Of a DNA stretch of 53,060 nucleotides, positions 1-53,060 are shown piece by piece; within the stretch, counting starts at the first letter, position 1, and every line of letters begins with the position of its first letter. Below the pieces are notes generated by a model. The model did no database searches and was not told the origin of the DNA. It saw only the letters and a list, made by a program, of their open reading frames with translations. Location: positions 1-53,060 of the IMG/VR virus record IMGVR_UViG_3300010354_000122; one strand, 5' to 3'. This DNA is from a virus (Duplodnaviria > Caudoviricetes). The position numbers and the translations under genes were made by a program.

Positions 1-1
1 G

Positions 2-487
2 ATGTTCCAACTTGAGCGTGAAGCTAACCAAATCGCCAAAGACACACGTCGCGGCAAGGGTAACATCGTTATCTGCTCGTCGGATGTTGCATCCGCTCTG
101 CAGATGGCCGGTGTTCTCGACTATGCTCCAGCTCTTAACTCCAACGCCCTGAACGTTGACGACACAGGCAATACATTTGCTGGTGTTCTTAACGGACGTA
201 TCAAGGTCTACATCGACCCATACTCAGCTGGTGGAAACTATATGACAGTCGGTTATAAGGGTGCTAGCGCATTTGACGCCGGTCTCTTCTACTGCCCATA
301 TGTTCCTCTCCAGATGGTTCGTGCTGTTGATCCAAGCACATTCCAGCCAAAGATCGGCTTCAAGACACGTTATGGAATGGCACCAAACCCATTCGCTAAG
401 GGTGCAACTGTCGCTGATGCAAATGCTGCTATCGAGAAAGACTCCAACGTCTACTATCGTCGCGCAATCGTTCTTAACCTCCTATAA
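2..487 (+). CDS. gp23: T4-like major capsid protein, C-terminal part (begins upstream of window)
   Basis: Motifs FYCPYVPLQMVRAV and FQPKIGFKTRYG are characteristic of the T4-type gp23 C-terminus. Confidence 0.97.
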   Translation: MFQLEREANQIAKDTRRGKGNIVICSSDVASALQMAGVLDYAPALNSNALNVDDTGNTFAGVLNGRIKVYIDPYSAGGNYMTVGYKGASAFDAGLFYCPYVPLQMVRAVDPSTFQPKIGFKTRYGMAPNPFAKGATVADANAAIEKDSNVYYRRAIVLNLL

Positions 488-509
488 TAATATTAATAGA
501 GGTAAGTCA

Positions 510-536
510 AAGGGGGCCTTAGGGCCCCCTTTTTTT
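510..536 (+). terminator. Rho-independent terminator after gp23
   Basis: AAGGGGGCC-TTAG-GGCCCCCTT hairpin running into a T run. Confidence 0.9.
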
Positions 537-539
537 ATG

Positions 540-547
540 CATAAATA
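540..547 (+). promoter_or_regulatory. T4-type late (gp55) promoter, CATAAATA
   Basis: Matches TATAAATA at 7/8 positions; intergenic, upstream of gp3; NATAAATA recurs before many late genes here. Confidence 0.7.
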
Positions 548-565
548 GGTGATGGAGGTTAAAAC

Positions 566-1081
566 ATGTCCCAAGTAGACCGCTTACCAGTAAATAAAAA
601 CTTTCTTTCACCACTAGGATTTAAGTTCCTATTAATGAAGGCTCCTACTGTTGAGTACTTTGTACAAAACGTCAACATTCCTTCTCTTGGCTTCCAATCA
701 GCCGATGTTCCTACGCCTTTTGTGGCCCTTCCATTTCCCGGTGACCATCTTAGATTTGGTGAGTTTGAGCTAACATTTAAAATAGATGAAGACATGAAAA
801 ACTACTTGGAAATATTCAATTGGTTAAATGGGCTTGGTTTCCCAGATAATTTTACTCAATATAAAAACCTCACAACTGTATCTACAAGAGACGGTGTTGT
901 GTCTGACGCTTCGTTAATGATTTTGACGAGCGCTAAAAACACAAACATTGAAGTAAAATTTAAAAATTTATTCCCAATCACTCTCAGCTCAGTTCAATTT
1001 GATACAACACAAACTGACGTTGAGTTCGTCAATGCGACCGTATCATTTAAATATCAATCATTTACTATAACGAAACTATAG
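566..1081 (+). CDS. gp3: Tail tube terminator / tail completion protein
   Basis: NFLSPLGFKF...VEYFVQ.VNIP...F.IDEDM.NY.EI..W; T4-like synteny gp23-gp3-uvsY-uvsW. Confidence 0.85.
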   Translation: MSQVDRLPVNKNFLSPLGFKFLLMKAPTVEYFVQNVNIPSLGFQSADVPTPFVALPFPGDHLRFGEFELTFKIDEDMKNYLEIFNWLNGLGFPDNFTQYKNLTTVSTRDGVVSDASLMILTSAKNTNIEVKFKNLFPITLSSVQFDTTQTDVEFVNATVSFKYQSFTITKL

Positions 1082-1110
1082 TTGACTTATTTGTATTAGT
1101 TAGTTATTAT
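1082..1110 (+). promoter_or_regulatory. sigma70-type promoter upstream of uvsY
   Basis: TTGACT (1082-1087), 17 nt spacer, TATTAT (1105-1110). Confidence 0.7.
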
Positions 1111-1133
1111 GGAAAGAATTTATGTGAGGATGT

Positions 1134-1568
1134 ATGAAACTAGACGAATTATACCAACTGTGGGAACAAGATAGTAAAGTAGACCGCTCTGAGCTTGCCG
1201 AAGAGAGTCTTAAGATTCCCCAACTTCACCACAAATATTACAAGATCTATACAAACGAGAAGCTGATTCTCAACAGGCTCAACTATTCATTTAAAGAATT
1301 GTATAGAAAAAAACACGAGTACTATCGTGGTGTTCTGCCAGAAGAAGAACTTCAAGAATATGGTTGGGATCCTCAACAGATGACTATCCTCAGACAAGAT
1401 CTCCCAATCTATCTCGAGGCCGACAAAGAACTAGATGCTCTTGAAAGTAAAATTGACACACAAAAAGAAAAAATTGAACTTCTTGAATCTATTATCAAAT
1501 CGTTACAAACACGTGGATACCAAATTAAATCAGCAATTGATTTTATTAAGTTTCAGATGGGAGCTTAA
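1134..1568 (+). CDS. uvsY: Recombination mediator UvsY
   Basis: ESLKIPQLH.KY...R.YQIK.AI motifs; lies directly before uvsW. Confidence 0.9.
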   Translation: MKLDELYQLWEQDSKVDRSELAEESLKIPQLHHKYYKIYTNEKLILNRLNYSFKELYRKKHEYYRGVLPEEELQEYGWDPQQMTILRQDLPIYLEADKELDALESKIDTQKEKIELLESIIKSLQTRGYQIKSAIDFIKFQMGA

Positions 1569-3019
1569 TGGATATTGTTTGTAAGCCGCTAAACGACGTT
1601 TATTTGAAAGTAGATTGTGAGCCTGGCATAGCACTAGAGCTTAGTGATTTTTTCACGTTTAAAGTGCCAGGATACAAGTTTATGCCGGCCTACCGAAACA
1701 AGTTTTGGTCTGGAGATATTAAGTTATTCAACGCAATGAATAAAACAATCTATGTTGGATTGTTGTCTCATATACAAGAATTTGCAAGACAGCGTAATTA
1801 TACAGTTGAAATTGATCCAGCATTTGCAGATAGTGAGTTTAGTGTCAAAGAAGCAGAAGACATAGTTAAGAAACTTAAAATTCCTGCATCCCTCAAGCCT
1901 AGGGAATACCAGCTCGAAGCTTTCGTTCACGGCGTAAGAAAGAAGCGAGCTTTGCTATTATCTCCTACTGGCTCAGGCAAATCGTTAATAATTTATTTGT
2001 TAACACGTTACTTTAGAAGCAGGACACTGATTATCGTACCAACAGTTTCGCTCGTTCATCAAATGTATTCTGACTTCGAGTCGTATGGTTTTTATAGTGA
2101 GAAATACATCTATAAGATTCTTTCTGGTGTAGAGAAACAAACAGAGCATCCGGTCGTTATTTCTACATGGCAATCAATCTACAAGATGCCTAAGCAATGG
2201 TTCGCTCAGTTTGATGTATGTATTGGTGATGAAGCCCACTTGTTCAAAGCAAAGTCGCTAACAACGATAATGACAAAGCTTGAAAAGTGTAAACACAAGT
2301 TTGGATTTACGGGAACGTTGGATGGAACGAGTACACACAAGTTAGTCCTCGAAGGATTGTTTGGTGACGTAAAGAAAGTAACTACAACAGCTGAGCTAAT
2401 CGAACAGAAGCATCTTTCAGACTTTTCTATTAAGGCAATTGTCCTTCAATACAAAGATGAGGAAAGAAAGCTGTTAAAAGATTACACGTATCATGATGAG
2501 ATAGAGTGGATTGTATCTAACCAAGCACGTAATAGATTTATTACTAACTTGGCTTTATCCCTTAAAGGAAATACTCTATTATTGTTTAAGTTTGTTGAAA
2601 AACATGGTGAAGTCCTTTATAATAAATTGAAAGAGTCAAAAAAGAACGGATTGTTTTTTGTCCACGGGGGGGTAGAGGGGGAAGAAAGAGAAGATATAAG
2701 AAAGATTGTTGATGGCAACGACAATGCTATTATTGTTGCGTCGTTTGGTACTTTTAGCACGGGAGTGAATATAAGAAACCTCCACAATATTATTTTTGCT
2801 AGTCCGTCAAAGTCTCGAATAAGAAATCTACAGTCAATTGGTCGTGGACTGCGTACTAGTGAAACGAAGACCCGGTGTATACTCTATGATATAGCAGATG
2901 ACCTTTCTTGGAAATCGAGACGTAACCATACACTCAATCACTTCAGTGAACGAATATCAATATATAACGAAGAGAAGTTTCAATATAAAATATACAACGT
3001 AGAATTAACGAAAGGCTAA
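1568..3019 (+). CDS. uvsW: SF2 DNA helicase UvsW
   Basis: SPTGSGKS Walker A, DEAH, TGT and QSIGRGLR motifs. Confidence 0.95.
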   Translation: MDIVCKPLNDVYLKVDCEPGIALELSDFFTFKVPGYKFMPAYRNKFWSGDIKLFNAMNKTIYVGLLSHIQEFARQRNYTVEIDPAFADSEFSVKEAEDIVKKLKIPASLKPREYQLEAFVHGVRKKRALLLSPTGSGKSLIIYLLTRYFRSRTLIIVPTVSLVHQMYSDFESYGFYSEKYIYKILSGVEKQTEHPVVISTWQSIYKMPKQWFAQFDVCIGDEAHLFKAKSLTTIMTKLEKCKHKFGFTGTLDGTSTHKLVLEGLFGDVKKVTTTAELIEQKHLSDFSIKAIVLQYKDEERKLLKDYTYHDEIEWIVSNQARNRFITNLALSLKGNTLLLFKFVEKHGEVLYNKLKESKKNGLFFVHGGVEGEEREDIRKIVDGNDNAIIVASFGTFSTGVNIRNLHNIIFASPSKSRIRNLQSIGRGLRTSETKTRCILYDIADDLSWKSRRNHTLNHFSERISIYNEEKFQYKIYNVELTKG

Positions 3020-3020
3020 T

Positions 3021-3434
3021 ATGATAGTTCTTTTTAAGCTTGTTACTGGTGATGAGATTATTGGTGAGATTGTAGACTATCATGATGACAAAGACAAAAT
3101 GATCTTGATCAATAATCCTCTCAAGGTTGTATACCAGCAAACTCCTCGAGGAGTTCCGAACACAGTTGTTGCTCGATTTATGGTCTTTGGTAATCCAAGA
3201 AATGTTGTAATTAATGCTAACTCTGTTGTCGCAATATCGGAACCAAGGGATACTTTCATTCACTACTATCGTACTGCATTAAAGCATTATGAAGAGATTG
3301 ACCAAGAGTTGGATGAGCAATTGATCTACGCAAGCAAAATTAACGAAGACGAAACATCTGAGAAAGCTGAAAAAATAGTACAAGACATTTTTACTAATAT
3401 TCTTAACAATATGCCTAAATCGAAACCAAACTAA
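3021..3434 (+). CDS. Conserved T4-like hypothetical protein (possible Sm-like fold)
   Basis: KLVTGDEIIG start; typical slot between uvsW and gp55. Confidence 0.6.
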   Translation: MIVLFKLVTGDEIIGEIVDYHDDKDKMILINNPLKVVYQQTPRGVPNTVVARFMVFGNPRNVVINANSVVAISEPRDTFIHYYRTALKHYEEIDQELDEQLIYASKINEDETSEKAEKIVQDIFTNILNNMPKSKPN

Positions 3435-3435
3435 A

Positions 3436-3990
3436 ATGAAACTAAATGATGCACATTACGTAGACAATAAAAAATTCTACCAAGCTATTATTGAATATAG
3501 AACAGCAGTAGCTGACGCTATTACCCACAATCAGCCTCGCCCGCGGATTCCTGAATATATTGGTGAGTGCATTTTTCTAATCGCTAATAGGTTGGCAACA
3601 AAGCCTAACTTTGCAAACTATTCATACAAAGATGATATGATTGCAGACGGAATAGAAAACTGCATTTGTTATATTGATAACTTTGATCCTGCTAAGTCTG
3701 ATAATCCTTTTGCATATTTTACGCAGATCATTTACTTTGCATTTTTAAAGAGACTACAAAAAGAAAAGAAGCAACTTTATATTAAACATAAGTCGCTTGA
3801 GAATGCATCCATTTATCATACGACGTTTACACATGATGAAGAAGAAAATGGCGAAGTAACGTTTGATCCGTTGCTGGACAACCAAGTAATGCATGATTTT
3901 ATCAAGAGCTTTGAGAATGATCTTGAAAAGAAAAAACAAAAACGCAAGAAAGGTTTAGAAAAGTTTATTGAGGACGATATTGAAGAATGA
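3436..3990 (+). CDS. gp55: Late transcription sigma factor
   Basis: HYVDNK.F, YIGEC...IA, NF.NY.YKDDMI.DG.ENC and NPFAYFTQI motifs. Confidence 0.95.
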   Translation: MKLNDAHYVDNKKFYQAIIEYRTAVADAITHNQPRPRIPEYIGECIFLIANRLATKPNFANYSYKDDMIADGIENCICYIDNFDPAKSDNPFAYFTQIIYFAFLKRLQKEKKQLYIKHKSLENASIYHTTFTHDEEENGEVTFDPLLDNQVMHDFIKSFENDLEKKKQKRKKGLEKFIEDDIEE

Positions 3991-5045
3991 AAGTACTTTT
4001 ACTTGGTGATACTCATTTTGGCGCGCGAAATGATAGTCAAATATTTCATGATTTTTTTGAGCAATTTTATTCGGAGTTCTTTTTCCCATACCTCGAAACA
4101 AATCATGTAGACCACATTATTCAGCTGGGGGATGTCTTTGATAGAAGAAAGTACATCAATTTTCAGTCACTGCATCGAGCAAAGAAATACTTTTTTGATC
4201 CTTTAGCAAAGACAAAAATACCCGTCGACTTCCTTGTTGGTAATCATGACACTTTCTTTCGTAACACCAACGAAGTAAACTCGCTTGGCTTATTGCTTAA
4301 GCAGTACAATTTCAATCTATGGAAAGCTCCAGCTGACATTAACGTTGGAGGCCTTTCCATGCTTCTTGTGCCTTGGATCAATAGTGAGAACGAACAAGAA
4401 GCCCTGGAAGCATTAAAGATTACTAAGTCTCAGATTGCAATTGGTCACTTTGAGATTCAAGGATTTGAAATGTATAGGGGGGCTGTAAGCGACACTGGTC
4501 TTCCTACAACGGTGTTTGATAAATTTGATGCTGTGTACTCAGGACATTTCCATCACAAATCTTCCCGCAAAAATATTCATTATGTTGGTACACCTTATGA
4601 AATGACATGGTCTGATTTTGGTGATCCACACGGCTTCCATATCCTTGATACCCATACACGAGAAGTAGTGTATGTCGAAAATCCGTTCAAGATCTTTGTC
4701 AAGATGTGGTACGACGATGCTGGTAAAGAGATGAGTGATTGTGTTGCTGATGACTACACAAGCTTCAAGAACAAAATGGTTAAGATGATTGTTACCAATA
4801 AAACAAATCCATATTGGTTTGATATGGTAATAGATAAGCTTGAAAAGGCTGGTGTAGCAGATCTACAGGTGGTCGATGACCACCTCAACCTCAACCTAGA
4901 GAATGATGAAGATATTGTTAGTGAAGCTGAAGACACTCTAACAATTCTTAACAAGGTGGTTCAACAAACCAACGTACAGACGGATAAAGAACGCCTTGAT
5001 AAACTAATAAAAGATCTATATAATGAAGCATTAACTATGGAGTAG
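3987..5045 (+). CDS. gp47: Recombination endonuclease subunit (Mre11/SbcD-like)
   Basis: Metallophosphoesterase motifs DTHFG, GDVFD, GNHD, SGHFH. Confidence 0.95.
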   Translation: MKVLLLGDTHFGARNDSQIFHDFFEQFYSEFFFPYLETNHVDHIIQLGDVFDRRKYINFQSLHRAKKYFFDPLAKTKIPVDFLVGNHDTFFRNTNEVNSLGLLLKQYNFNLWKAPADINVGGLSMLLVPWINSENEQEALEALKITKSQIAIGHFEIQGFEMYRGAVSDTGLPTTVFDKFDAVYSGHFHHKSSRKNIHYVGTPYEMTWSDFGDPHGFHILDTHTREVVYVENPFKIFVKMWYDDAGKEMSDCVADDYTSFKNKMVKMIVTNKTNPYWFDMVIDKLEKAGVADLQVVDDHLNLNLENDEDIVSEAEDTLTILNKVVQQTNVQTDKERLDKLIKDLYNEALTME

Positions 5046-5048
5046 TTT

Positions 5049-6761
5049 GTGATCCTTTTTAAGAAGATACGCTACAAAAATTTTCTTTCTACTGGTAACC
5101 AATTTACAGAGATTGCTCTTAACAAGCATCGCTCTGTATTAATCGTTGGTGAGAATGGAGCTGGTAAGTCCACAATCCTTGACGCATTGTGTTTTTCCCT
5201 CTATGGAAAGCCTTTTCGTAAAGTAAACAAAGCTCAGCTGATTAACTCGATCAACGAAAAAGGAACGTTAGTTGAGATTGAGTTTGCAATTGGTAAGCGC
5301 GAGTATTTGATCCGGAGAGGAATCAAACCCAATGTCTTTGAGATCTTTCAAGACGGAAAGTTAATCAATCAGAATGCTGAGTCTCGAGATTATCAAGCAT
5401 ATCTTGAAACAAACATTCTCAAGCTAAACTTCAAGTCGTTTTCTCAAATTGTTATTTTGGGAAGCGCTTCGTTTGTTCCCTTTATGCAACTTCCTGCAGC
5501 CCATCGCCGAGAGATCATCGAAGATCTTCTTGATATCGAGATCTTTTCTAAAATGAATGCTTTGTTGAAAGACCGCATCTTTATTAACAAGTCAAAGCTT
5601 TCTGATGCTGATCATAAAATTGACATGGCTGATCAGAAAGTAGAGTTGTTTAAAAAGCACATACAAGATCTTAAACAAAACAATGACGAACTGATTCAAG
5701 CTAAACAAGTTAAAGTTAAACAGCTAAAGAAAGAACTCAAGGCTACAATTTCAATTACAGAAGAAGTAAAACAATCAATTGGTACACTGCTTGATCAGAT
5801 TACAGACCGATCTTCCGTCGAAGAACAGTCACTTGACGTTGAAGTAAAGAACAAGTCGTTGTTGAGTGACGAGAAGAAATGTGATCACGAGATTCAATTC
5901 TTTAACACCAAAGACAGCTGTCCTACGTGCAAACAAAACATTGAAGAAAAGCACAGAACAAAGCTCGTCAAGGAAATACAAAAGAAGAAAGGTACCATCG
6001 AAAAAGAAAAACAATCTCTTTCTGATCAGCAGTCAAAACTCGAAAGCAGACTTGAACAGATTAAATTAATTGACGAAAAGATTAAAGAGAAACAAAAGCA
6101 GTTATCTGATTATGTTGTTCAAGTACAAACAAATGGTTCGTTTGTCAAGGGACTGCTTGAGGAAATTGAGACGCTTTCAAAGAACACAAAACAGATAGAT
6201 ACTAATAACGAACAAATTGCTGCAACAGAGCAAGAATTGCTCAATCTCCAAAACGAAAAAGAAGAGCTTGTTAAAGAAAAGCAGGCAATGGACATTGCAG
6301 CCTCTCTTCTTAAAGATACAGGAATCAAAACAAAGATTGTTCGTCAGTATGTCCCTGTAATGAACAAGCTAATCAACAAGTATCTTGCAGCAATGGACTT
6401 CTTCGTCAATTTTGAACTGAATGAAAACTTTGAAGAAAAGATCAAGTCGAGATTTAGAGATGACTTTAGTTACGAATCGTTCTCTGAAGGTGAGAAGCTT
6501 AGGATTGACTTAGCATTGTTGTTTACATGGAGAGCCATTGCTAAGTTACGTAACAGCGCTAGTACAAATTTGCTAATTATGGATGAAGTGTTTGACAGCT
6601 CTCTCGATGTTGGTGGTACAGAAGAGTTTTTAAAGATTCTCAATGGCATAGTAAATGACACAAACGTGTTTATTATTAGCCATAGAGGGGATCAGTTGTT
6701 TGAAAAATTTGAACATACAATTAAATTTGAGAAGCATAAAAACTTTAGTAGAATGGCATGA
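5049..6761 (+). CDS. gp46: Recombination ATPase subunit (Rad50/SbcC-like)
   Basis: GENGAGKS, CPTC zinc hook, FSEGEK signature, MDEVFD. Confidence 0.95.
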   Translation: MILFKKIRYKNFLSTGNQFTEIALNKHRSVLIVGENGAGKSTILDALCFSLYGKPFRKVNKAQLINSINEKGTLVEIEFAIGKREYLIRRGIKPNVFEIFQDGKLINQNAESRDYQAYLETNILKLNFKSFSQIVILGSASFVPFMQLPAAHRREIIEDLLDIEIFSKMNALLKDRIFINKSKLSDADHKIDMADQKVELFKKHIQDLKQNNDELIQAKQVKVKQLKKELKATISITEEVKQSIGTLLDQITDRSSVEEQSLDVEVKNKSLLSDEKKCDHEIQFFNTKDSCPTCKQNIEEKHRTKLVKEIQKKKGTIEKEKQSLSDQQSKLESRLEQIKLIDEKIKEKQKQLSDYVVQVQTNGSFVKGLLEEIETLSKNTKQIDTNNEQIAATEQELLNLQNEKEELVKEKQAMDIAASLLKDTGIKTKIVRQYVPVMNKLINKYLAAMDFFVNFELNENFEEKIKSRFRDDFSYESFSEGEKLRIDLALLFTWRAIAKLRNSASTNLLIMDEVFDSSLDVGGTEEFLKILNGIVNDTNVFIISHRGDQLFEKFEHTIKFEKHKNFSRMA

Positions 6762-7249
6762 TACATCCTTTAGTCTCAGAAAATAATCAAGTATATAATA
6801 GCAAGCTCGAGGATTTTGATTTTACGAATCCTCCAGTAAATCCTGTGGAGTTTGCCCAAGAGCTAATCGAAAACATGAAACACTATAAAGGCATGGGTCT
6901 TGCTGCAAACCAGCTTGGCTTTCCCTATAGAGTGTTTGCTTTCGACGGTAAGCCTCCTTTTGTTTGTTTCAATCCAGTGATAATTTCTTCCTCAACAGAA
7001 ACAGCAAACCTTGTTGAGGGATGTTTGACCTATCCCCATCTCTGGATAAAAATGAAGCGCCCAGATCATGTTAGAGCACGGTTTCAAGATCCTTTTGGTA
7101 ATGTAATAACAAAAGTGTTTGGTGGTTATAATGCCAGATGTTTCCTACACGAGCTTGACCATTTAAATGGAATCAATTATACTATGAAAGCTGATCGTTT
7201 CCATTTAGACCAAGCAAGACGCAAGCAAAAAGTATTATTAAGGAGATAG
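6758..7249 (+). CDS. def: Peptide deformylase
   Basis: GMGLAANQ, EGCL and HELDH motifs. Confidence 0.92.
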   Translation: MIHPLVSENNQVYNSKLEDFDFTNPPVNPVEFAQELIENMKHYKGMGLAANQLGFPYRVFAFDGKPPFVCFNPVIISSSTETANLVEGCLTYPHLWIKMKRPDHVRARFQDPFGNVITKVFGGYNARCFLHELDHLNGINYTMKADRFHLDQARRKQKVLLRR

Positions 7250-7251
7250 TG

Positions 7252-8175
7252 ATGAAGCAGTATGCCTATTCAGAAATATTCCACTCGATCCAGGGTGAGG
7301 GAAGCTATACTGGTGTCCCTACAGCCTGGGTTCGTTTCTTTCTTTGTAACTTACAGTGTGATGGCTTTGGTCAGAAAGATCCAACAAATCCTGACACGTA
7401 TATTCTTCCATATAAAAATATCGACGTTAAGCAGTATACAAAGCTAGAAGATTTGCCAGTGTGGACTCATGGTTGTGATTCCTCTTACTCGTGGTCTGCA
7501 AAGTTTAAACATCTTCAACGCAAAGCGACAGCTGAAGAGATCTGCTCGAGAATTCGTCAATCGATGTATCATCCAAACAATCCTGAGGGGTTGTTTAATC
7601 CATCTAGTCCTGGAAAGCCTCATCATCATTTGTGCTTTACGGGTGGTGAGCCACTAATGAAGCATGCACAGGAAGCAGCTATTGAGATTGTGGACCACTT
7701 CTATACTGAGAAAGATCATCCTCGTTCAATTACGTGGGAAACTAATGGCACACAGGAACTGACATCAGAATTCATTTACTTCTTTGATCACTATCACCAC
7801 CATGAGGGTGAGGTGTTCTTTTCAGTCTCTCCAAAGCTTTTCTCTGTTAGTGGTGAGACAAGGGAGAAAGCAATCAAACCAGAACTCGTACAAACATATT
7901 ACAAAGAAGTATCTTCACGTGGACAATTGAAGTTTGTTGTTAATGGTACTCCCGAAGCATGGAAGGAGATGGAAGACACGATTGAAGAGTTTAGAGACTA
8001 TGGTATAACGTATCCTGTATGGGTAATGGGTGTTGGTGCTACTCTTGAGGGTCAGAAAGGTACGTTGCCCGGATATTGTGGAGAAGCAGCTATCGCAACA
8101 GAAGCATTTAAACGTGGCTATAACTACTCGTCCCGTGTGCATGTTCATATCTGGGGCAACACAATGGGAACTTAA
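7252..8175 (+). CDS. queE: 7-carboxy-7-deazaguanine synthase (radical SAM)
   Basis: EIFHSIQGEG...G.PT.WVRF, CNLQC...CDS, FTGGEPL, ETNG, SVSPK and terminal RVHV..WG; folE nearby. Confidence 0.9.
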   Translation: MKQYAYSEIFHSIQGEGSYTGVPTAWVRFFLCNLQCDGFGQKDPTNPDTYILPYKNIDVKQYTKLEDLPVWTHGCDSSYSWSAKFKHLQRKATAEEICSRIRQSMYHPNNPEGLFNPSSPGKPHHHLCFTGGEPLMKHAQEAAIEIVDHFYTEKDHPRSITWETNGTQELTSEFIYFFDHYHHHEGEVFFSVSPKLFSVSGETREKAIKPELVQTYYKEVSSRGQLKFVVNGTPEAWKEMEDTIEEFRDYGITYPVWVMGVGATLEGQKGTLPGYCGEAAIATEAFKRGYNYSSRVHVHIWGNTMGT

Positions 8176-8655
8176 ATGGAGAAGATATATTACTCGTTTG
8201 ATGACTTTTCCGTAGATGTACGCTCGATTTATAGGGAGTGTAACCTACGTGGTTGGAACTTTGATTGTATTGTAGGTATTCCGCGTGGTGGTGTAATACC
8301 TGCTGTACAACTTTCTCATATAATGAAAACAAAGTTTGCTTCGGCAGGAATAACGACAAGGGATAATGCAGCCTCTCAAATTAATGTTGGAGAAATTGTT
8401 GGATTCGTCGATAAGATTAACCAAGGGCAAAAGTTTTTGTTTGTTGATGACATTCTCGACTCAGGAAAGACATTATCAATTTTAATGGACCAGTTGCAAA
8501 AGAACGGTGTCCGAGAAAACTATAAAATTGCCACGTTATTCTACAACCCGCATAACCCTGCTTTAATTAAGCCTGATTTATTCTGCCGCACTATTGATAG
8601 ATCTCAAGATGATAGATGGATTGACTTTTGGTGGGAAAATGACAGCGTCGCCTGA
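8176..8655 (+). CDS. Type I purine phosphoribosyltransferase (Gpt/Hpt-like)
   Basis: IVGIPRGG, PRPP-binding FVDDILDSGKT and C-terminal WIDFWWE. Confidence 0.88.
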   Translation: MEKIYYSFDDFSVDVRSIYRECNLRGWNFDCIVGIPRGGVIPAVQLSHIMKTKFASAGITTRDNAASQINVGEIVGFVDKINQGQKFLFVDDILDSGKTLSILMDQLQKNGVRENYKIATLFYNPHNPALIKPDLFCRTIDRSQDDRWIDFWWENDSVA

Positions 8656-8908
8656 ATTAATTGAGCAACTCATTAAAGAAGCTAAATCCTATAGACCCGA
8701 AGAACCAGTTACGAGGTTTTATAAATGGGTTCCAGATGGCGTATATGATTGTGTAAAAGACAAATGTCGTCATTTCATACATGATGGTTTTTCTTACTTT
8801 ACAGCTTCAAAGATGTGGATTGAAAATCCTAATCAAAACCACAGACTACCCGACTGGATGAAGCTTCCTTGGCTCGCCTATCCTGACTTCCCTCCCAAAC
8901 AAAAATAG
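8639..8908 (+). CDS. Hypothetical protein
   Basis: Open frame filling the gap between the PRTase and the folE promoter; start taken at ATG 8639. Confidence 0.5.
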   Translation: MTASPELIEQLIKEAKSYRPEEPVTRFYKWVPDGVYDCVKDKCRHFIHDGFSYFTASKMWIENPNQNHRLPDWMKLPWLAYPDFPPKQK

Positions 8909-8909
8909 A

Positions 8910-8938
8910 TTGACTTATATAAATAAAGTCTTTATAGT
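8910..8938 (+). promoter_or_regulatory. Overlapping sigma70 and late promoters upstream of folE
   Basis: TTGACT (8910-8915), 17 nt, TATAGT (8933-8938), with a perfect TATAAATA (8918-8925) in the spacer. Confidence 0.65.
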
Positions 8939-8962
8939 TGTAACTTTGTAATGGAGAATTTT

Positions 8963-9652
8963 ATGACTGATAAATCTTATATTAGTAATGTAATTCGTGC
9001 GCGTGCTAAGAAAGCTGGCTCGCGTCTTTTTGCGTGTGATAATCTTTCTGAACATATTAAAGATGGTGAACTTGATAAGCTCGTTACAGAAGTGGAAGAC
9101 AAGTTCAGGGGTGTTCTCCAATCTCTAATCATTGATACTGACAACGATCCTAACTCTGCAGATACTGCTAAACGTTTAGCAAAGATGTATGTGTATGAAT
9201 TGCTTGAGGGTCGTTTCAGTCCCCCTCCTACTGTTACATCGTTTCCTAATGAAGGTTCTGAACGCTACGAAGGAATGCTTTGTGTGCGTGCTGAACTTGT
9301 TTCCATGTGTTCCCATCATCATCAACCAGTCAAGGGTGTAGCAATTATTGGTATTATTCCTACTGGTTATGTGATTGGCCTTTCTAAGTATGTTCGGATT
9401 GCTCAGTGGTGTGCTCGTCGTGGTACTCTCCAAGAAGAACTTTGTAACCAGATTGCAAGGGAGATCATGAAGGCAACTGATACCGAAAACGTTGGTGTGT
9501 ACATCCAAGCAACTCATGGTTGTATGGAGCATCGTGGTGTGATGGCTCACTCAAGTCTCACGCAGACTACGGTTGTTCATGGATTGTTCCATAACGATTC
9601 TGTTAAGTCTGAGTTCTTTAATAATGTCAAGATGCAGCTGAACAATGGGTGA
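8963..9652 (+). CDS. folE: GTP cyclohydrolase I
   Basis: SMCSHH, IGLSK, LQEEL and HGCM..RGV motifs; GGAG RBS before ATG 8963. Confidence 0.95.
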   Translation: MTDKSYISNVIRARAKKAGSRLFACDNLSEHIKDGELDKLVTEVEDKFRGVLQSLIIDTDNDPNSADTAKRLAKMYVYELLEGRFSPPPTVTSFPNEGSERYEGMLCVRAELVSMCSHHHQPVKGVAIIGIIPTGYVIGLSKYVRIAQWCARRGTLQEELCNQIAREIMKATDTENVGVYIQATHGCMEHRGVMAHSSLTQTTVVHGLFHNDSVKSEFFNNVKMQLNNG

Positions 9653-10115
9653 GCGACTTACAAAACGGTGGACGAAAACAACTGAAGAGGCTTTTGGTCC
9701 TAGGGGCAAGCAAGGCCGCGATGCTGAATTGTTTTTAATGAAAGTGTTGTCAGAACAATTCAAGTGGGAAGTGTGTGACCAAGAAGCCGAACGTGAAGAC
9801 CAGATTAGTGGTGTTGATGTTGCATTTAAAGCTCCGACGTGGTCCAATTGGTATACAGCAGACGTAAAAGGTAATATTCAAGAAAACGGTCGCTTTTACG
9901 TCGACACTGATGTCAATGGGTGGCTGTTTGACTCTAGAAAGATATCACATAGAATTTGGCACGTCAATCCAAAGACAGGGTGGATGGTGTGGTATGATAG
10001 AAATGATATGAAAGAGCATGTAAAAAAGATTGGAAAGTTTAATCAGGGGTTACTTCCAATCAATACTTGGGATAAGCTTGATTTTATTACTAGACGTAAA
10101 GCAAAGGTTGATTAA
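9645..10115 (+). CDS. Putative PD-(D/E)XK-fold nuclease
   Basis: N-terminal helix G..AE, then DQ..GVD...DVK pattern. Confidence 0.5.
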   Translation: MGERLTKRWTKTTEEAFGPRGKQGRDAELFLMKVLSEQFKWEVCDQEAEREDQISGVDVAFKAPTWSNWYTADVKGNIQENGRFYVDTDVNGWLFDSRKISHRIWHVNPKTGWMVWYDRNDMKEHVKKIGKFNQGLLPINTWDKLDFITRRKAKVD

Positions 10116-10489
10116 TGATGAAAAGTTTTATTTGGGTTACCTTTCAGAAAGAAGGCATTCATTGTTATCCGGATGCTGGAACCAATCCTAAGTTAAAGAC
10201 AGGCCAGTGGGATGACGTCAGCTTCCTTGCATCTCCCCACCGCCATGTGTTTCATTTTCGAGTTGAGCTCGAGGTATTTCATGATGATAGAGACATCGAG
10301 TTTATTCAGCTCAAGCGCTGGTTACAACGAGCATATGACACACAGGTATTATCGTTGGATTACAAGTCGTGTGAGATGATTGCAAGAGACTTATATGGTG
10401 TTATTGTAGCAAAGTATCCTGGTAGGATGTGTGTTATTGAGGTTTCAGAGGATGGCGAAAACGGGTGTAGACTTTATTTCGGAGAATAA
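10115..10489 (+). CDS. QueD-paralogous T-fold protein, DpdL-like
   Basis: LASPHRHVF (LxxxHRHxF) instead of CxxxHGH; also DRDIEF, SCEMIA, VSEDGENG. Confidence 0.75.
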   Translation: MMKSFIWVTFQKEGIHCYPDAGTNPKLKTGQWDDVSFLASPHRHVFHFRVELEVFHDDRDIEFIQLKRWLQRAYDTQVLSLDYKSCEMIARDLYGVIVAKYPGRMCVIEVSEDGENGCRLYFGE

Positions 10490-10490
10490 T

Positions 10491-11396
10491 ATGGCTCGTG
10501 TATTTAATAATTTTTATGATCGTGAGTATGCCTTCAATGAACCAATCAAATTCTGTCACATTTCACCAACGAAGTATCTAAGGCATTTTGTTCACACCAA
10601 CGGAGCTCATCTTCTTCTTGCCCATTTAGTTGAGAATGATATTGACTATCGTGACTTCTATGCTAATCTACCAGATGACAAGTACAGGATTCTCGATAAC
10701 AGCGCTTTCGAAATGTTTAAGCAAGGTAGGGAGATGTACGACTCAAGTAAGCTAATTGAGATGGGCAAGTTGTGTAAGGCTGACTGTATTGTAATGAGTG
10801 ACTACCCAAAAGAGCCAGCAGAAAAAACTATTAACAAAGCCAAAGAGCTGATTCCTCAGTTTAAGGATGCTGGGTTCCAGACATTCTTTGTTCCTCAGAG
10901 CCGTGTTGGTCAGCTTGATGAATATCTTGATTGTTTTGAGTGGGCACTTAATAATGAAGAGATTGATGTGATTGGGGTATCCATCCTAGGCTGTCCTATT
11001 GCTCTCAATGTAGAAGAGACAACCTATTATGAGGGAAATAAGTCTGATAGTTACAAAATGCAACGGTTCCTTTCACGGTGGGAGGTGATGAGACAACTGG
11101 ATCAGCGCGAACTTCTCGATGGCAAGGCTATAAAGCGTTTTCATTTTCTCGGGATGACCGATGGTCCTAAAGAGATCTCTCTCATGAGAGATTACGGGTA
11201 CGATCAGTTTATCCATACGTGGGATTCAAGTGCTGCTATTTGGGCTGGTCTACACAACATTAGCTTTGACTCCTCCCCAACTGGTTTGAAGAGTGGTAAG
11301 TTTGAGAAGGAAGTTGATTTCAGTTTTGATAATGGGGATACTTTCAATTCAATTGTGTCGTACAATATTGACTACATCAACACACTAGTTAAATGA
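10491..11396 (+). CDS. TGT/DpdA-like TIM-barrel protein (putative deazaguanine transglycosylase)
   Basis: ILDNSAFE, SDYP, HFLG and WDSS resemble DpdA/TGT motifs (DSGAF, D, H.LG, DS); sits within the queE/folE cluster. Confidence 0.6.
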   Translation: MARVFNNFYDREYAFNEPIKFCHISPTKYLRHFVHTNGAHLLLAHLVENDIDYRDFYANLPDDKYRILDNSAFEMFKQGREMYDSSKLIEMGKLCKADCIVMSDYPKEPAEKTINKAKELIPQFKDAGFQTFFVPQSRVGQLDEYLDCFEWALNNEEIDVIGVSILGCPIALNVEETTYYEGNKSDSYKMQRFLSRWEVMRQLDQRELLDGKAIKRFHFLGMTDGPKEISLMRDYGYDQFIHTWDSSAAIWAGLHNISFDSSPTGLKSGKFEKEVDFSFDNGDTFNSIVSYNIDYINTLVK

Positions 11397-11932
11397 GAAA
11401 GATTATAGCATTTACAGGAACCAAAGGCAGCGGTAAAGACACCGCTGCCATTCTACTTTGCAAACATTATAACAATTTTAAACAGGTTGCGTTTGCTGAT
11501 CCAATTAAAAAGTTTGTAATGTCGTTGTTTGACCTACCGACCGTAATTGATTATGATGTGTTCAAGCGAAGCACGATTCATTACAACTACACGCGTGTAA
11601 TGTCAGGCCGACATATTGTAAGAGAGATTGGTATGTTAATGCGTAACTATGATGTAGATCAGTTTACACGTTATGTGTCTAAACAATTTGATAACAATCG
11701 GGAAACCAACTTTGCTGTAACAGATTTGCGGTTTCTTAACGAAATTGAAATGCTAAAGAAGTATAATGCAACTGTTGTAGAAATTGTTAATCCTCGTACT
11801 CCGAGAGGGGATGATGGCCATATTACTGAGCAAGGAATAGATCCTCGGTTCATTGATCATAAGATATATAATGATAGTACGATTGAAGTTTTTGAGCAGA
11901 GATTGATTGAGTTGTATAAACAAATATTATGA
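11393..11932 (+). CDS. Deoxynucleoside monophosphate kinase (T4 gp1-like)
   Basis: GTKGSGKDT P-loop, AFADPIK, TDLRFLNE and H.TE motifs. Confidence 0.85.
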   Translation: MRKIIAFTGTKGSGKDTAAILLCKHYNNFKQVAFADPIKKFVMSLFDLPTVIDYDVFKRSTIHYNYTRVMSGRHIVREIGMLMRNYDVDQFTRYVSKQFDNNRETNFAVTDLRFLNEIEMLKKYNATVVEIVNPRTPRGDDGHITEQGIDPRFIDHKIYNDSTIEVFEQRLIELYKQIL

Positions 11933-11939
11933 GGTTATT

Positions 11940-12434
11940 ATGAAACACATTCTAGGTCCGAATTCCCGTTCCACTCTCACCAATGTTCTTGAAGGCGATT
12001 CCCAGCCAAACGCTGTAGACTTGCGTCTGGGAAAGGTTTTCAAGATTCACCCCAATCGTTTTGAACTAAGCAATGAAATTAAAAAGCATCGAGGCACTGC
12101 TGAGATTCAGCATGACCCTGAGGGTTGGTTTACTCTAGAGCCTGGACACTATGAAGTGGTGATGGAAAACATTGTCCATGTCGGTGAGAACGAGGCTGGG
12201 TGGGTAATTACAAGGTCAACGTTGAATCGCAACGGTGTGTTCTTGACATCGGGTCTCTATGACACAGGTTATCATGGAGTGATGGCTGCAGTAATGCACG
12301 TAACAATTGGACAGATTAGAGTTATGAGGGGTACAAGGATTGGTCAGTACATTAGCTTTGATGCAGAGGCGTTGCACAAATACGATGGTGACTATGGTAT
12401 TAACAAACAACACGACAAAAAGTACGGAGTATAA
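11940..12434 (+). CDS. Trimeric dCTP deaminase/dUTPase-family protein
   Basis: QPNAVDLRL, RSTLNRNG, GLYDTGYHG and RIGQ motifs. Confidence 0.8.
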   Translation: MKHILGPNSRSTLTNVLEGDSQPNAVDLRLGKVFKIHPNRFELSNEIKKHRGTAEIQHDPEGWFTLEPGHYEVVMENIVHVGENEAGWVITRSTLNRNGVFLTSGLYDTGYHGVMAAVMHVTIGQIRVMRGTRIGQYISFDAEALHKYDGDYGINKQHDKKYGV

Positions 12435-12436
12435 TT

Positions 12437-13285
12437 ATGCAAATACAAGTTTCCATTGATGAGCTGCGAAAGAATAAGCTATTCGTCGCAACACCTATGT
12501 ACGGAGGTCAGTGTGCTGGAATGTATACGCGCTCTATTGCTGATCTTGCAGCTATGTGTGCAAAGTATCAGATTCCTCTTCAGATCTACTATCTGTTTAA
12601 TGAATCGTTGATCACTCGGGCACGTAACTATTGCGTTGATGAGTTTATGCGTTCAGGTGCTACACATTTAATGTTCATTGATAGTGACATTGGATTCAAT
12701 CCTAACGATGTCCTGGCTCTCCTTGCTCTTGCTAAGGATGATAGTGATTATCATGTGATTGGCGGTCCGTATCCGAAGAAGTGTATCTCTTGGGAAAAGA
12801 TTAAGCAGGCTGTTGATAAGGGTGTTGCTGACGAAGATCCTAACGTCCTGGAGAAGTATGTTGGGGATTATGTGTTCAATCCTAAGTCTAGTCAGAGAGA
12901 GATTCCTCTCGGCCAACCAGTCCAGGTGATGGAGATTGGTACTGGATTCATGTTGGTACAGAGAAAGGTGTTTGAAGCTTACGAGAAGGCATATCCACAT
13001 CTGCATTACAAGCCTGACCACGTTCGCACAGAGCACTTCGATGGTAGTCGTGAAATCATGGCTTACTTCGATTGTATCATTGATCCGGAATCCAAGCGTT
13101 ACTTGTCTGAAGACTACAACTTCTGCTATCATGTGGATAAGATGGGGATGAAGGTATGGTTCTGTCCGTGGATGCAGCTTAAGCACGTTGGCTCTTATAT
13201 CTTCGGGGGAAGCTTGGCTGACCTTGCACAGATTGGTGCTTCAGCTACTGCTGATCCTTCGAAGATTAAGAAGAAAGGAAAATAA
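12437..13285 (+). CDS. GT-A fold glycosyltransferase-like protein
   Basis: VATPMYGG, ESLITRARN, FIDSD (DxD), GTGFMLV, LSEDY.FC and HVG motifs. Confidence 0.7.
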   Translation: MQIQVSIDELRKNKLFVATPMYGGQCAGMYTRSIADLAAMCAKYQIPLQIYYLFNESLITRARNYCVDEFMRSGATHLMFIDSDIGFNPNDVLALLALAKDDSDYHVIGGPYPKKCISWEKIKQAVDKGVADEDPNVLEKYVGDYVFNPKSSQREIPLGQPVQVMEIGTGFMLVQRKVFEAYEKAYPHLHYKPDHVRTEHFDGSREIMAYFDCIIDPESKRYLSEDYNFCYHVDKMGMKVWFCPWMQLKHVGSYIFGGSLADLAQIGASATADPSKIKKKGK

Positions 13286-13944
13286 TGAAACTCTCGCCGA
13301 GGACGATGCAACTTCTAAAAAACTTTGCATCGATCAACCAATCTATCTTGTTTCGTCAGGGAGATGTCCTTGCTACAATATCTCCAGGCAAAACTGTTCT
13401 TGCAAAAGCAAAGATAGCAGAAACGTTTGAACGCGAATTTGCTATTTTTGACTTAGCAAGGTTTATTGGTGTGATGTCGTTGTTCAATGAGCCTGCTATT
13501 GTCACGCATGAGAAGTATTGTGAGATTAAAGATGATAAGCAGAAGCTCCACTACACGTATACTGATCCTTCTATGATTGTTGTTGCTCCTGAAAAGGAAG
13601 TAAAGATTGAGCAACCTGAGATTGAGTTTACATTAACAAGTGATACGTTCAGTCGAATGATGAAAGCGGTCGCTGTGTTACAGACAGCAGAGCTTGCTGT
13701 TGTTGGTAATGGTCAGAACATTTCTCTGCAAACGTTTGACTCAAAGAACTCAACCAGCGACAACTTTAGTATTGTGGTTGGTACGACAGCTCACACGTTC
13801 GAGATGATCTTCAAAGTTGACAACCTCAAGCTACTGGCTGGTGATTATGAAGTAAAGATGACAAAAAAGAAGTTTGGACATTTTAAAGGTAATGATGTAG
13901 AATATTGGATCACTGCAGAAGTAAATTCAACATTTAGCGAGTAA
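13285..13944 (+). CDS. gp45: Sliding clamp
   Basis: LKNFASINQSI, FAIFDL..F, F..DNLKLL.GDY; synteny with gp44/gp62. Confidence 0.93.
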   Translation: MKLSPRTMQLLKNFASINQSILFRQGDVLATISPGKTVLAKAKIAETFEREFAIFDLARFIGVMSLFNEPAIVTHEKYCEIKDDKQKLHYTYTDPSMIVVAPEKEVKIEQPEIEFTLTSDTFSRMMKAVAVLQTAELAVVGNGQNISLQTFDSKNSTSDNFSIVVGTTAHTFEMIFKVDNLKLLAGDYEVKMTKKKFGHFKGNDVEYWITAEVNSTFSE

Positions 13945-13951
13945 TTATATT

Positions 13952-14896
13952 ATGAGTATTGGTGAGGATTTTCTTTGGACGGAGAAATACCGACCGAAAG
14001 ATATTGAGCATTGTATTCTTCCCTCGGATCTTAAAAAGACATTTCAACAATTCGTTGACGATAAAAACGTACCTAATCTGTTGTTAAGTGGTAGGGCCGG
14101 TGTTGGTAAAACAACTGTAGCTCGTGCAATCCTTGAGCAGTTGGATTGCGACTATATGATCATCAACGGTTCGTTGAACGGAAACATTGACACATTAAGA
14201 AATGAGATTCATTCGTTTGCTTCTGCCGTTTCATTTTCCGGTGGTCGCAAGTATGTAATTCTTGATGAGGCTGATTATCTTAATGCCAACTCTACACAGC
14301 CTGCTCTTCGTAACTTCATGGAGCAATACTCCAAGAACTGCGGTTTCATTCTAACTTGTAACTTCAAGAATAAGATTATCGATCCGCTACACTCTCGTTG
14401 TAGTGTGATTGACTTCAAGATCGACAATAAAGAAAAGCCAAAGCTGGCCGCCGATTTCTTCAAGCGTGTTATTTCGATTCTTGATAGTGAAAATGTTAAG
14501 CACGATAAAGCAGCCGTTGCAGAAGTAATTAAGAAGTTCTTTCCCGACTGGCGTAGAGTACTGAATGAGTTGCAAAGGTACAGTGCTACAGGTAGTATTG
14601 ATAGTGGAATCCTTGCTAATCATGCTGAGACTACGATCAAAGAGCTTGTTGGATTTATGAAGGAAAAGAACTTCACAAACGTTCGTAAATGGGTAGCAGA
14701 ACACAGTGATGTCGAGTCTGCTGTATTGTTTCGTCAATTCTACGATAATGCTACTCAATACTTAAAAGCTGGATCTATTCCAATGCTTGTTTTGTTGATT
14801 GGAGAATATCAGTACAAAGCAGCATTTGTTGCGGATCCAGAAATTAATCTTGCTGCATTTTGTGTCAATTGTATGACAGAGCTGGAATTTGCATGA
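13952..14896 (+). CDS. gp44: Clamp loader large subunit
   Basis: WTEKYRP, GVGKTT, ILDEAD and SRC motifs. Confidence 0.95.
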   Translation: MSIGEDFLWTEKYRPKDIEHCILPSDLKKTFQQFVDDKNVPNLLLSGRAGVGKTTVARAILEQLDCDYMIINGSLNGNIDTLRNEIHSFASAVSFSGGRKYVILDEADYLNANSTQPALRNFMEQYSKNCGFILTCNFKNKIIDPLHSRCSVIDFKIDNKEKPKLAADFFKRVISILDSENVKHDKAAVAEVIKKFFPDWRRVLNELQRYSATGSIDSGILANHAETTIKELVGFMKEKNFTNVRKWVAEHSDVESAVLFRQFYDNATQYLKAGSIPMLVLLIGEYQYKAAFVADPEINLAAFCVNCMTELEFA

Positions 14897-15306
14897 ATCC
14901 GTTCGATTTCGTTAACTCCATCAGCCTTACCAAGAAAGACATGATGACCAATACGGAAAACGACGACCTTGCTGAAAAGAGTTACGTTCCGTTTATTGTT
15001 AACAAGTCTTTGTCGTATTTTGCTGATACATTGCTGTATGCTAACGAAATCAATGCGTTATCTAGTATTGATAACAAACTCCAATATCATTTTCTTCTAA
15101 ATAGTGTCAGGCCTTCAAAGCGATTTGCAAAATGGGCTAAAAAGCACGATAGCGAAGATATGGAGAATGTTAAGGCATTTTATCATCTTAACAATGAAAA
15201 GGCACAACAAGCCCTAACCTTGCTATCACGTGAACAACTTGATGTGATAAAACAAAAATTACAAAAAGGTGGGGAAATAAATGGGAACAGTAGAAAACAT
15301 GGTTGA
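14893..15306 (+). CDS. gp62: Clamp loader small subunit
   Basis: PFDFVNSI...YVPFIVNKSLS...KRFAKW; ATG 14893 overlaps the gp44 stop. Confidence 0.9.
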   Translation: MNPFDFVNSISLTKKDMMTNTENDDLAEKSYVPFIVNKSLSYFADTLLYANEINALSSIDNKLQYHFLLNSVRPSKRFAKWAKKHDSEDMENVKAFYHLNNEKAQQALTLLSREQLDVIKQKLQKGGEINGNSRKHG

Positions 15307-15685
15307 GGTGCTTTTAAAGGAACAAGATGATTTCTTGAAGATCAAAGAAACGCTAACACGGATTGGCGTTGCTTCAAGGAAAGACAGGAAGTTGTTCCAA
15401 TCGTGCCATATCCTTCACAAGCAAGGAAAGTACTATATTGTTCATTTTAAAGAACTTTTTATGCTTGATGGCAAGCCATCAAACTTTTCTGATGATGACA
15501 AAGCAAGAAGAAACACAATTGTTGATTTACTAAAGCAGTGGGGACTAATTACTGTTTGTAATCCTGACATGATCAAAGATCCTGTTGCATTGCTGAGTCA
15601 AATAAAAGTGTTGTCGTACAAAGAAAAAGATGAGTGGGAACTTGTAACAAAGTATAACATTGGCAAGAAAAACTACCAAAGATAG
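15281..15685 (+). CDS. regA: Translational repressor RegA
   Basis: DFLKIKETLTRIG and QSCHILHKQGKYYIVHFKELF. Confidence 0.96.
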   Translation: MGTVENMVEVLLKEQDDFLKIKETLTRIGVASRKDRKLFQSCHILHKQGKYYIVHFKELFMLDGKPSNFSDDDKARRNTIVDLLKQWGLITVCNPDMIKDPVALLSQIKVLSYKEKDEWELVTKYNIGKKNYQR

Positions 15686-15694
15686 GAGAATGCT

Positions 15695-15805
15695 ATGTTT
15701 ACACTAACAGTCGGATTCATCGTAGGTCTACTAGTTGGTTGGAATGTACCACAACCAGGTTTTATCAAGAGCCTCGTTGATAAGGTTAAATCGAAGTTTT
15801 CCTAA
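15695..15805 (+). CDS. 36-aa small membrane protein (absent from ORF track)
   Basis: AGGAG RBS, then MFTLTVGFIVGLLVGWNVPQPGFIKSLVDKVKSKFS*; fills the regA-dCMP deaminase gap. Confidence 0.7.
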   Translation: MFTLTVGFIVGLLVGWNVPQPGFIKSLVDKVKSKFS

Positions 15806-15820
15806 TTTACTTACTATATT

Positions 15821-16264
15821 ATGAAGTGGGATAAGCGTTTTTTAGATTTAGCATGTTTAGTGTCAGGATGGTCAAAAGACCCAGCAACCAAGGTTGGTGC
15901 TGTAATTGTCAATGAGCGTAAGCAGATTCTTGGCATAGGTTTTAACGGTTTTCCTCGTGGTGTAGAAGACAAACCAGAGCTCTATGCCAACAGAGAAATA
16001 AAGCTTCTCTACGTTTCTCATGCTGAGCGCAATGCTCTTGACAATTGTCTTGTTGACTTATTTTCTCAAAACGCTACAATATACTGTACGTTGTTTCCAT
16101 GCCCCGATTGTGCAAAGGGCATTATTCAACGCGGTATAAAGCGTCTAGTTTCGTTTTATCCCGATTCTGACCGCCATAGGCCAGAGATATCCACAGACAT
16201 GTTTAAACAGGCTGGTATTGAGGTTATACTGTATCCTGGAGGATATAATCATGGAACAAATTAA
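15821..16264 (+). CDS. cd: dCMP deaminase
   Basis: WSKDP.TKVGAVIV, GFNGFPRG, HAE.NA and PC..C motifs. Confidence 0.92.
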   Translation: MKWDKRFLDLACLVSGWSKDPATKVGAVIVNERKQILGIGFNGFPRGVEDKPELYANREIKLLYVSHAERNALDNCLVDLFSQNATIYCTLFPCPDCAKGIIQRGIKRLVSFYPDSDRHRPEISTDMFKQAGIEVILYPGGYNHGTN

Positions 16265-16463
16265 ATGCATGCGTGATGATGGTTCTGTATTTGCTATTAT
16301 TGAGACATATGTGGAAGATGATGGCAAACGATTTATACGGCTGAATGTAGTTGAGGATAGTGACTGGTTGTACATCGATGATATGCAATCCCTAGCCATG
16401 CAACTAAACACAGCTGTTCTGAAATTATATTATCGAGATGACAAAAATCTAGTTAAATCTTGA
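16251..16463 (+). CDS. Hypothetical protein
   Basis: GGAGG RBS upstream of ATG 16251. Confidence 0.55.
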   Translation: MEQIKCMRDDGSVFAIIETYVEDDGKRFIRLNVVEDSDWLYIDDMQSLAMQLNTAVLKLYYRDDKNLVKS

Positions 16464-16530
16464 TAAATATAATATGCAACGCCCATATGGGGTTGCATTT
16501 TTAACTTAACCTGCCTAAAAGGAGGCTATT
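16462..16530 (+). promoter_or_regulatory. Late promoter plus structured hsp20 5' UTR (RNA-thermometer-like)
   Basis: GATAAATA (16462-16469); hairpin 16474-16498; second hairpin CCT(G)CCT-AAA-AGGAGG (16510-16525) pairing the SD. Confidence 0.55.
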
Positions 16531-17013
16531 ATGACGAAACTTACTCTGAACTCGATGTTCCCCGATATCAAAGCATTCGATCAATTCTTCGTTGGGTTTG
16601 ATGATGTTATTCAACGTGCCCACAAGATGCAAGAAGAGATCGCTAAGAATGTTCCTAACTACCCCCCATACAATATCAAAAAGGTTGATGATAACAAGTA
16701 CGTTATCGAGTTGGCCGTTGCTGGTTTTGATCAGCAGGATATTGAAATTGAGCTTGCTGATGAAAAGCTGGTTGTTAAGGGTAGTGTCAAGGGAGATTCT
16801 GAAAATCTAGCAGATTACCTGTTCAAGGGTATCGGTATGCGTGCTTTCACACGTACCTTCGCTCTTTCTGACCACATCGAAGTCGACAATGCTGAGCTTG
16901 TTAATGGCATGCTTCGTGTGTGGCTTGAGCGTATTATTCCTGAGCATAAGAAGCCAAAGAAGGTTCCTGTTAACGCCAAGAAGTCTGGCAAACAAGAACT
17001 CCTTGCTGAGTAA
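16531..17013 (+). CDS. hsp20: Small heat shock protein Hsp20 (IbpA-like)
   Basis: NYPPYNI, IELAVAGF, GI..RAFTRTF.L and A.L.NGML.V.LER..PE. Confidence 0.95.
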   Translation: MTKLTLNSMFPDIKAFDQFFVGFDDVIQRAHKMQEEIAKNVPNYPPYNIKKVDDNKYVIELAVAGFDQQDIEIELADEKLVVKGSVKGDSENLADYLFKGIGMRAFTRTFALSDHIEVDNAELVNGMLRVWLERIIPEHKKPKKVPVNAKKSGKQELLAE

Positions 17014-17020
17014 CAAACAA

Positions 17021-17044
17021 GGGGCCGGGCAACCGGCCCCCTTT
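17021..17044 (+). terminator. Probable terminator hairpin after hsp20
   Basis: GGGGCCGG-GCAA-CCGGCCCC followed by a short CTTT tail. Confidence 0.7.
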
Positions 17045-17063
17045 ATAATCTAAGGAGACGACC

Positions 17064-17369
17064 ATGGCAGTGATGATAGTGCGTTTAATTAATGGTGATG
17101 AGTTAATTGGTGATTGTGAAGTTAATGAAACTGGCGTTCGTATGAAAGAGCCTGCACAAATTCATCTTGGCATGAATCCACAAACAGGAAAAATCAACGT
17201 AGGCTTTTTACCATATGCTAACCTTCTTAAAGAAAACTTTATCAATATTAAATCTGATCACATCATCTATACTGGAGAGCCGATCCAGGACGCATACAAC
17301 CAGTACAACACGATGTTTGGGTCCGGATTGGTAGTTGCTGGACCTGGTAGTATTGATCTGAAGCAATAA
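17064..17369 (+). CDS. Conserved T4-like hypothetical protein (Sm-like)
   Basis: IVRLINGDELI and YNTMFGSGLV; AAGGAG RBS. Confidence 0.65.
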   Translation: MAVMIVRLINGDELIGDCEVNETGVRMKEPAQIHLGMNPQTGKINVGFLPYANLLKENFINIKSDHIIYTGEPIQDAYNQYNTMFGSGLVVAGPGSIDLKQ

Positions 17370-17400
17370 TAAATATGGGGATCACTAGGAGGTGATTCCC
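17368..17400 (+). promoter_or_regulatory. Late promoter and RBS-sequestering hairpin of the endolysin gene
   Basis: AATAAATA (17368-17375); GGGGATCAC-TAGGAG-GTGATTCCC (17377-17400) immediately before ATG 17401. Confidence 0.65.
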
Positions 17401-18021
17401 ATGTTACCATTAACTGTACAACAGCTGCAAAAGTTATTCCCATCCACAAAAGTTGACGTTCTAACAAGCTATGTCGATCCTCTCAGCTTTTTTATGGGAG
17501 AGGAAAAGATTGACACAAAGCTTCGGATTTGTGCTTTCCTTGCTCAAGTTGGACACGAGTCTGCTGGACTTGCCATAACTAAAGAAAATCTCAATTATGG
17601 TGCCCAGGGATTAATGAATACCTTTAAAAAATATTTCCCTACAATGGACCTTGCTCTTCAATATGAGCGTCAGCCTGAAAAAATTGCAAATCGTGTCTAT
17701 GCAGACAGAATGGGAAACGGTCCCGAAAGTTCAGGAGATGGTTGGAAGTATCGTGGTAGAGGATTGATCCAACTTACTGGCAAAGAAAACTACACAAACT
17801 TTGCAGCAGAGAGAGGTCTTGCTTTTAGTGAAGTTATTTCCTACCTCGAGACCCCAGACGGAGCTTCAGAATCAGCTGTGTGGTTTTGGAAAAAGAACAA
17901 CCTCAATCAATATGCTGATATCAGCGACATGCTGACAATTACAAAAAGAATAAATGGTGGTACAAACGGCCTTGACCACAGAATGTCGTTGTATAAACAA
18001 GCACTTGATATTTTTGTTTGA
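17401..18021 (+). CDS. Endolysin, glycoside hydrolase family 19
   Basis: FLAQVGHES, ENLNY, YRGRGLIQLTG..NY and TKRINGG motifs. Confidence 0.92.
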   Translation: MLPLTVQQLQKLFPSTKVDVLTSYVDPLSFFMGEEKIDTKLRICAFLAQVGHESAGLAITKENLNYGAQGLMNTFKKYFPTMDLALQYERQPEKIANRVYADRMGNGPESSGDGWKYRGRGLIQLTGKENYTNFAAERGLAFSEVISYLETPDGASESAVWFWKKNNLNQYADISDMLTITKRINGGTNGLDHRMSLYKQALDIFV

Positions 18022-18055
18022 ATCGTGTAAGGTGGTAGTTTCGTTATGAGGTCTT

Positions 18056-20614
18056 ATGAGTCGATTTTATACAAACGTCTATCAAGATAGAAGTCAATTT
18101 CTTATTCGTGGTTACGAAGACGGTGAGCCAATCGCCGTCTCCGTTCCATGTCAGCCGTTCCTCTTTGTTCCTTCCAAAAGTCAAAATGGTGAGTATAGGA
18201 CAACGAAAGGCAAAAAGCTTGACCGTCTTGACTTTGACGATGTCTTTGAAGCCCAAAAATATATTAAGCTAGCTCGTTCTACTTCCAACATGGAAGTGTA
18301 TGGAATGACTAACTTCGTCTATCCTTTTATTCACGAATACTACCCTGGTCAGATTGATTATGATCCCAAGCTGATTTCTGTTGTCACGATCGATATTGAG
18401 TGTGAGTCGAAAGATGGCTTTCCTGACATTGTTGCTGCAGATAATGAGATAACTGCTATCTCATTGCGTAAGAATGATAAGATTGTTGTGTTTGGTAAAG
18501 GCGAGTTTACAGCGGCCGACAAGAATATTCACTATGTAAAGTGCGAGAGTGAAGTAGTACTTCTTCAGAAGTTTCTGAAAGCATGGAACAGTGAATACTT
18601 CTTGCCGGATGTTGTAACAGGATGGAACATTGAGTTCTTTGACGTTCCTTATCTCGTTAATAGAATTACAAAAGTTCTTGGTGACTATGCTGCCAAGAAA
18701 CTATCGCCGTGGGAGAAACTTGACACACGCGAGATTGAGATCTTTGGTAAGCCACAAACAATCTATACTCCAGTTGGTGTAACTGTACTCGACTATCTTC
18801 AGTTGTATAAGAAGTTTTCATTCTCTCAACAAGAAAGCTTTAAGCTTGATCACATTGCATTCATTGAGCTTGGTGAGAAGAAGGTCGACTTCTCCGAGTA
18901 TGAGTCTTTGGACGAGTTGTGTGAAAAAGACTTTCAGAAGTTTATTGAGTATAACATTAAGGACGTTGATCTTGTTTATAGGCTTGAAGACAAACTAAAG
19001 TTTATTGAGCAAGTATTCGCGATTGCCTATGACGCAAAAGTGAACTTAATTGATGCGTTTACTTCTGTTCGTATGTGGGATGTAATTATTCACAATTACT
19101 TGCTCGACAAAAAGATTGCTGTACCAAACAACTTTACTAAGGGTGAGAAGAGTGAAACGATTGTTGGCGCCTATGTTAAAGATCCTCAAGTTGGAATGCA
19201 TAACTGGGTTGTGTCGTTCGACTTGAATAGTCTGTACCCTCACTTGATCATGCAGTACAATATCTCTCCTGAAACATTTAGAGGGGTGAATGAGCGTGTA
19301 ACGGTGGATGGAATTCTCAATGGTATGTTGAGTGATCCAAACCTTAAGAGTGAGCTCGAAGTTAACAACGTTACGATGGCTGCATCCGGATGCATGTTCG
19401 ATAAGGACTATCAGGGATTCTTACCAATCTTAATGCAGAAGATGTACGACGATCGAGTCGTATATAAGAAGCGAATGATCGAAGCAAAGCAACAGTATGA
19501 AAAGAACAAGACGTATGATCTAGAGAAGGAAATCGCAAGATGCCACAATATTCAGCTTGCAAAGAAGATTCAGCTGAATAGTTGTTATGGTGCTCTCTCG
19601 AACGTATACTTTCGATGGTTCGACACAAACCTTGCAGAGTCGATTACAAAGTCCGGCCAGCTTGCTATTCGGTGGATGGAGAACAGGATCAACGCTTACC
19701 TCAACAATGTTCTCAAAACGAAAGATGTCGATTATGTGATTGCATGTGATACCGACTCAATGTATATCACGTTTGATGCTGTGATGGATAAATTAATTTG
19801 GAAGCCCAATCAAACGGTCCATGATAAGGTGAAGTTTCTTGATAAGGTTTGTCAGGAGAAGATTGAACCCTACATTGATAAGTGTTATGAAGAGCTTGCT
19901 GAACGAGTCAATGCGTATGATCAGAAGATGAAGATGAAACGTGAGTGTATTGCTGACAAAGGAATTTGGACTGCAAAGAAGCACTACATTCTTAATGTGT
20001 ATAACCAAGAGGGTGTTGTTTACGAAAAGCCAAAGTTGAAGATGATGGGTATCGAAGCAGTACGGTCTTCAACACCCAGCGCTTGTCGGTCCAACATTAA
20101 GAAGTCTCTTGAGATTATTATGACGTCAACTGAAGATGAGTTGATCGCGTTTATTGAAAAGTTTAGGACCGAGTTTAGTAAGCTGCCGTTCGAGGAAGTC
20201 GCTTTTCCAAGAAGCGTTCGTGGTATGCAGGAGTATGATGAACGTGACAGCATGGGTCGTGTTGTCCAGAAGGGATATGCTGATGCTTCGACAATCTACA
20301 AGCTGGGTACACCTATCCATGTTAAGGGAGCGCTCGTCTACAACCATTACTTGAAGAAAAATAAGCTCACACTAAAACATCCGATTGTTAGAGATGGTGA
20401 AAAGATTAAGTTTTGTTACTTGAAAGAGCCGAATCCGTTCATGTGTAAAGTAGTGTCCACTTCGGGCACTATGCTTAAATCTGTCGATATTGCTAAATAT
20501 ATAGATTATAACACACAATTTGAGAAGTCATTTCTTGAACCACTCAAAACCATCTTGGATGTTATTGGATGGCACACCGAAAAGAAAGTAACTCTGGAAG
20601 ACTTTTTTAGCTGA
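18056..20614 (+). CDS. gp43: Family B DNA polymerase
   Basis: Exonuclease DIE; DLNSLYPH, K..LNS.YG and DTDS polymerase motifs. Confidence 0.97.
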   Translation: MSRFYTNVYQDRSQFLIRGYEDGEPIAVSVPCQPFLFVPSKSQNGEYRTTKGKKLDRLDFDDVFEAQKYIKLARSTSNMEVYGMTNFVYPFIHEYYPGQIDYDPKLISVVTIDIECESKDGFPDIVAADNEITAISLRKNDKIVVFGKGEFTAADKNIHYVKCESEVVLLQKFLKAWNSEYFLPDVVTGWNIEFFDVPYLVNRITKVLGDYAAKKLSPWEKLDTREIEIFGKPQTIYTPVGVTVLDYLQLYKKFSFSQQESFKLDHIAFIELGEKKVDFSEYESLDELCEKDFQKFIEYNIKDVDLVYRLEDKLKFIEQVFAIAYDAKVNLIDAFTSVRMWDVIIHNYLLDKKIAVPNNFTKGEKSETIVGAYVKDPQVGMHNWVVSFDLNSLYPHLIMQYNISPETFRGVNERVTVDGILNGMLSDPNLKSELEVNNVTMAASGCMFDKDYQGFLPILMQKMYDDRVVYKKRMIEAKQQYEKNKTYDLEKEIARCHNIQLAKKIQLNSCYGALSNVYFRWFDTNLAESITKSGQLAIRWMENRINAYLNNVLKTKDVDYVIACDTDSMYITFDAVMDKLIWKPNQTVHDKVKFLDKVCQEKIEPYIDKCYEELAERVNAYDQKMKMKRECIADKGIWTAKKHYILNVYNQEGVVYEKPKLKMMGIEAVRSSTPSACRSNIKKSLEIIMTSTEDELIAFIEKFRTEFSKLPFEEVAFPRSVRGMQEYDERDSMGRVVQKGYADASTIYKLGTPIHVKGALVYNHYLKKNKLTLKHPIVRDGEKIKFCYLKEPNPFMCKVVSTSGTMLKSVDIAKYIDYNTQFEKSFLEPLKTILDVIGWHTEKKVTLEDFFS

Positions 20615-20621
20615 GGACAAT

Positions 20622-20936
20622 ATGGCTACCAAAAACGATGATTGGAGTTTTGACTTTGGATTTTCAACAGTAAGTGAGGAGGAGCTCGAACAGCTCACGA
20701 TGCAAGCTGTTGAAGAGGGAGTCAAAGAAGCAGAAACACGTCTCAAGGGTCAGATCAAAGACGCTGAAAAGACAATCGAATACTATCAAGCAAAAATGGG
20801 TAAGCTCGAAAAGATGCTTATTCCATTTCTCAATAACCTGGCTTCTAATCCTGAGAAAACTTATATCTTTTGGCCCAATCGCCAACAGAAGCTTAATCAG
20901 TTTAAGGAGCTTCTGTTAGATGAGCTACGTAATTAA
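20622..20936 (+). CDS. Conserved hypothetical protein
   Basis: DFGFS.V.EEEL...PFL.NL..NPEK.YI.WPNR; GAGG RBS. Confidence 0.65.
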   Translation: MATKNDDWSFDFGFSTVSEEELEQLTMQAVEEGVKEAETRLKGQIKDAEKTIEYYQAKMGKLEKMLIPFLNNLASNPEKTYIFWPNRQQKLNQFKELLLDELRN

Positions 20937-21705
20937 TTACATCGTACTTGCAACAGCATTATTACTGTCAGGTATTAGTGCGTATTATTCTGTAATTGGT
21001 CTTACTGCAATTTTTCCTGCTTCATTCTGGCCAATCGTCATTATGGGCGGATCGCTTGAGCTTGCAAAGATTGTAGCTGCTTCGTGGTTATACAGAAACT
21101 GGAAGACGTGTCCAAAGCTGATGAAGGGTTACTTGTTGGGTGCGATTGTTACGTTGATTATGATTACCTCAATGGGAACTTTTGGCTTTTTGTCAAAAGC
21201 CCATATAGAACAAAATGTACAGCAATCATCGACAGGTCATCAGATATCTGCATTACAAATACAAGTAACAAACGAAGAGCGTAGAATTAAGAACGCTCAG
21301 CGTGCATTGGATAATTTAGATACCGTTGTTGAAAAGGTAGATGCAGACAAAGCAATTACAGTACGTCAAAGACAAAAGCCTGAGCGCGATAATCTGCAAC
21401 GTGAGATAAAGCAAGCTTCCGACACAATAACCAATCTCAATAAAGAGCTACTACCTCTAAAGCAGCAAAACGATATTGCTACAGCAGAGTTAGGTCCGAT
21501 CAAATATATTACTGAGATGATTTATGGTGAGGAATCTAATAAGTATCAAGACAAAGCTGTGAGGTTGTTAATTATTATCATTATTTTTGTTTTTGATCCA
21601 TTAGCAATATTGTTAATCATAGCAGCAAACATTGGTTTTACAGGTAACATTTACATGAACAAATACAAGAGCTTGATTCGAAACGGATTATCTAGTAAAG
21701 TATAG
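20920..21705 (+). CDS. Membrane protein with a central coiled coil
   Basis: Three N-terminal hydrophobic segments, a coiled coil and a C-terminal hydrophobic IFVFDPLAI segment. Confidence 0.65.
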   Translation: MSYVINYIVLATALLLSGISAYYSVIGLTAIFPASFWPIVIMGGSLELAKIVAASWLYRNWKTCPKLMKGYLLGAIVTLIMITSMGTFGFLSKAHIEQNVQQSSTGHQISALQIQVTNEERRIKNAQRALDNLDTVVEKVDADKAITVRQRQKPERDNLQREIKQASDTITNLNKELLPLKQQNDIATAELGPIKYITEMIYGEESNKYQDKAVRLLIIIIIFVFDPLAILLIIAANIGFTGNIYMNKYKSLIRNGLSSKV

Positions 21706-21720
21706 CAAATGGAGGTTATT

Positions 21721-21897
21721 ATGAGTGAATTGCCATCGTATTATATGTTGCTGTCTGAAGAAGAGAAGAAGAACTACGTTGCAATGTTAATGACTAAAGG
21801 GTCAATGCAAAAGTGGGTGACTGAAGAGGCAAATAGGTTTGGTTTGAAATTTTTGAGTGAATTTTATAAAGAGCGTGAGAATGGAGAATTCCTATGA
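21721..21897 (+). CDS. Hypothetical protein
   Basis: GGAGG RBS before ATG 21721; stop overlaps the uvsX start. Confidence 0.55.
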
Positions 21898-22919
21898 GTG
21901 ATTTTTTTCGTGGATTGATTAAGGAGGTTGGAGATGAAGATACTTCTCTTGCCAGTGACGGGCTTGGTAGTGCTGAGTTTGGGTCTTATATTGATACTGG
22001 GAGCTATGCTCTCAATGCTGTTCTCTCAGGCAGCCTCTTTGGCGGCGTACCTGATAATAAAATTACTGCTTTTGCAGGAGAGTCCGCTACTGGTAAAACT
22101 TTTTTCGTTCTTGGGATCGTCCGAGCTTTCCTTGAAAAGAACCCAACCGGAGGAGTTGTCTACTACGACACCGAAGCGGCGGTCACGAAAGGAATGATGG
22201 AGCAACGTGGTATTGATGTAAAGCGTGTGATCATTTCTGAGCCAGATACAATCCAGAAGTTTAAGACCCATGCGTTGAAGATGATTGAAGCATATGAGAA
22301 GCAGCCAGAAGACAAGCGTCCTCCCATGATGTTTGTTCTTGATAGTCTTGGCCTGTTGTCGTCTACTAAGGAAATGGAAGATAGTCTTGAAGGTAAAGAA
22401 GCTAGAGACATGACCAAGGCTCAGGTGATCAAGGCTGCGTTTCGAGTCTTAACCCTCAAGCTTGCGAAAGTCAAGGTACCGATGCTTGTAACTAACCATG
22501 TGTATGAGCTTGTTGGCAGTTATGTGCCTACAAAGGAACTTGGTGGTGGTACTGGTCTCAAGTATGCAGCAAGTACTATTGCCATGCTGTCAAAGAAGAA
22601 AGAGAAAGATGGCGATGGTGATGTAATTGGTAGTCTTGTCAAAGTGAAGATGTATAAGTCTCGTATCTCTAAAGAGAACCAGGATGTGTCTGTTTTGGTA
22701 ACTTACGATAAGGGTCTTGACAAGTACTATGGTCTTCTCGATCTTGCTGAGAAATGGGAAGTGTTCAAGAAAGTGTCTACTCGTTTTGAGTTGCCTGATG
22801 GACGTAAGGTATTCGGTAAGGAAATCAATACAGAACCTGAGAAGTTCTTTACTGCAGAAGTATTACAGTTATTAGAGGAGCATGCTAAGAAAGAATTTAG
22901 CTACGGTTCTCAAATCTAA
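21894..22919 (+). CDS. uvsX: RecA-like recombinase UvsX
   Basis: [21 protein letters not shown] and VTNH motifs. Confidence 0.95.
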
Positions 22920-22927
22920 GGTATATC

Positions 22928-24313
22928 ATGATTGAAAAATTGATCTTTAGTCATCTTGTTTATGATGACAACTACGCTCGAAAAGTACTTCCGTTCGTTA
23001 AGGAAGACTACTTTGCTGATCATCTTGATAGAACATTATTCAAACTAATCTACGAATTCGTTAATAGGCATAACAAGCTTCCATCGAAGGAGGCGTTAGC
23101 AATCGAGATTAACAACATCGACAGTGTCTCTGATGATGGTTGTAAGACTCTCTTGAAGTTTGTTGATGAGCTGAACTATGACCAAGCAACCGATAGAGAG
23201 TGGCTTGTCACGCAAACTGAGAAGTTCTGCCAAGACAAAGCAATCTACAATGCAATCATGCAGTCGATTCAGATTCTTGACGATAAGACCGGCCAGAAAC
23301 CTAAGGGAGCTATTCCTCAACTGTTGTCTGATGCGTTAGCTGTTTCGTTTGATACAGCTGTTGGCCACGACTTCTTTGCTGATGCTGATAAGCGATATGA
23401 CTTTTATCATATTAAGGAAAAGCGGATTCCGTTTGACCTTGACTACATGAATAAGATTACCAAGGGTGGTATCCCTTCAAAGACACTAAACATTGTATTG
23501 GCTGGTACCGGTGTTGGTAAGTCGTTGTTTATGTGTCATTGTGCTGCTGCTAATCTGACAAAGGGATATAATGTTCTCTATATCACCTTAGAAATGGCTG
23601 AGGAACGAATTGCTGAAAGAATCGATGCAAACATGATGAACTTGTCGATTGATGAGCTTTCTACATTGCCAAGGGATGTCTATCATAAAAAGCTTGATCG
23701 TGTCAAGTCTTCGATTGCTGGAAAGTTGGTGATTAAGGAGTATCCTACCGCTTCAGCTGGAACTGGTCATTTCAGACATTTACTTAACGAGTTGAAAATA
23801 AAGAGGAATTTTATTCCTGATATCATATACGTAGATTACCTAAATATAGCGGTCTCTTCAAGGTTGAAGTTTGGTTCTAACGTAAATTCATATAGTTACG
23901 TAAAAGCAATTGCTGAAGAATTGCGTGGTTTGGCAGTAGAATTCAATGTTCCGATCTTTAGTGCTACTCAGACTACAAGATCTGGATATTCAAGTACAGA
24001 TGTGGGTCTTGAAGATACTTCTGAGAGTTTTGGTCTTCCGGCAACGGCTGATTTAATGATTGCCCTGATGGCGCCAGAAGAACTACAGGACTTGAACCAA
24101 ATGCTTGTTAAGCAGCTTAAGAATCGATACAACGATCCGAACATGAACAAGCGATTTGTTGTGGGTGTAGATCGTCCGAAGTTCAAGCTGTATGATGTTG
24201 AGCAGCATGCTCAGAATGATATCGTTGATGATGGTCCTTCTTTTGACAAGACGCCTTCTGGTAAATCTTTTGGAGAGAAACTTTCCAAAAATGTGTTCGA
24301 CGATTTCAAATGA
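22928..24313 (+). CDS. gp41: Replicative helicase
   Basis: AGTGVGKS, TLEMAEE, VDYLN, SESFGLPATAD and QLKNRY motifs. Confidence 0.96.
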   Translation: MIEKLIFSHLVYDDNYARKVLPFVKEDYFADHLDRTLFKLIYEFVNRHNKLPSKEALAIEINNIDSVSDDGCKTLLKFVDELNYDQATDREWLVTQTEKFCQDKAIYNAIMQSIQILDDKTGQKPKGAIPQLLSDALAVSFDTAVGHDFFADADKRYDFYHIKEKRIPFDLDYMNKITKGGIPSKTLNIVLAGTGVGKSLFMCHCAAANLTKGYNVLYITLEMAEERIAERIDANMMNLSIDELSTLPRDVYHKKLDRVKSSIAGKLVIKEYPTASAGTGHFRHLLNELKIKRNFIPDIIYVDYLNIAVSSRLKFGSNVNSYSYVKAIAEELRGLAVEFNVPIFSATQTTRSGYSSTDVGLEDTSESFGLPATADLMIALMAPEELQDLNQMLVKQLKNRYNDPNMNKRFVVGVDRPKFKLYDVEQHAQNDIVDDGPSFDKTPSGKSFGEKLSKNVFDDFK

Positions 24314-24504
24314 CCAAAGTTTTGTTCTACGCATTGTTTGTACCAATAGTATTCTGTTGCATGGTTGGGTTCGTGTTTGTCGACTTTATGATGGCAATTT
24401 GCAGAGCGATTGGAATTGCTTTTTTTAACTTATTCACAATGCCGAATTGGATTTGTGATTGCTCAAGGGACATTCTTAACGCACTAGTAGACGGAGACGA
24501 ATAA
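24310..24504 (+). CDS. Small hydrophobic hypothetical protein
   Basis: ATGA overlap with gp41; TAATG overlap with the next gene. Confidence 0.5.
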   Translation: MTKVLFYALFVPIVFCCMVGFVFVDFMMAICRAIGIAFFNLFTMPNWICDCSRDILNALVDGDE

Positions 24505-24995
24505 TGAGGATAGCAGTATACAACTGTACCGATCCTTATATCAAAAAGCTTTTGAAGCTTGCTGTCGATGATTATTGTGAAAGATTGTTTGGTGGAGACA
24601 AAAGAAGACTTAAAGGCCTTAGGTTTTCTATACACCTTAAAAAGGAACTTGAGGATAAAAGCGAGGGTGAATGTGAAGTTATTGATTATGAAACGAATGA
24701 GCTTCCAAAAAAATTCAGAATCAATCTTGTAAAAGTGAATCCACCTAGACTTTTTTCTTCGCTTGCCCATGAGATTGTACATGCGTGGCAATTTGCTCAT
24801 GGTTATGTAGACGGGGACTTAAAGAAGTGGAGAGGAAGATGGATTCCTCAATCAACTGATTATTGGGACGAGCCGTGGGAAGTAGAAGCGTATGGTCGTG
24901 AACCTGGTCTCTATGTTAGATTCAAAAGACGTTATCAGTTGGAAGAATATTTTAAACAATTTGACTTAGAACAAGATTTTAAGCCAACGTATTGA
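24504..24995 (+). CDS. HExxH zinc-metallopeptidase-like protein
   Basis: LAHEIVHAWQ...PWEVEAY. Confidence 0.7.
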   Translation: MRIAVYNCTDPYIKKLLKLAVDDYCERLFGGDKRRLKGLRFSIHLKKELEDKSEGECEVIDYETNELPKKFRINLVKVNPPRLFSSLAHEIVHAWQFAHGYVDGDLKKWRGRWIPQSTDYWDEPWEVEAYGREPGLYVRFKRRYQLEEYFKQFDLEQDFKPTY

Positions 24996-25020
24996 TATAT
25001 AAATTTATATGTGGTATAAT
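24992..25020 (+). promoter_or_regulatory. Near-consensus sigma70 promoter driving the atypical tRNA and queD
   Basis: TTGATA (24992-24997), 17 nt, TATAAT (25015-25020) with an extended -10 TG. Confidence 0.8.
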
Positions 25021-25028
25021 TTTATTAT

Positions 25029-25123
25029 GGTAGGCAGCACTGGTGTGCGGCCGGGTCTTATAAACCCGGGAGACTGGCTAGATGGGCTGGAACGGCAGGG
25101 ATCGTAACCCTGGCCTACTACCA
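25029..25123 (+). tRNA. Atypical 95-nt tRNA or tRNA-like RNA, anticodon UAU (nominally Ile), long variable arm
   Basis: Acceptor GGTAGGC/GCCTACT+A+CCA; D arm GCAC-TGGT-GTGC; anticodon arm CCGGGT-CTTATAA-ACCCGG; T arm CAGGG-ATCGTAA-CCCTG. Confidence 0.8.
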
Positions 25124-25149
25124 GATTTTTTTGTTAATGAGGTGATATT

Positions 25150-25599
25150 ATGGCTCGATATAGAAGTACTAAAACTTTTGGTCATGATCTTGGATTCAGT
25201 GCTGCTTTCCGTCAGTGGCGAGCAGACAGCCATTGTAGGTTTATTCATGGTTATGCTTTAGCGTTCCGTTTTGAATTCGAAGCCGACGAGCTCGATCATC
25301 GTAATTGGGTTGTCGACTTTGGTGGTCTCAAAGGTCTCCGTAAGATGTTAGAAGATACGTTCGACCATAAACTTCTCGTAGCGAAAGATGATCCCGAGAT
25401 TGAATGGTTCCGTGAGGCCCATCGCAAGGGTATTGCTGACATTGTCGAAGTCGAGGCCGGCGGTTGTGAGAAGTTTGCTGAGCTTGTGTTTGAATATACA
25501 GAGCAATGGTTGAAGGCGGCTGGGTTCTCTCCTCGATGTCGTCTAGTGTCGGTCGAAGTTAAAGAGCATGGATCTAACTCTGCGATCTGTAGGAAATAG
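25150..25599 (+). CDS. queD: 6-carboxy-5,6,7,8-tetrahydropterin synthase
   Basis: SHCRFIHGY (variant of CxxxHGH), WVVDFG.LK, FDHK and V.E...NSA. Confidence 0.85.
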   Translation: MARYRSTKTFGHDLGFSAAFRQWRADSHCRFIHGYALAFRFEFEADELDHRNWVVDFGGLKGLRKMLEDTFDHKLLVAKDDPEIEWFREAHRKGIADIVEVEAGGCEKFAELVFEYTEQWLKAAGFSPRCRLVSVEVKEHGSNSAICRK

Positions 25600-25600
25600 C

Positions 25601-26125
25601 ATGAAGGTTAACATTGGTCCCTATCCGGAGGGCAGAGATGAACAACAGGTCATTAATGTTCAAATAGAAGAACATGATACTTGGTCAATGGATTTAACGC
25701 TTGCTCACATTATTGTTCCGATGCTTAAACAGCTAAAAGAAACAAAGCATGGCGCTCCAGGATCGTTACCTGAGTTTGCGTTGACGTCAACGGGCAGTTC
25801 CCAATATTGTTTTGATTTCTACAGTGAAGAGGACAACGCAGCATGGGAAGCTGGTCACATGCATTGGGATGAGCTGATGGATAAAATGATCTGGTCTTTT
25901 GAGCAAGTGCTTATTAACTGGGAAGATCAGTATTGGACTGTAAAACCTAAGATCGATCTTGATGCAATGTTGAATCAAAAAGATAATGATAGCGAGGTTA
26001 ACACTCATCCTCTTATCTGGGAGGAGCACGGCGTGTGTGATTGGATAGGTGTGGACAATCATAGGAAAAAAATGCAAGAGGGTTTTGATTTGTTTGGGAA
26101 GTATTTTTGTGATTTGTGGGACTAG
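25601..26125 (+). CDS. Conserved phage hypothetical protein
   Basis: DTWSMDLTLA.II.PMLKQLK..KHGAP...GF.LFGKY...LWD; AGGA RBS. Confidence 0.7.
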   Translation: MKVNIGPYPEGRDEQQVINVQIEEHDTWSMDLTLAHIIVPMLKQLKETKHGAPGSLPEFALTSTGSSQYCFDFYSEEDNAAWEAGHMHWDELMDKMIWSFEQVLINWEDQYWTVKPKIDLDAMLNQKDNDSEVNTHPLIWEEHGVCDWIGVDNHRKKMQEGFDLFGKYFCDLWD

Positions 26126-26208
26126 CCCAAGTGGTGAAACGGCAGACACGCTTGCCTTAGGAGCAAGTGCCGAAAGGCGTGGGGGTTCGAGTCCCTCTTT
26201 GGGCACCA
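26125..26208 (+). tRNA. tRNA-Leu(UAG)
   Basis: GCCCAAG/TTTGGGC acceptor, CTTGC-CTTAGGA-GCAAG anticodon arm, long variable arm, TTCGAGT loop, CCA. Confidence 0.95.
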
Positions 26209-26215
26209 TTTCAAA

Positions 26216-26293
26216 CGGAGTGTAGGTCAGCCTGGTCAGACCGCCTGCTTTGGGAGCAGGATGTCGGGAGTTCGAATCTCTCCACTCCGACCA
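26216..26293 (+). tRNA. tRNA-Pro(UGG)
   Basis: CGGAGTG/CACTCCG acceptor, CCTGC-TTTGGGA-GCAGG, TTCGAAT, CCA. Confidence 0.95.
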
Positions 26294-26326
26294 TTTTTTT
26301 TTATTTTTAACCGTAAGGAGTATATC

Positions 26327-26761
26327 ATGGAGTTGAAGGGAAGCAAGACTGCAGAATGTTTAAAAGAAGCGTTTGCTGGTGAGTCGATGGCTAACCGTCG
26401 TTATCTTTACTTTGCAAACATGGCCGACATTGCTGGTGCACAGGAAGTGGCTAACGTGTTCCGTAACACGGCTGAGGGTGAGACCGGTCACGCTCATGGC
26501 CACATGGAGTATTTGTTGAACCTTGGCGCTGGTGATCCTGGTACTGGCGAACAAGTTAAGAACGTCGAACAAGCTCTCCATTCTGCAATTGAAGGAGAAA
26601 CCCACGAGTATACCGACATGTATCCTGGTATGGCTAAGACTGCTCGCGAAGAAGGGTTTGATGAAATCGCTGACTGGTTCGAGACACTTGCTAAAGCTGA
26701 GCGTTCACACGCCGGCAAGTTCAAGCGTACTCTTGACGCCTATAAGGCTGAAGGAAACTAA
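26327..26761 (+). CDS. rbr: Rubrerythrin (short form, no rubredoxin domain)
   Basis: [38 protein letters not shown] and AE.SH diiron motifs; AAGGAG RBS. Confidence 0.92.
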
Positions 26762-26764
26762 ACG

Positions 26765-27259
26765 GTGAAAGTATTTAAAAATGTATTATCCGAACAACTC
26801 CACCAAGTTATTTTTGAAAAGGTAGAGAAAAAACTTGGTGATAATTGTTGGGCACCAAGCTCTTTATTTTGGCACCCTGGATTAAGAACAGGAATACAGG
26901 GTTCTACTTATCAAACTGTGGTTGATAATGATATTCATGATAAAATATCGAAAGAAATAACACACCTCTTACCTACTCATAACTTTTTAATTATTCAACA
27001 TTATTTGTGGGACAAAAATGCGGGAATTGCTTTGCACAACGATGATAATTATTTGTTTGGTGCCACAATCTATATGAATAGGCAATGGAGCATTAACGAT
27101 GGTGGTATTTTTATACACCAGCATGAAAATGAATATAAAGCTATCGTACCAGAATTTAATACCATGGTACTAAATGACAGAAAAACTTATCATCTTGTCA
27201 CACCTGTTAGTCCTTTCACTTCCAATTTAAGAATGACTATTCAAGTGTGGGGACGTTAA
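26765..27259 (+). CDS. 2OG-Fe(II) oxygenase
   Basis: HND...W...DGG...H.V.PV...R.TIQ. Confidence 0.8.
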   Translation: MKVFKNVLSEQLHQVIFEKVEKKLGDNCWAPSSLFWHPGLRTGIQGSTYQTVVDNDIHDKISKEITHLLPTHNFLIIQHYLWDKNAGIALHNDDNYLFGATIYMNRQWSINDGGIFIHQHENEYKAIVPEFNTMVLNDRKTYHLVTPVSPFTSNLRMTIQVWGR

Positions 27260-27273
27260 TCTAATGTATTTAT

Positions 27274-27348
27274 TCCTCGATAGCTCAGCGGTAGAGCAGT
27301 TGACTGTTAATCAATTGGTCCGTGGTTCGATCCCACGTCGAGGAGCCA
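27274..27348 (+). tRNA. tRNA-Asn(GUU)
   Basis: TCCTCGA/TCGAGGA acceptor, GTTGA-CTGTTAA-TCAAT, CCA. Confidence 0.95.
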
Positions 27349-27369
27349 CCTCTGCTCCTGGGAGATATT

Positions 27370-28116
27370 ATGTTTTTCTGGTTTAAGCGAAAAAAGATTG
27401 TATTGGATTGTTTTACCTATGACTCCATAGTGTATGATAGACATAAGATACAAAAAGCTGTGTATTCTTTACCTGATTGGTTCAAAAATCTTGACATAAA
27501 CATTCCGGGAAATATGAAATATTGTGAGGGATTTAAACAATATTTTAAAAATGCAATTTCTCTTAATATGTGGTGCACTCTCGATTTTCACATTGACAGC
27601 AAAAATAAAAAATGGGAATGGAATGCTGCCATGCCACTAAGAGCACATGGTGAGCATAAGCCTAAACAATATGGTTCTTTTCTTCCCCCAGATAACTACG
27701 ACCATTTTAAAATAGGCACTCCCTGGTTCTTCAAGACAAGCAGGCATGTTAAGTTTGCCTGGGTTGATAGTTTCTGGTGTAGGAATACAATGGCTTATTT
27801 TTTTCCAAATGCTATTGTAGACTACTTTTATCAGCATACCACAGACGTGAACATGTTTTTTAGTTACGGAGATAAGCCTTATTCATTCACAATTCAAGCC
27901 GGCCAGCCGATGATTTTTTTAATTCCTCTCACGGAAGAAAAAGTTGAGATAAGAAACCACCTTGTTTCCGTACAAGAAATTGAGCGGTATGCACCTGTTG
28001 ATGTTGGTGTGTCCTCCGCCTTTAACAGATACCAGATAAGAAAAAAACACACAGACAAACTTTTAAGTCAGCAAAAGAAATGCCCATTTGGTTTTGGAAA
28101 CAAAGATGAAATCTAA
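27370..28116 (+). CDS. Hypothetical protein of the type found beside phage 2OG-Fe(II) oxygenases
   Basis: GGAG RBS before ATG 27370; PDWFK...MK.C.G and AGQPM..LIP. Confidence 0.6.
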   Translation: MFFWFKRKKIVLDCFTYDSIVYDRHKIQKAVYSLPDWFKNLDINIPGNMKYCEGFKQYFKNAISLNMWCTLDFHIDSKNKKWEWNAAMPLRAHGEHKPKQYGSFLPPDNYDHFKIGTPWFFKTSRHVKFAWVDSFWCRNTMAYFFPNAIVDYFYQHTTDVNMFFSYGDKPYSFTIQAGQPMIFLIPLTEEKVEIRNHLVSVQEIERYAPVDVGVSSAFNRYQIRKKHTDKLLSQQKKCPFGFGNKDEI

Positions 28117-28708
28117 CTTAGTTAAATCTGACAAATTTAATTTTGTGGTGTTTGAGAACATTTTTAATGAAGAAGAGCTGGGAAAAATTTGGATTGAAGT
28201 AACATTCTTGAGTGATTTCAACAAACTAAAAAATGAACAGCAGCTGGGAAGCGCTTATGAAGGTAACAAGCTTCTAAAAAAAGGATACGGCATATGGCTC
28301 GACGAGATGTACACGAACAGACACACGTCTAATTATCTTAGATTGTATAAAAAACCTTTTAGCTGCGAAGAAATGGATGATTACTTTAAACAAGATTACA
28401 CACTAAATCTTTTTAGAAATACAAATAGAGATAACACATTAATAAACTACTATGCGGATTCTAATTACTATGAGCCGCATTTAGATAATGCGTGTTATTC
28501 GTATGTATTTTGGTTATTTCGGGAGCCAAGGATGTTTACCGGTGGAGAATTTTATTTTCCCGATATAGACTGTGAATTGTCGGCAGCAAGTAATTGCGGA
28601 GTTCTATTTCCTTCATGGGCTAAACACGGCGTAAAACAAATAGAAAATAATGTAGATGGTACGGAATTTGCTGGTCGCTTTAGTTTCTCAACTTTTTTTC
28701 ATATATAA
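28106..28708 (+). CDS. 2OG-Fe(II) oxygenase (prolyl-hydroxylase-like)
   Basis: YEPHLD, FTGGEF.F, LFPS...H.V and GRF motifs. Confidence 0.85.
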   Translation: MKSNLVKSDKFNFVVFENIFNEEELGKIWIEVTFLSDFNKLKNEQQLGSAYEGNKLLKKGYGIWLDEMYTNRHTSNYLRLYKKPFSCEEMDDYFKQDYTLNLFRNTNRDNTLINYYADSNYYEPHLDNACYSYVFWLFREPRMFTGGEFYFPDIDCELSAASNCGVLFPSWAKHGVKQIENNVDGTEFAGRFSFSTFFHI

Positions 28709-28710
28709 AA

Positions 28711-28914
28711 ATGTCTCACCTCAATAATTTAAAAAAATGGGTTCTCCAGCCTGCTTCAGATGAAGTACAGGCTGAAAGACTCGCCATTTGTCATGCGTGT
28801 CCTGAATACAAAGCACAGATAAATTTATGTAACATGTGCAAATGTCTTGTCGGTCTAAAGGTGGGGCTTGCACGTCAAAAGTGTCCACTTGATAAATGGA
28901 TGGATATTAAGTAG
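28711..28914 (+). CDS. Small Cys-rich, probably metal-binding protein
   Basis: R..IC..CP...C..C.C...K......CPLDKW. Confidence 0.7.
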   Translation: MSHLNNLKKWVLQPASDEVQAERLAICHACPEYKAQINLCNMCKCLVGLKVGLARQKCPLDKWMDIK

Positions 28915-28998
28915 GGTGCCGAGAAGCATTGGTGACTTCAGCAGACTGTAAATCTGTCGCCTCAGGCATACGGGGTTCGAATCCCTGGGCACCCACCA
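28914..28998 (+). tRNA. tRNA-Tyr(GUA)
   Basis: GGGTGCC/GGCACCC acceptor, GCAGA-CTGTAAA-TCTGT, variable arm, CCA. Confidence 0.93.
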
Positions 28999-28999
28999 T

Positions 29000-29073
29000 G
29001 CGGGATTAGTTTAATGGTAGAACGAGAGCCTTCCAAGCTCACGACAGCGGTTCGATTCCGCTATCCCGCTCCA
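29000..29073 (+). tRNA. tRNA-Gly(UCC)
   Basis: GCGGGAT/ATCCCGC acceptor, GAGC-CTTCCAA-GCTC, TCCA end. Confidence 0.93.
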
Positions 29074-29075
29074 AA

Positions 29076-29169
29076 GGAGACATGGCTGAGTGGTCGAAAG
29101 CGGCTTCCTGCTAAGAAGTTATACGGTTTAAAAACTGTATCGAAGGTTCGAATCCTTCTGTCTCCGCCA
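29076..29169 (+). tRNA. tRNA-Ser(GCU)
   Basis: GGAGACA/TGTCTCC acceptor, GCTTC-CTGCTAA-GAAGT, long variable arm, GCCA end. Confidence 0.93.
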
Positions 29170-29174
29170 ACTAA

Positions 29175-29207
29175 GAAGGATATATATCTTATACCTAGTG
29201 ATGGGTG
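29175..29207 (+). repeat. 33-nt upstream element, copy 1
   Basis: GAAGGATATATATCTTATACCTAGTGATGGGTG; 28/33 identical to 30056-30088. Confidence 0.8.
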
Positions 29208-29229
29208 ATCATATTATAAGGAGAGATAT

Positions 29230-30045
29230 ATGTTTTTTGTTAAAGCTTTTTTTGCTGGTTTGATTATTACAATTGCTTCTTTATTTCAAACAGCTGAAGC
29301 TACACCAATTGTAATGCTAAAAACAACTACAGCTGGTACAGTAGCTAGAATTGTTGACATAAAGTTAGCAATGTCAAACGCAGTCGTGACACACGATGTG
29401 CCATTTTACAACTGGGAGCATGGGTTTGGCAGTTTTATCACTGCACCCTGGGGCAGCTGGGAAGGGTACATAGCCACACCAAACTCGAATCCACCTGCAG
29501 GAGCGTTGGAACACGTAATTCAGTTTGAGTTTAGATCAGAAAATTTCTTTGTAGAACAAAATACCGGTCATTTTGTTGTTGGTCTTCGTAGCAGAATTGA
29601 TGGTAACAAGCTAAACAGTAACGGTATCATACTTGGCAACGTTTCTGAATATTACAATCCTGAAACATTATGTGGACCAGCTGATAAACGAAACGCAGCA
29701 TCGATGGCAGTTTTCTTTACAGGTGGCAATTGTGTGCTGGGCTCTCAAACAACATCTGTTGCTTTGAAAGACAAGACTGATTACTTTGTCATTTTTGTTG
29801 CTGGTGAATACCGACAGAAGGTAGCTAAAAACGCTGACGGTTATCTACGTTATTTTCTAATGGAAAAAGTCGCCGATCAGTGGGTTGTCGTTGATCAAAA
29901 ATCGTATGACATACCACTTGTAAACTTTGCCCCATCATCGTTTAGAATTATGCCACATGGCGGATGGTTTATAGCAGAAAACCTGTCACAGCATTATTGG
30001 CAGTTTAAGATTAAAGATCTTAAAGCGTATTGGGTAGTTGAATAA
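29230..30045 (+). CDS. Secreted/periplasmic hypothetical protein
   Basis: Signal-peptide-like N-terminus ending AEA; beta-rich; AAGGAG RBS. Confidence 0.65.
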   Translation: MFFVKAFFAGLIITIASLFQTAEATPIVMLKTTTAGTVARIVDIKLAMSNAVVTHDVPFYNWEHGFGSFITAPWGSWEGYIATPNSNPPAGALEHVIQFEFRSENFFVEQNTGHFVVGLRSRIDGNKLNSNGIILGNVSEYYNPETLCGPADKRNAASMAVFFTGGNCVLGSQTTSVALKDKTDYFVIFVAGEYRQKVAKNADGYLRYFLMEKVADQWVVVDQKSYDIPLVNFAPSSFRIMPHGGWFIAENLSQHYWQFKIKDLKAYWVVE

Positions 30046-30055
30046 AAAAAATTGG

Positions 30056-30088
30056 GAAGGCTATATATCTTGTACCTAGCAATAGGTG
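30056..30088 (+). repeat. 33-nt upstream element, copy 2
   Basis: GAAGGCTATATATCTTGTACCTAGCAATAGGTG; 28/33 identical to 29175-29207. Confidence 0.8.
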
Positions 30089-30114
30089 CTTTTATTAACA
30101 AAGGAGGTAGTAAC

Positions 30115-30558
30115 ATGAAGAAACTCGTAATTAGTGCTGTTTTAGCTCTTGCTGCTGGCTCAGCTTCTGCTTTTGAAGTTGGTGTCACCGGTCACCGTAA
30201 CTACGACACAGATCGTAATGCTGTTGGCGTTACTGTTGGTCAAAGCTTCAAGGGTCTTGATCTTACCGCAGGTTTCGATCGTACTACAAAGGATAGCAAA
30301 GTAGATCGTTGGAGCCTTGTTGGTGGTCTCAATGTCCTCAAGCTTGGTGATGCAAGAGTTGCAGTGAAGGCAGGTGCCGCACATGTTAACGCTAAGGATG
30401 GTCCAAGTGGCCTTGCTGGTGTTGCTGGTGTTGGTCTCAAGCTGCCACTTGATAAGAAGCTTACAGCCACTGTTGATGTAATGCGTCAGTGGGGTGAGCC
30501 AGCCGTTAAGACTCTTGACGGTAACCTCGTCGTGCTTGGTGTCAAGTACAAGTTTTAA
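30115..30558 (+). CDS. Small outer-membrane beta-barrel protein
   Basis: Signal peptide MKKLVISAVLALAAGSASA, amphipathic strands, C-terminal GVKYKF (BAM-type signal); AAGGAGG RBS. Confidence 0.85.
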   Translation: MKKLVISAVLALAAGSASAFEVGVTGHRNYDTDRNAVGVTVGQSFKGLDLTAGFDRTTKDSKVDRWSLVGGLNVLKLGDARVAVKAGAAHVNAKDGPSGLAGVAGVGLKLPLDKKLTATVDVMRQWGEPAVKTLDGNLVVLGVKYKF

Positions 30559-30576
30559 TTTGTTATAAGCTCCGAC

Positions 30577-30606
30577 ACAAACCCGCTTCGGCGGGTTTGT
30601 TTTTTT
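30577..30606 (+). terminator. Rho-independent terminator
   Basis: ACAAACCCGC-TTCG-GCGGGTTTGT followed by a T run. Confidence 0.92.
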
Positions 30607-30632
30607 CTGGAGTTAATGTATAATACGAACAT

Positions 30633-30708
30633 CTGCCCGTAGCTCAGTGGATAGAGCAACGGCCTTCTAAGCCGTTGGTCGGACGTTCGAATCGTCTCGG
30701 GCAGGCCA
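30633..30708 (+). tRNA. tRNA-Arg(UCU)
   Basis: CTGCCCG/CGGGCAG acceptor, ACGGC-CTTCTAA-GCCGT, CCA; TATAAT at 30619-30624 upstream. Confidence 0.95.
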
Positions 30709-30714
30709 TAAATA
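30707..30714 (+). promoter_or_regulatory. Late promoter CATAAATA overlapping the tRNA-Arg 3' end
   Basis: NATAAATA upstream of the 30739 ORF. Confidence 0.55.
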
Positions 30715-30738
30715 CATTTATTTGCACTGAGGTACATC

Positions 30739-31590
30739 ATGAACTTAGCATTGTTTCTTCTCATCATAGTAATGTTGGTTGTTATAGTGTATCTCAAATT
30801 AACAGCCAAAGATTCTTATTCTGGTTTACGTGATCAAATCTACTTTGGTTACTATGGAGATATGTCTTATCAGTTAGAAGAAACCAAAGATCATACCAAC
30901 ATGGTTTGGATTGCTGCATGGGATAGACATCCTTTGTCCTGGGGAGATTGCGTTTATCAGCGTGTTCAACAAGCAAGCAATGTAGGAAAAAAGTCGGTAA
31001 TCATGATGACAAATGATTGCTATGTTGACCGTAAATTTAATCCTAAGGCAGTTGAAGAATTAGATGATTTGTTTCGTAAGTTGAGTAAAGATGATTATTT
31101 GAACGACGTCATTGCAATTTACCCCACTGACGAACCTGATGGAGCTAATATTAGCTCAGAAGAAATTGCAAAAGCAAACAACGCCATAAGAAATGTAATG
31201 AAAAAATATTCAGAATTGAAAAACACAGCTTTGGCTGTTTTTTATACCGGGTCAGAAAAATACCCAGGTATGGAATATTATGACTGGGTTGGTTTTGATG
31301 AATACCATGTGGGGGCAAAGGCATTAGGAGCAAAGTATAGACGAATGGTTTCCAAGCTTCGTGGGGATCAACGGACAATGATTATACCTGGAGGATGTGA
31401 TAAGTGGAGACAAGATCCCAAACCGTTTGTTAATTTTGCTTTGAAAAATCCTCGTGTTGTCGCAATAGTACCATTTATTTGGTTCGACAATGCTGATCCA
31501 GGAAATACAGATGTCGGGCATGGTATTAGAAGCAACGGAATGAAAGAAGCTTATAAGGAGGCAGGTTTGACTATAATTAAGCCTCGTTAG
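30739..31590 (+). CDS. Membrane-anchored TIM-barrel glycoside-hydrolase-like protein
   Basis: N-terminal TM helix; Y..DEPD (clan GH-A-like acid/base), DWVGFDEY and IVPF.W. Confidence 0.55.
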   Translation: MNLALFLLIIVMLVVIVYLKLTAKDSYSGLRDQIYFGYYGDMSYQLEETKDHTNMVWIAAWDRHPLSWGDCVYQRVQQASNVGKKSVIMMTNDCYVDRKFNPKAVEELDDLFRKLSKDDYLNDVIAIYPTDEPDGANISSEEIAKANNAIRNVMKKYSELKNTALAVFYTGSEKYPGMEYYDWVGFDEYHVGAKALGAKYRRMVSKLRGDQRTMIIPGGCDKWRQDPKPFVNFALKNPRVVAIVPFIWFDNADPGNTDVGHGIRSNGMKEAYKEAGLTIIKPR

Positions 31591-31655
31591 TTTAATGGTA
31601 AAACGTCGCCTTTACACGGCGAATAGTGGTGGTTCGATTCCATCACGAGGCACCA
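31581..31655 (+). tRNA. tRNA-Val(UAC)
   Basis: GCCTCGT/ACGAGGC acceptor, TCGCC-TTTACAC-GGCGA, CCA. Confidence 0.93.
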
Positions 31656-31671
31656 CTAATCGGAGAATAAA

Positions 31672-31881
31672 ATGAAGCTTACACAAGAAGAAGCGGAGAA
31701 GTTTTTGAATCCTGATGGAACAATCAACGCAAGAAAAGTTCGTAGGTCTTGTGGTGGTAGACGTGGTCGTAAGGAAGGTACGAAGTCGCTTAAAAATAGA
31801 CAAGCAGGAAAAGCCAAGGTTAGCACAAGAACTGTAATACGTGCAAAATATAATGCTATGAAGAATTACTTACAACAATGA
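31672..31881 (+). CDS. Small basic hypothetical protein
   Basis: GGAG RBS; Arg/Lys-rich 69 aa. Confidence 0.6.
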   Translation: MKLTQEEAEKFLNPDGTINARKVRRSCGGRRGRKEGTKSLKNRQAGKAKVSTRTVIRAKYNAMKNYLQQ

Positions 31882-32321
31882 GTACACCCGAAATTAAAAT
31901 CTTAGCTGTAAGCAATGTATACTGCAGGTTAATGTATTTTAAAAATAGGGGTGATGTACAGGCAGGCCATTGTCACACGTATGACCATGGTACTTTGCTG
32001 TCAACTGGCCGTTTACAAGTAGATATGTTCAGCGAAGATAATATACACCAAGGCACAAAAATTTTTGAAGCGCCAACATTTATTTTTATACGTAAAGATG
32101 CAAAACATCAATTAACAGCTCTTGAAGATAATACTGTAGCGGTGTGCATACATGCTCTTAGAACAATTGAAGATGATATTATAGATTCTAGCTTTTTTGT
32201 AACAGCAATGCAAGATGAACAAAGTGTTGCCAGATCAATGATTAGAAAAGATATGATGCGTAAACATTTTACTTGTAGTGAAAGTATACCAGTGGATAAG
32301 CTTAAAGAACCAGAAGCATAA
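31878..32321 (+). CDS. Cupin-fold protein
   Basis: GHCHTYDH..LL..G and H.L.ALED....C.H motifs. Confidence 0.7.
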   Translation: MSTPEIKILAVSNVYCRLMYFKNRGDVQAGHCHTYDHGTLLSTGRLQVDMFSEDNIHQGTKIFEAPTFIFIRKDAKHQLTALEDNTVAVCIHALRTIEDDIIDSSFFVTAMQDEQSVARSMIRKDMMRKHFTCSESIPVDKLKEPEA

Positions 32322-32323
32322 AA

Positions 32324-32412
32324 GGAAACGTGGCAGAGCCCGGTTTATTGCAACAGTCTTGAAAACTGTCGACTGTAAAGGTCCGTAGGTTCGAATCCTA
32401 CCGTTTCCGCCA
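32324..32412 (+). tRNA. tRNA-Ser(UGA)
   Basis: GGAAACG/CGTTTCC acceptor, ACAGT-CTTGAAA-ACTGT, long variable arm, GCCA end. Confidence 0.95.
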
Positions 32413-32414
32413 AA

Positions 32415-32455
32415 CATAAATACCCTAATAATATCAACGTTATTGGGGTATTTTT
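32415..32455 (+). promoter_or_regulatory. Late promoter embedded in a 14-bp hairpin covering the downstream RBS
   Basis: CATAAATA (32415-32422); AAATACCCTAATAA (32418-32431) pairs with TTATTGGGGTATTT (32440-32453); ATG at 32456. Confidence 0.6.
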
Positions 32456-32818
32456 ATGCCTACGAAAAACATTGAGTACGTTAAATTCGTAAAGGAGAAT
32501 TTAGGTATGGTATCGAGTGCTATTGCCGTTGTCACAGCTATTGTAGTTTCTGTGATTTCCATAGAATCACGGTACGCTCATGCTCAAGATGTTAAAGAAC
32601 TTGTTAGAAACCAGGGTGAGCAGATTAAGCTGATGAATCAAAACAGCGCTCGCAACCTGATGTTTCAGCTTGAATATTATGACAATGCAATCAAGCAACG
32701 CGAGCGGCTACTTCTTTCAACGCAGAACCAAGTGACACGTCTAGAAATAACACGCGAAATTGACGATCTGAAAATGAAAAGAGAATTTGTCCGTAAACAA
32801 ATTATAGATAGCAAATGA
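32456..32818 (+). CDS. Single-TM coiled-coil protein
   Basis: Hydrophobic AIAVVTAIVVSVISI followed by a heptad-rich region. Confidence 0.6.
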   Translation: MPTKNIEYVKFVKENLGMVSSAIAVVTAIVVSVISIESRYAHAQDVKELVRNQGEQIKLMNQNSARNLMFQLEYYDNAIKQRERLLLSTQNQVTRLEITREIDDLKMKREFVRKQIIDSK

Positions 32819-33294
32819 GATACGATCAATTCAGAGAAGTAGCCAAGGATGGAGATATTCTTTTTCTTCACGTTAATAGAAAAGATTTCCTTTCAACTCT
32901 GACCTCGTGGTTTACGAAGTCTGAGTACACTCACGCGGCTTTCGTCTTCTGGTACAAAGATAGACTAATGGTTGTTGAGTCAACGACACATGGCGGTTTA
33001 CGAATTGTTACTGCTTCCCAGTATCAAGACAGAGAGCTAGATATTGTTGCTGCTCCAAAAGATTGGAACACAATCAGTGCAAGAGCTTTAGAGAAATCAG
33101 GAACAGCTGAGTATGGGTGGTTTAGTGCAGCCTACATAGGACTGCGTGAGTTTATGTTTACGCACTTCGATATTAAGCTGCCTGAAGATAAAACAAATAG
33201 AAACCAAGCATGCTCGGAGTTTGTTGCTGAAATGCTTGGGTTACCGGACAACGACATTTCTCCAGGAATGTTAATGAAATATTTGAGAGGATGA
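32815..33294 (+). CDS. Permuted papain-like NlpC/P60 (YiiX/YaeF-like) enzyme
   Basis: DGDILF, YTHAA (His before Cys) and CSEFVA. Confidence 0.8.
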   Translation: MRYDQFREVAKDGDILFLHVNRKDFLSTLTSWFTKSEYTHAAFVFWYKDRLMVVESTTHGGLRIVTASQYQDRELDIVAAPKDWNTISARALEKSGTAEYGWFSAAYIGLREFMFTHFDIKLPEDKTNRNQACSEFVAEMLGLPDNDISPGMLMKYLRG

Positions 33295-33295
33295 T

Positions 33296-33640
33296 ATGAT
33301 AACATTGCAAATTATTTTCTGGGTTTTTATAGCGTGTTTCTTTACTTGGGGAATGTATCTTGCTGTCATGAATCTAATGGCTGCAAGAAAGACAATGCCT
33401 CTCGCTACAAAATTTTTTGCATATCCTTTAGCAGCAATTGGAATCATTATGGATGTGTTGATTAATATTGTGGTTGGTACTATACTGTTTCTCGAATTGC
33501 CAAAGACGTGGTTGTTAACATCGAGACTGCAAAGTCATATGGATGACCCTAACTGGAGGGGAGCAATTGCTATTTGGATTTGTGCCAATCTACTAGATCC
33601 GTTTGATGCTCGTGGATATCATTGCAGGAAACCGAAATGA
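33296..33640 (+). CDS. Membrane protein
   Basis: Two hydrophobic helices; C-terminal C..LLDPFD..G.HC. Confidence 0.65.
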   Translation: MITLQIIFWVFIACFFTWGMYLAVMNLMAARKTMPLATKFFAYPLAAIGIIMDVLINIVVGTILFLELPKTWLLTSRLQSHMDDPNWRGAIAIWICANLLDPFDARGYHCRKPK

Positions 33641-33840
33641 GAGAAGCTGGAAAAGGATCAAAGCCAAGACCGTTTTCTGTTGATCAGCAAACATTCGACG
33701 CTAACTGGGAAAGAGTTTTTGGTAATGCAAAAGTTCGTAAAGAAATAGAAGAACAACGTAAACTTAAAGACCCAAGAACCGATGCCGAGCGACAAAAAGA
33801 AGCTTGGATGAAAGATGAATACTACGACCTAGAGGACTGA
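33637..33840 (+). CDS. Small conserved phage hypothetical protein
   Basis: GKGSKPRP...F..NW.R.F motif; ATGA overlap with the upstream gene. Confidence 0.6.
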   Translation: MREAGKGSKPRPFSVDQQTFDANWERVFGNAKVRKEIEEQRKLKDPRTDAERQKEAWMKDEYYDLED

Positions 33841-33841
33841 C

Positions 33842-34213
33842 ATGGCACTTGTACATAAGCACGTAATAATAAGAGCAGAAGTTAATAATCCACCAACCGA
33901 TCGCAACTGGCTACACACATGGTTGAATGAACTTGTTGCTAAGATTGGTATGAAGGTGTGTCAAGGTCCTATCGTAAGCTATATCGATGTACCAGGCAAT
34001 CGTGGTTTGACCGGAGTTGTTATCATTGAAACAAGTCACATAGCAATTCACGTTTGGGATGAGTGTAAGCCAGGACTGATTCAGTTCGACGTTTACACGT
34101 GTGGTCCGTTTGACCCCCAAGTTGTTTTTAATGAGATGAAAGTATTTGATCCTGTCAAGCTTCAGTTTAAGTATCTTGATAGAGAGCACGATTTAGTTGA
34201 GGTGGCAGTTTAG
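33842..34213 (+). CDS. speD: S-adenosylmethionine decarboxylase proenzyme-like protein
   Basis: H.II, GLTGVVIIETSHIAIHVW and QFDVYTCG. Confidence 0.8.
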   Translation: MALVHKHVIIRAEVNNPPTDRNWLHTWLNELVAKIGMKVCQGPIVSYIDVPGNRGLTGVVIIETSHIAIHVWDECKPGLIQFDVYTCGPFDPQVVFNEMKVFDPVKLQFKYLDREHDLVEVAV

Positions 34214-34214
34214 G

Positions 34215-34290
34215 GGGAGTGTAGCTCAGTTGGGAGAGCGCCAGCTTTGCAAGCTGGATGTCGCGGGTTCGATCCCTGTCACTTCCACCA
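34215..34290 (+). tRNA. tRNA-Ala(UGC)
   Basis: GGGAGTG/CACTTCC acceptor with G3:U70, CCAGC-TTTGCAA-GCTGG, CCA. Confidence 0.95.
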
Positions 34291-34293
34291 ATC

Positions 34294-34368
<75 letters not shown>

Positions 34369-34383
34369 ATTTTAGGAGTAGTA

Positions 34384-35226
34384 ATGTTTGACTGTATGAT
34401 GATAAATGATGAGCTTGATCTTCTTGAGATCCGACTCCACACTTTGGATCCGATCATAGAAAAGTTTGTCATTGTTGAATCTCTTACTACTCACTCTGGT
34501 AAAGACAAGCCGTTACACTTTGCCAAAAACCAAAAACGTTTCCAGCAGTTTGAATCAAAGATTATTCATGTTGTTTATCCTGGCTACAATGCCCAGCATG
34601 GCTACGAAGTGTGGGGCAATGAGAACGGCCAGCGGGATTGGTTTCTCCATGCACTAGATCACGTGAGGCCCAGCGACAATCTTTGTTTCTATAGTGATCT
34701 AGATGAAATTCCCAGACCAGAAAAATTACTTGAGGCAAAACAACTCTATGAGCAAAACAACACGCCTGTGGCTTTCAATATGCATTATTGCATGTATTTT
34801 TTTAATTATTCTTTTGACGTTCCTTCACGAGGACCAATTCTTTACAATCCTGACCATGCAAAAGCATTCCACGCAAGAATCGGTAGGGATCTGCATTCCC
34901 CCACAGACGTTAGATGGCATTCCAACACCCCAGGATACGAACACGACTTTCAGAATCTAGATGATGCTGGCTGGCATTTCTCTTCAATGGGTGGCTACGA
35001 ACAGTTGAAAAGTAAGATTGCAGCGTGTGCTCATGTTGAGTATAATAAAGATGAAATCGTTTCAGAAGAAAACATTCAAAAGGCTATTGAAGAAGGCAGA
35101 TTGTACTTTGGAGATAACACATCAGCAAATGCAAGTGGAGAGCGTTGCAAGAAGCGTAGTCTAGATTTTCTTCCCCTTTATGTTCAACAAAACCTAGATA
35201 GGTTCAAACAATATATTTTGCAATAG
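34384..35226 (+). CDS. Glycosyltransferase family 17-like protein
   Basis: ELDLLEIRL, FVIVES..THSG..KPL.F, E..QR, SDLDEIP and AGWHFS. Confidence 0.82.
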   Translation: MFDCMMINDELDLLEIRLHTLDPIIEKFVIVESLTTHSGKDKPLHFAKNQKRFQQFESKIIHVVYPGYNAQHGYEVWGNENGQRDWFLHALDHVRPSDNLCFYSDLDEIPRPEKLLEAKQLYEQNNTPVAFNMHYCMYFFNYSFDVPSRGPILYNPDHAKAFHARIGRDLHSPTDVRWHSNTPGYEHDFQNLDDAGWHFSSMGGYEQLKSKIAACAHVEYNKDEIVSEENIQKAIEEGRLYFGDNTSANASGERCKKRSLDFLPLYVQQNLDRFKQYILQ

Positions 35227-35235
35227 GAGATTCAA

Positions 35236-35814
35236 GTGTATCCAGCAATCCTTGTGACAGACATTTCGGGAACTCCAAAAGAATGGACTGATGTCGAAAC
35301 TGCAATTTGTTATTACGCTAAAAACAAGGTTGCTTGGGAAGCTGGATCGCCGATCAAAGTATTTTATGGTGGAATCAATGCAATTACTAATAAAAGATCG
35401 TTTATCGAAGTTAATTCAATCGTTGCAGTCAATGGACCGCAGGTTACTGATAGATTATTTCGCGCTGTTCCTACTCTCGATCGTCGCACTTTGTTTGCAC
35501 GCGATCGGCATCTTTGTGCTTACTGTGGCAATAATTTTTTAGATTACCAGCTGACAAAAGAACACGTGATTCCGCAAAGTCGTGGAGGTCCAGACACTTG
35601 GACGAATGTTGTGTCAGCTTGTGTGCCATGTAACCACGAAAAAGAAGATATGACGCCTGAAGAGGCTGGAATGAAGCTGTTATATGTTCCATACACTCCA
35701 AACATGTTTGAGACGATGATTTTGCAGAATCGCAAGATACTTTTTGACCAAATGGAGTTTTTATTGTCAAGAGTACCAAAACATAGTAGATTACACCAAA
35801 ATCAAGCCGCTTAA
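35236..35814 (+). CDS. HNH endonuclease (McrA-like)
   Basis: LFARD...CAYCG, EHVIP.SRGG...WTNVV.AC..CN. Confidence 0.9.
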   Translation: MYPAILVTDISGTPKEWTDVETAICYYAKNKVAWEAGSPIKVFYGGINAITNKRSFIEVNSIVAVNGPQVTDRLFRAVPTLDRRTLFARDRHLCAYCGNNFLDYQLTKEHVIPQSRGGPDTWTNVVSACVPCNHEKEDMTPEEAGMKLLYVPYTPNMFETMILQNRKILFDQMEFLLSRVPKHSRLHQNQAA

Positions 35815-35826
35815 CGCGGCTTTTTT
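35804..35826 (+). terminator. Rho-independent terminator overlapping the HNH stop
   Basis: AAGCCGC-TTAAC-GCGGCTT running into a T run. Confidence 0.85.
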
Positions 35827-35830
35827 GTTG

Positions 35831-35838
35831 GATAAATA
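35831..35838 (+). promoter_or_regulatory. Late promoter GATAAATA at the start of the virion-cargo block
   Basis: NATAAATA directly after the terminator. Confidence 0.65.
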
Positions 35839-35865
35839 TATTACAACTAACACTGGGAGACAGCA

Positions 35866-36846
35866 GTGACGATACAACGTTTTTCCACTTTTCTTGTTGA
35901 AGCAAGAGGATTTATTAGCGCTTCGGGGGCCGACGCCGCCAGACATAAGACAAAGTATATTGATCCTCATGTTGGTTCTTCAGAGCCTACACATGAGGTA
36001 GGAAAACAAGCAGGAAATCTCTCTCCAGGTACGATGGTTCGTATCCACAGCACCCATGACGTCGAGGGTAAGCTGCATGCCGTTGTGTCTCCTGCTGGTT
36101 CAAAAGAAAAGAGTACAATCCCTGTTAATAAATTGCATAAGCCAGGTGAAGAAGCAAAAAATAAAGGGTTAGCTTACGAACACAATTTTGTAGAAAGAAT
36201 GAAACAGCATGGCTTAGCTGATCCAAAAGCATCAGGGGCTGGATCAACAGCTGGAACTGATGTAACACTAATTAACAAGAAAAAGCGTACCACACATCCA
36301 GGAAAAGTTTCTTCGTCTCAGAGTGTCTTTCGTGGAGAAGTAAAAGAAGGCGTCACAGCTGCTATGGGACAATTAACAATCAAGCACACTTCAGAAAAGG
36401 GTTGGCACGTTCCCGATAGCGCGAGAGAAAAGCGGCCCGAATATGCGAAGCACATTGAGCGTTCAGGAATTCTTGAACATATGAATGAGCATCATAACCC
36501 CGATAAGGGAGTGCAAACAACAGCTAGTGGGAGAGCTAAAACAGTCGTAATGAAACATCCAAACATGCATCCCGCTGAGGCTTATCTCCAGGATCATCAT
36601 GCCCAATTTGTTCATGTTGGTGGTCATGGAACGTACCGTGTTGGAGAAAAAGACGCCACTGGTCATGGGTTACCTCGACTCGAAGGAGAAGGAAAGTTTG
36701 TTGTTCGTGAAAAACATCTTGGCAACAAAAAAGCTCGCACGGTTATGTTCCAACCAGCCGGAAAAAAAGCTCTAACGCCAAGCCACGTAGATTTGGATAA
36801 AGATGAACATCTCGAGGATTTTAAGAAAACACTAGGCCACAAATGA
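35866..36846 (+). CDS. His-rich probable internal head protein, possible PD-(D/E)XK fold
   Basis: N-terminal RFSTFLVE leader; YE...TD...GEVK pattern; 27 His in 326 aa. Confidence 0.55.
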   Translation: MTIQRFSTFLVEARGFISASGADAARHKTKYIDPHVGSSEPTHEVGKQAGNLSPGTMVRIHSTHDVEGKLHAVVSPAGSKEKSTIPVNKLHKPGEEAKNKGLAYEHNFVERMKQHGLADPKASGAGSTAGTDVTLINKKKRTTHPGKVSSSQSVFRGEVKEGVTAAMGQLTIKHTSEKGWHVPDSAREKRPEYAKHIERSGILEHMNEHHNPDKGVQTTASGRAKTVVMKHPNMHPAEAYLQDHHAQFVHVGGHGTYRVGEKDATGHGLPRLEGEGKFVVREKHLGNKKARTVMFQPAGKKALTPSHVDLDKDEHLEDFKKTLGHK

Positions 36847-37490
36847 GTTTCCAAAACTTCCTTACAGAAGAGTCAAACGAACAAAAGCTAACACACTTAG
36901 CCCACCCTGGCGATCATGTAATTGATGCAAAAGGGGCCGGTGTTGCCCATGCGTTAAACACTCTTCGTGAGGTGCATAAGACTCTTCAAGGTAAGCCATC
37001 AAAAGCAAAGATAGCAACGAAGTATGATGGTTCTCCTTCTCTCGTGTTTGGCCATCATCCTGAGACAGGAAAGTTTTTTGTTGCTTCAAAGTCAGCATTC
37101 AACAAAAACCCAAAGCTGAACTACACGAGAAAAGATATTGAAGAGAATCATGGCCATGCTCCTGGTCTTGTGGAAAAGCTTCACCAGGCATTAAAGCACC
37201 TTCCAAAAGTAACTCCTAAGCACGGTGTGTTTCAAGGAGACGTAATGCAGACGCACGGAGATGTGCAAGAGCACGGTGAGCACCTACACATGACACCAAA
37301 CACTATTACGTACAGCGCTCATAAAGATTCCCCACACGGTAAGGTAATGAGTCGTGCTAAAGTCAGTGTTGCTGTCCACACAAAGTATGAGGGCAGCGAT
37401 CTTCAGAACATGAAGGCTAAGTATAATTATAAGCCAACAGAGTTTGGTAGCCATCCGGACGCTCACGTTATTGATACTGAGACAAAATGA
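36843..37490 (+). CDS. Ligase/nucleotidyltransferase-like protein, N-terminal half (His-rich)
   Basis: SFQNFLTE leader; KYDG (motif I-like) and FQGD (motif III-like). Confidence 0.6.
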   Translation: MSFQNFLTEESNEQKLTHLAHPGDHVIDAKGAGVAHALNTLREVHKTLQGKPSKAKIATKYDGSPSLVFGHHPETGKFFVASKSAFNKNPKLNYTRKDIEENHGHAPGLVEKLHQALKHLPKVTPKHGVFQGDVMQTHGDVQEHGEHLHMTPNTITYSAHKDSPHGKVMSRAKVSVAVHTKYEGSDLQNMKAKYNYKPTEFGSHPDAHVIDTETK

Positions 37491-38203
37491 ACATCACACC
37501 AGAAGCTTCTAAGCAAGTCGACAGACATCTTGATACAGCTGAAAGGCTTGCTAAAGGTCATGACTTTGGCCACATTGAAGGTCATGAAGAACACTTAAAA
37601 GCTTACATCAATCAAACTGTCCGTACTGGGGAAGCTCCTACGACAGAAGGTTATGTTGCTCATATTGTCAAGCGTCGGGACAAGGCAGTCGAAGAAAAGA
37701 AGTCTGAAGCTGGTAAACAGAAGACGAAAGATACACATAATGCAATGGTTGATCACATTCGTAGCAACAAGAAAAACTTTGACAGAACATTGCAAATACA
37801 TCATCATATTGAAAAAGCAAAAGATGTTTTAACAACTGCACTCAACTCGTCAGCTGATCACGATTTTGACCATACAATCAATGGCAAGCAGACAAATCCA
37901 GAAGGATATGTTGCTACAGTAAACAACAGACCGACGAAGCTTGTTCACAGAGAAGAGTTTAGCAGAGCAAACTTTGCAAAGGTTAGAGAAGAGGTTGAGC
38001 AGAAAGCTCAATCGTTAAATGAAAACTTCGATTATAAACTTGGTCCTACAGTTTATGATCTTGGTATGAAAATGCGTGGAGCCTTTGCTTATCATCCTTC
38101 AGTGTATAAGTATCTTTCAGATGAGCAAATTGATAACCTTGATGAACACGATAAAGTCTTGTTTGCAAGAACAATTAGACAACGAAACGTGGTGGATGAA
38201 TAA
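37487..38203 (+). CDS. Ligase/nucleotidyltransferase-like protein, C-terminal half
   Basis: PEGYV (motif IV-like), TKLV.R.EFSRANF (motif V-like); ATGA overlap with the upstream ORF. Confidence 0.55.
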   Translation: MNITPEASKQVDRHLDTAERLAKGHDFGHIEGHEEHLKAYINQTVRTGEAPTTEGYVAHIVKRRDKAVEEKKSEAGKQKTKDTHNAMVDHIRSNKKNFDRTLQIHHHIEKAKDVLTTALNSSADHDFDHTINGKQTNPEGYVATVNNRPTKLVHREEFSRANFAKVREEVEQKAQSLNENFDYKLGPTVYDLGMKMRGAFAYHPSVYKYLSDEQIDNLDEHDKVLFARTIRQRNVVDE

Positions 38204-39519
38204 TGGCACAATTTAGAACTGATATTAAGAAGCTTGATGGCTCCAATCTTGTAACGAGATTTGAAGTACAGATGTTGAATGACAGGCTAACGCCGGCAGG
38301 TACTTTGACGGATGCGTTTGGACGCATGCGCGTATCTGAGCCACTAACCCTCTTTGACAGCCAGCATCGCTATCAAGATAATGGTAAGTTCAATACGGCA
38401 AACAGCGCTGGCTGCAACACGGTATATCAAGCAAACGAATCCACTATAGATCTCAACGTTGGCACAACAGCAAACACTCACGTTTATAGAGAAACAACAA
38501 AAGTGTTTGCTTATCAGCCTGGCAAGTCGTTGCTTGTAATGAATACATTTGCAATGAACACACCTAAAGCTAATCTGAGACAACGCGTTGGATATTTTTC
38601 TACACAAAACGGAATATTTTTAGAAAACGACGGAACGACCAATTATCTTGTTCTGAGATCGTATGCTAACGGCACGGTCGTAGATACGAGAGTTGCTCAA
38701 ACAAACTGGAACGTTGACACGTTTGATGGTAACGGATACTCTGCACAAGGTAGTGGGCCAGAACACGGTAGTGGTCTTGATGTTTCAAAAACAAACATAT
38801 TTTGGATTGATGTGGAGTGGCTTGGAGTAGGAGATGTGCGGTGTGGATTTGTTGTTGATGGTAAGTTGGTTCCTGCTCATATTTTTCACAATGATAACCT
38901 AAGAACAACCGTCTACATGACGACAGCATGCTTACCAATTCGTTATGAGATTGAAAACACAGGTACAACAGCGTCCAACTCAACAATGAAGCAGATTTGC
39001 TCTACTGTGATATCAGAAGGCGGGTATCAACTTTTTGGTAAGCAGTTTGGTATTGGCCGCCCTCTTGCTTCTCCGAAAGATCTAACAACTGCGGCAACGT
39101 TTTACCCTGTTGTAAGTATACGCCTTCATGCAAACCGACTTGACTCAATCGTTATACCGAGAAAAGTAACGTTCGTCGGCGTGACAAACAATACAAACTA
39201 CAGATACAAGGTTGTTGTGAATCCCACCTTAGACGCAAACGCTAGCTGGGTTAATGCAACCTCCGATGGTGTATCTTCAGTTGAGTATGATTTCTCAGCA
39301 ACTGGTTATACAGGTGGTCGCGATGTTGTGATTGGATACTCAACCGTATCTAGCGGTGAGAAAGCCCAGGCGACAACACTTGAGGACGGATTGTTTAGAT
39401 TCCAGCTTGAACGAAACTCATTTACAAACACAGCTGTTGTGTTTTCATTAGTTGCAACAGGTGCAGCAAACGGTGACGACGCTCTTGGTGCAATTGAATG
39501 GGAAGAAATATTCCAATGA
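38203..39519 (+). CDS. Probable virion structural protein
   Basis: Thr/Asn/Gly-rich; DAFGR.RVS.P.TLFD, YQPGKS and WLGVG motifs typical of large-phage structural proteins. Confidence 0.6.
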   Translation: MAQFRTDIKKLDGSNLVTRFEVQMLNDRLTPAGTLTDAFGRMRVSEPLTLFDSQHRYQDNGKFNTANSAGCNTVYQANESTIDLNVGTTANTHVYRETTKVFAYQPGKSLLVMNTFAMNTPKANLRQRVGYFSTQNGIFLENDGTTNYLVLRSYANGTVVDTRVAQTNWNVDTFDGNGYSAQGSGPEHGSGLDVSKTNIFWIDVEWLGVGDVRCGFVVDGKLVPAHIFHNDNLRTTVYMTTACLPIRYEIENTGTTASNSTMKQICSTVISEGGYQLFGKQFGIGRPLASPKDLTTAATFYPVVSIRLHANRLDSIVIPRKVTFVGVTNNTNYRYKVVVNPTLDANASWVNATSDGVSSVEYDFSATGYTGGRDVVIGYSTVSSGEKAQATTLEDGLFRFQLERNSFTNTAVVFSLVATGAANGDDALGAIEWEEIFQ

Positions 39520-39899
39520 TTAGTAATATACTCTCTCTTGTTTCAGGATGGAAACTATACCTTGGTATAGCTGCAATCACAGCTGTTGCTCTTGGCTTGA
39601 TAGTTAACAAAGCTTACAACGCTGGTGAAGATAAGGCAAATGCTGAGTGGCTCGAAAAAGAACTTAAAAGAACAAAGCAACACGAAGAACAAGTGAGAAG
39701 ACAACAAGAAGAGTTGGCAAAGCTGAATGCTAACCTCGAAGCAGCGTTGAAAAATACCAAAACAATCATAAGAGAAGTGGAAAAGAAAGTCGAAGTTGAG
39801 GTCGACAAGCCAATCTATATCAATTGCAAAATGCCAGAAACAGGTACTGAAATTGCTAACGAGCTTGTAAGAAAATTGAATAAAGAGCGATCCAAATGA
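39516..39899 (+). CDS. Inner-membrane spanin (Rz-like)
   Basis: N-terminal TM, coiled coil and single C-terminal Cys; followed by a lipoprotein gene. Confidence 0.8.
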   Translation: MISNILSLVSGWKLYLGIAAITAVALGLIVNKAYNAGEDKANAEWLEKELKRTKQHEEQVRRQQEELAKLNANLEAALKNTKTIIREVEKKVEVEVDKPIYINCKMPETGTEIANELVRKLNKERSK

Positions 39900-40144
39900 T
39901 AAAGTATCTACCCTTTCTGTTGCTTTTATCTGGCTGCACAACAATCGAATATCAGAAAGAATATCTGACTCTTTCCAATGAACTTCTCCAAAAATGTCCT
40001 GAAATTCAAGAAATAGGTAAGGGTGAAGTCCCTCTAGGAGATCTGTTAAAATACACGCTTGCGCTAATGGGACAATATAATGAATGCGCAGTTCGCATGG
40101 ATAAGGTAATTGAGGCCAACGAAAAGCTAAAGAATACTAAATAA
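39896..40144 (+). CDS. Outer-membrane spanin lipoprotein (Rz1-like)
   Basis: Lipobox LLSGC; L...CP...Y.ECA. Confidence 0.82.
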   Translation: MIKYLPFLLLLSGCTTIEYQKEYLTLSNELLQKCPEIQEIGKGEVPLGDLLKYTLALMGQYNECAVRMDKVIEANEKLKNTK

Positions 40145-40177
40145 GACATCAAAGGATAAGGCTTCGGTAAACTCCTC

Positions 40178-41698
40178 ATGTCAACACCTGATTTGCTTAA
40201 TCGGACCACAGATAGGCCGATTGTACCATCAAAATACCGCCCTCGAGGCGCCAAACCTGTTCAAGACAAGATTATTGTCAATCCACCAGACACTCCTGTA
40301 AACGAGGAGGCTGAGAAAACTGCCGTAATGACGTTTGGCAGAATGAATCCCCCAACTATTGGTCATGAAAAACTTCTCAACAAAGTTGCTGAAGTTGCTA
40401 ACGAGCACGGCGGATCAGCTCATGCGTTCGTTAGCCATTCCCAAGACAAGAAAAACCCGCTTTCTCAAGATGATAAGATTGGATACGTGAAGAAGTTTGC
40501 TCCAGAAGGAGTACACGTCCACGGATCATCAAAAGACTCCCCTTCTATTATTCAGGCTGCAAAAAAGCTGCACGATAGCGGCAATAAGCATCTTGTTGTG
40601 GTTGCTGGAGAGGATAGAGTTGGAGAATATCACAAACTTCTTCACAAATATAACGATCATCCAGATCATTATAGCTTCAAGTCAATAAAGGTCGTGTCAG
40701 CTGGTAGTAGAGACCCAGATGCAGAGGGTGTTGAGGGAATGTCTGCTTCAAAAATGAGAGCTCATGCAGCTGCAGGAGAACATAAAGAGTTTAAGGCTGG
40801 ATTACCAAAAGCTTTGCATCCTCATGCAAAAGAAATGATGGATAAGGTCCGTGAAGGTCTTGGCGTTAACGAAGATGTAGTCAATGAGGTAAATCTTGAG
40901 ACGCGAATAAAGCGTGCAATGAATCTTAGACGTTACCGTGCAAAGATTCAGCAATACAAAAAGCGTGCTCAAATGCGCTATGCTTCTCCATACAATCTTC
41001 ACAAAAAAGCATTAAGATATGCAAGAATGGCTCTTAAGAAGCGATTAGCTGGTGATAAAGGACAGGCTTATACAAGCCTACCTCCATCCCAGAAAAAAGC
41101 AATCGATAGAGTTTTAACACAAAGAGTGAAACAAGTTAAACAGATTGCTACAAGAATTCAACCACGTGTAACTCAGGCTGAATTTGCAAGAATGGCATCA
41201 GCTCACGTTGGTAAGCCAAAATCTGGAACTAAAGCATTCTTTAAGGGAAAAATTCAAGTTCAAAGCTATGATGCGTTAGAGAAAAAAGCTAACGAATCCG
41301 GTTTTGATATCAAAATTATCCAAGAAGTGTTTGAAAGAGGTTATAATAGTTGGAACAACCATCTGAAAACCCGCGAACAACTCGGTTTCGAGCGTGTAAA
41401 CTCGTTTATCAATCAAGGCAAGACATATTTTGACGAAGATAAAGATCTTGCTGAGTCAGCTCTTACATATGACCGCTATGCCAAAATAACACAATTACTA
41501 AGGCTGGGTCTGGTCGATGATGACAAAAAGAAGCGTTTTCTCTCTATCCTAAATAAGATGAGGAATATCAGTGATGTAGACAAACTTCAGCTAACAGACA
41601 AAATCTTTTTAGCAAATTTGTTTGATGATATTATGGAAAAAATTGTCGATGACAATCAGTTGTTTAACAGAATGCTGTACCTGCTAAGGAGACGATAA
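40178..41698 (+). CDS. Multidomain protein with an HxGH-superfamily nucleotidyltransferase (cytidyltransferase-like) domain
   Basis: TFGRMNPPTIGHEKL, AGEDR, RDPD..G..GMSASKMR; start codon uncertain (no clear SD). Confidence 0.75.
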   Translation: MSTPDLLNRTTDRPIVPSKYRPRGAKPVQDKIIVNPPDTPVNEEAEKTAVMTFGRMNPPTIGHEKLLNKVAEVANEHGGSAHAFVSHSQDKKNPLSQDDKIGYVKKFAPEGVHVHGSSKDSPSIIQAAKKLHDSGNKHLVVVAGEDRVGEYHKLLHKYNDHPDHYSFKSIKVVSAGSRDPDAEGVEGMSASKMRAHAAAGEHKEFKAGLPKALHPHAKEMMDKVREGLGVNEDVVNEVNLETRIKRAMNLRRYRAKIQQYKKRAQMRYASPYNLHKKALRYARMALKKRLAGDKGQAYTSLPPSQKKAIDRVLTQRVKQVKQIATRIQPRVTQAEFARMASAHVGKPKSGTKAFFKGKIQVQSYDALEKKANESGFDIKIIQEVFERGYNSWNNHLKTREQLGFERVNSFINQGKTYFDEDKDLAESALTYDRYAKITQLLRLGLVDDDKKKRFLSILNKMRNISDVDKLQLTDKIFLANLFDDIMEKIVDDNQLFNRMLYLLRRR

Positions 41699-41859
41699 TG
41701 TTAGATTGGTTCAAGAAATTGCTCGAAGTAAAGAGAACAGCAAGTATCAAACCACAACCAAAAGTTGAAGAGCCAGCCGTAAAGCCACGCCGCAAGGTTA
41801 AGGCTATCAGCGGTCCAGCTAAGAAGAGTCCAGCTGGAAAGGGCATCAAGAAAAAATGA
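41698..41859 (+). CDS. 53-aa Lys/Pro-rich basic protein (absent from ORF track)
   Basis: AAGGAG RBS; TAATG and ATGA overlaps on both sides; MLDWFKKLLEVK...GKGIKKK*. Confidence 0.65.
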   Translation: MLDWFKKLLEVKRTASIKPQPKVEEPAVKPRRKVKAISGPAKKSPAGKGIKKK

Positions 41860-42971
41860 AACTGTTGCGGTTCAATGAAGATCTGCGACAGTGGTTTGAT
41901 CCAAGCCATCCGAAAGGTGGCTGGAAAAGGATCAACACAAAAGGTGAGGTAGTAGGTCCTTGTGCTAGAGAGCCAGGAGAAGCAAAGCCTAAGTGTATGT
42001 CTAATGAAAAGATAGCATCACTTAGCAAGAAGGAAAGAGCAGCTGCGGTTCGTGCAAAACGTAAGCACGATCCCAACCCAGAGAGAAAGGGTAAACCAAT
42101 TAACGTTTCCAATTATGGAAAAGGAAAGTTGAGTGAGAATATGGAACAGCTAGACGAAAAGAGCACACCAACAAATCCAAAGCTTTGGTCAAGAGCCAAG
42201 GCTCTAGCTCGTTCTAAGTTTGATGTGTATCCTTCTGCTTATGCAAATGGCTGGGCAGCAAAGTGGTACAAGTCGAAAGGTGGAGGGTGGAAATCTATGA
42301 ACGAAGCAGCTGATAAAGATCCCCGTGAGTATAACTATGAGGGGGACATGACAAAGTCTGATCTCCGTTCAATCATGGCAAATGCTCAGAAGATTCACGA
42401 CATGCTCGAGGATGATACCAACCTTCCTGAGTGGGTACAGTCGAAGGTAACGTTGGCAGAAGATTACATTTCCACAGTTGCCAACTATCTTACTGCTGAA
42501 ATGAATGAAGAAAAGATGCCTGAATTAAAGCGTCTTGGTTCTAATCCCGGAAAGTTTAAAAAGCTTGTTGCAAGAGTTCTTGGCCAAAGAGCTGCCAAAA
42601 AGATTGATGGAACAGATGGATCTAGAATCATGGCCAAAGCCAAGAAAGATGGAAACACAGATTTGTTCCGCAAGGGCTCTTTCATTAAGAACTTTTATGG
42701 TGAAGAAACTGACCTTGAAGAAAAGACAATGGGAAAGCCATTCCGTACACCAGGCGGTCCTAAGAAGTTTGCTGTTTACGTTAAGAATCCAGAATCTGGA
42801 AACGTAAAGAAAGTGACGTTCGGTGATCCAAACCTTTCAATCAAAAGAGACAGTCCTGAAAGAAGAAAGTCTTTCAGAGCAAGACACAATTGTGAGAATC
42901 CAGGTCCAAGAACAAAAGCCAGATATTGGAGCTGTAGACAGTGGAGAGCTGGCGCAAAGGTGGAGGCATAA
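41856..42971 (+). CDS. Multi-module probable internal head protein
   Basis: About five small modules separated by FNE, LDE, MNE, MNEE and LEE linkers. Confidence 0.65.
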   Translation: MKLLRFNEDLRQWFDPSHPKGGWKRINTKGEVVGPCAREPGEAKPKCMSNEKIASLSKKERAAAVRAKRKHDPNPERKGKPINVSNYGKGKLSENMEQLDEKSTPTNPKLWSRAKALARSKFDVYPSAYANGWAAKWYKSKGGGWKSMNEAADKDPREYNYEGDMTKSDLRSIMANAQKIHDMLEDDTNLPEWVQSKVTLAEDYISTVANYLTAEMNEEKMPELKRLGSNPGKFKKLVARVLGQRAAKKIDGTDGSRIMAKAKKDGNTDLFRKGSFIKNFYGEETDLEEKTMGKPFRTPGGPKKFAVYVKNPESGNVKKVTFGDPNLSIKRDSPERRKSFRARHNCENPGPRTKARYWSCRQWRAGAKVEA

Positions 42972-43420
42972 TGGACGAACTGCATAGACTATTAAATAAA
43001 GTACTTGCTGATACGTTTGTGTTGGCGCTAAAGACTCAGAACGTTCATTGGAATGTTGAAGATCCAGACTTCTACGCTTACCATAAGTTCACACAAGATA
43101 TGTACGAAGAGCTTTTTGGCGCTGTTGATCCTATTGCTGAACATATTAGAAGCACAGATGGATATGCTGTTGGTTCGCTCGGCCAGTATCTTCAAATGAA
43201 ATCGATTGATGAGTTTGTTGTGTTGCCTCGTCCATTGCAGGCATTCAGTGAGCTATTGAACGATCACCAAAAAGTAATTAATGTTTTGATGGAAGCTTTC
43301 CATATGGCTGAAAAGTTTATGGAGCACGGCCTATCAAACTTTATACAAGATAGAATGGATGCACACAAAAAGCATATGTGGATGTTAAGAGCAACTGTAA
43401 AGAACAGAGAAGATGAATAA
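42971..43420 (+). CDS. dps: Dps family ferritin-like protein
   Basis: HWNVE..DF...H......Y.E....VD.IAE.IR and H.K..WML; GGAGG RBS. Confidence 0.9.
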   Translation: MDELHRLLNKVLADTFVLALKTQNVHWNVEDPDFYAYHKFTQDMYEELFGAVDPIAEHIRSTDGYAVGSLGQYLQMKSIDEFVVLPRPLQAFSELLNDHQKVINVLMEAFHMAEKFMEHGLSNFIQDRMDAHKKHMWMLRATVKNREDE

Positions 43421-44021
43421 ATTTAAAAGTTTAGAAAGCAAGATCAGAGACATTTTTAGAGGCCTGCGTACCGAAGCCTCTTATGTTAGTATGCGTACTG
43501 CAATTAGGCAAGTTGCAGAAGCAAAGAAGCATAGAATTGAAACACATGCTCTCGATCAGATTTCTGCTGGCACATATCAGACAAAACATTTTGAGATGTG
43601 CCCATCAGCTCAGAAACTATACACAAACCTTCCGAAAAGTGTTGATCCAATGGATGCTGAGGAAGGCGCTATTTTACAAGATAAATTGTTTGCGTTAGAA
43701 AAAGCTGTTCTATCCAAGGGTCGTTCATCTCAACAGGACGTAGATACTGCAACACAATTAGTTGATAAGACGTTACGTGTTGCTGATAGAATGGGATTGC
43801 GTAAACAGCACGATCAATATTTGCAAATGCATCTTGGAAAAATTGAAAGCCACCTAAAGCCTGATAAGATGGAAACTGGCAAGATGGAAAAAGCAAGATT
43901 CAAGCATGCCTCTTACGAACCAACAATAGAGACCCCAGATATGGATATTGACAACTCGAAGTTTAAGATTTCGAGAAGTATCAAGGGTCAACGCAAACTA
44001 AAGATTATAGATAACGACTAG
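43413..44021 (+). CDS. Hypothetical protein, probably a head protein
   Basis: Continuous late operon; KFKSLE..IR leader; C-terminal K.KIID. Confidence 0.55.
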   Translation: MNKFKSLESKIRDIFRGLRTEASYVSMRTAIRQVAEAKKHRIETHALDQISAGTYQTKHFEMCPSAQKLYTNLPKSVDPMDAEEGAILQDKLFALEKAVLSKGRSSQQDVDTATQLVDKTLRVADRMGLRKQHDQYLQMHLGKIESHLKPDKMETGKMEKARFKHASYEPTIETPDMDIDNSKFKISRSIKGQRKLKIIDND

Positions 44022-44031
44022 GAGCAACAAA

Positions 44032-46080
44032 ATGAAGTTAACGGACCAACCAAAAGATCTTTTGAAGGCTGTTCAAGAAGTTATTAAAACCTCAACACCT
44101 GCAGCCAACGAAAAAGCTAAAGATGTTAGCGATAAGCTTTCTGCTCGCTATGAGTCGATGAGACCAAAACAGCTAAAAGAATATTTGCAGCCTGGTCCTA
44201 ATGGAAGACCTGTCCCGCCTCATGGAGAAAAGGCCGATAGAGAATTAAGAAAGCAACAGGCAGCAGATCTTGCTCAAGACCGTCGCGACGCAGCTGCCCT
44301 TAAGAGAGCAGAAGTAGATACCAACAGACCAATTGGTGCAATGACACCGAAAGAGGTAGAGCTTCGTAATAAAGCAAATGTCGAAATGAACAGGCCTATG
44401 GATGCTACGGGTCGTGCCAAGAAATTGAAAGAGGAACAAAAAGAAGGAGCCAAAAAACATCCTGCAGAAGGAACTTTCGGATTTCCTATTGATACTTCAA
44501 ATCAACCAAGAAGGCCAGTCAAACCAGCACAAAAACAAGAAGCACCCAAATCACCACAAAAGCAAGAAACGTCTGCTGAAATCATGAAAAGAATTCAAAA
44601 GCAAATTGATGATATGAATAAGCAGATGGATGCTACCGAGAAGAAGTTGCAGGCTACTGAAAGAGCTCAGGAAACAAAAAAGAAGCCTGTTGCAGTTGTT
44701 ACACCAACAGATATGCAAGGCAGACCTGTTAATAGACCTGAACCATCAACTAAGACCGAACCTCCTCCTGCATGGATGCAAAAACCAGCATATAAAAAAT
44801 CACTTCCACTTGGAACTGATGTTGACGCAGCTGAAAGAGAAGCGGAACGGACAAAGCCATCAAAGGTTGAGCCAGCTAAGATTGCAACAGTTAAGGCTGA
44901 ACCAATTGAAGTTCCTAAGACCGATATGTCAGAGCCTAAGTTAGCTGAGTTGCCAAAGATGGAACCAATTAAAGCAAAAGCTAAAGAAGATGAGGCTGAT
45001 CAAGACATGAAGCGTCCAATGGGTGCTGAAAAAGAAAAACCAAAAGCAGCAGAGGCCGAGCCAGCAAAGGTTGGTAAGGTTCAAGCCGAAAAACCAAAAA
45101 TGCGTTATTTCGATCCATACCAAGGAGCTGAAACAGAAGCAGGTCATGGTTTTCAAGGAAACGTACCCTACTACGACAAACCTTATGAGCCTGGAATGAA
45201 GCCAGCCGGTTATCAACAAGACGTTGCTCCTCGCTCACCAGTTCCTGAACCCGAAAAAGGTGAGGAAGAGGATGTTGTCACGAAGGGTGTAAAGAAGGTT
45301 GCTGGTAAGCTTGCTTCATTCTTTAAAAAGAAAGAAGAACCAGACCAAGATATGAAGCGTCCAATGGGTACTCAAAAAGAACACGTTGAGATTGAAGAAG
45401 CAGAGCTTCGTCCAGATATTGAGAAGAAGTTTGCAGAAAATCCAAAAGGTGTTGAAGTTCATATGAAGCATAAAAAGACTGGAAAAATAGAAGTTACAAA
45501 ATTCCCAGGCACCTTCACTGCTGTCAAGGCTGCGAAGCGTCACATTGCAGATATGGAAAAGCAAGGATATAAACTTCACGCTAAAAAATTAATGGAAGAT
45601 GACAACCAAGAACAAGAGGAAATAAGTATGGATAAGAAACAGCTCGTTGTTGAAAAGATGATGAAAAAGCTTAGAGGTAAGCTCGATCCTGTTGGTAAAG
45701 AAGATGCCGACATTGATAATGATGGTGATTCAGACAAGTCTGATTCTTATTTGAAGAATCGCCGTGAAAAGATTGCAGCTGCCATGAAAGAAGAGCTTGT
45801 TGGCAAGCAACATAAGATAGATGCAAACAAAAACAACAAGATTGATGCTGAGGACTTTGAATTACTTCGTAAGCGTCGTAAGCTTGCTAAGGAAGAAGTC
45901 GAACAAGTTGATGAGGCCTCATATTCAGCAAAGCAAGCACGTGCTGGTAAGGATATTGGCAAGCCAGGCAAGATGTTTGGTAAAATTGCTGCTTCAGCTG
46001 CAAAGCGTTATGGTTCAGAAGAAGCTGGCAAGCGTGTTGCTGGTGCAATTCTCAAGAAACTACGTGGAAAGGGAAAATAA
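44032..46080 (+). CDS. Large low-complexity K/E/P-rich probable internal head protein
   Basis: Charged, apparently disordered sequence, E-delimited modules, DxDxDG loops; AGGAG RBS. Confidence 0.65.
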   Translation: MKLTDQPKDLLKAVQEVIKTSTPAANEKAKDVSDKLSARYESMRPKQLKEYLQPGPNGRPVPPHGEKADRELRKQQAADLAQDRRDAAALKRAEVDTNRPIGAMTPKEVELRNKANVEMNRPMDATGRAKKLKEEQKEGAKKHPAEGTFGFPIDTSNQPRRPVKPAQKQEAPKSPQKQETSAEIMKRIQKQIDDMNKQMDATEKKLQATERAQETKKKPVAVVTPTDMQGRPVNRPEPSTKTEPPPAWMQKPAYKKSLPLGTDVDAAEREAERTKPSKVEPAKIATVKAEPIEVPKTDMSEPKLAELPKMEPIKAKAKEDEADQDMKRPMGAEKEKPKAAEAEPAKVGKVQAEKPKMRYFDPYQGAETEAGHGFQGNVPYYDKPYEPGMKPAGYQQDVAPRSPVPEPEKGEEEDVVTKGVKKVAGKLASFFKKKEEPDQDMKRPMGTQKEHVEIEEAELRPDIEKKFAENPKGVEVHMKHKKTGKIEVTKFPGTFTAVKAAKRHIADMEKQGYKLHAKKLMEDDNQEQEEISMDKKQLVVEKMMKKLRGKLDPVGKEDADIDNDGDSDKSDSYLKNRREKIAAAMKEELVGKQHKIDANKNNKIDAEDFELLRKRRKLAKEEVEQVDEASYSAKQARAGKDIGKPGKMFGKIAASAAKRYGSEEAGKRVAGAILKKLRGKGK

Positions 46081-47045
46081 TGGCTAGATCAGCTACATAC
46101 CAGCTAATTAGACGTGTCCTTGATGAAAAAGTTCAAGGCATGAAAGGTCGTTCGAGTCCAGAGAAAGAAGACGAAACTGACGAAGAAGAACTTAAAAAAC
46201 TTCTTGCTACCAAACAAAAAAACAAATCAGCCAAAAAAGATGAGGCTGAACCAGACGCAGACATGAAGCAACCAATGGGAGCTGAGGACGAGAAAAAGTC
46301 TTTGAAAGCTAAACCAGTCAAGTCTGAAGAAGATGAGGAGGAAAAAGAGGGAGAGGAAGAAAAGGAAGAGAAGGCTGAAAAAGTCGAGCCTCCTAAAAAA
46401 GATAAGGAAACAACTTCCATGAAGGATAAGGAAGAAAAGCCAAAACAAGCTAAATCTTCTGAAGATGAAGATGAGGAAGATGAGGTTTATGCTGGTCCCA
46501 AGGGCGCGCGCGCAGGTAAAGTGTATGCAGGCCCAGATGGAGCACGTGCTGGTGATGTATATGCAGGTCCAGACGGAGCTCGAGCAGGCAACGTATACGC
46601 AGGTCCAGAAGGAGCTGGCGTACGCAAGAGTTCTACAAAAAAAGTACAAGAACAAAGATCTTCATTGTATAGCGTAGTAATGCGCGTTATTGAAGAAGGT
46701 CGTGGACGTCCTCGTAAGAACCCAAACGATCCGAAGTGGCAGAAAAAGACAGCCAACAGCGACGATAGCGAGGAAATGGAAGGTCTTCAGCCTGATTCTG
46801 GAAGGGAAGCTGATCAGCACATCCATGTTCGTCTCAAAGCAGTGACAGATAGCTCTGAAAAAGGAGGAGCTGACGTTACGTTTGATAACGGGAAAAAACA
46901 TTTTGTAAAGCAAAATGTTGCAAAAACAGTGCTTTCCGCTTTGGATAAGATGAAACCAGAGGCTCGTAAGCAAATACATGATCATATTGCACAGTCGCAT
47001 GAGAATTTAATGCAAGTGCACTCAATGCTTACTGGTAAAAAATAA
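46080..47045 (+). CDS. Charged hypothetical protein with a tandem repeat and an AT-hook
   Basis: Acidic tracts, about four VYAGPxGARAGx units and GRGRPRK. Confidence 0.65.
   Translation: MARSATYQLIRRVLDEKVQGMKGRSSPEKEDETDEEELKKLLATKQKNKSAKKDEAEPDADMKQPMGAEDEKKSLKAKPVKSEEDEEEKEGEEEKEEKAEKVEPPKKDKETTSMKDKEEKPKQAKSSEDEDEEDEVYAGPKGARAGKVYAGPDGARAGDVYAGPDGARAGNVYAGPEGAGVRKSSTKKVQEQRSSLYSVVMRVIEEGRGRPRKNPNDPKWQKKTANSDDSEEMEGLQPDSGREADQHIHVRLKAVTDSSEKGGADVTFDNGKKHFVKQNVAKTVLSALDKMKPEARKQIHDHIAQSHENLMQVHSMLTGKK
46485..46619 (+). repeat. 36-nt coding tandem repeat, about 3.75 copies
   Basis: Units start at 46485, 46521, 46557 and 46593 and encode VYAGP[KDE]GARAG[KDN]. Confidence 0.9.
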
Positions 47046-47051
47046 TAAATA
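47044..47051 (+). promoter_or_regulatory. Late promoter AATAAATA
   Basis: NATAAATA upstream of the structural gene at 47084. Confidence 0.65.
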
Positions 47052-47083
47052 CAAGTAATTAGAACGCTTTTTAGGAGAAAAAA

Positions 47084-47923
47084 ATGGCACAATGGGGAAC
47101 TACAGACGACGCAGCAAACTCAGTTATCTGGGCTGTTGCAGGTTACGGAAAAAGAGCAAATTCTGCAAACCGTGACGAATTTTTCGGCAACACAACTGCT
47201 GACGGTTATGTCACTGGCCTGACCGTTGGTCAGTTTGGTGTTGATAAAGACGAAATTGCAGTTGCACGTACAGGTAACGTTGCATCAGTTACTATTACAT
47301 CGGCTGGTTCAGGCTATTCCGCCAACGCCACAGTAACAATTGGTGGTGTAGTAACTGGTGGTGGTACAGGTGCTACGGCTAACGCCCAAGCAAATGCTAC
47401 AGGCCGTATTTCTGTTGTTAATATCACAGCCGAAGGTTCAAGTTTTGAATCAGCTCCAGACGTTGTGATTGCAGCTCCAACAGCAAAGACATTCAATGCT
47501 AACACAGCTGTTGATGGAACAGAAGACTTTATCACACTTGCAAGTAATGTGTTCCAAAATGGTGACTATGTTAAGTATCTTGTTGCAGCTGGCAATACAG
47601 CACTTACAAACCTTGCTAACAACACTTCATATTATGTCGTTGGTGCTAACTCAACAGGTGTTAAGCTTGCAAACACAGCTGGTGGTACAGCAATTGACCT
47701 TACAAAAGGTGCTTCTGAAACAGGTCACTCGTTAACAGGCGAGACAGCCACCGGTGTTGCAATCCTCCGTCAGGAATCTGGCGATCTTGGATACGCCCAC
47801 GTTGGTTGGAACGTTCGTAAGGTTCTTTCGAACGGTCGTGTTCAAACAGAAACTCTTGTTGCCTTGTCGAAAAACGGCATGACGACAGATGCATCTGATG
47901 ACACACAGTTGCCTGACGCCTAA
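47084..47923 (+). CDS. Virion structural protein (fibre/decoration-like)
   Basis: Ala/Thr/Gly-rich, V..IT.AGSGY motifs, GW......GRV..ETLVA; AGGAG RBS. Confidence 0.65.
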   Translation: MAQWGTTDDAANSVIWAVAGYGKRANSANRDEFFGNTTADGYVTGLTVGQFGVDKDEIAVARTGNVASVTITSAGSGYSANATVTIGGVVTGGGTGATANAQANATGRISVVNITAEGSSFESAPDVVIAAPTAKTFNANTAVDGTEDFITLASNVFQNGDYVKYLVAAGNTALTNLANNTSYYVVGANSTGVKLANTAGGTAIDLTKGASETGHSLTGETATGVAILRQESGDLGYAHVGWNVRKVLSNGRVQTETLVALSKNGMTTDASDDTQLPDA

Positions 47924-49017
47924 TGACTGATAAAGCAAAAAAGATATCTGAGTTAACGGCCGCTACTTCGGTAGCGGCCAATGACCTTTTTGTCATTGTT
48001 GGCAACACATCAGGAACCTCGACAACAAAGAAGATTACAATGTCGAACTTGTTTGCTAACGTTGATTCAAACACAACGTTCAAGCAAGTAGTTAATGTTG
48101 GTGCAAACGTTTCTGTAAACACAACAGCACTCAAAATTGGTAATAGCACTGTCTATGCAACGGTAAATTCAACTGTTATCAGTCTTAGCAATAGTGTAGT
48201 AACAAATGCAACAACCATAATGGTTGGCACAGATCTTTCTGTTAATACAACAGCAATCAAGATCGGTAACAGCACGGTCAACACAGTTGTTAACTCTTCT
48301 GTGTTCTATGTTGGAGCCAACGTTGTTATTAAGGCTAATACGTATGCATGGACATTCCACGACTCAGATGGGTTGTTATATTTGCCAAACGGTTTTGGTA
48401 ACACTTCTGGTTTTATATTTCCCGATAACCCAGCTGGTGGTAGCGGGGACGAAGCCCATATCATATATGAGCCATTAAGTGGTGAAAATATGGTTTTGGA
48501 ACTGCGTGTCCATAACGACAACGACGATTTAATTAGTCTTGATTCGTCGGGGACTGTAAAAATTATTACCAATGGTGCTACAGCTCCTAATACGTGGATC
48601 TTCCAAGCTAACGGTCAACTAACAGCTCCAGGAACAATTTCTTCAAATTTCCTTTCAGTAGGTAAAGTGGAAGAAACGTTCAGCTCAATAACAGGAGCCA
48701 ACGGTGCTGTTACACATGATTGTACAAGCAATCATATTTTTAATCACTCGTCTGTAGCAAACAACTTCACGGCAAACTTTACCAATCTCAATCTTGCTAA
48801 TAACAAAGCAACAGCTCTCACTCTTGTAATTAATCAAGGGGCAACAGCTTATGTTGCTAACGCTGTCCAGGTAGGAGGAGCTAGCCAAACTGTAAATTGG
48901 CAAGGAAACACTTCCCCGCCAACTGGTAATGCCAATAAGAAGGATATTATGACGTTTAGTATTCTTAATTCTTCTGGCGCATATACGGTGTTTGGTCAAC
49001 TCACATCTTTCGGATAA
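47923..49017 (+). CDS. Virion fibre-like protein
   Basis: KKISELTAAT N-terminus; internal SVNTTA.KIGNSTV duplication; Asn/Thr-rich. Confidence 0.6.
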   Translation: MTDKAKKISELTAATSVAANDLFVIVGNTSGTSTTKKITMSNLFANVDSNTTFKQVVNVGANVSVNTTALKIGNSTVYATVNSTVISLSNSVVTNATTIMVGTDLSVNTTAIKIGNSTVNTVVNSSVFYVGANVVIKANTYAWTFHDSDGLLYLPNGFGNTSGFIFPDNPAGGSGDEAHIIYEPLSGENMVLELRVHNDNDDLISLDSSGTVKIITNGATAPNTWIFQANGQLTAPGTISSNFLSVGKVEETFSSITGANGAVTHDCTSNHIFNHSSVANNFTANFTNLNLANNKATALTLVINQGATAYVANAVQVGGASQTVNWQGNTSPPTGNANKKDIMTFSILNSSGAYTVFGQLTSFG

Positions 49018-49019
49018 TT

Positions 49020-49703
49020 ATGTTTGGCTCGTTTAGTGGCTCTTTTAGCTTCGGCCGCAAAAGAAAAATTATTACTGGTGGCATCAGCGATCCGAACCTC
49101 TCACTCGGAACACAAGTAGAGTGGACTAATAGCACCATATGGTATACAGCTGGTGCATCCAATCCTGGAGGTGGTTTTGCTTCAGCTGTTAGGCCTCTTA
49201 TCCAAGTAATGTATGCCCACAAGGCAATAAAAATTAGTGTTGGAGCCACAACAAGTCTTGGTATTAAGACAACACAGACTGGTGGTCAGTGGCGTTGGCA
49301 GTTCTCTGTAAGTTCTGCAGAAAATACAATTGGTAGTTTTTCAGCACCATTTTTTGGATCTCAATTAATTGGACAAAATAGTGTTGTAGGAGGTCAAACT
49401 TATACAGGTGTGACAGACACACTATTTGAAATACCGGCAAACAGATACTTTTTAATTATACGTAGCCCCGGGCCCCTTTACACAGCGTCAACCGCTTCTC
49501 CAGGCAACGGCGGCACTAATAGAACAGCCGTAATAAGCGGTGATCCAATATTCACAACTCTCAGCTCCCACATACAAGGATATTCAACGGGTGTCACTAA
49601 CCAAGTAACCAATTTGCCTACACAATTGGGTGGTAGTGATTCAGGATACATTGAAGTTGCCAATTATAACCCAGCTTTTGGTTTAACATTTACATTAGCA
49701 TAG
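49020..49703 (+). CDS. Hypothetical protein, probably structural
   Basis: Gly/Ser/Thr-rich; follows the fibre-like gene. Confidence 0.5.
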   Translation: MFGSFSGSFSFGRKRKIITGGISDPNLSLGTQVEWTNSTIWYTAGASNPGGGFASAVRPLIQVMYAHKAIKISVGATTSLGIKTTQTGGQWRWQFSVSSAENTIGSFSAPFFGSQLIGQNSVVGGQTYTGVTDTLFEIPANRYFLIIRSPGPLYTASTASPGNGGTNRTAVISGDPIFTTLSSHIQGYSTGVTNQVTNLPTQLGGSDSGYIEVANYNPAFGLTFTLA

Positions 49704-49709
49704 TTTATA

Positions 49710-49717
49710 CATAAATA
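49710..49717 (+). promoter_or_regulatory. Late promoter CATAAATA
   Basis: NATAAATA 6 nt before ATG 49724. Confidence 0.6.
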
Positions 49718-49723
49718 GGCATT

Positions 49724-50116
49724 ATGATAGAAAAACTTGACGAATCAAATGCATTATTATATGCAGCAAAACATTATGATAACCCGCAATGTTTTGATAC
49801 TCTTGAGTTCTACGAAGATCTTAGTAGGTTTAAGTATCTGAAAAGATTGTTTAAACGCTATGAAGAGACTGGTGAGTTAAAAGAAAGACTAATTATAAAC
49901 CACCTGGTTGTAATTTATAATGTATTTGGTGTTGAGCCTGCTACAAGGCTATTATTTCTAAAAATGGACGGATTTTATCATTATCTCAAACCGTTTTTAG
50001 AAATGATGGGAACATTGCCGCTGATCGTAAAAAATATTGGCGTAACAAATAAAGACGTTATTTGTAGTAACATTGTTTCTGATCCTGACATAGAAAAGAT
50101 TGTTAAACAAATATGA
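49724..50116 (+). CDS. Conserved T4-like hypothetical protein
   Basis: YA.KHYDNPQC...EF.EDL.RFKY.KRL...GELKERLI.NH...YNVFG. Confidence 0.75.
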   Translation: MIEKLDESNALLYAAKHYDNPQCFDTLEFYEDLSRFKYLKRLFKRYEETGELKERLIINHLVVIYNVFGVEPATRLLFLKMDGFYHYLKPFLEMMGTLPLIVKNIGVTNKDVICSNIVSDPDIEKIVKQI

Positions 50117-50373
50117 AATCATTCAAGCAATTTGTTAACGAAGAAGATGGTGGAATTCCAACAAACAACGCAAGCGGTGGCAACATTGCTGGCATTGGTG
50201 TTGGACCACAAGGTGAACCTCCAGGAATTCCTTTTGGTGGGGGACGTGCTTATGTAAGTTCAAAAGGAACAATGAAGACACAGCAAAAGCGTGGATATCG
50301 TAGGAAGCGCAAAAAAGAACAGCAAGACGTTGTTCCATTGTTACCAGCCTCTTCAATAATATTAGCAAGATGA
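50113..50373 (+). CDS. Small probable head protein
   Basis: MKSFKQFVNE leader followed by PTNNA.GGNIAG. Confidence 0.6.
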   Translation: MKSFKQFVNEEDGGIPTNNASGGNIAGIGVGPQGEPPGIPFGGGRAYVSSKGTMKTQQKRGYRRKRKKEQQDVVPLLPASSIILAR

Positions 50374-50648
50374 ACGACACGAAATTTCATAGATATTGGC
50401 GACCTGCAATGGGTTGGAGTTATCTAATTGTTTGTCTATGGGATTTCCTATTAGCTCCTTTATTTTTTACATGGTGGGCAGCCAAAACAAAAACCTCCTT
50501 TGAGATGTGGAAACCTCTGACACTTGCAGAGGGAGGATTGTATCATCTAGCAATGGGTGCAATTGTTGGTGTGACTGCTTGGTCACGAGGTCAAGAAAAA
50601 ATTTCTTTTTCCAACAAGACGACCGCCTCTGAAGAACACCTAGACTAA
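50370..50648 (+). CDS. Holin-like membrane protein (GTA/3TM holin family-like)
   Basis: WRPAMGW.Y motif, hydrophobic segments and W.R..EK. Confidence 0.7.
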   Translation: MNDTKFHRYWRPAMGWSYLIVCLWDFLLAPLFFTWWAAKTKTSFEMWKPLTLAEGGLYHLAMGAIVGVTAWSRGQEKISFSNKTTASEEHLD

Positions 50649-50651
50649 CCC

Positions 50652-50680
50652 TTGATTTAATTAAACTAGTGTAGTATGAT
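50652..50680 (+). promoter_or_regulatory. sigma70-type promoter for primase/nrdA
   Basis: TTGATT (50652-50657), 17 nt, TATGAT (50675-50680). Confidence 0.7.
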
Positions 50681-50708
50681 TGCCCCTGTCTAGGGTCAGG
50701 AATTTATT

Positions 50709-51731
50709 ATGCATTGGATTGATCAAAAATATGTTTTGTTGTTGAGCAACCGTCTACCTCTCTTTAAGAAGGTCGGTAACACTTCTTACAATTGTCGTTG
50801 TATTCTCTGTGGTGACTCAAAAAAGAATAAAACAAGAGCTCGTGGTTACTTACTTGGTGACTCAAAAGGGACAAGATACTTTTGTCATAATTGTGGTGCC
50901 TCCCTTTCATTGAAAAAGTTTCTTGGCCAGGTTGATCCTCTTTTGGAACAACAATATAGTCAGGAAAGATTTTTTGAGAAACGAAATGAAAAGATAAATC
51001 ATACTCCCCTTCCACCTCCAGATGTGACAGTCATTGAAAAGCCTGACTATTTGAAAGCATTTGGAAGCCTTAAAAAAATATCTCAGCTCCCTCCAACTCA
51101 CAAAGCAAAACGTTATGTTGAACAAAGATTGATACCGTCAAAGTTTCACTATAAAATATTTTTTGCACAAAATTTTGCTAAGTTTGTTAATGAAATCATA
51201 CCAAATAAATTAAACGAGAAGAATCAAGAAGAAAGAATAATCCTGCCATTTCTCACTCGAGAAAAAAAGTTAATCGGCTTTACTGGACGGTCGTTAGACA
51301 ACAACAGTTTGAGATACATAACAATCATGATCGATACTGAAAGCCCAAAACTTTTTGGTATTGATACTGTAGACTTTCAAAAGAAGATCTACATTACAGA
51401 AGGTCCAATAGACTCTTTCTTTATTGAAAACGGCATCGCAATGGGTGGTTCTGATATGTCCAAATCATTCAAGGCGTTAGATGTAGAACCTAGAAAATGT
51501 GTTATGATCTTCGATAATGAGCCGCGAAACAAAGAAATAGTTTCAAAGATTAGCAAGGCTATTGATCAGGGATTCAATGTTTTTATTTGGCCAGAAAAAA
51601 TTAAATGCAAGGATCTAAATGAATTAGCATTAGATGGATACATAGTGCCCCAAATTAAAAAATTAGTAGATGATCATACATCTTGTGGAATTGAAGCAAA
51701 ACTAAAACTACAAAGCTGGAAGCGGATATAA
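50709..51731 (+). CDS. gp61: DNA primase
   Basis: C..CGDS...CHNCG zinc finger; TOPRIM EGPIDS, DNEPRN and KDLNE. Confidence 0.95.
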   Translation: MHWIDQKYVLLLSNRLPLFKKVGNTSYNCRCILCGDSKKNKTRARGYLLGDSKGTRYFCHNCGASLSLKKFLGQVDPLLEQQYSQERFFEKRNEKINHTPLPPPDVTVIEKPDYLKAFGSLKKISQLPPTHKAKRYVEQRLIPSKFHYKIFFAQNFAKFVNEIIPNKLNEKNQEERIILPFLTREKKLIGFTGRSLDNNSLRYITIMIDTESPKLFGIDTVDFQKKIYITEGPIDSFFIENGIAMGGSDMSKSFKALDVEPRKCVMIFDNEPRNKEIVSKISKAIDQGFNVFIWPEKIKCKDLNELALDGYIVPQIKKLVDDHTSCGIEAKLKLQSWKRI

Positions 51732-51743
51732 TAAGGAATCACA

Positions 51744-53060
51744 ATGAAAAATACTGTCCATGGTATTGAAGTAGACTATTCTCGTGACAAACTGTTTGAT
51801 GAGCTTGGAATAAAACGGTTGCGAGAATCGTACATGAGGCCAGAGGAACAGTCACCACAAGAACGATTTGCATTTGTGTCTAATGCATTTGGTTCAAATA
51901 AGGAACACAAGCAACGTCTTTATGAATATGCTTCTAAACATTGGTTGAGTTATGCTACTCCTATTCTTTCTTTTGGTCGCAGTGAACGTGGTCTACCTAT
52001 ATCCTGTTTCCTTCCTTATCTTCCTGACAGTTCTTCTGGTCTTGTTGATACGCTTTCGGAAGTAAACTGGCTATCAATGTTGGGTGGTGGAGTTGGTATT
52101 GGTTTTGGTATTCGCTCTGCTGATGATAAATCAACCGGAATCATGCCTCACCTAAAAACTTATGATGCGTCTTCACTCGCTTATAGACAAGGTAGCACCC
52201 GTCGCGGCTCTTACGCTGCTTACCTTGACATTAGTCATCCAGACATTGAGCTATTTCTGGAGATGAGAAAGCCTACAGGCGATCCAAACTTTAGAGCTCT
52301 TAACCTCCACCACGGAATTAATATTCCTGATTCGTTCATGCAAATTCTTGAACGATGCATGTTGGATAAAGATGCTGACGATGGTTGGCAACTAATTGAC
52401 CCACACAACGGTGAGGTCAAGGATACAGTATCAGCAAGAGCATTGTGGCAAAAGATTCTCGAATTGAGAATGCAAACTGGTGAACCATATCTTCATTATA
52501 TTGATACATCTAACAGAAAGATGCCTGAGTTTCAAAAGAAGCTTGGACTATCGATTAAGCAGTCTAATCTTTGTTCTGAAATTATTTTACCTACAGACAA
52601 GAAGCGTACGGCTGTTTGCTGTCTCTCTTCTGTAAACTTGGAGTACTACGATGAGTGGAAGAAAGATCCTTTATTTCTTCGTGATATTGCAGAAATGCTT
52701 GATAATGTACTCCAGTATTTTATTGATCATGCACCCTCACCTATTCATAGAGCAAAGTACTCTGCTCAGCGTGAGCGCTCTATTGGTGTTGGTGCCCTTG
52801 GTTTTCATGCTTTTTTACAACGACACAACGTGCCTTGGGAAAGTGCCCAAGCGACAGGACTAAATGCTAAAATATTTAAACACATTAGGGGAAAACTGGA
52901 TGAAGCTAATCATGAACTTGGCCGACTACGTGGAGAGGCGCCTGATGCACAAGGTACCGGTCTACGCTTTAGCCACCTTATGGCTATTGCTCCTAACGCT
53001 TCTAGTTCTATTATCATGGGGAATACTAGTCCTTCTGTCGAACCATATCGGGCTAACGCA
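51744..53060 (+). CDS. nrdA: Class I ribonucleotide reductase alpha subunit, 5' part (runs off window; not in ORF track)
   Basis: AAGGA RBS; translation gives ATPILS, LPISCF, GGGVG, RRGSYAAYL, TGEPY, SNLCSEI and AIAPNASSS. Confidence 0.95.
   Translation, partial: MKNTVHGIEVDYSRDKLFDELGIKRLRESYMRPEEQSPQERFAFVSNAFGSNKEHKQRLYEYASKHWLSYATPILSFGRSERGLPISCFLPYLPDSSSGLVDTLSEVNWLSMLGGGVGIGFGIRSADDKSTGIMPHLKTYDASSLAYRQGSTRRGSYAAYLDISHPDIELFLEMRKPTGDPNFRALNLHHGINIPDSFMQILERCMLDKDADDGWQLIDPHNGEVKDTVSARALWQKILELRMQTGEPYLHYIDTSNRKMPEFQKKLGLSIKQSNLCSEIILPTDKKRTAVCCLSSVNLEYYDEWKKDPLFLRDIAEMLDNVLQYFIDHAPSPIHRAKYSAQRERSIGVGALGFHAFLQRHNVPWESAQATGLNAKIFKHIRGKLDEANHELGRLRGEAPDAQGTGLRFSHLMAIAPNASSSIIMGNTSPSVEPYRANA

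Follow-up and report, generated by a model that had tools for sequence, protein, structure and literature searches.

A 95-nt tRNA gene with the anticodon UAU (25059-61) is located at positions 25029-25123 on the plus strand of a phage genome fragment, and comparison with its relatives indicates that it is probably a functional phage gene for a non-canonical tRNA-Ile(UAU), which would act independently of lysidine. The fragment (IMG/VR record IMGVR_UViG_3300010354_000122) was analysed over its whole stretch of 53,060 nt, referred to as the window. AUA is normally read through lysidine in bacteria and phages, and a long extra arm is taken to mark their tRNAs for Leu, Ser, Tyr and Sec. In the family described here, widespread and phage-restricted, the anticodon for AUA is part of a tRNA that has a long arm and only a minimal D arm. 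If its members are charged with isoleucine, a tRNA of markedly different architecture is acceptable to IleRS, EF-Tu and the ribosome, and it would also be a natural scaffold for AUA codon engineering. Because ARAGORN recovers 18 of 52 family members and misses 34, and the Rfam tRNA model misses such genes, too, phage tRNA inventories and codon-usage arguments are left without an AUA reader for these phages.

According to its gp41 helicase, the window phage is a T4-like myovirus (~58-61% identical to Stenotrophomonas phage DLP_6 and cyanomyoviruses), and the fragment is estimated to be 29% complete. Metagenomes from 10 studies, many of them labelled fresh water or lake, contain the same DNA; there is no RNA run among the sequencing runs listed for it.

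Architecture and covariation of the family

The gene would specify a rebuilt cloverleaf, in which a single nucleotide (A25036) replaces positions 8-9. The acceptor stem (25029-35 with 25113-19), whose first pair is a G·U wobble, and the T stem (25096-100 with 25108-12) have the usual seven and five pairs. The reduced D arm (25036-25050) comprises this one-nucleotide connector, a 4-bp stem (25037-40 with 25045-48), the tetraloop UGGU, which holds G18 and G19, and two nucleotides, GG (25049-50), leading to the anticodon arm. In the anticodon arm (25051-25069), the stem (25051-56 with 25064-69) bears the loop CUUAUAA and consists of five conserved pairs and an innermost U-A pair, possibly one extra stacking layer. 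The 26-nt variable region (25070-25095) is made up of GAGA, a 6-bp extra-arm stem (25074-79 with 25085-90; three pairs are G·U), the loop AGAUG (25080-84) and AACGG. In the T arm (25096-25112), the loop AUCGUAA has the A54/U58 form with U55 and C56 kept, and the 3' end is formed by A73 (25120) and an encoded CCA (25121-23). The general hallmarks of a tRNA are all found: 7-bp acceptor stem, 5-bp T stem, elbow and a 7-nt anticodon loop with U33 and a purine at position 37. The extra-arm loop presents the triplet G-A-U, which is identical to the anticodon of the major tRNA for isoleucine. The minimum-free-energy fold of the 95 nt is the same five-helix cloverleaf. Since the folding energy of the single sequence is unexceptional (z = -1.64; 12 of 200 shuffles fold equally well), it is the comparison with relatives, and not this energy, that makes the case for the fold.

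For this comparison, 67 distinct family sequences were aligned. Sequences had to have at least 6/7 acceptor pairs, at least 4/5 T-stem pairs, GG, GARA and CCA, and the figures for these elements are inflated because the filter demanded them; no pairing filter was applied to the extra-arm helix or to the D and anticodon stems. Scored against the explicit structure, base pairing is seen in 98.0% of 1876 cells, and shifting the 3' partners by 1-3 columns lowers this to 30-46%. Both sides vary in 16 of the 28 pairs, and the covariation score is reached by none of 500 shuffles. RNAalifold, applied to the 67 relatives without a given structure, arrives at five helices, with compensatory changes in 15 of 27 pairs. 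The acceptor and T helices (both pre-filtered) are 100% paired and covary, the latter in four of its five pairs. The extra-arm stem is likewise 100% paired, its first pair being C-G in 35, G-C in 14, U-A in 14 and U·G in 4 sequences, and is real. The third D-stem pair is A-U in 61 and G-C in 6 sequences, and more D-stem forms occur among the metagenome matches. The original prediction had made compensatory changes in homologues a point on which it could fail; such changes were found, and all five helices are supported. Its reading of the cleanly paired stems as an argument against decay was right, and the covariation of the family backs it far more strongly.

The alignment also separates family traits from features of the single copy. 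The 7-bp acceptor stem, A73 and CCA had been described correctly, and the one-nucleotide connector between acceptor and D stem, the UGGU loop and the variable region of roughly 26 nt are not only present in the window copy but belong to the family-wide traits, which are the one-nucleotide connector, a D tetraloop (4 nt in 63/67, UGGU in 56/67), the GG connector and an extra arm with AGAUG in its loop (63/67). A73 occurs in 67/67 aligned members. The flanks GAGA and AACGG recur throughout, GAGA being partly fixed by the search patterns and the filter. The elbow is kept as well, in that the GG of the D loop, U55 and C56 are invariant and positions 54 and 58 covary. Two other features highlighted originally hold for the window copy and not for the family. 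The sixth anticodon-stem pair, which makes the stem 6 bp long, is unpaired in 38/67 sequences (A/A 23, C/A 10, C/U 5), and the consensus anticodon arm of RNAalifold has 5 bp and a 9-nt loop. The T loop AUCGUAA represents a swap of positions 54 and 58, which are U/A in 41, A/U in 25 and A/A in 1 of the 67 sequences, and the textbook loop UUCGAAU is found in 30/67.

Other ways of drawing the molecule were rejected. Acceptor/T stems of 8/4 or 9/3 are at odds with pairs 7-66 and 49-65, which covary as expected for 7/5 (alignment columns 7/88 and 71/87), and position 8 (A or G) does not track its would-be partner. A Sec-type D stem of 6 bp was rejected on covariation.

Distribution, detection and tRNA arrays

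A 17-nt query from the T arm led to eight viral loci: five clear homologues, which have the same architecture and anticodon and different stems, two ordinary tRNAs that share this T arm and one unrelated sequence. Phage tRNAs that are ordinary in other respects can have the swapped loop AUCGUAA on this T stem, too: a His(GUG) tRNA and a CAU tRNA whose C-rich acceptor is Ile2-like (L014 and L015, both matching at 401-417). A 15-mer search gave mostly chance matches in coding DNA among the matches listed, and longer patterns were used instead, each of which kept some part of the molecule constant. One, constrained in the extra arm alone, occurs in 52 viral contigs, and another, constrained in the D arm and GGAGA alone, in 90; 22 contigs are common to both, which leaves 120 distinct viral contigs besides the window's own record. 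Among the 52 printed extra-arm matches, all 51 that reach the 3' end have A73 and CCA. The metagenome collection holds at least 120 matching contigs, mostly from fresh water, with 92 distinct sequences among the matches listed.

Outside these contigs, the family is scarce. Two exact-pattern scans of 185,579 prokaryote species genomes yielded 0 and 1 match; the sole match (L449) lies on a 3-kb contig of a gammaproteobacterial metagenome-assembled genome, where the element ends a Gln-Ser-Ser tRNA array, and is probably a binned phage fragment, i.e. a binning artefact. The 95 nt had no blastn match in 50,697 isolated-phage records, an exact 33-nt stretch of the gene had none in the viral contigs, and the only isolated-phage sequences that megablast found for 24000-26500 were ordinary Leu and Pro tRNAs. 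No family member was present in 80 loci (807 kb) around related gp41 helicases. Judged from these searches, the family appears to be found almost only in uncultured phages.

Standard tools handle the gene poorly. The tRNA-Ile(tat) called by ARAGORN spans 25023-25122, and its acceptor stem is badly paired. Rfam at gathering scores lists 10 of the 12 window tRNAs of ARAGORN and has no match at the gene; in a permissive scan, the best family is tRNA-Sec (RF01852) with 27.0 bits, against a gathering score of 47. RF00005 matches likewise omit the family members in four large contigs (G001, G002, G004 and G005). A tRNA-Tyr(gta) called by ARAGORN at 28914-28998 of the window falls below the Rfam gathering score, too, though its drawn cloverleaf looks normal. 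The family covariance model (R1), by contrast with these general tools, gives the window copy 116.3 bits over exactly 25029-25123; divergent members reach 74-95 bits, and every ordinary tRNA met stays at or below 25 bits.

Other tRNAs occur within 1.5 kb at 46 of 52 family loci, often at a distance of just 2-10 nt, and given this array placement, the family RNA must be cut from array transcripts like its neighbours. Each of the four large contigs (one of them estimated complete, 400 kb) encodes 23-31 tRNAs, almost one per anticodon, with the family member as the sole UAU tRNA; ARAGORN missed all four members. Three of the four also carry three CAU tRNAs, of which we take one to be initiator-like and one elongator-Met-like, the third being most simply a lysidine-type Ile tRNA. 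Such a CAU tRNA is located within 1.5 kb at 17 of 52 family loci, sometimes directly adjacent. Two different phages (L577 11334-11412, from G004; L572 650-728, from G005) have an identical 79-nt CAU tRNA, whose D loop is enlarged and whose acceptor is C-rich. This tRNA is also present in L219, L254, L261 and L264 and is often found beside or close to the long-armed UAU tRNA, suggesting that the two AUA-related tRNAs move together. Codons ending in A are favoured by 9 of the other 11 window tRNAs, whose wobble base is U. A role of the long-armed tRNA as a spare for a defective ordinary UAU tRNA next to it was considered and rejected, as no second UAU stem-loop is present within 1.5 kb (52 loci) or 3 kb (window).

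Codon meaning, competing readings and transcription

The two search patterns left the anticodon free; nevertheless, UAU is found in 52/52 extra-arm matches and in 90/90 matches to the D arm and GGAGA. The 7-nt loop keeps Y32, U33, UAU and A37 throughout and A38 in 88/90; in the alignment, it reads CUUAUAA in 57/67 and UUUAUAA in 10/67 sequences. ATA is in regular use in the window (176 codons in 65 ORFs, 11 per 1000 codons and 18% of Ile codons). In 89 related loci, the homologue residues opposite ATA are I in 54%, L in 19% and V in 15%, indistinguishable from the controls, where I/L/V amount to 51/14/13% opposite ATT and 55/16/11% opposite ATC; the nine conserved ATA sites have Ile in 7, Val in 1 and Leu in 1. 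ATA therefore means isoleucine in the window phage.

LeuRS is a relative of IleRS from the same synthetase class and handles long-armed tRNAs, and for this reason the extra arm need not block IleRS. The strong determinants of isoleucine identity are, in the excerpted text of PMC9976931, A73, the anticodon bases and position 37; A73, A35, U36, A37 (a possible t6A site) and A38 are all found in the family. Among the minor E. coli determinants given there (C4-G69, pair 12-23, C29-G41 and G16, D20 and D21 of the D loop), most are absent: C4-G69 occurs in 8/67 sequences, the third D-stem pair is A-U or G-C, and a 4-nt D loop is too small for G16, D20 and D21. G34 or lysidine-34 also counts as a feature of isoleucine tRNAs; position 34 is U in the family.

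The tRNA could serve the phage in the following manner: Early in infection, it would be transcribed from its own sigma-70-type promoter, possibly together with the downstream gene queD, and the transcript would be trimmed to the encoded CCA. Host IleRS would then charge it via A73, A35, U36, A37 and A38, and AUA would be read as isoleucine with U34, so without lysidine and TilS, supplying the phage for a codon that it uses regularly. The GAGA and AACGG flanks are suspected to fill the core that so small a D loop leaves empty. AUG might be read as well if U34 is unmodified or carries an ordinary modification. Among the three options originally offered, an AUA decoder without lysidine best fits the invariant UAU, the arrays and the meaning of ATA; the ATA data and A73 lower the probability that the tRNA is charged with a different amino acid.

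The third option, a decoy, belongs to a wider reading that we consider rather unlikely. The RNA would be a non-decoding mimic, i.e. a decoy or shield against tRNA-directed defences, a regulator or mere cargo of a tRNA-array module, perhaps charged but no adaptor on the ribosome. The near-invariance of the extra arm and its flanks, while every stem drifts, suggests a specific partner. In three of the four large contigs, a CAU tRNA apparently serves AUA already, and this tRNA adjoins the family member in several loci; if it is of the lysidine type, AUA is covered twice, which leaves room for a non-decoding role. A precedent is reported in the available portion of PMC5389517, where odd-shaped allo-tRNA(UAU) variants were inactive in E. 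coli translation and a non-decoding role was suggested. Against a mimic, a perfect anticodon loop, CCA, A73 and the elbow contacts are kept, and the gene is the sole UAU tRNA within nearly one-of-each sets. Nor does a conserved protein partner stand beside the family tRNA in the 53 loci compared; the commonest real neighbour, found in 7/53, is a homologue of the ORF upstream of the window tRNA (24504-24995, 163 aa), which has an HExxH motif and a weak Peptidase_M91 match (E 0.01, below the cut-off). HNH-type endonuclease ORFs recur in some arrays with the family tRNA (L218, L261 and related loci), in two clusters of 4 loci each.

A more speculative extension of the AUA decoder, to which we give a similarly low probability, is an AUA reader exempt from the tRNA rules of the host. 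The arm, and not position 34, would set its identity, and its body would evade wobble modifiers and anticodon nucleases, which would allow TilS-free AUA translation even when the host attacks or withholds tRNA; alternatively, the arm may recruit a different synthetase or a phage factor.

Mischarging is improbable. It would require that LeuRS, which ignores the anticodon, or SerRS charges the tRNA and that AUA is partly translated as Leu or Ser. The long arm, A73 and the intact contacts G18:U55, G19-C56 and 54:58 are compatible with this, and nev-tRNA-Ile(UAU) provides a precedent, since UAU nev-tRNAs accept only leucine in vitro (PMC3333845, excerpt). As A73 and these D/T-loop contacts, which LeuRS needs, are the core of E. 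coli Leu identity in the excerpted PMC9976931, leucine charging keeps some probability. However, Ile conservation at ATA sites equals that at ATT and ATC sites, and the 4-nt D loop is without A15 and A20a, both reported there as essential for E. coli LeuRS. SerRS is disfavoured by A73, because G73, and not A73, accompanies Ser according to the same source text.

The preferred reading, a lysidine-independent tRNA-Ile(UAU), includes transcription from a promoter of its own, which the original prediction had called strong. A matching sigma-70-type site is predicted at 24992-25020 on the plus strand, with the -35 element TTGATA (24992-97), a 17-nt spacer, TG (25012-13) and the -10 element TATAAT (25015-20). 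It scores 11/12, ends 8 nt before the tRNA, and is the best of 23 sites in 24.4-35 kb; the start would be placed 1-2 nt before G1 of the tRNA. Of the four window sites scoring at least 11/12, all on the plus strand, it is the only one with TG; the random expectation per strand is 0.87 such sites, and 0.05 with TG. The other three (2595-2623, 4996-5024 and 38354-38382) have no counterpart on the minus strand, and all 65 ORFs are encoded on the plus strand as well. A run of seven T (25126-25132, plus strand) starts 2 nt after CCA and is possibly a 3' processing or weak termination signal; it was not seen after other family members and is specific to the window copy. It is followed on the same strand by the ribosome-binding site GAGGTG and a queD/PTPS-type gene (25139-25599 together, gene 25150-25599; Pfam PF01242, E 1.4e-17), which has this ribosome-binding site of its own and is probably co-transcribed with the tRNA, with no functional tie. 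In three relatives (L001, ~2153-2243; L002; L003), whose queD is 84-88% identical to that of the window, a near-consensus promoter and a conserved hairpin with an A-rich tail take the place of the tRNA. This hairpin, possibly a leader of a kind not yet described, has a weak match to freshwater-2 in Rfam (16 bits, E 2.2). A preQ1 riboswitch or leader was also considered, and none from Rfam was found in the window region or in the related queD leader.

Although the gene sits between the promoter and queD and is followed by the T run, and related queD genes have a promoter and hairpin leader at the same place, a cis-acting queD leader or attenuator, or else a decaying tRNA pseudogene, is very improbable: the leader is contradicted by the distribution of the family, with the same RNA on the 120 other contigs in tRNA arrays without queD and 9/9 related queD loci without a tRNA or any similarity in a synteny search, no terminator was called after the tRNA gene, and the helices are intact and covary.

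Comparison with known tRNAs

No description of a long-armed phage tRNA with 7/5 stems, A73 and UAU was found in full-text literature searches, though the published drawings of allo-tRNA(UAU) may bear on this claim. Among tRNAs with the same anticodon, the T4 tRNA-Ile is an ordinary short-armed tRNA-Ile(UAU), and a 76-nt ordinary tRNA-Ile(UAU) is present in one related phage locus. Another such short-armed tRNA is described for Mycoplasma mobile (PMC3575796, excerpt). These ordinary tRNAs have the same presumed lysidine-free AUA task as the window tRNA but a normal D arm and a variable loop of 4-5 nt. The nev-tRNA-Ile(UAU) of nematodes, a eukaryotic tRNA, derives from tRNA-Leu and accepts Leu (PMC3333845, excerpt), whereas the phage family has no likeness to the window phage's own tRNAs for Leu, Ser or Tyr, which score 16-20 bits with R1, and ATA means Ile in this phage. 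With class II tRNAs, the family shares the base-paired extra arm; it has neither an anticodon for Leu, Ser, Tyr or Sec nor a normal-sized D loop.

The likeness to tRNA-Pyl suggested originally does not hold up. tRNA-Pyl has a one-nucleotide connector, a 3-nt variable loop, neither G18/G19 nor T-psi-C, and the anticodon CUA; the window tRNA has G18/G19, U55/C56 and a long arm, its 6-bp anticodon stem is copy-specific, and the connector alone is common to both. tRNA-Sec (RF01852), the best Rfam match, is closer with regard to length class, the 4-nt D loop, the long extra arm and the longer anticodon arm. tRNA-Sec itself, however, has the anticodon UCA, 8/5 stems (a 13-bp acceptor plus T helix) and a 6-bp D stem, in contrast to the UAU anticodon, 7/5 stems and 4-bp D stem found here with a score of 27.0 bits.

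The most similar overall look is that of the allo-tRNAs (Mukai et al. 2017, PMC5389517; points from the accessible part of the article). Allo-tRNA(UAU) has in common with the window tRNA the tRNA-Sec-like appearance with a long arm, a D tetraloop and a lengthened anticodon stem, and both were picked up through the tRNA-Sec model (here with 27 bits). UAU is the commonest of the 35 anticodons reported for the group, which resides in Acidobacteria, Clostridia and Proteobacteria. Allo-tRNAs, however, combine acceptor/T stems of 8/4 or 9/3 with a long D stem and a serine-type discriminator, G73 or U73, neither the stem composition nor the discriminator being found in the aligned family, whereas the phage tRNAs combine 7/5 stems with a 4-bp D stem, A73 and UAU as the only anticodon, and reside in phages.
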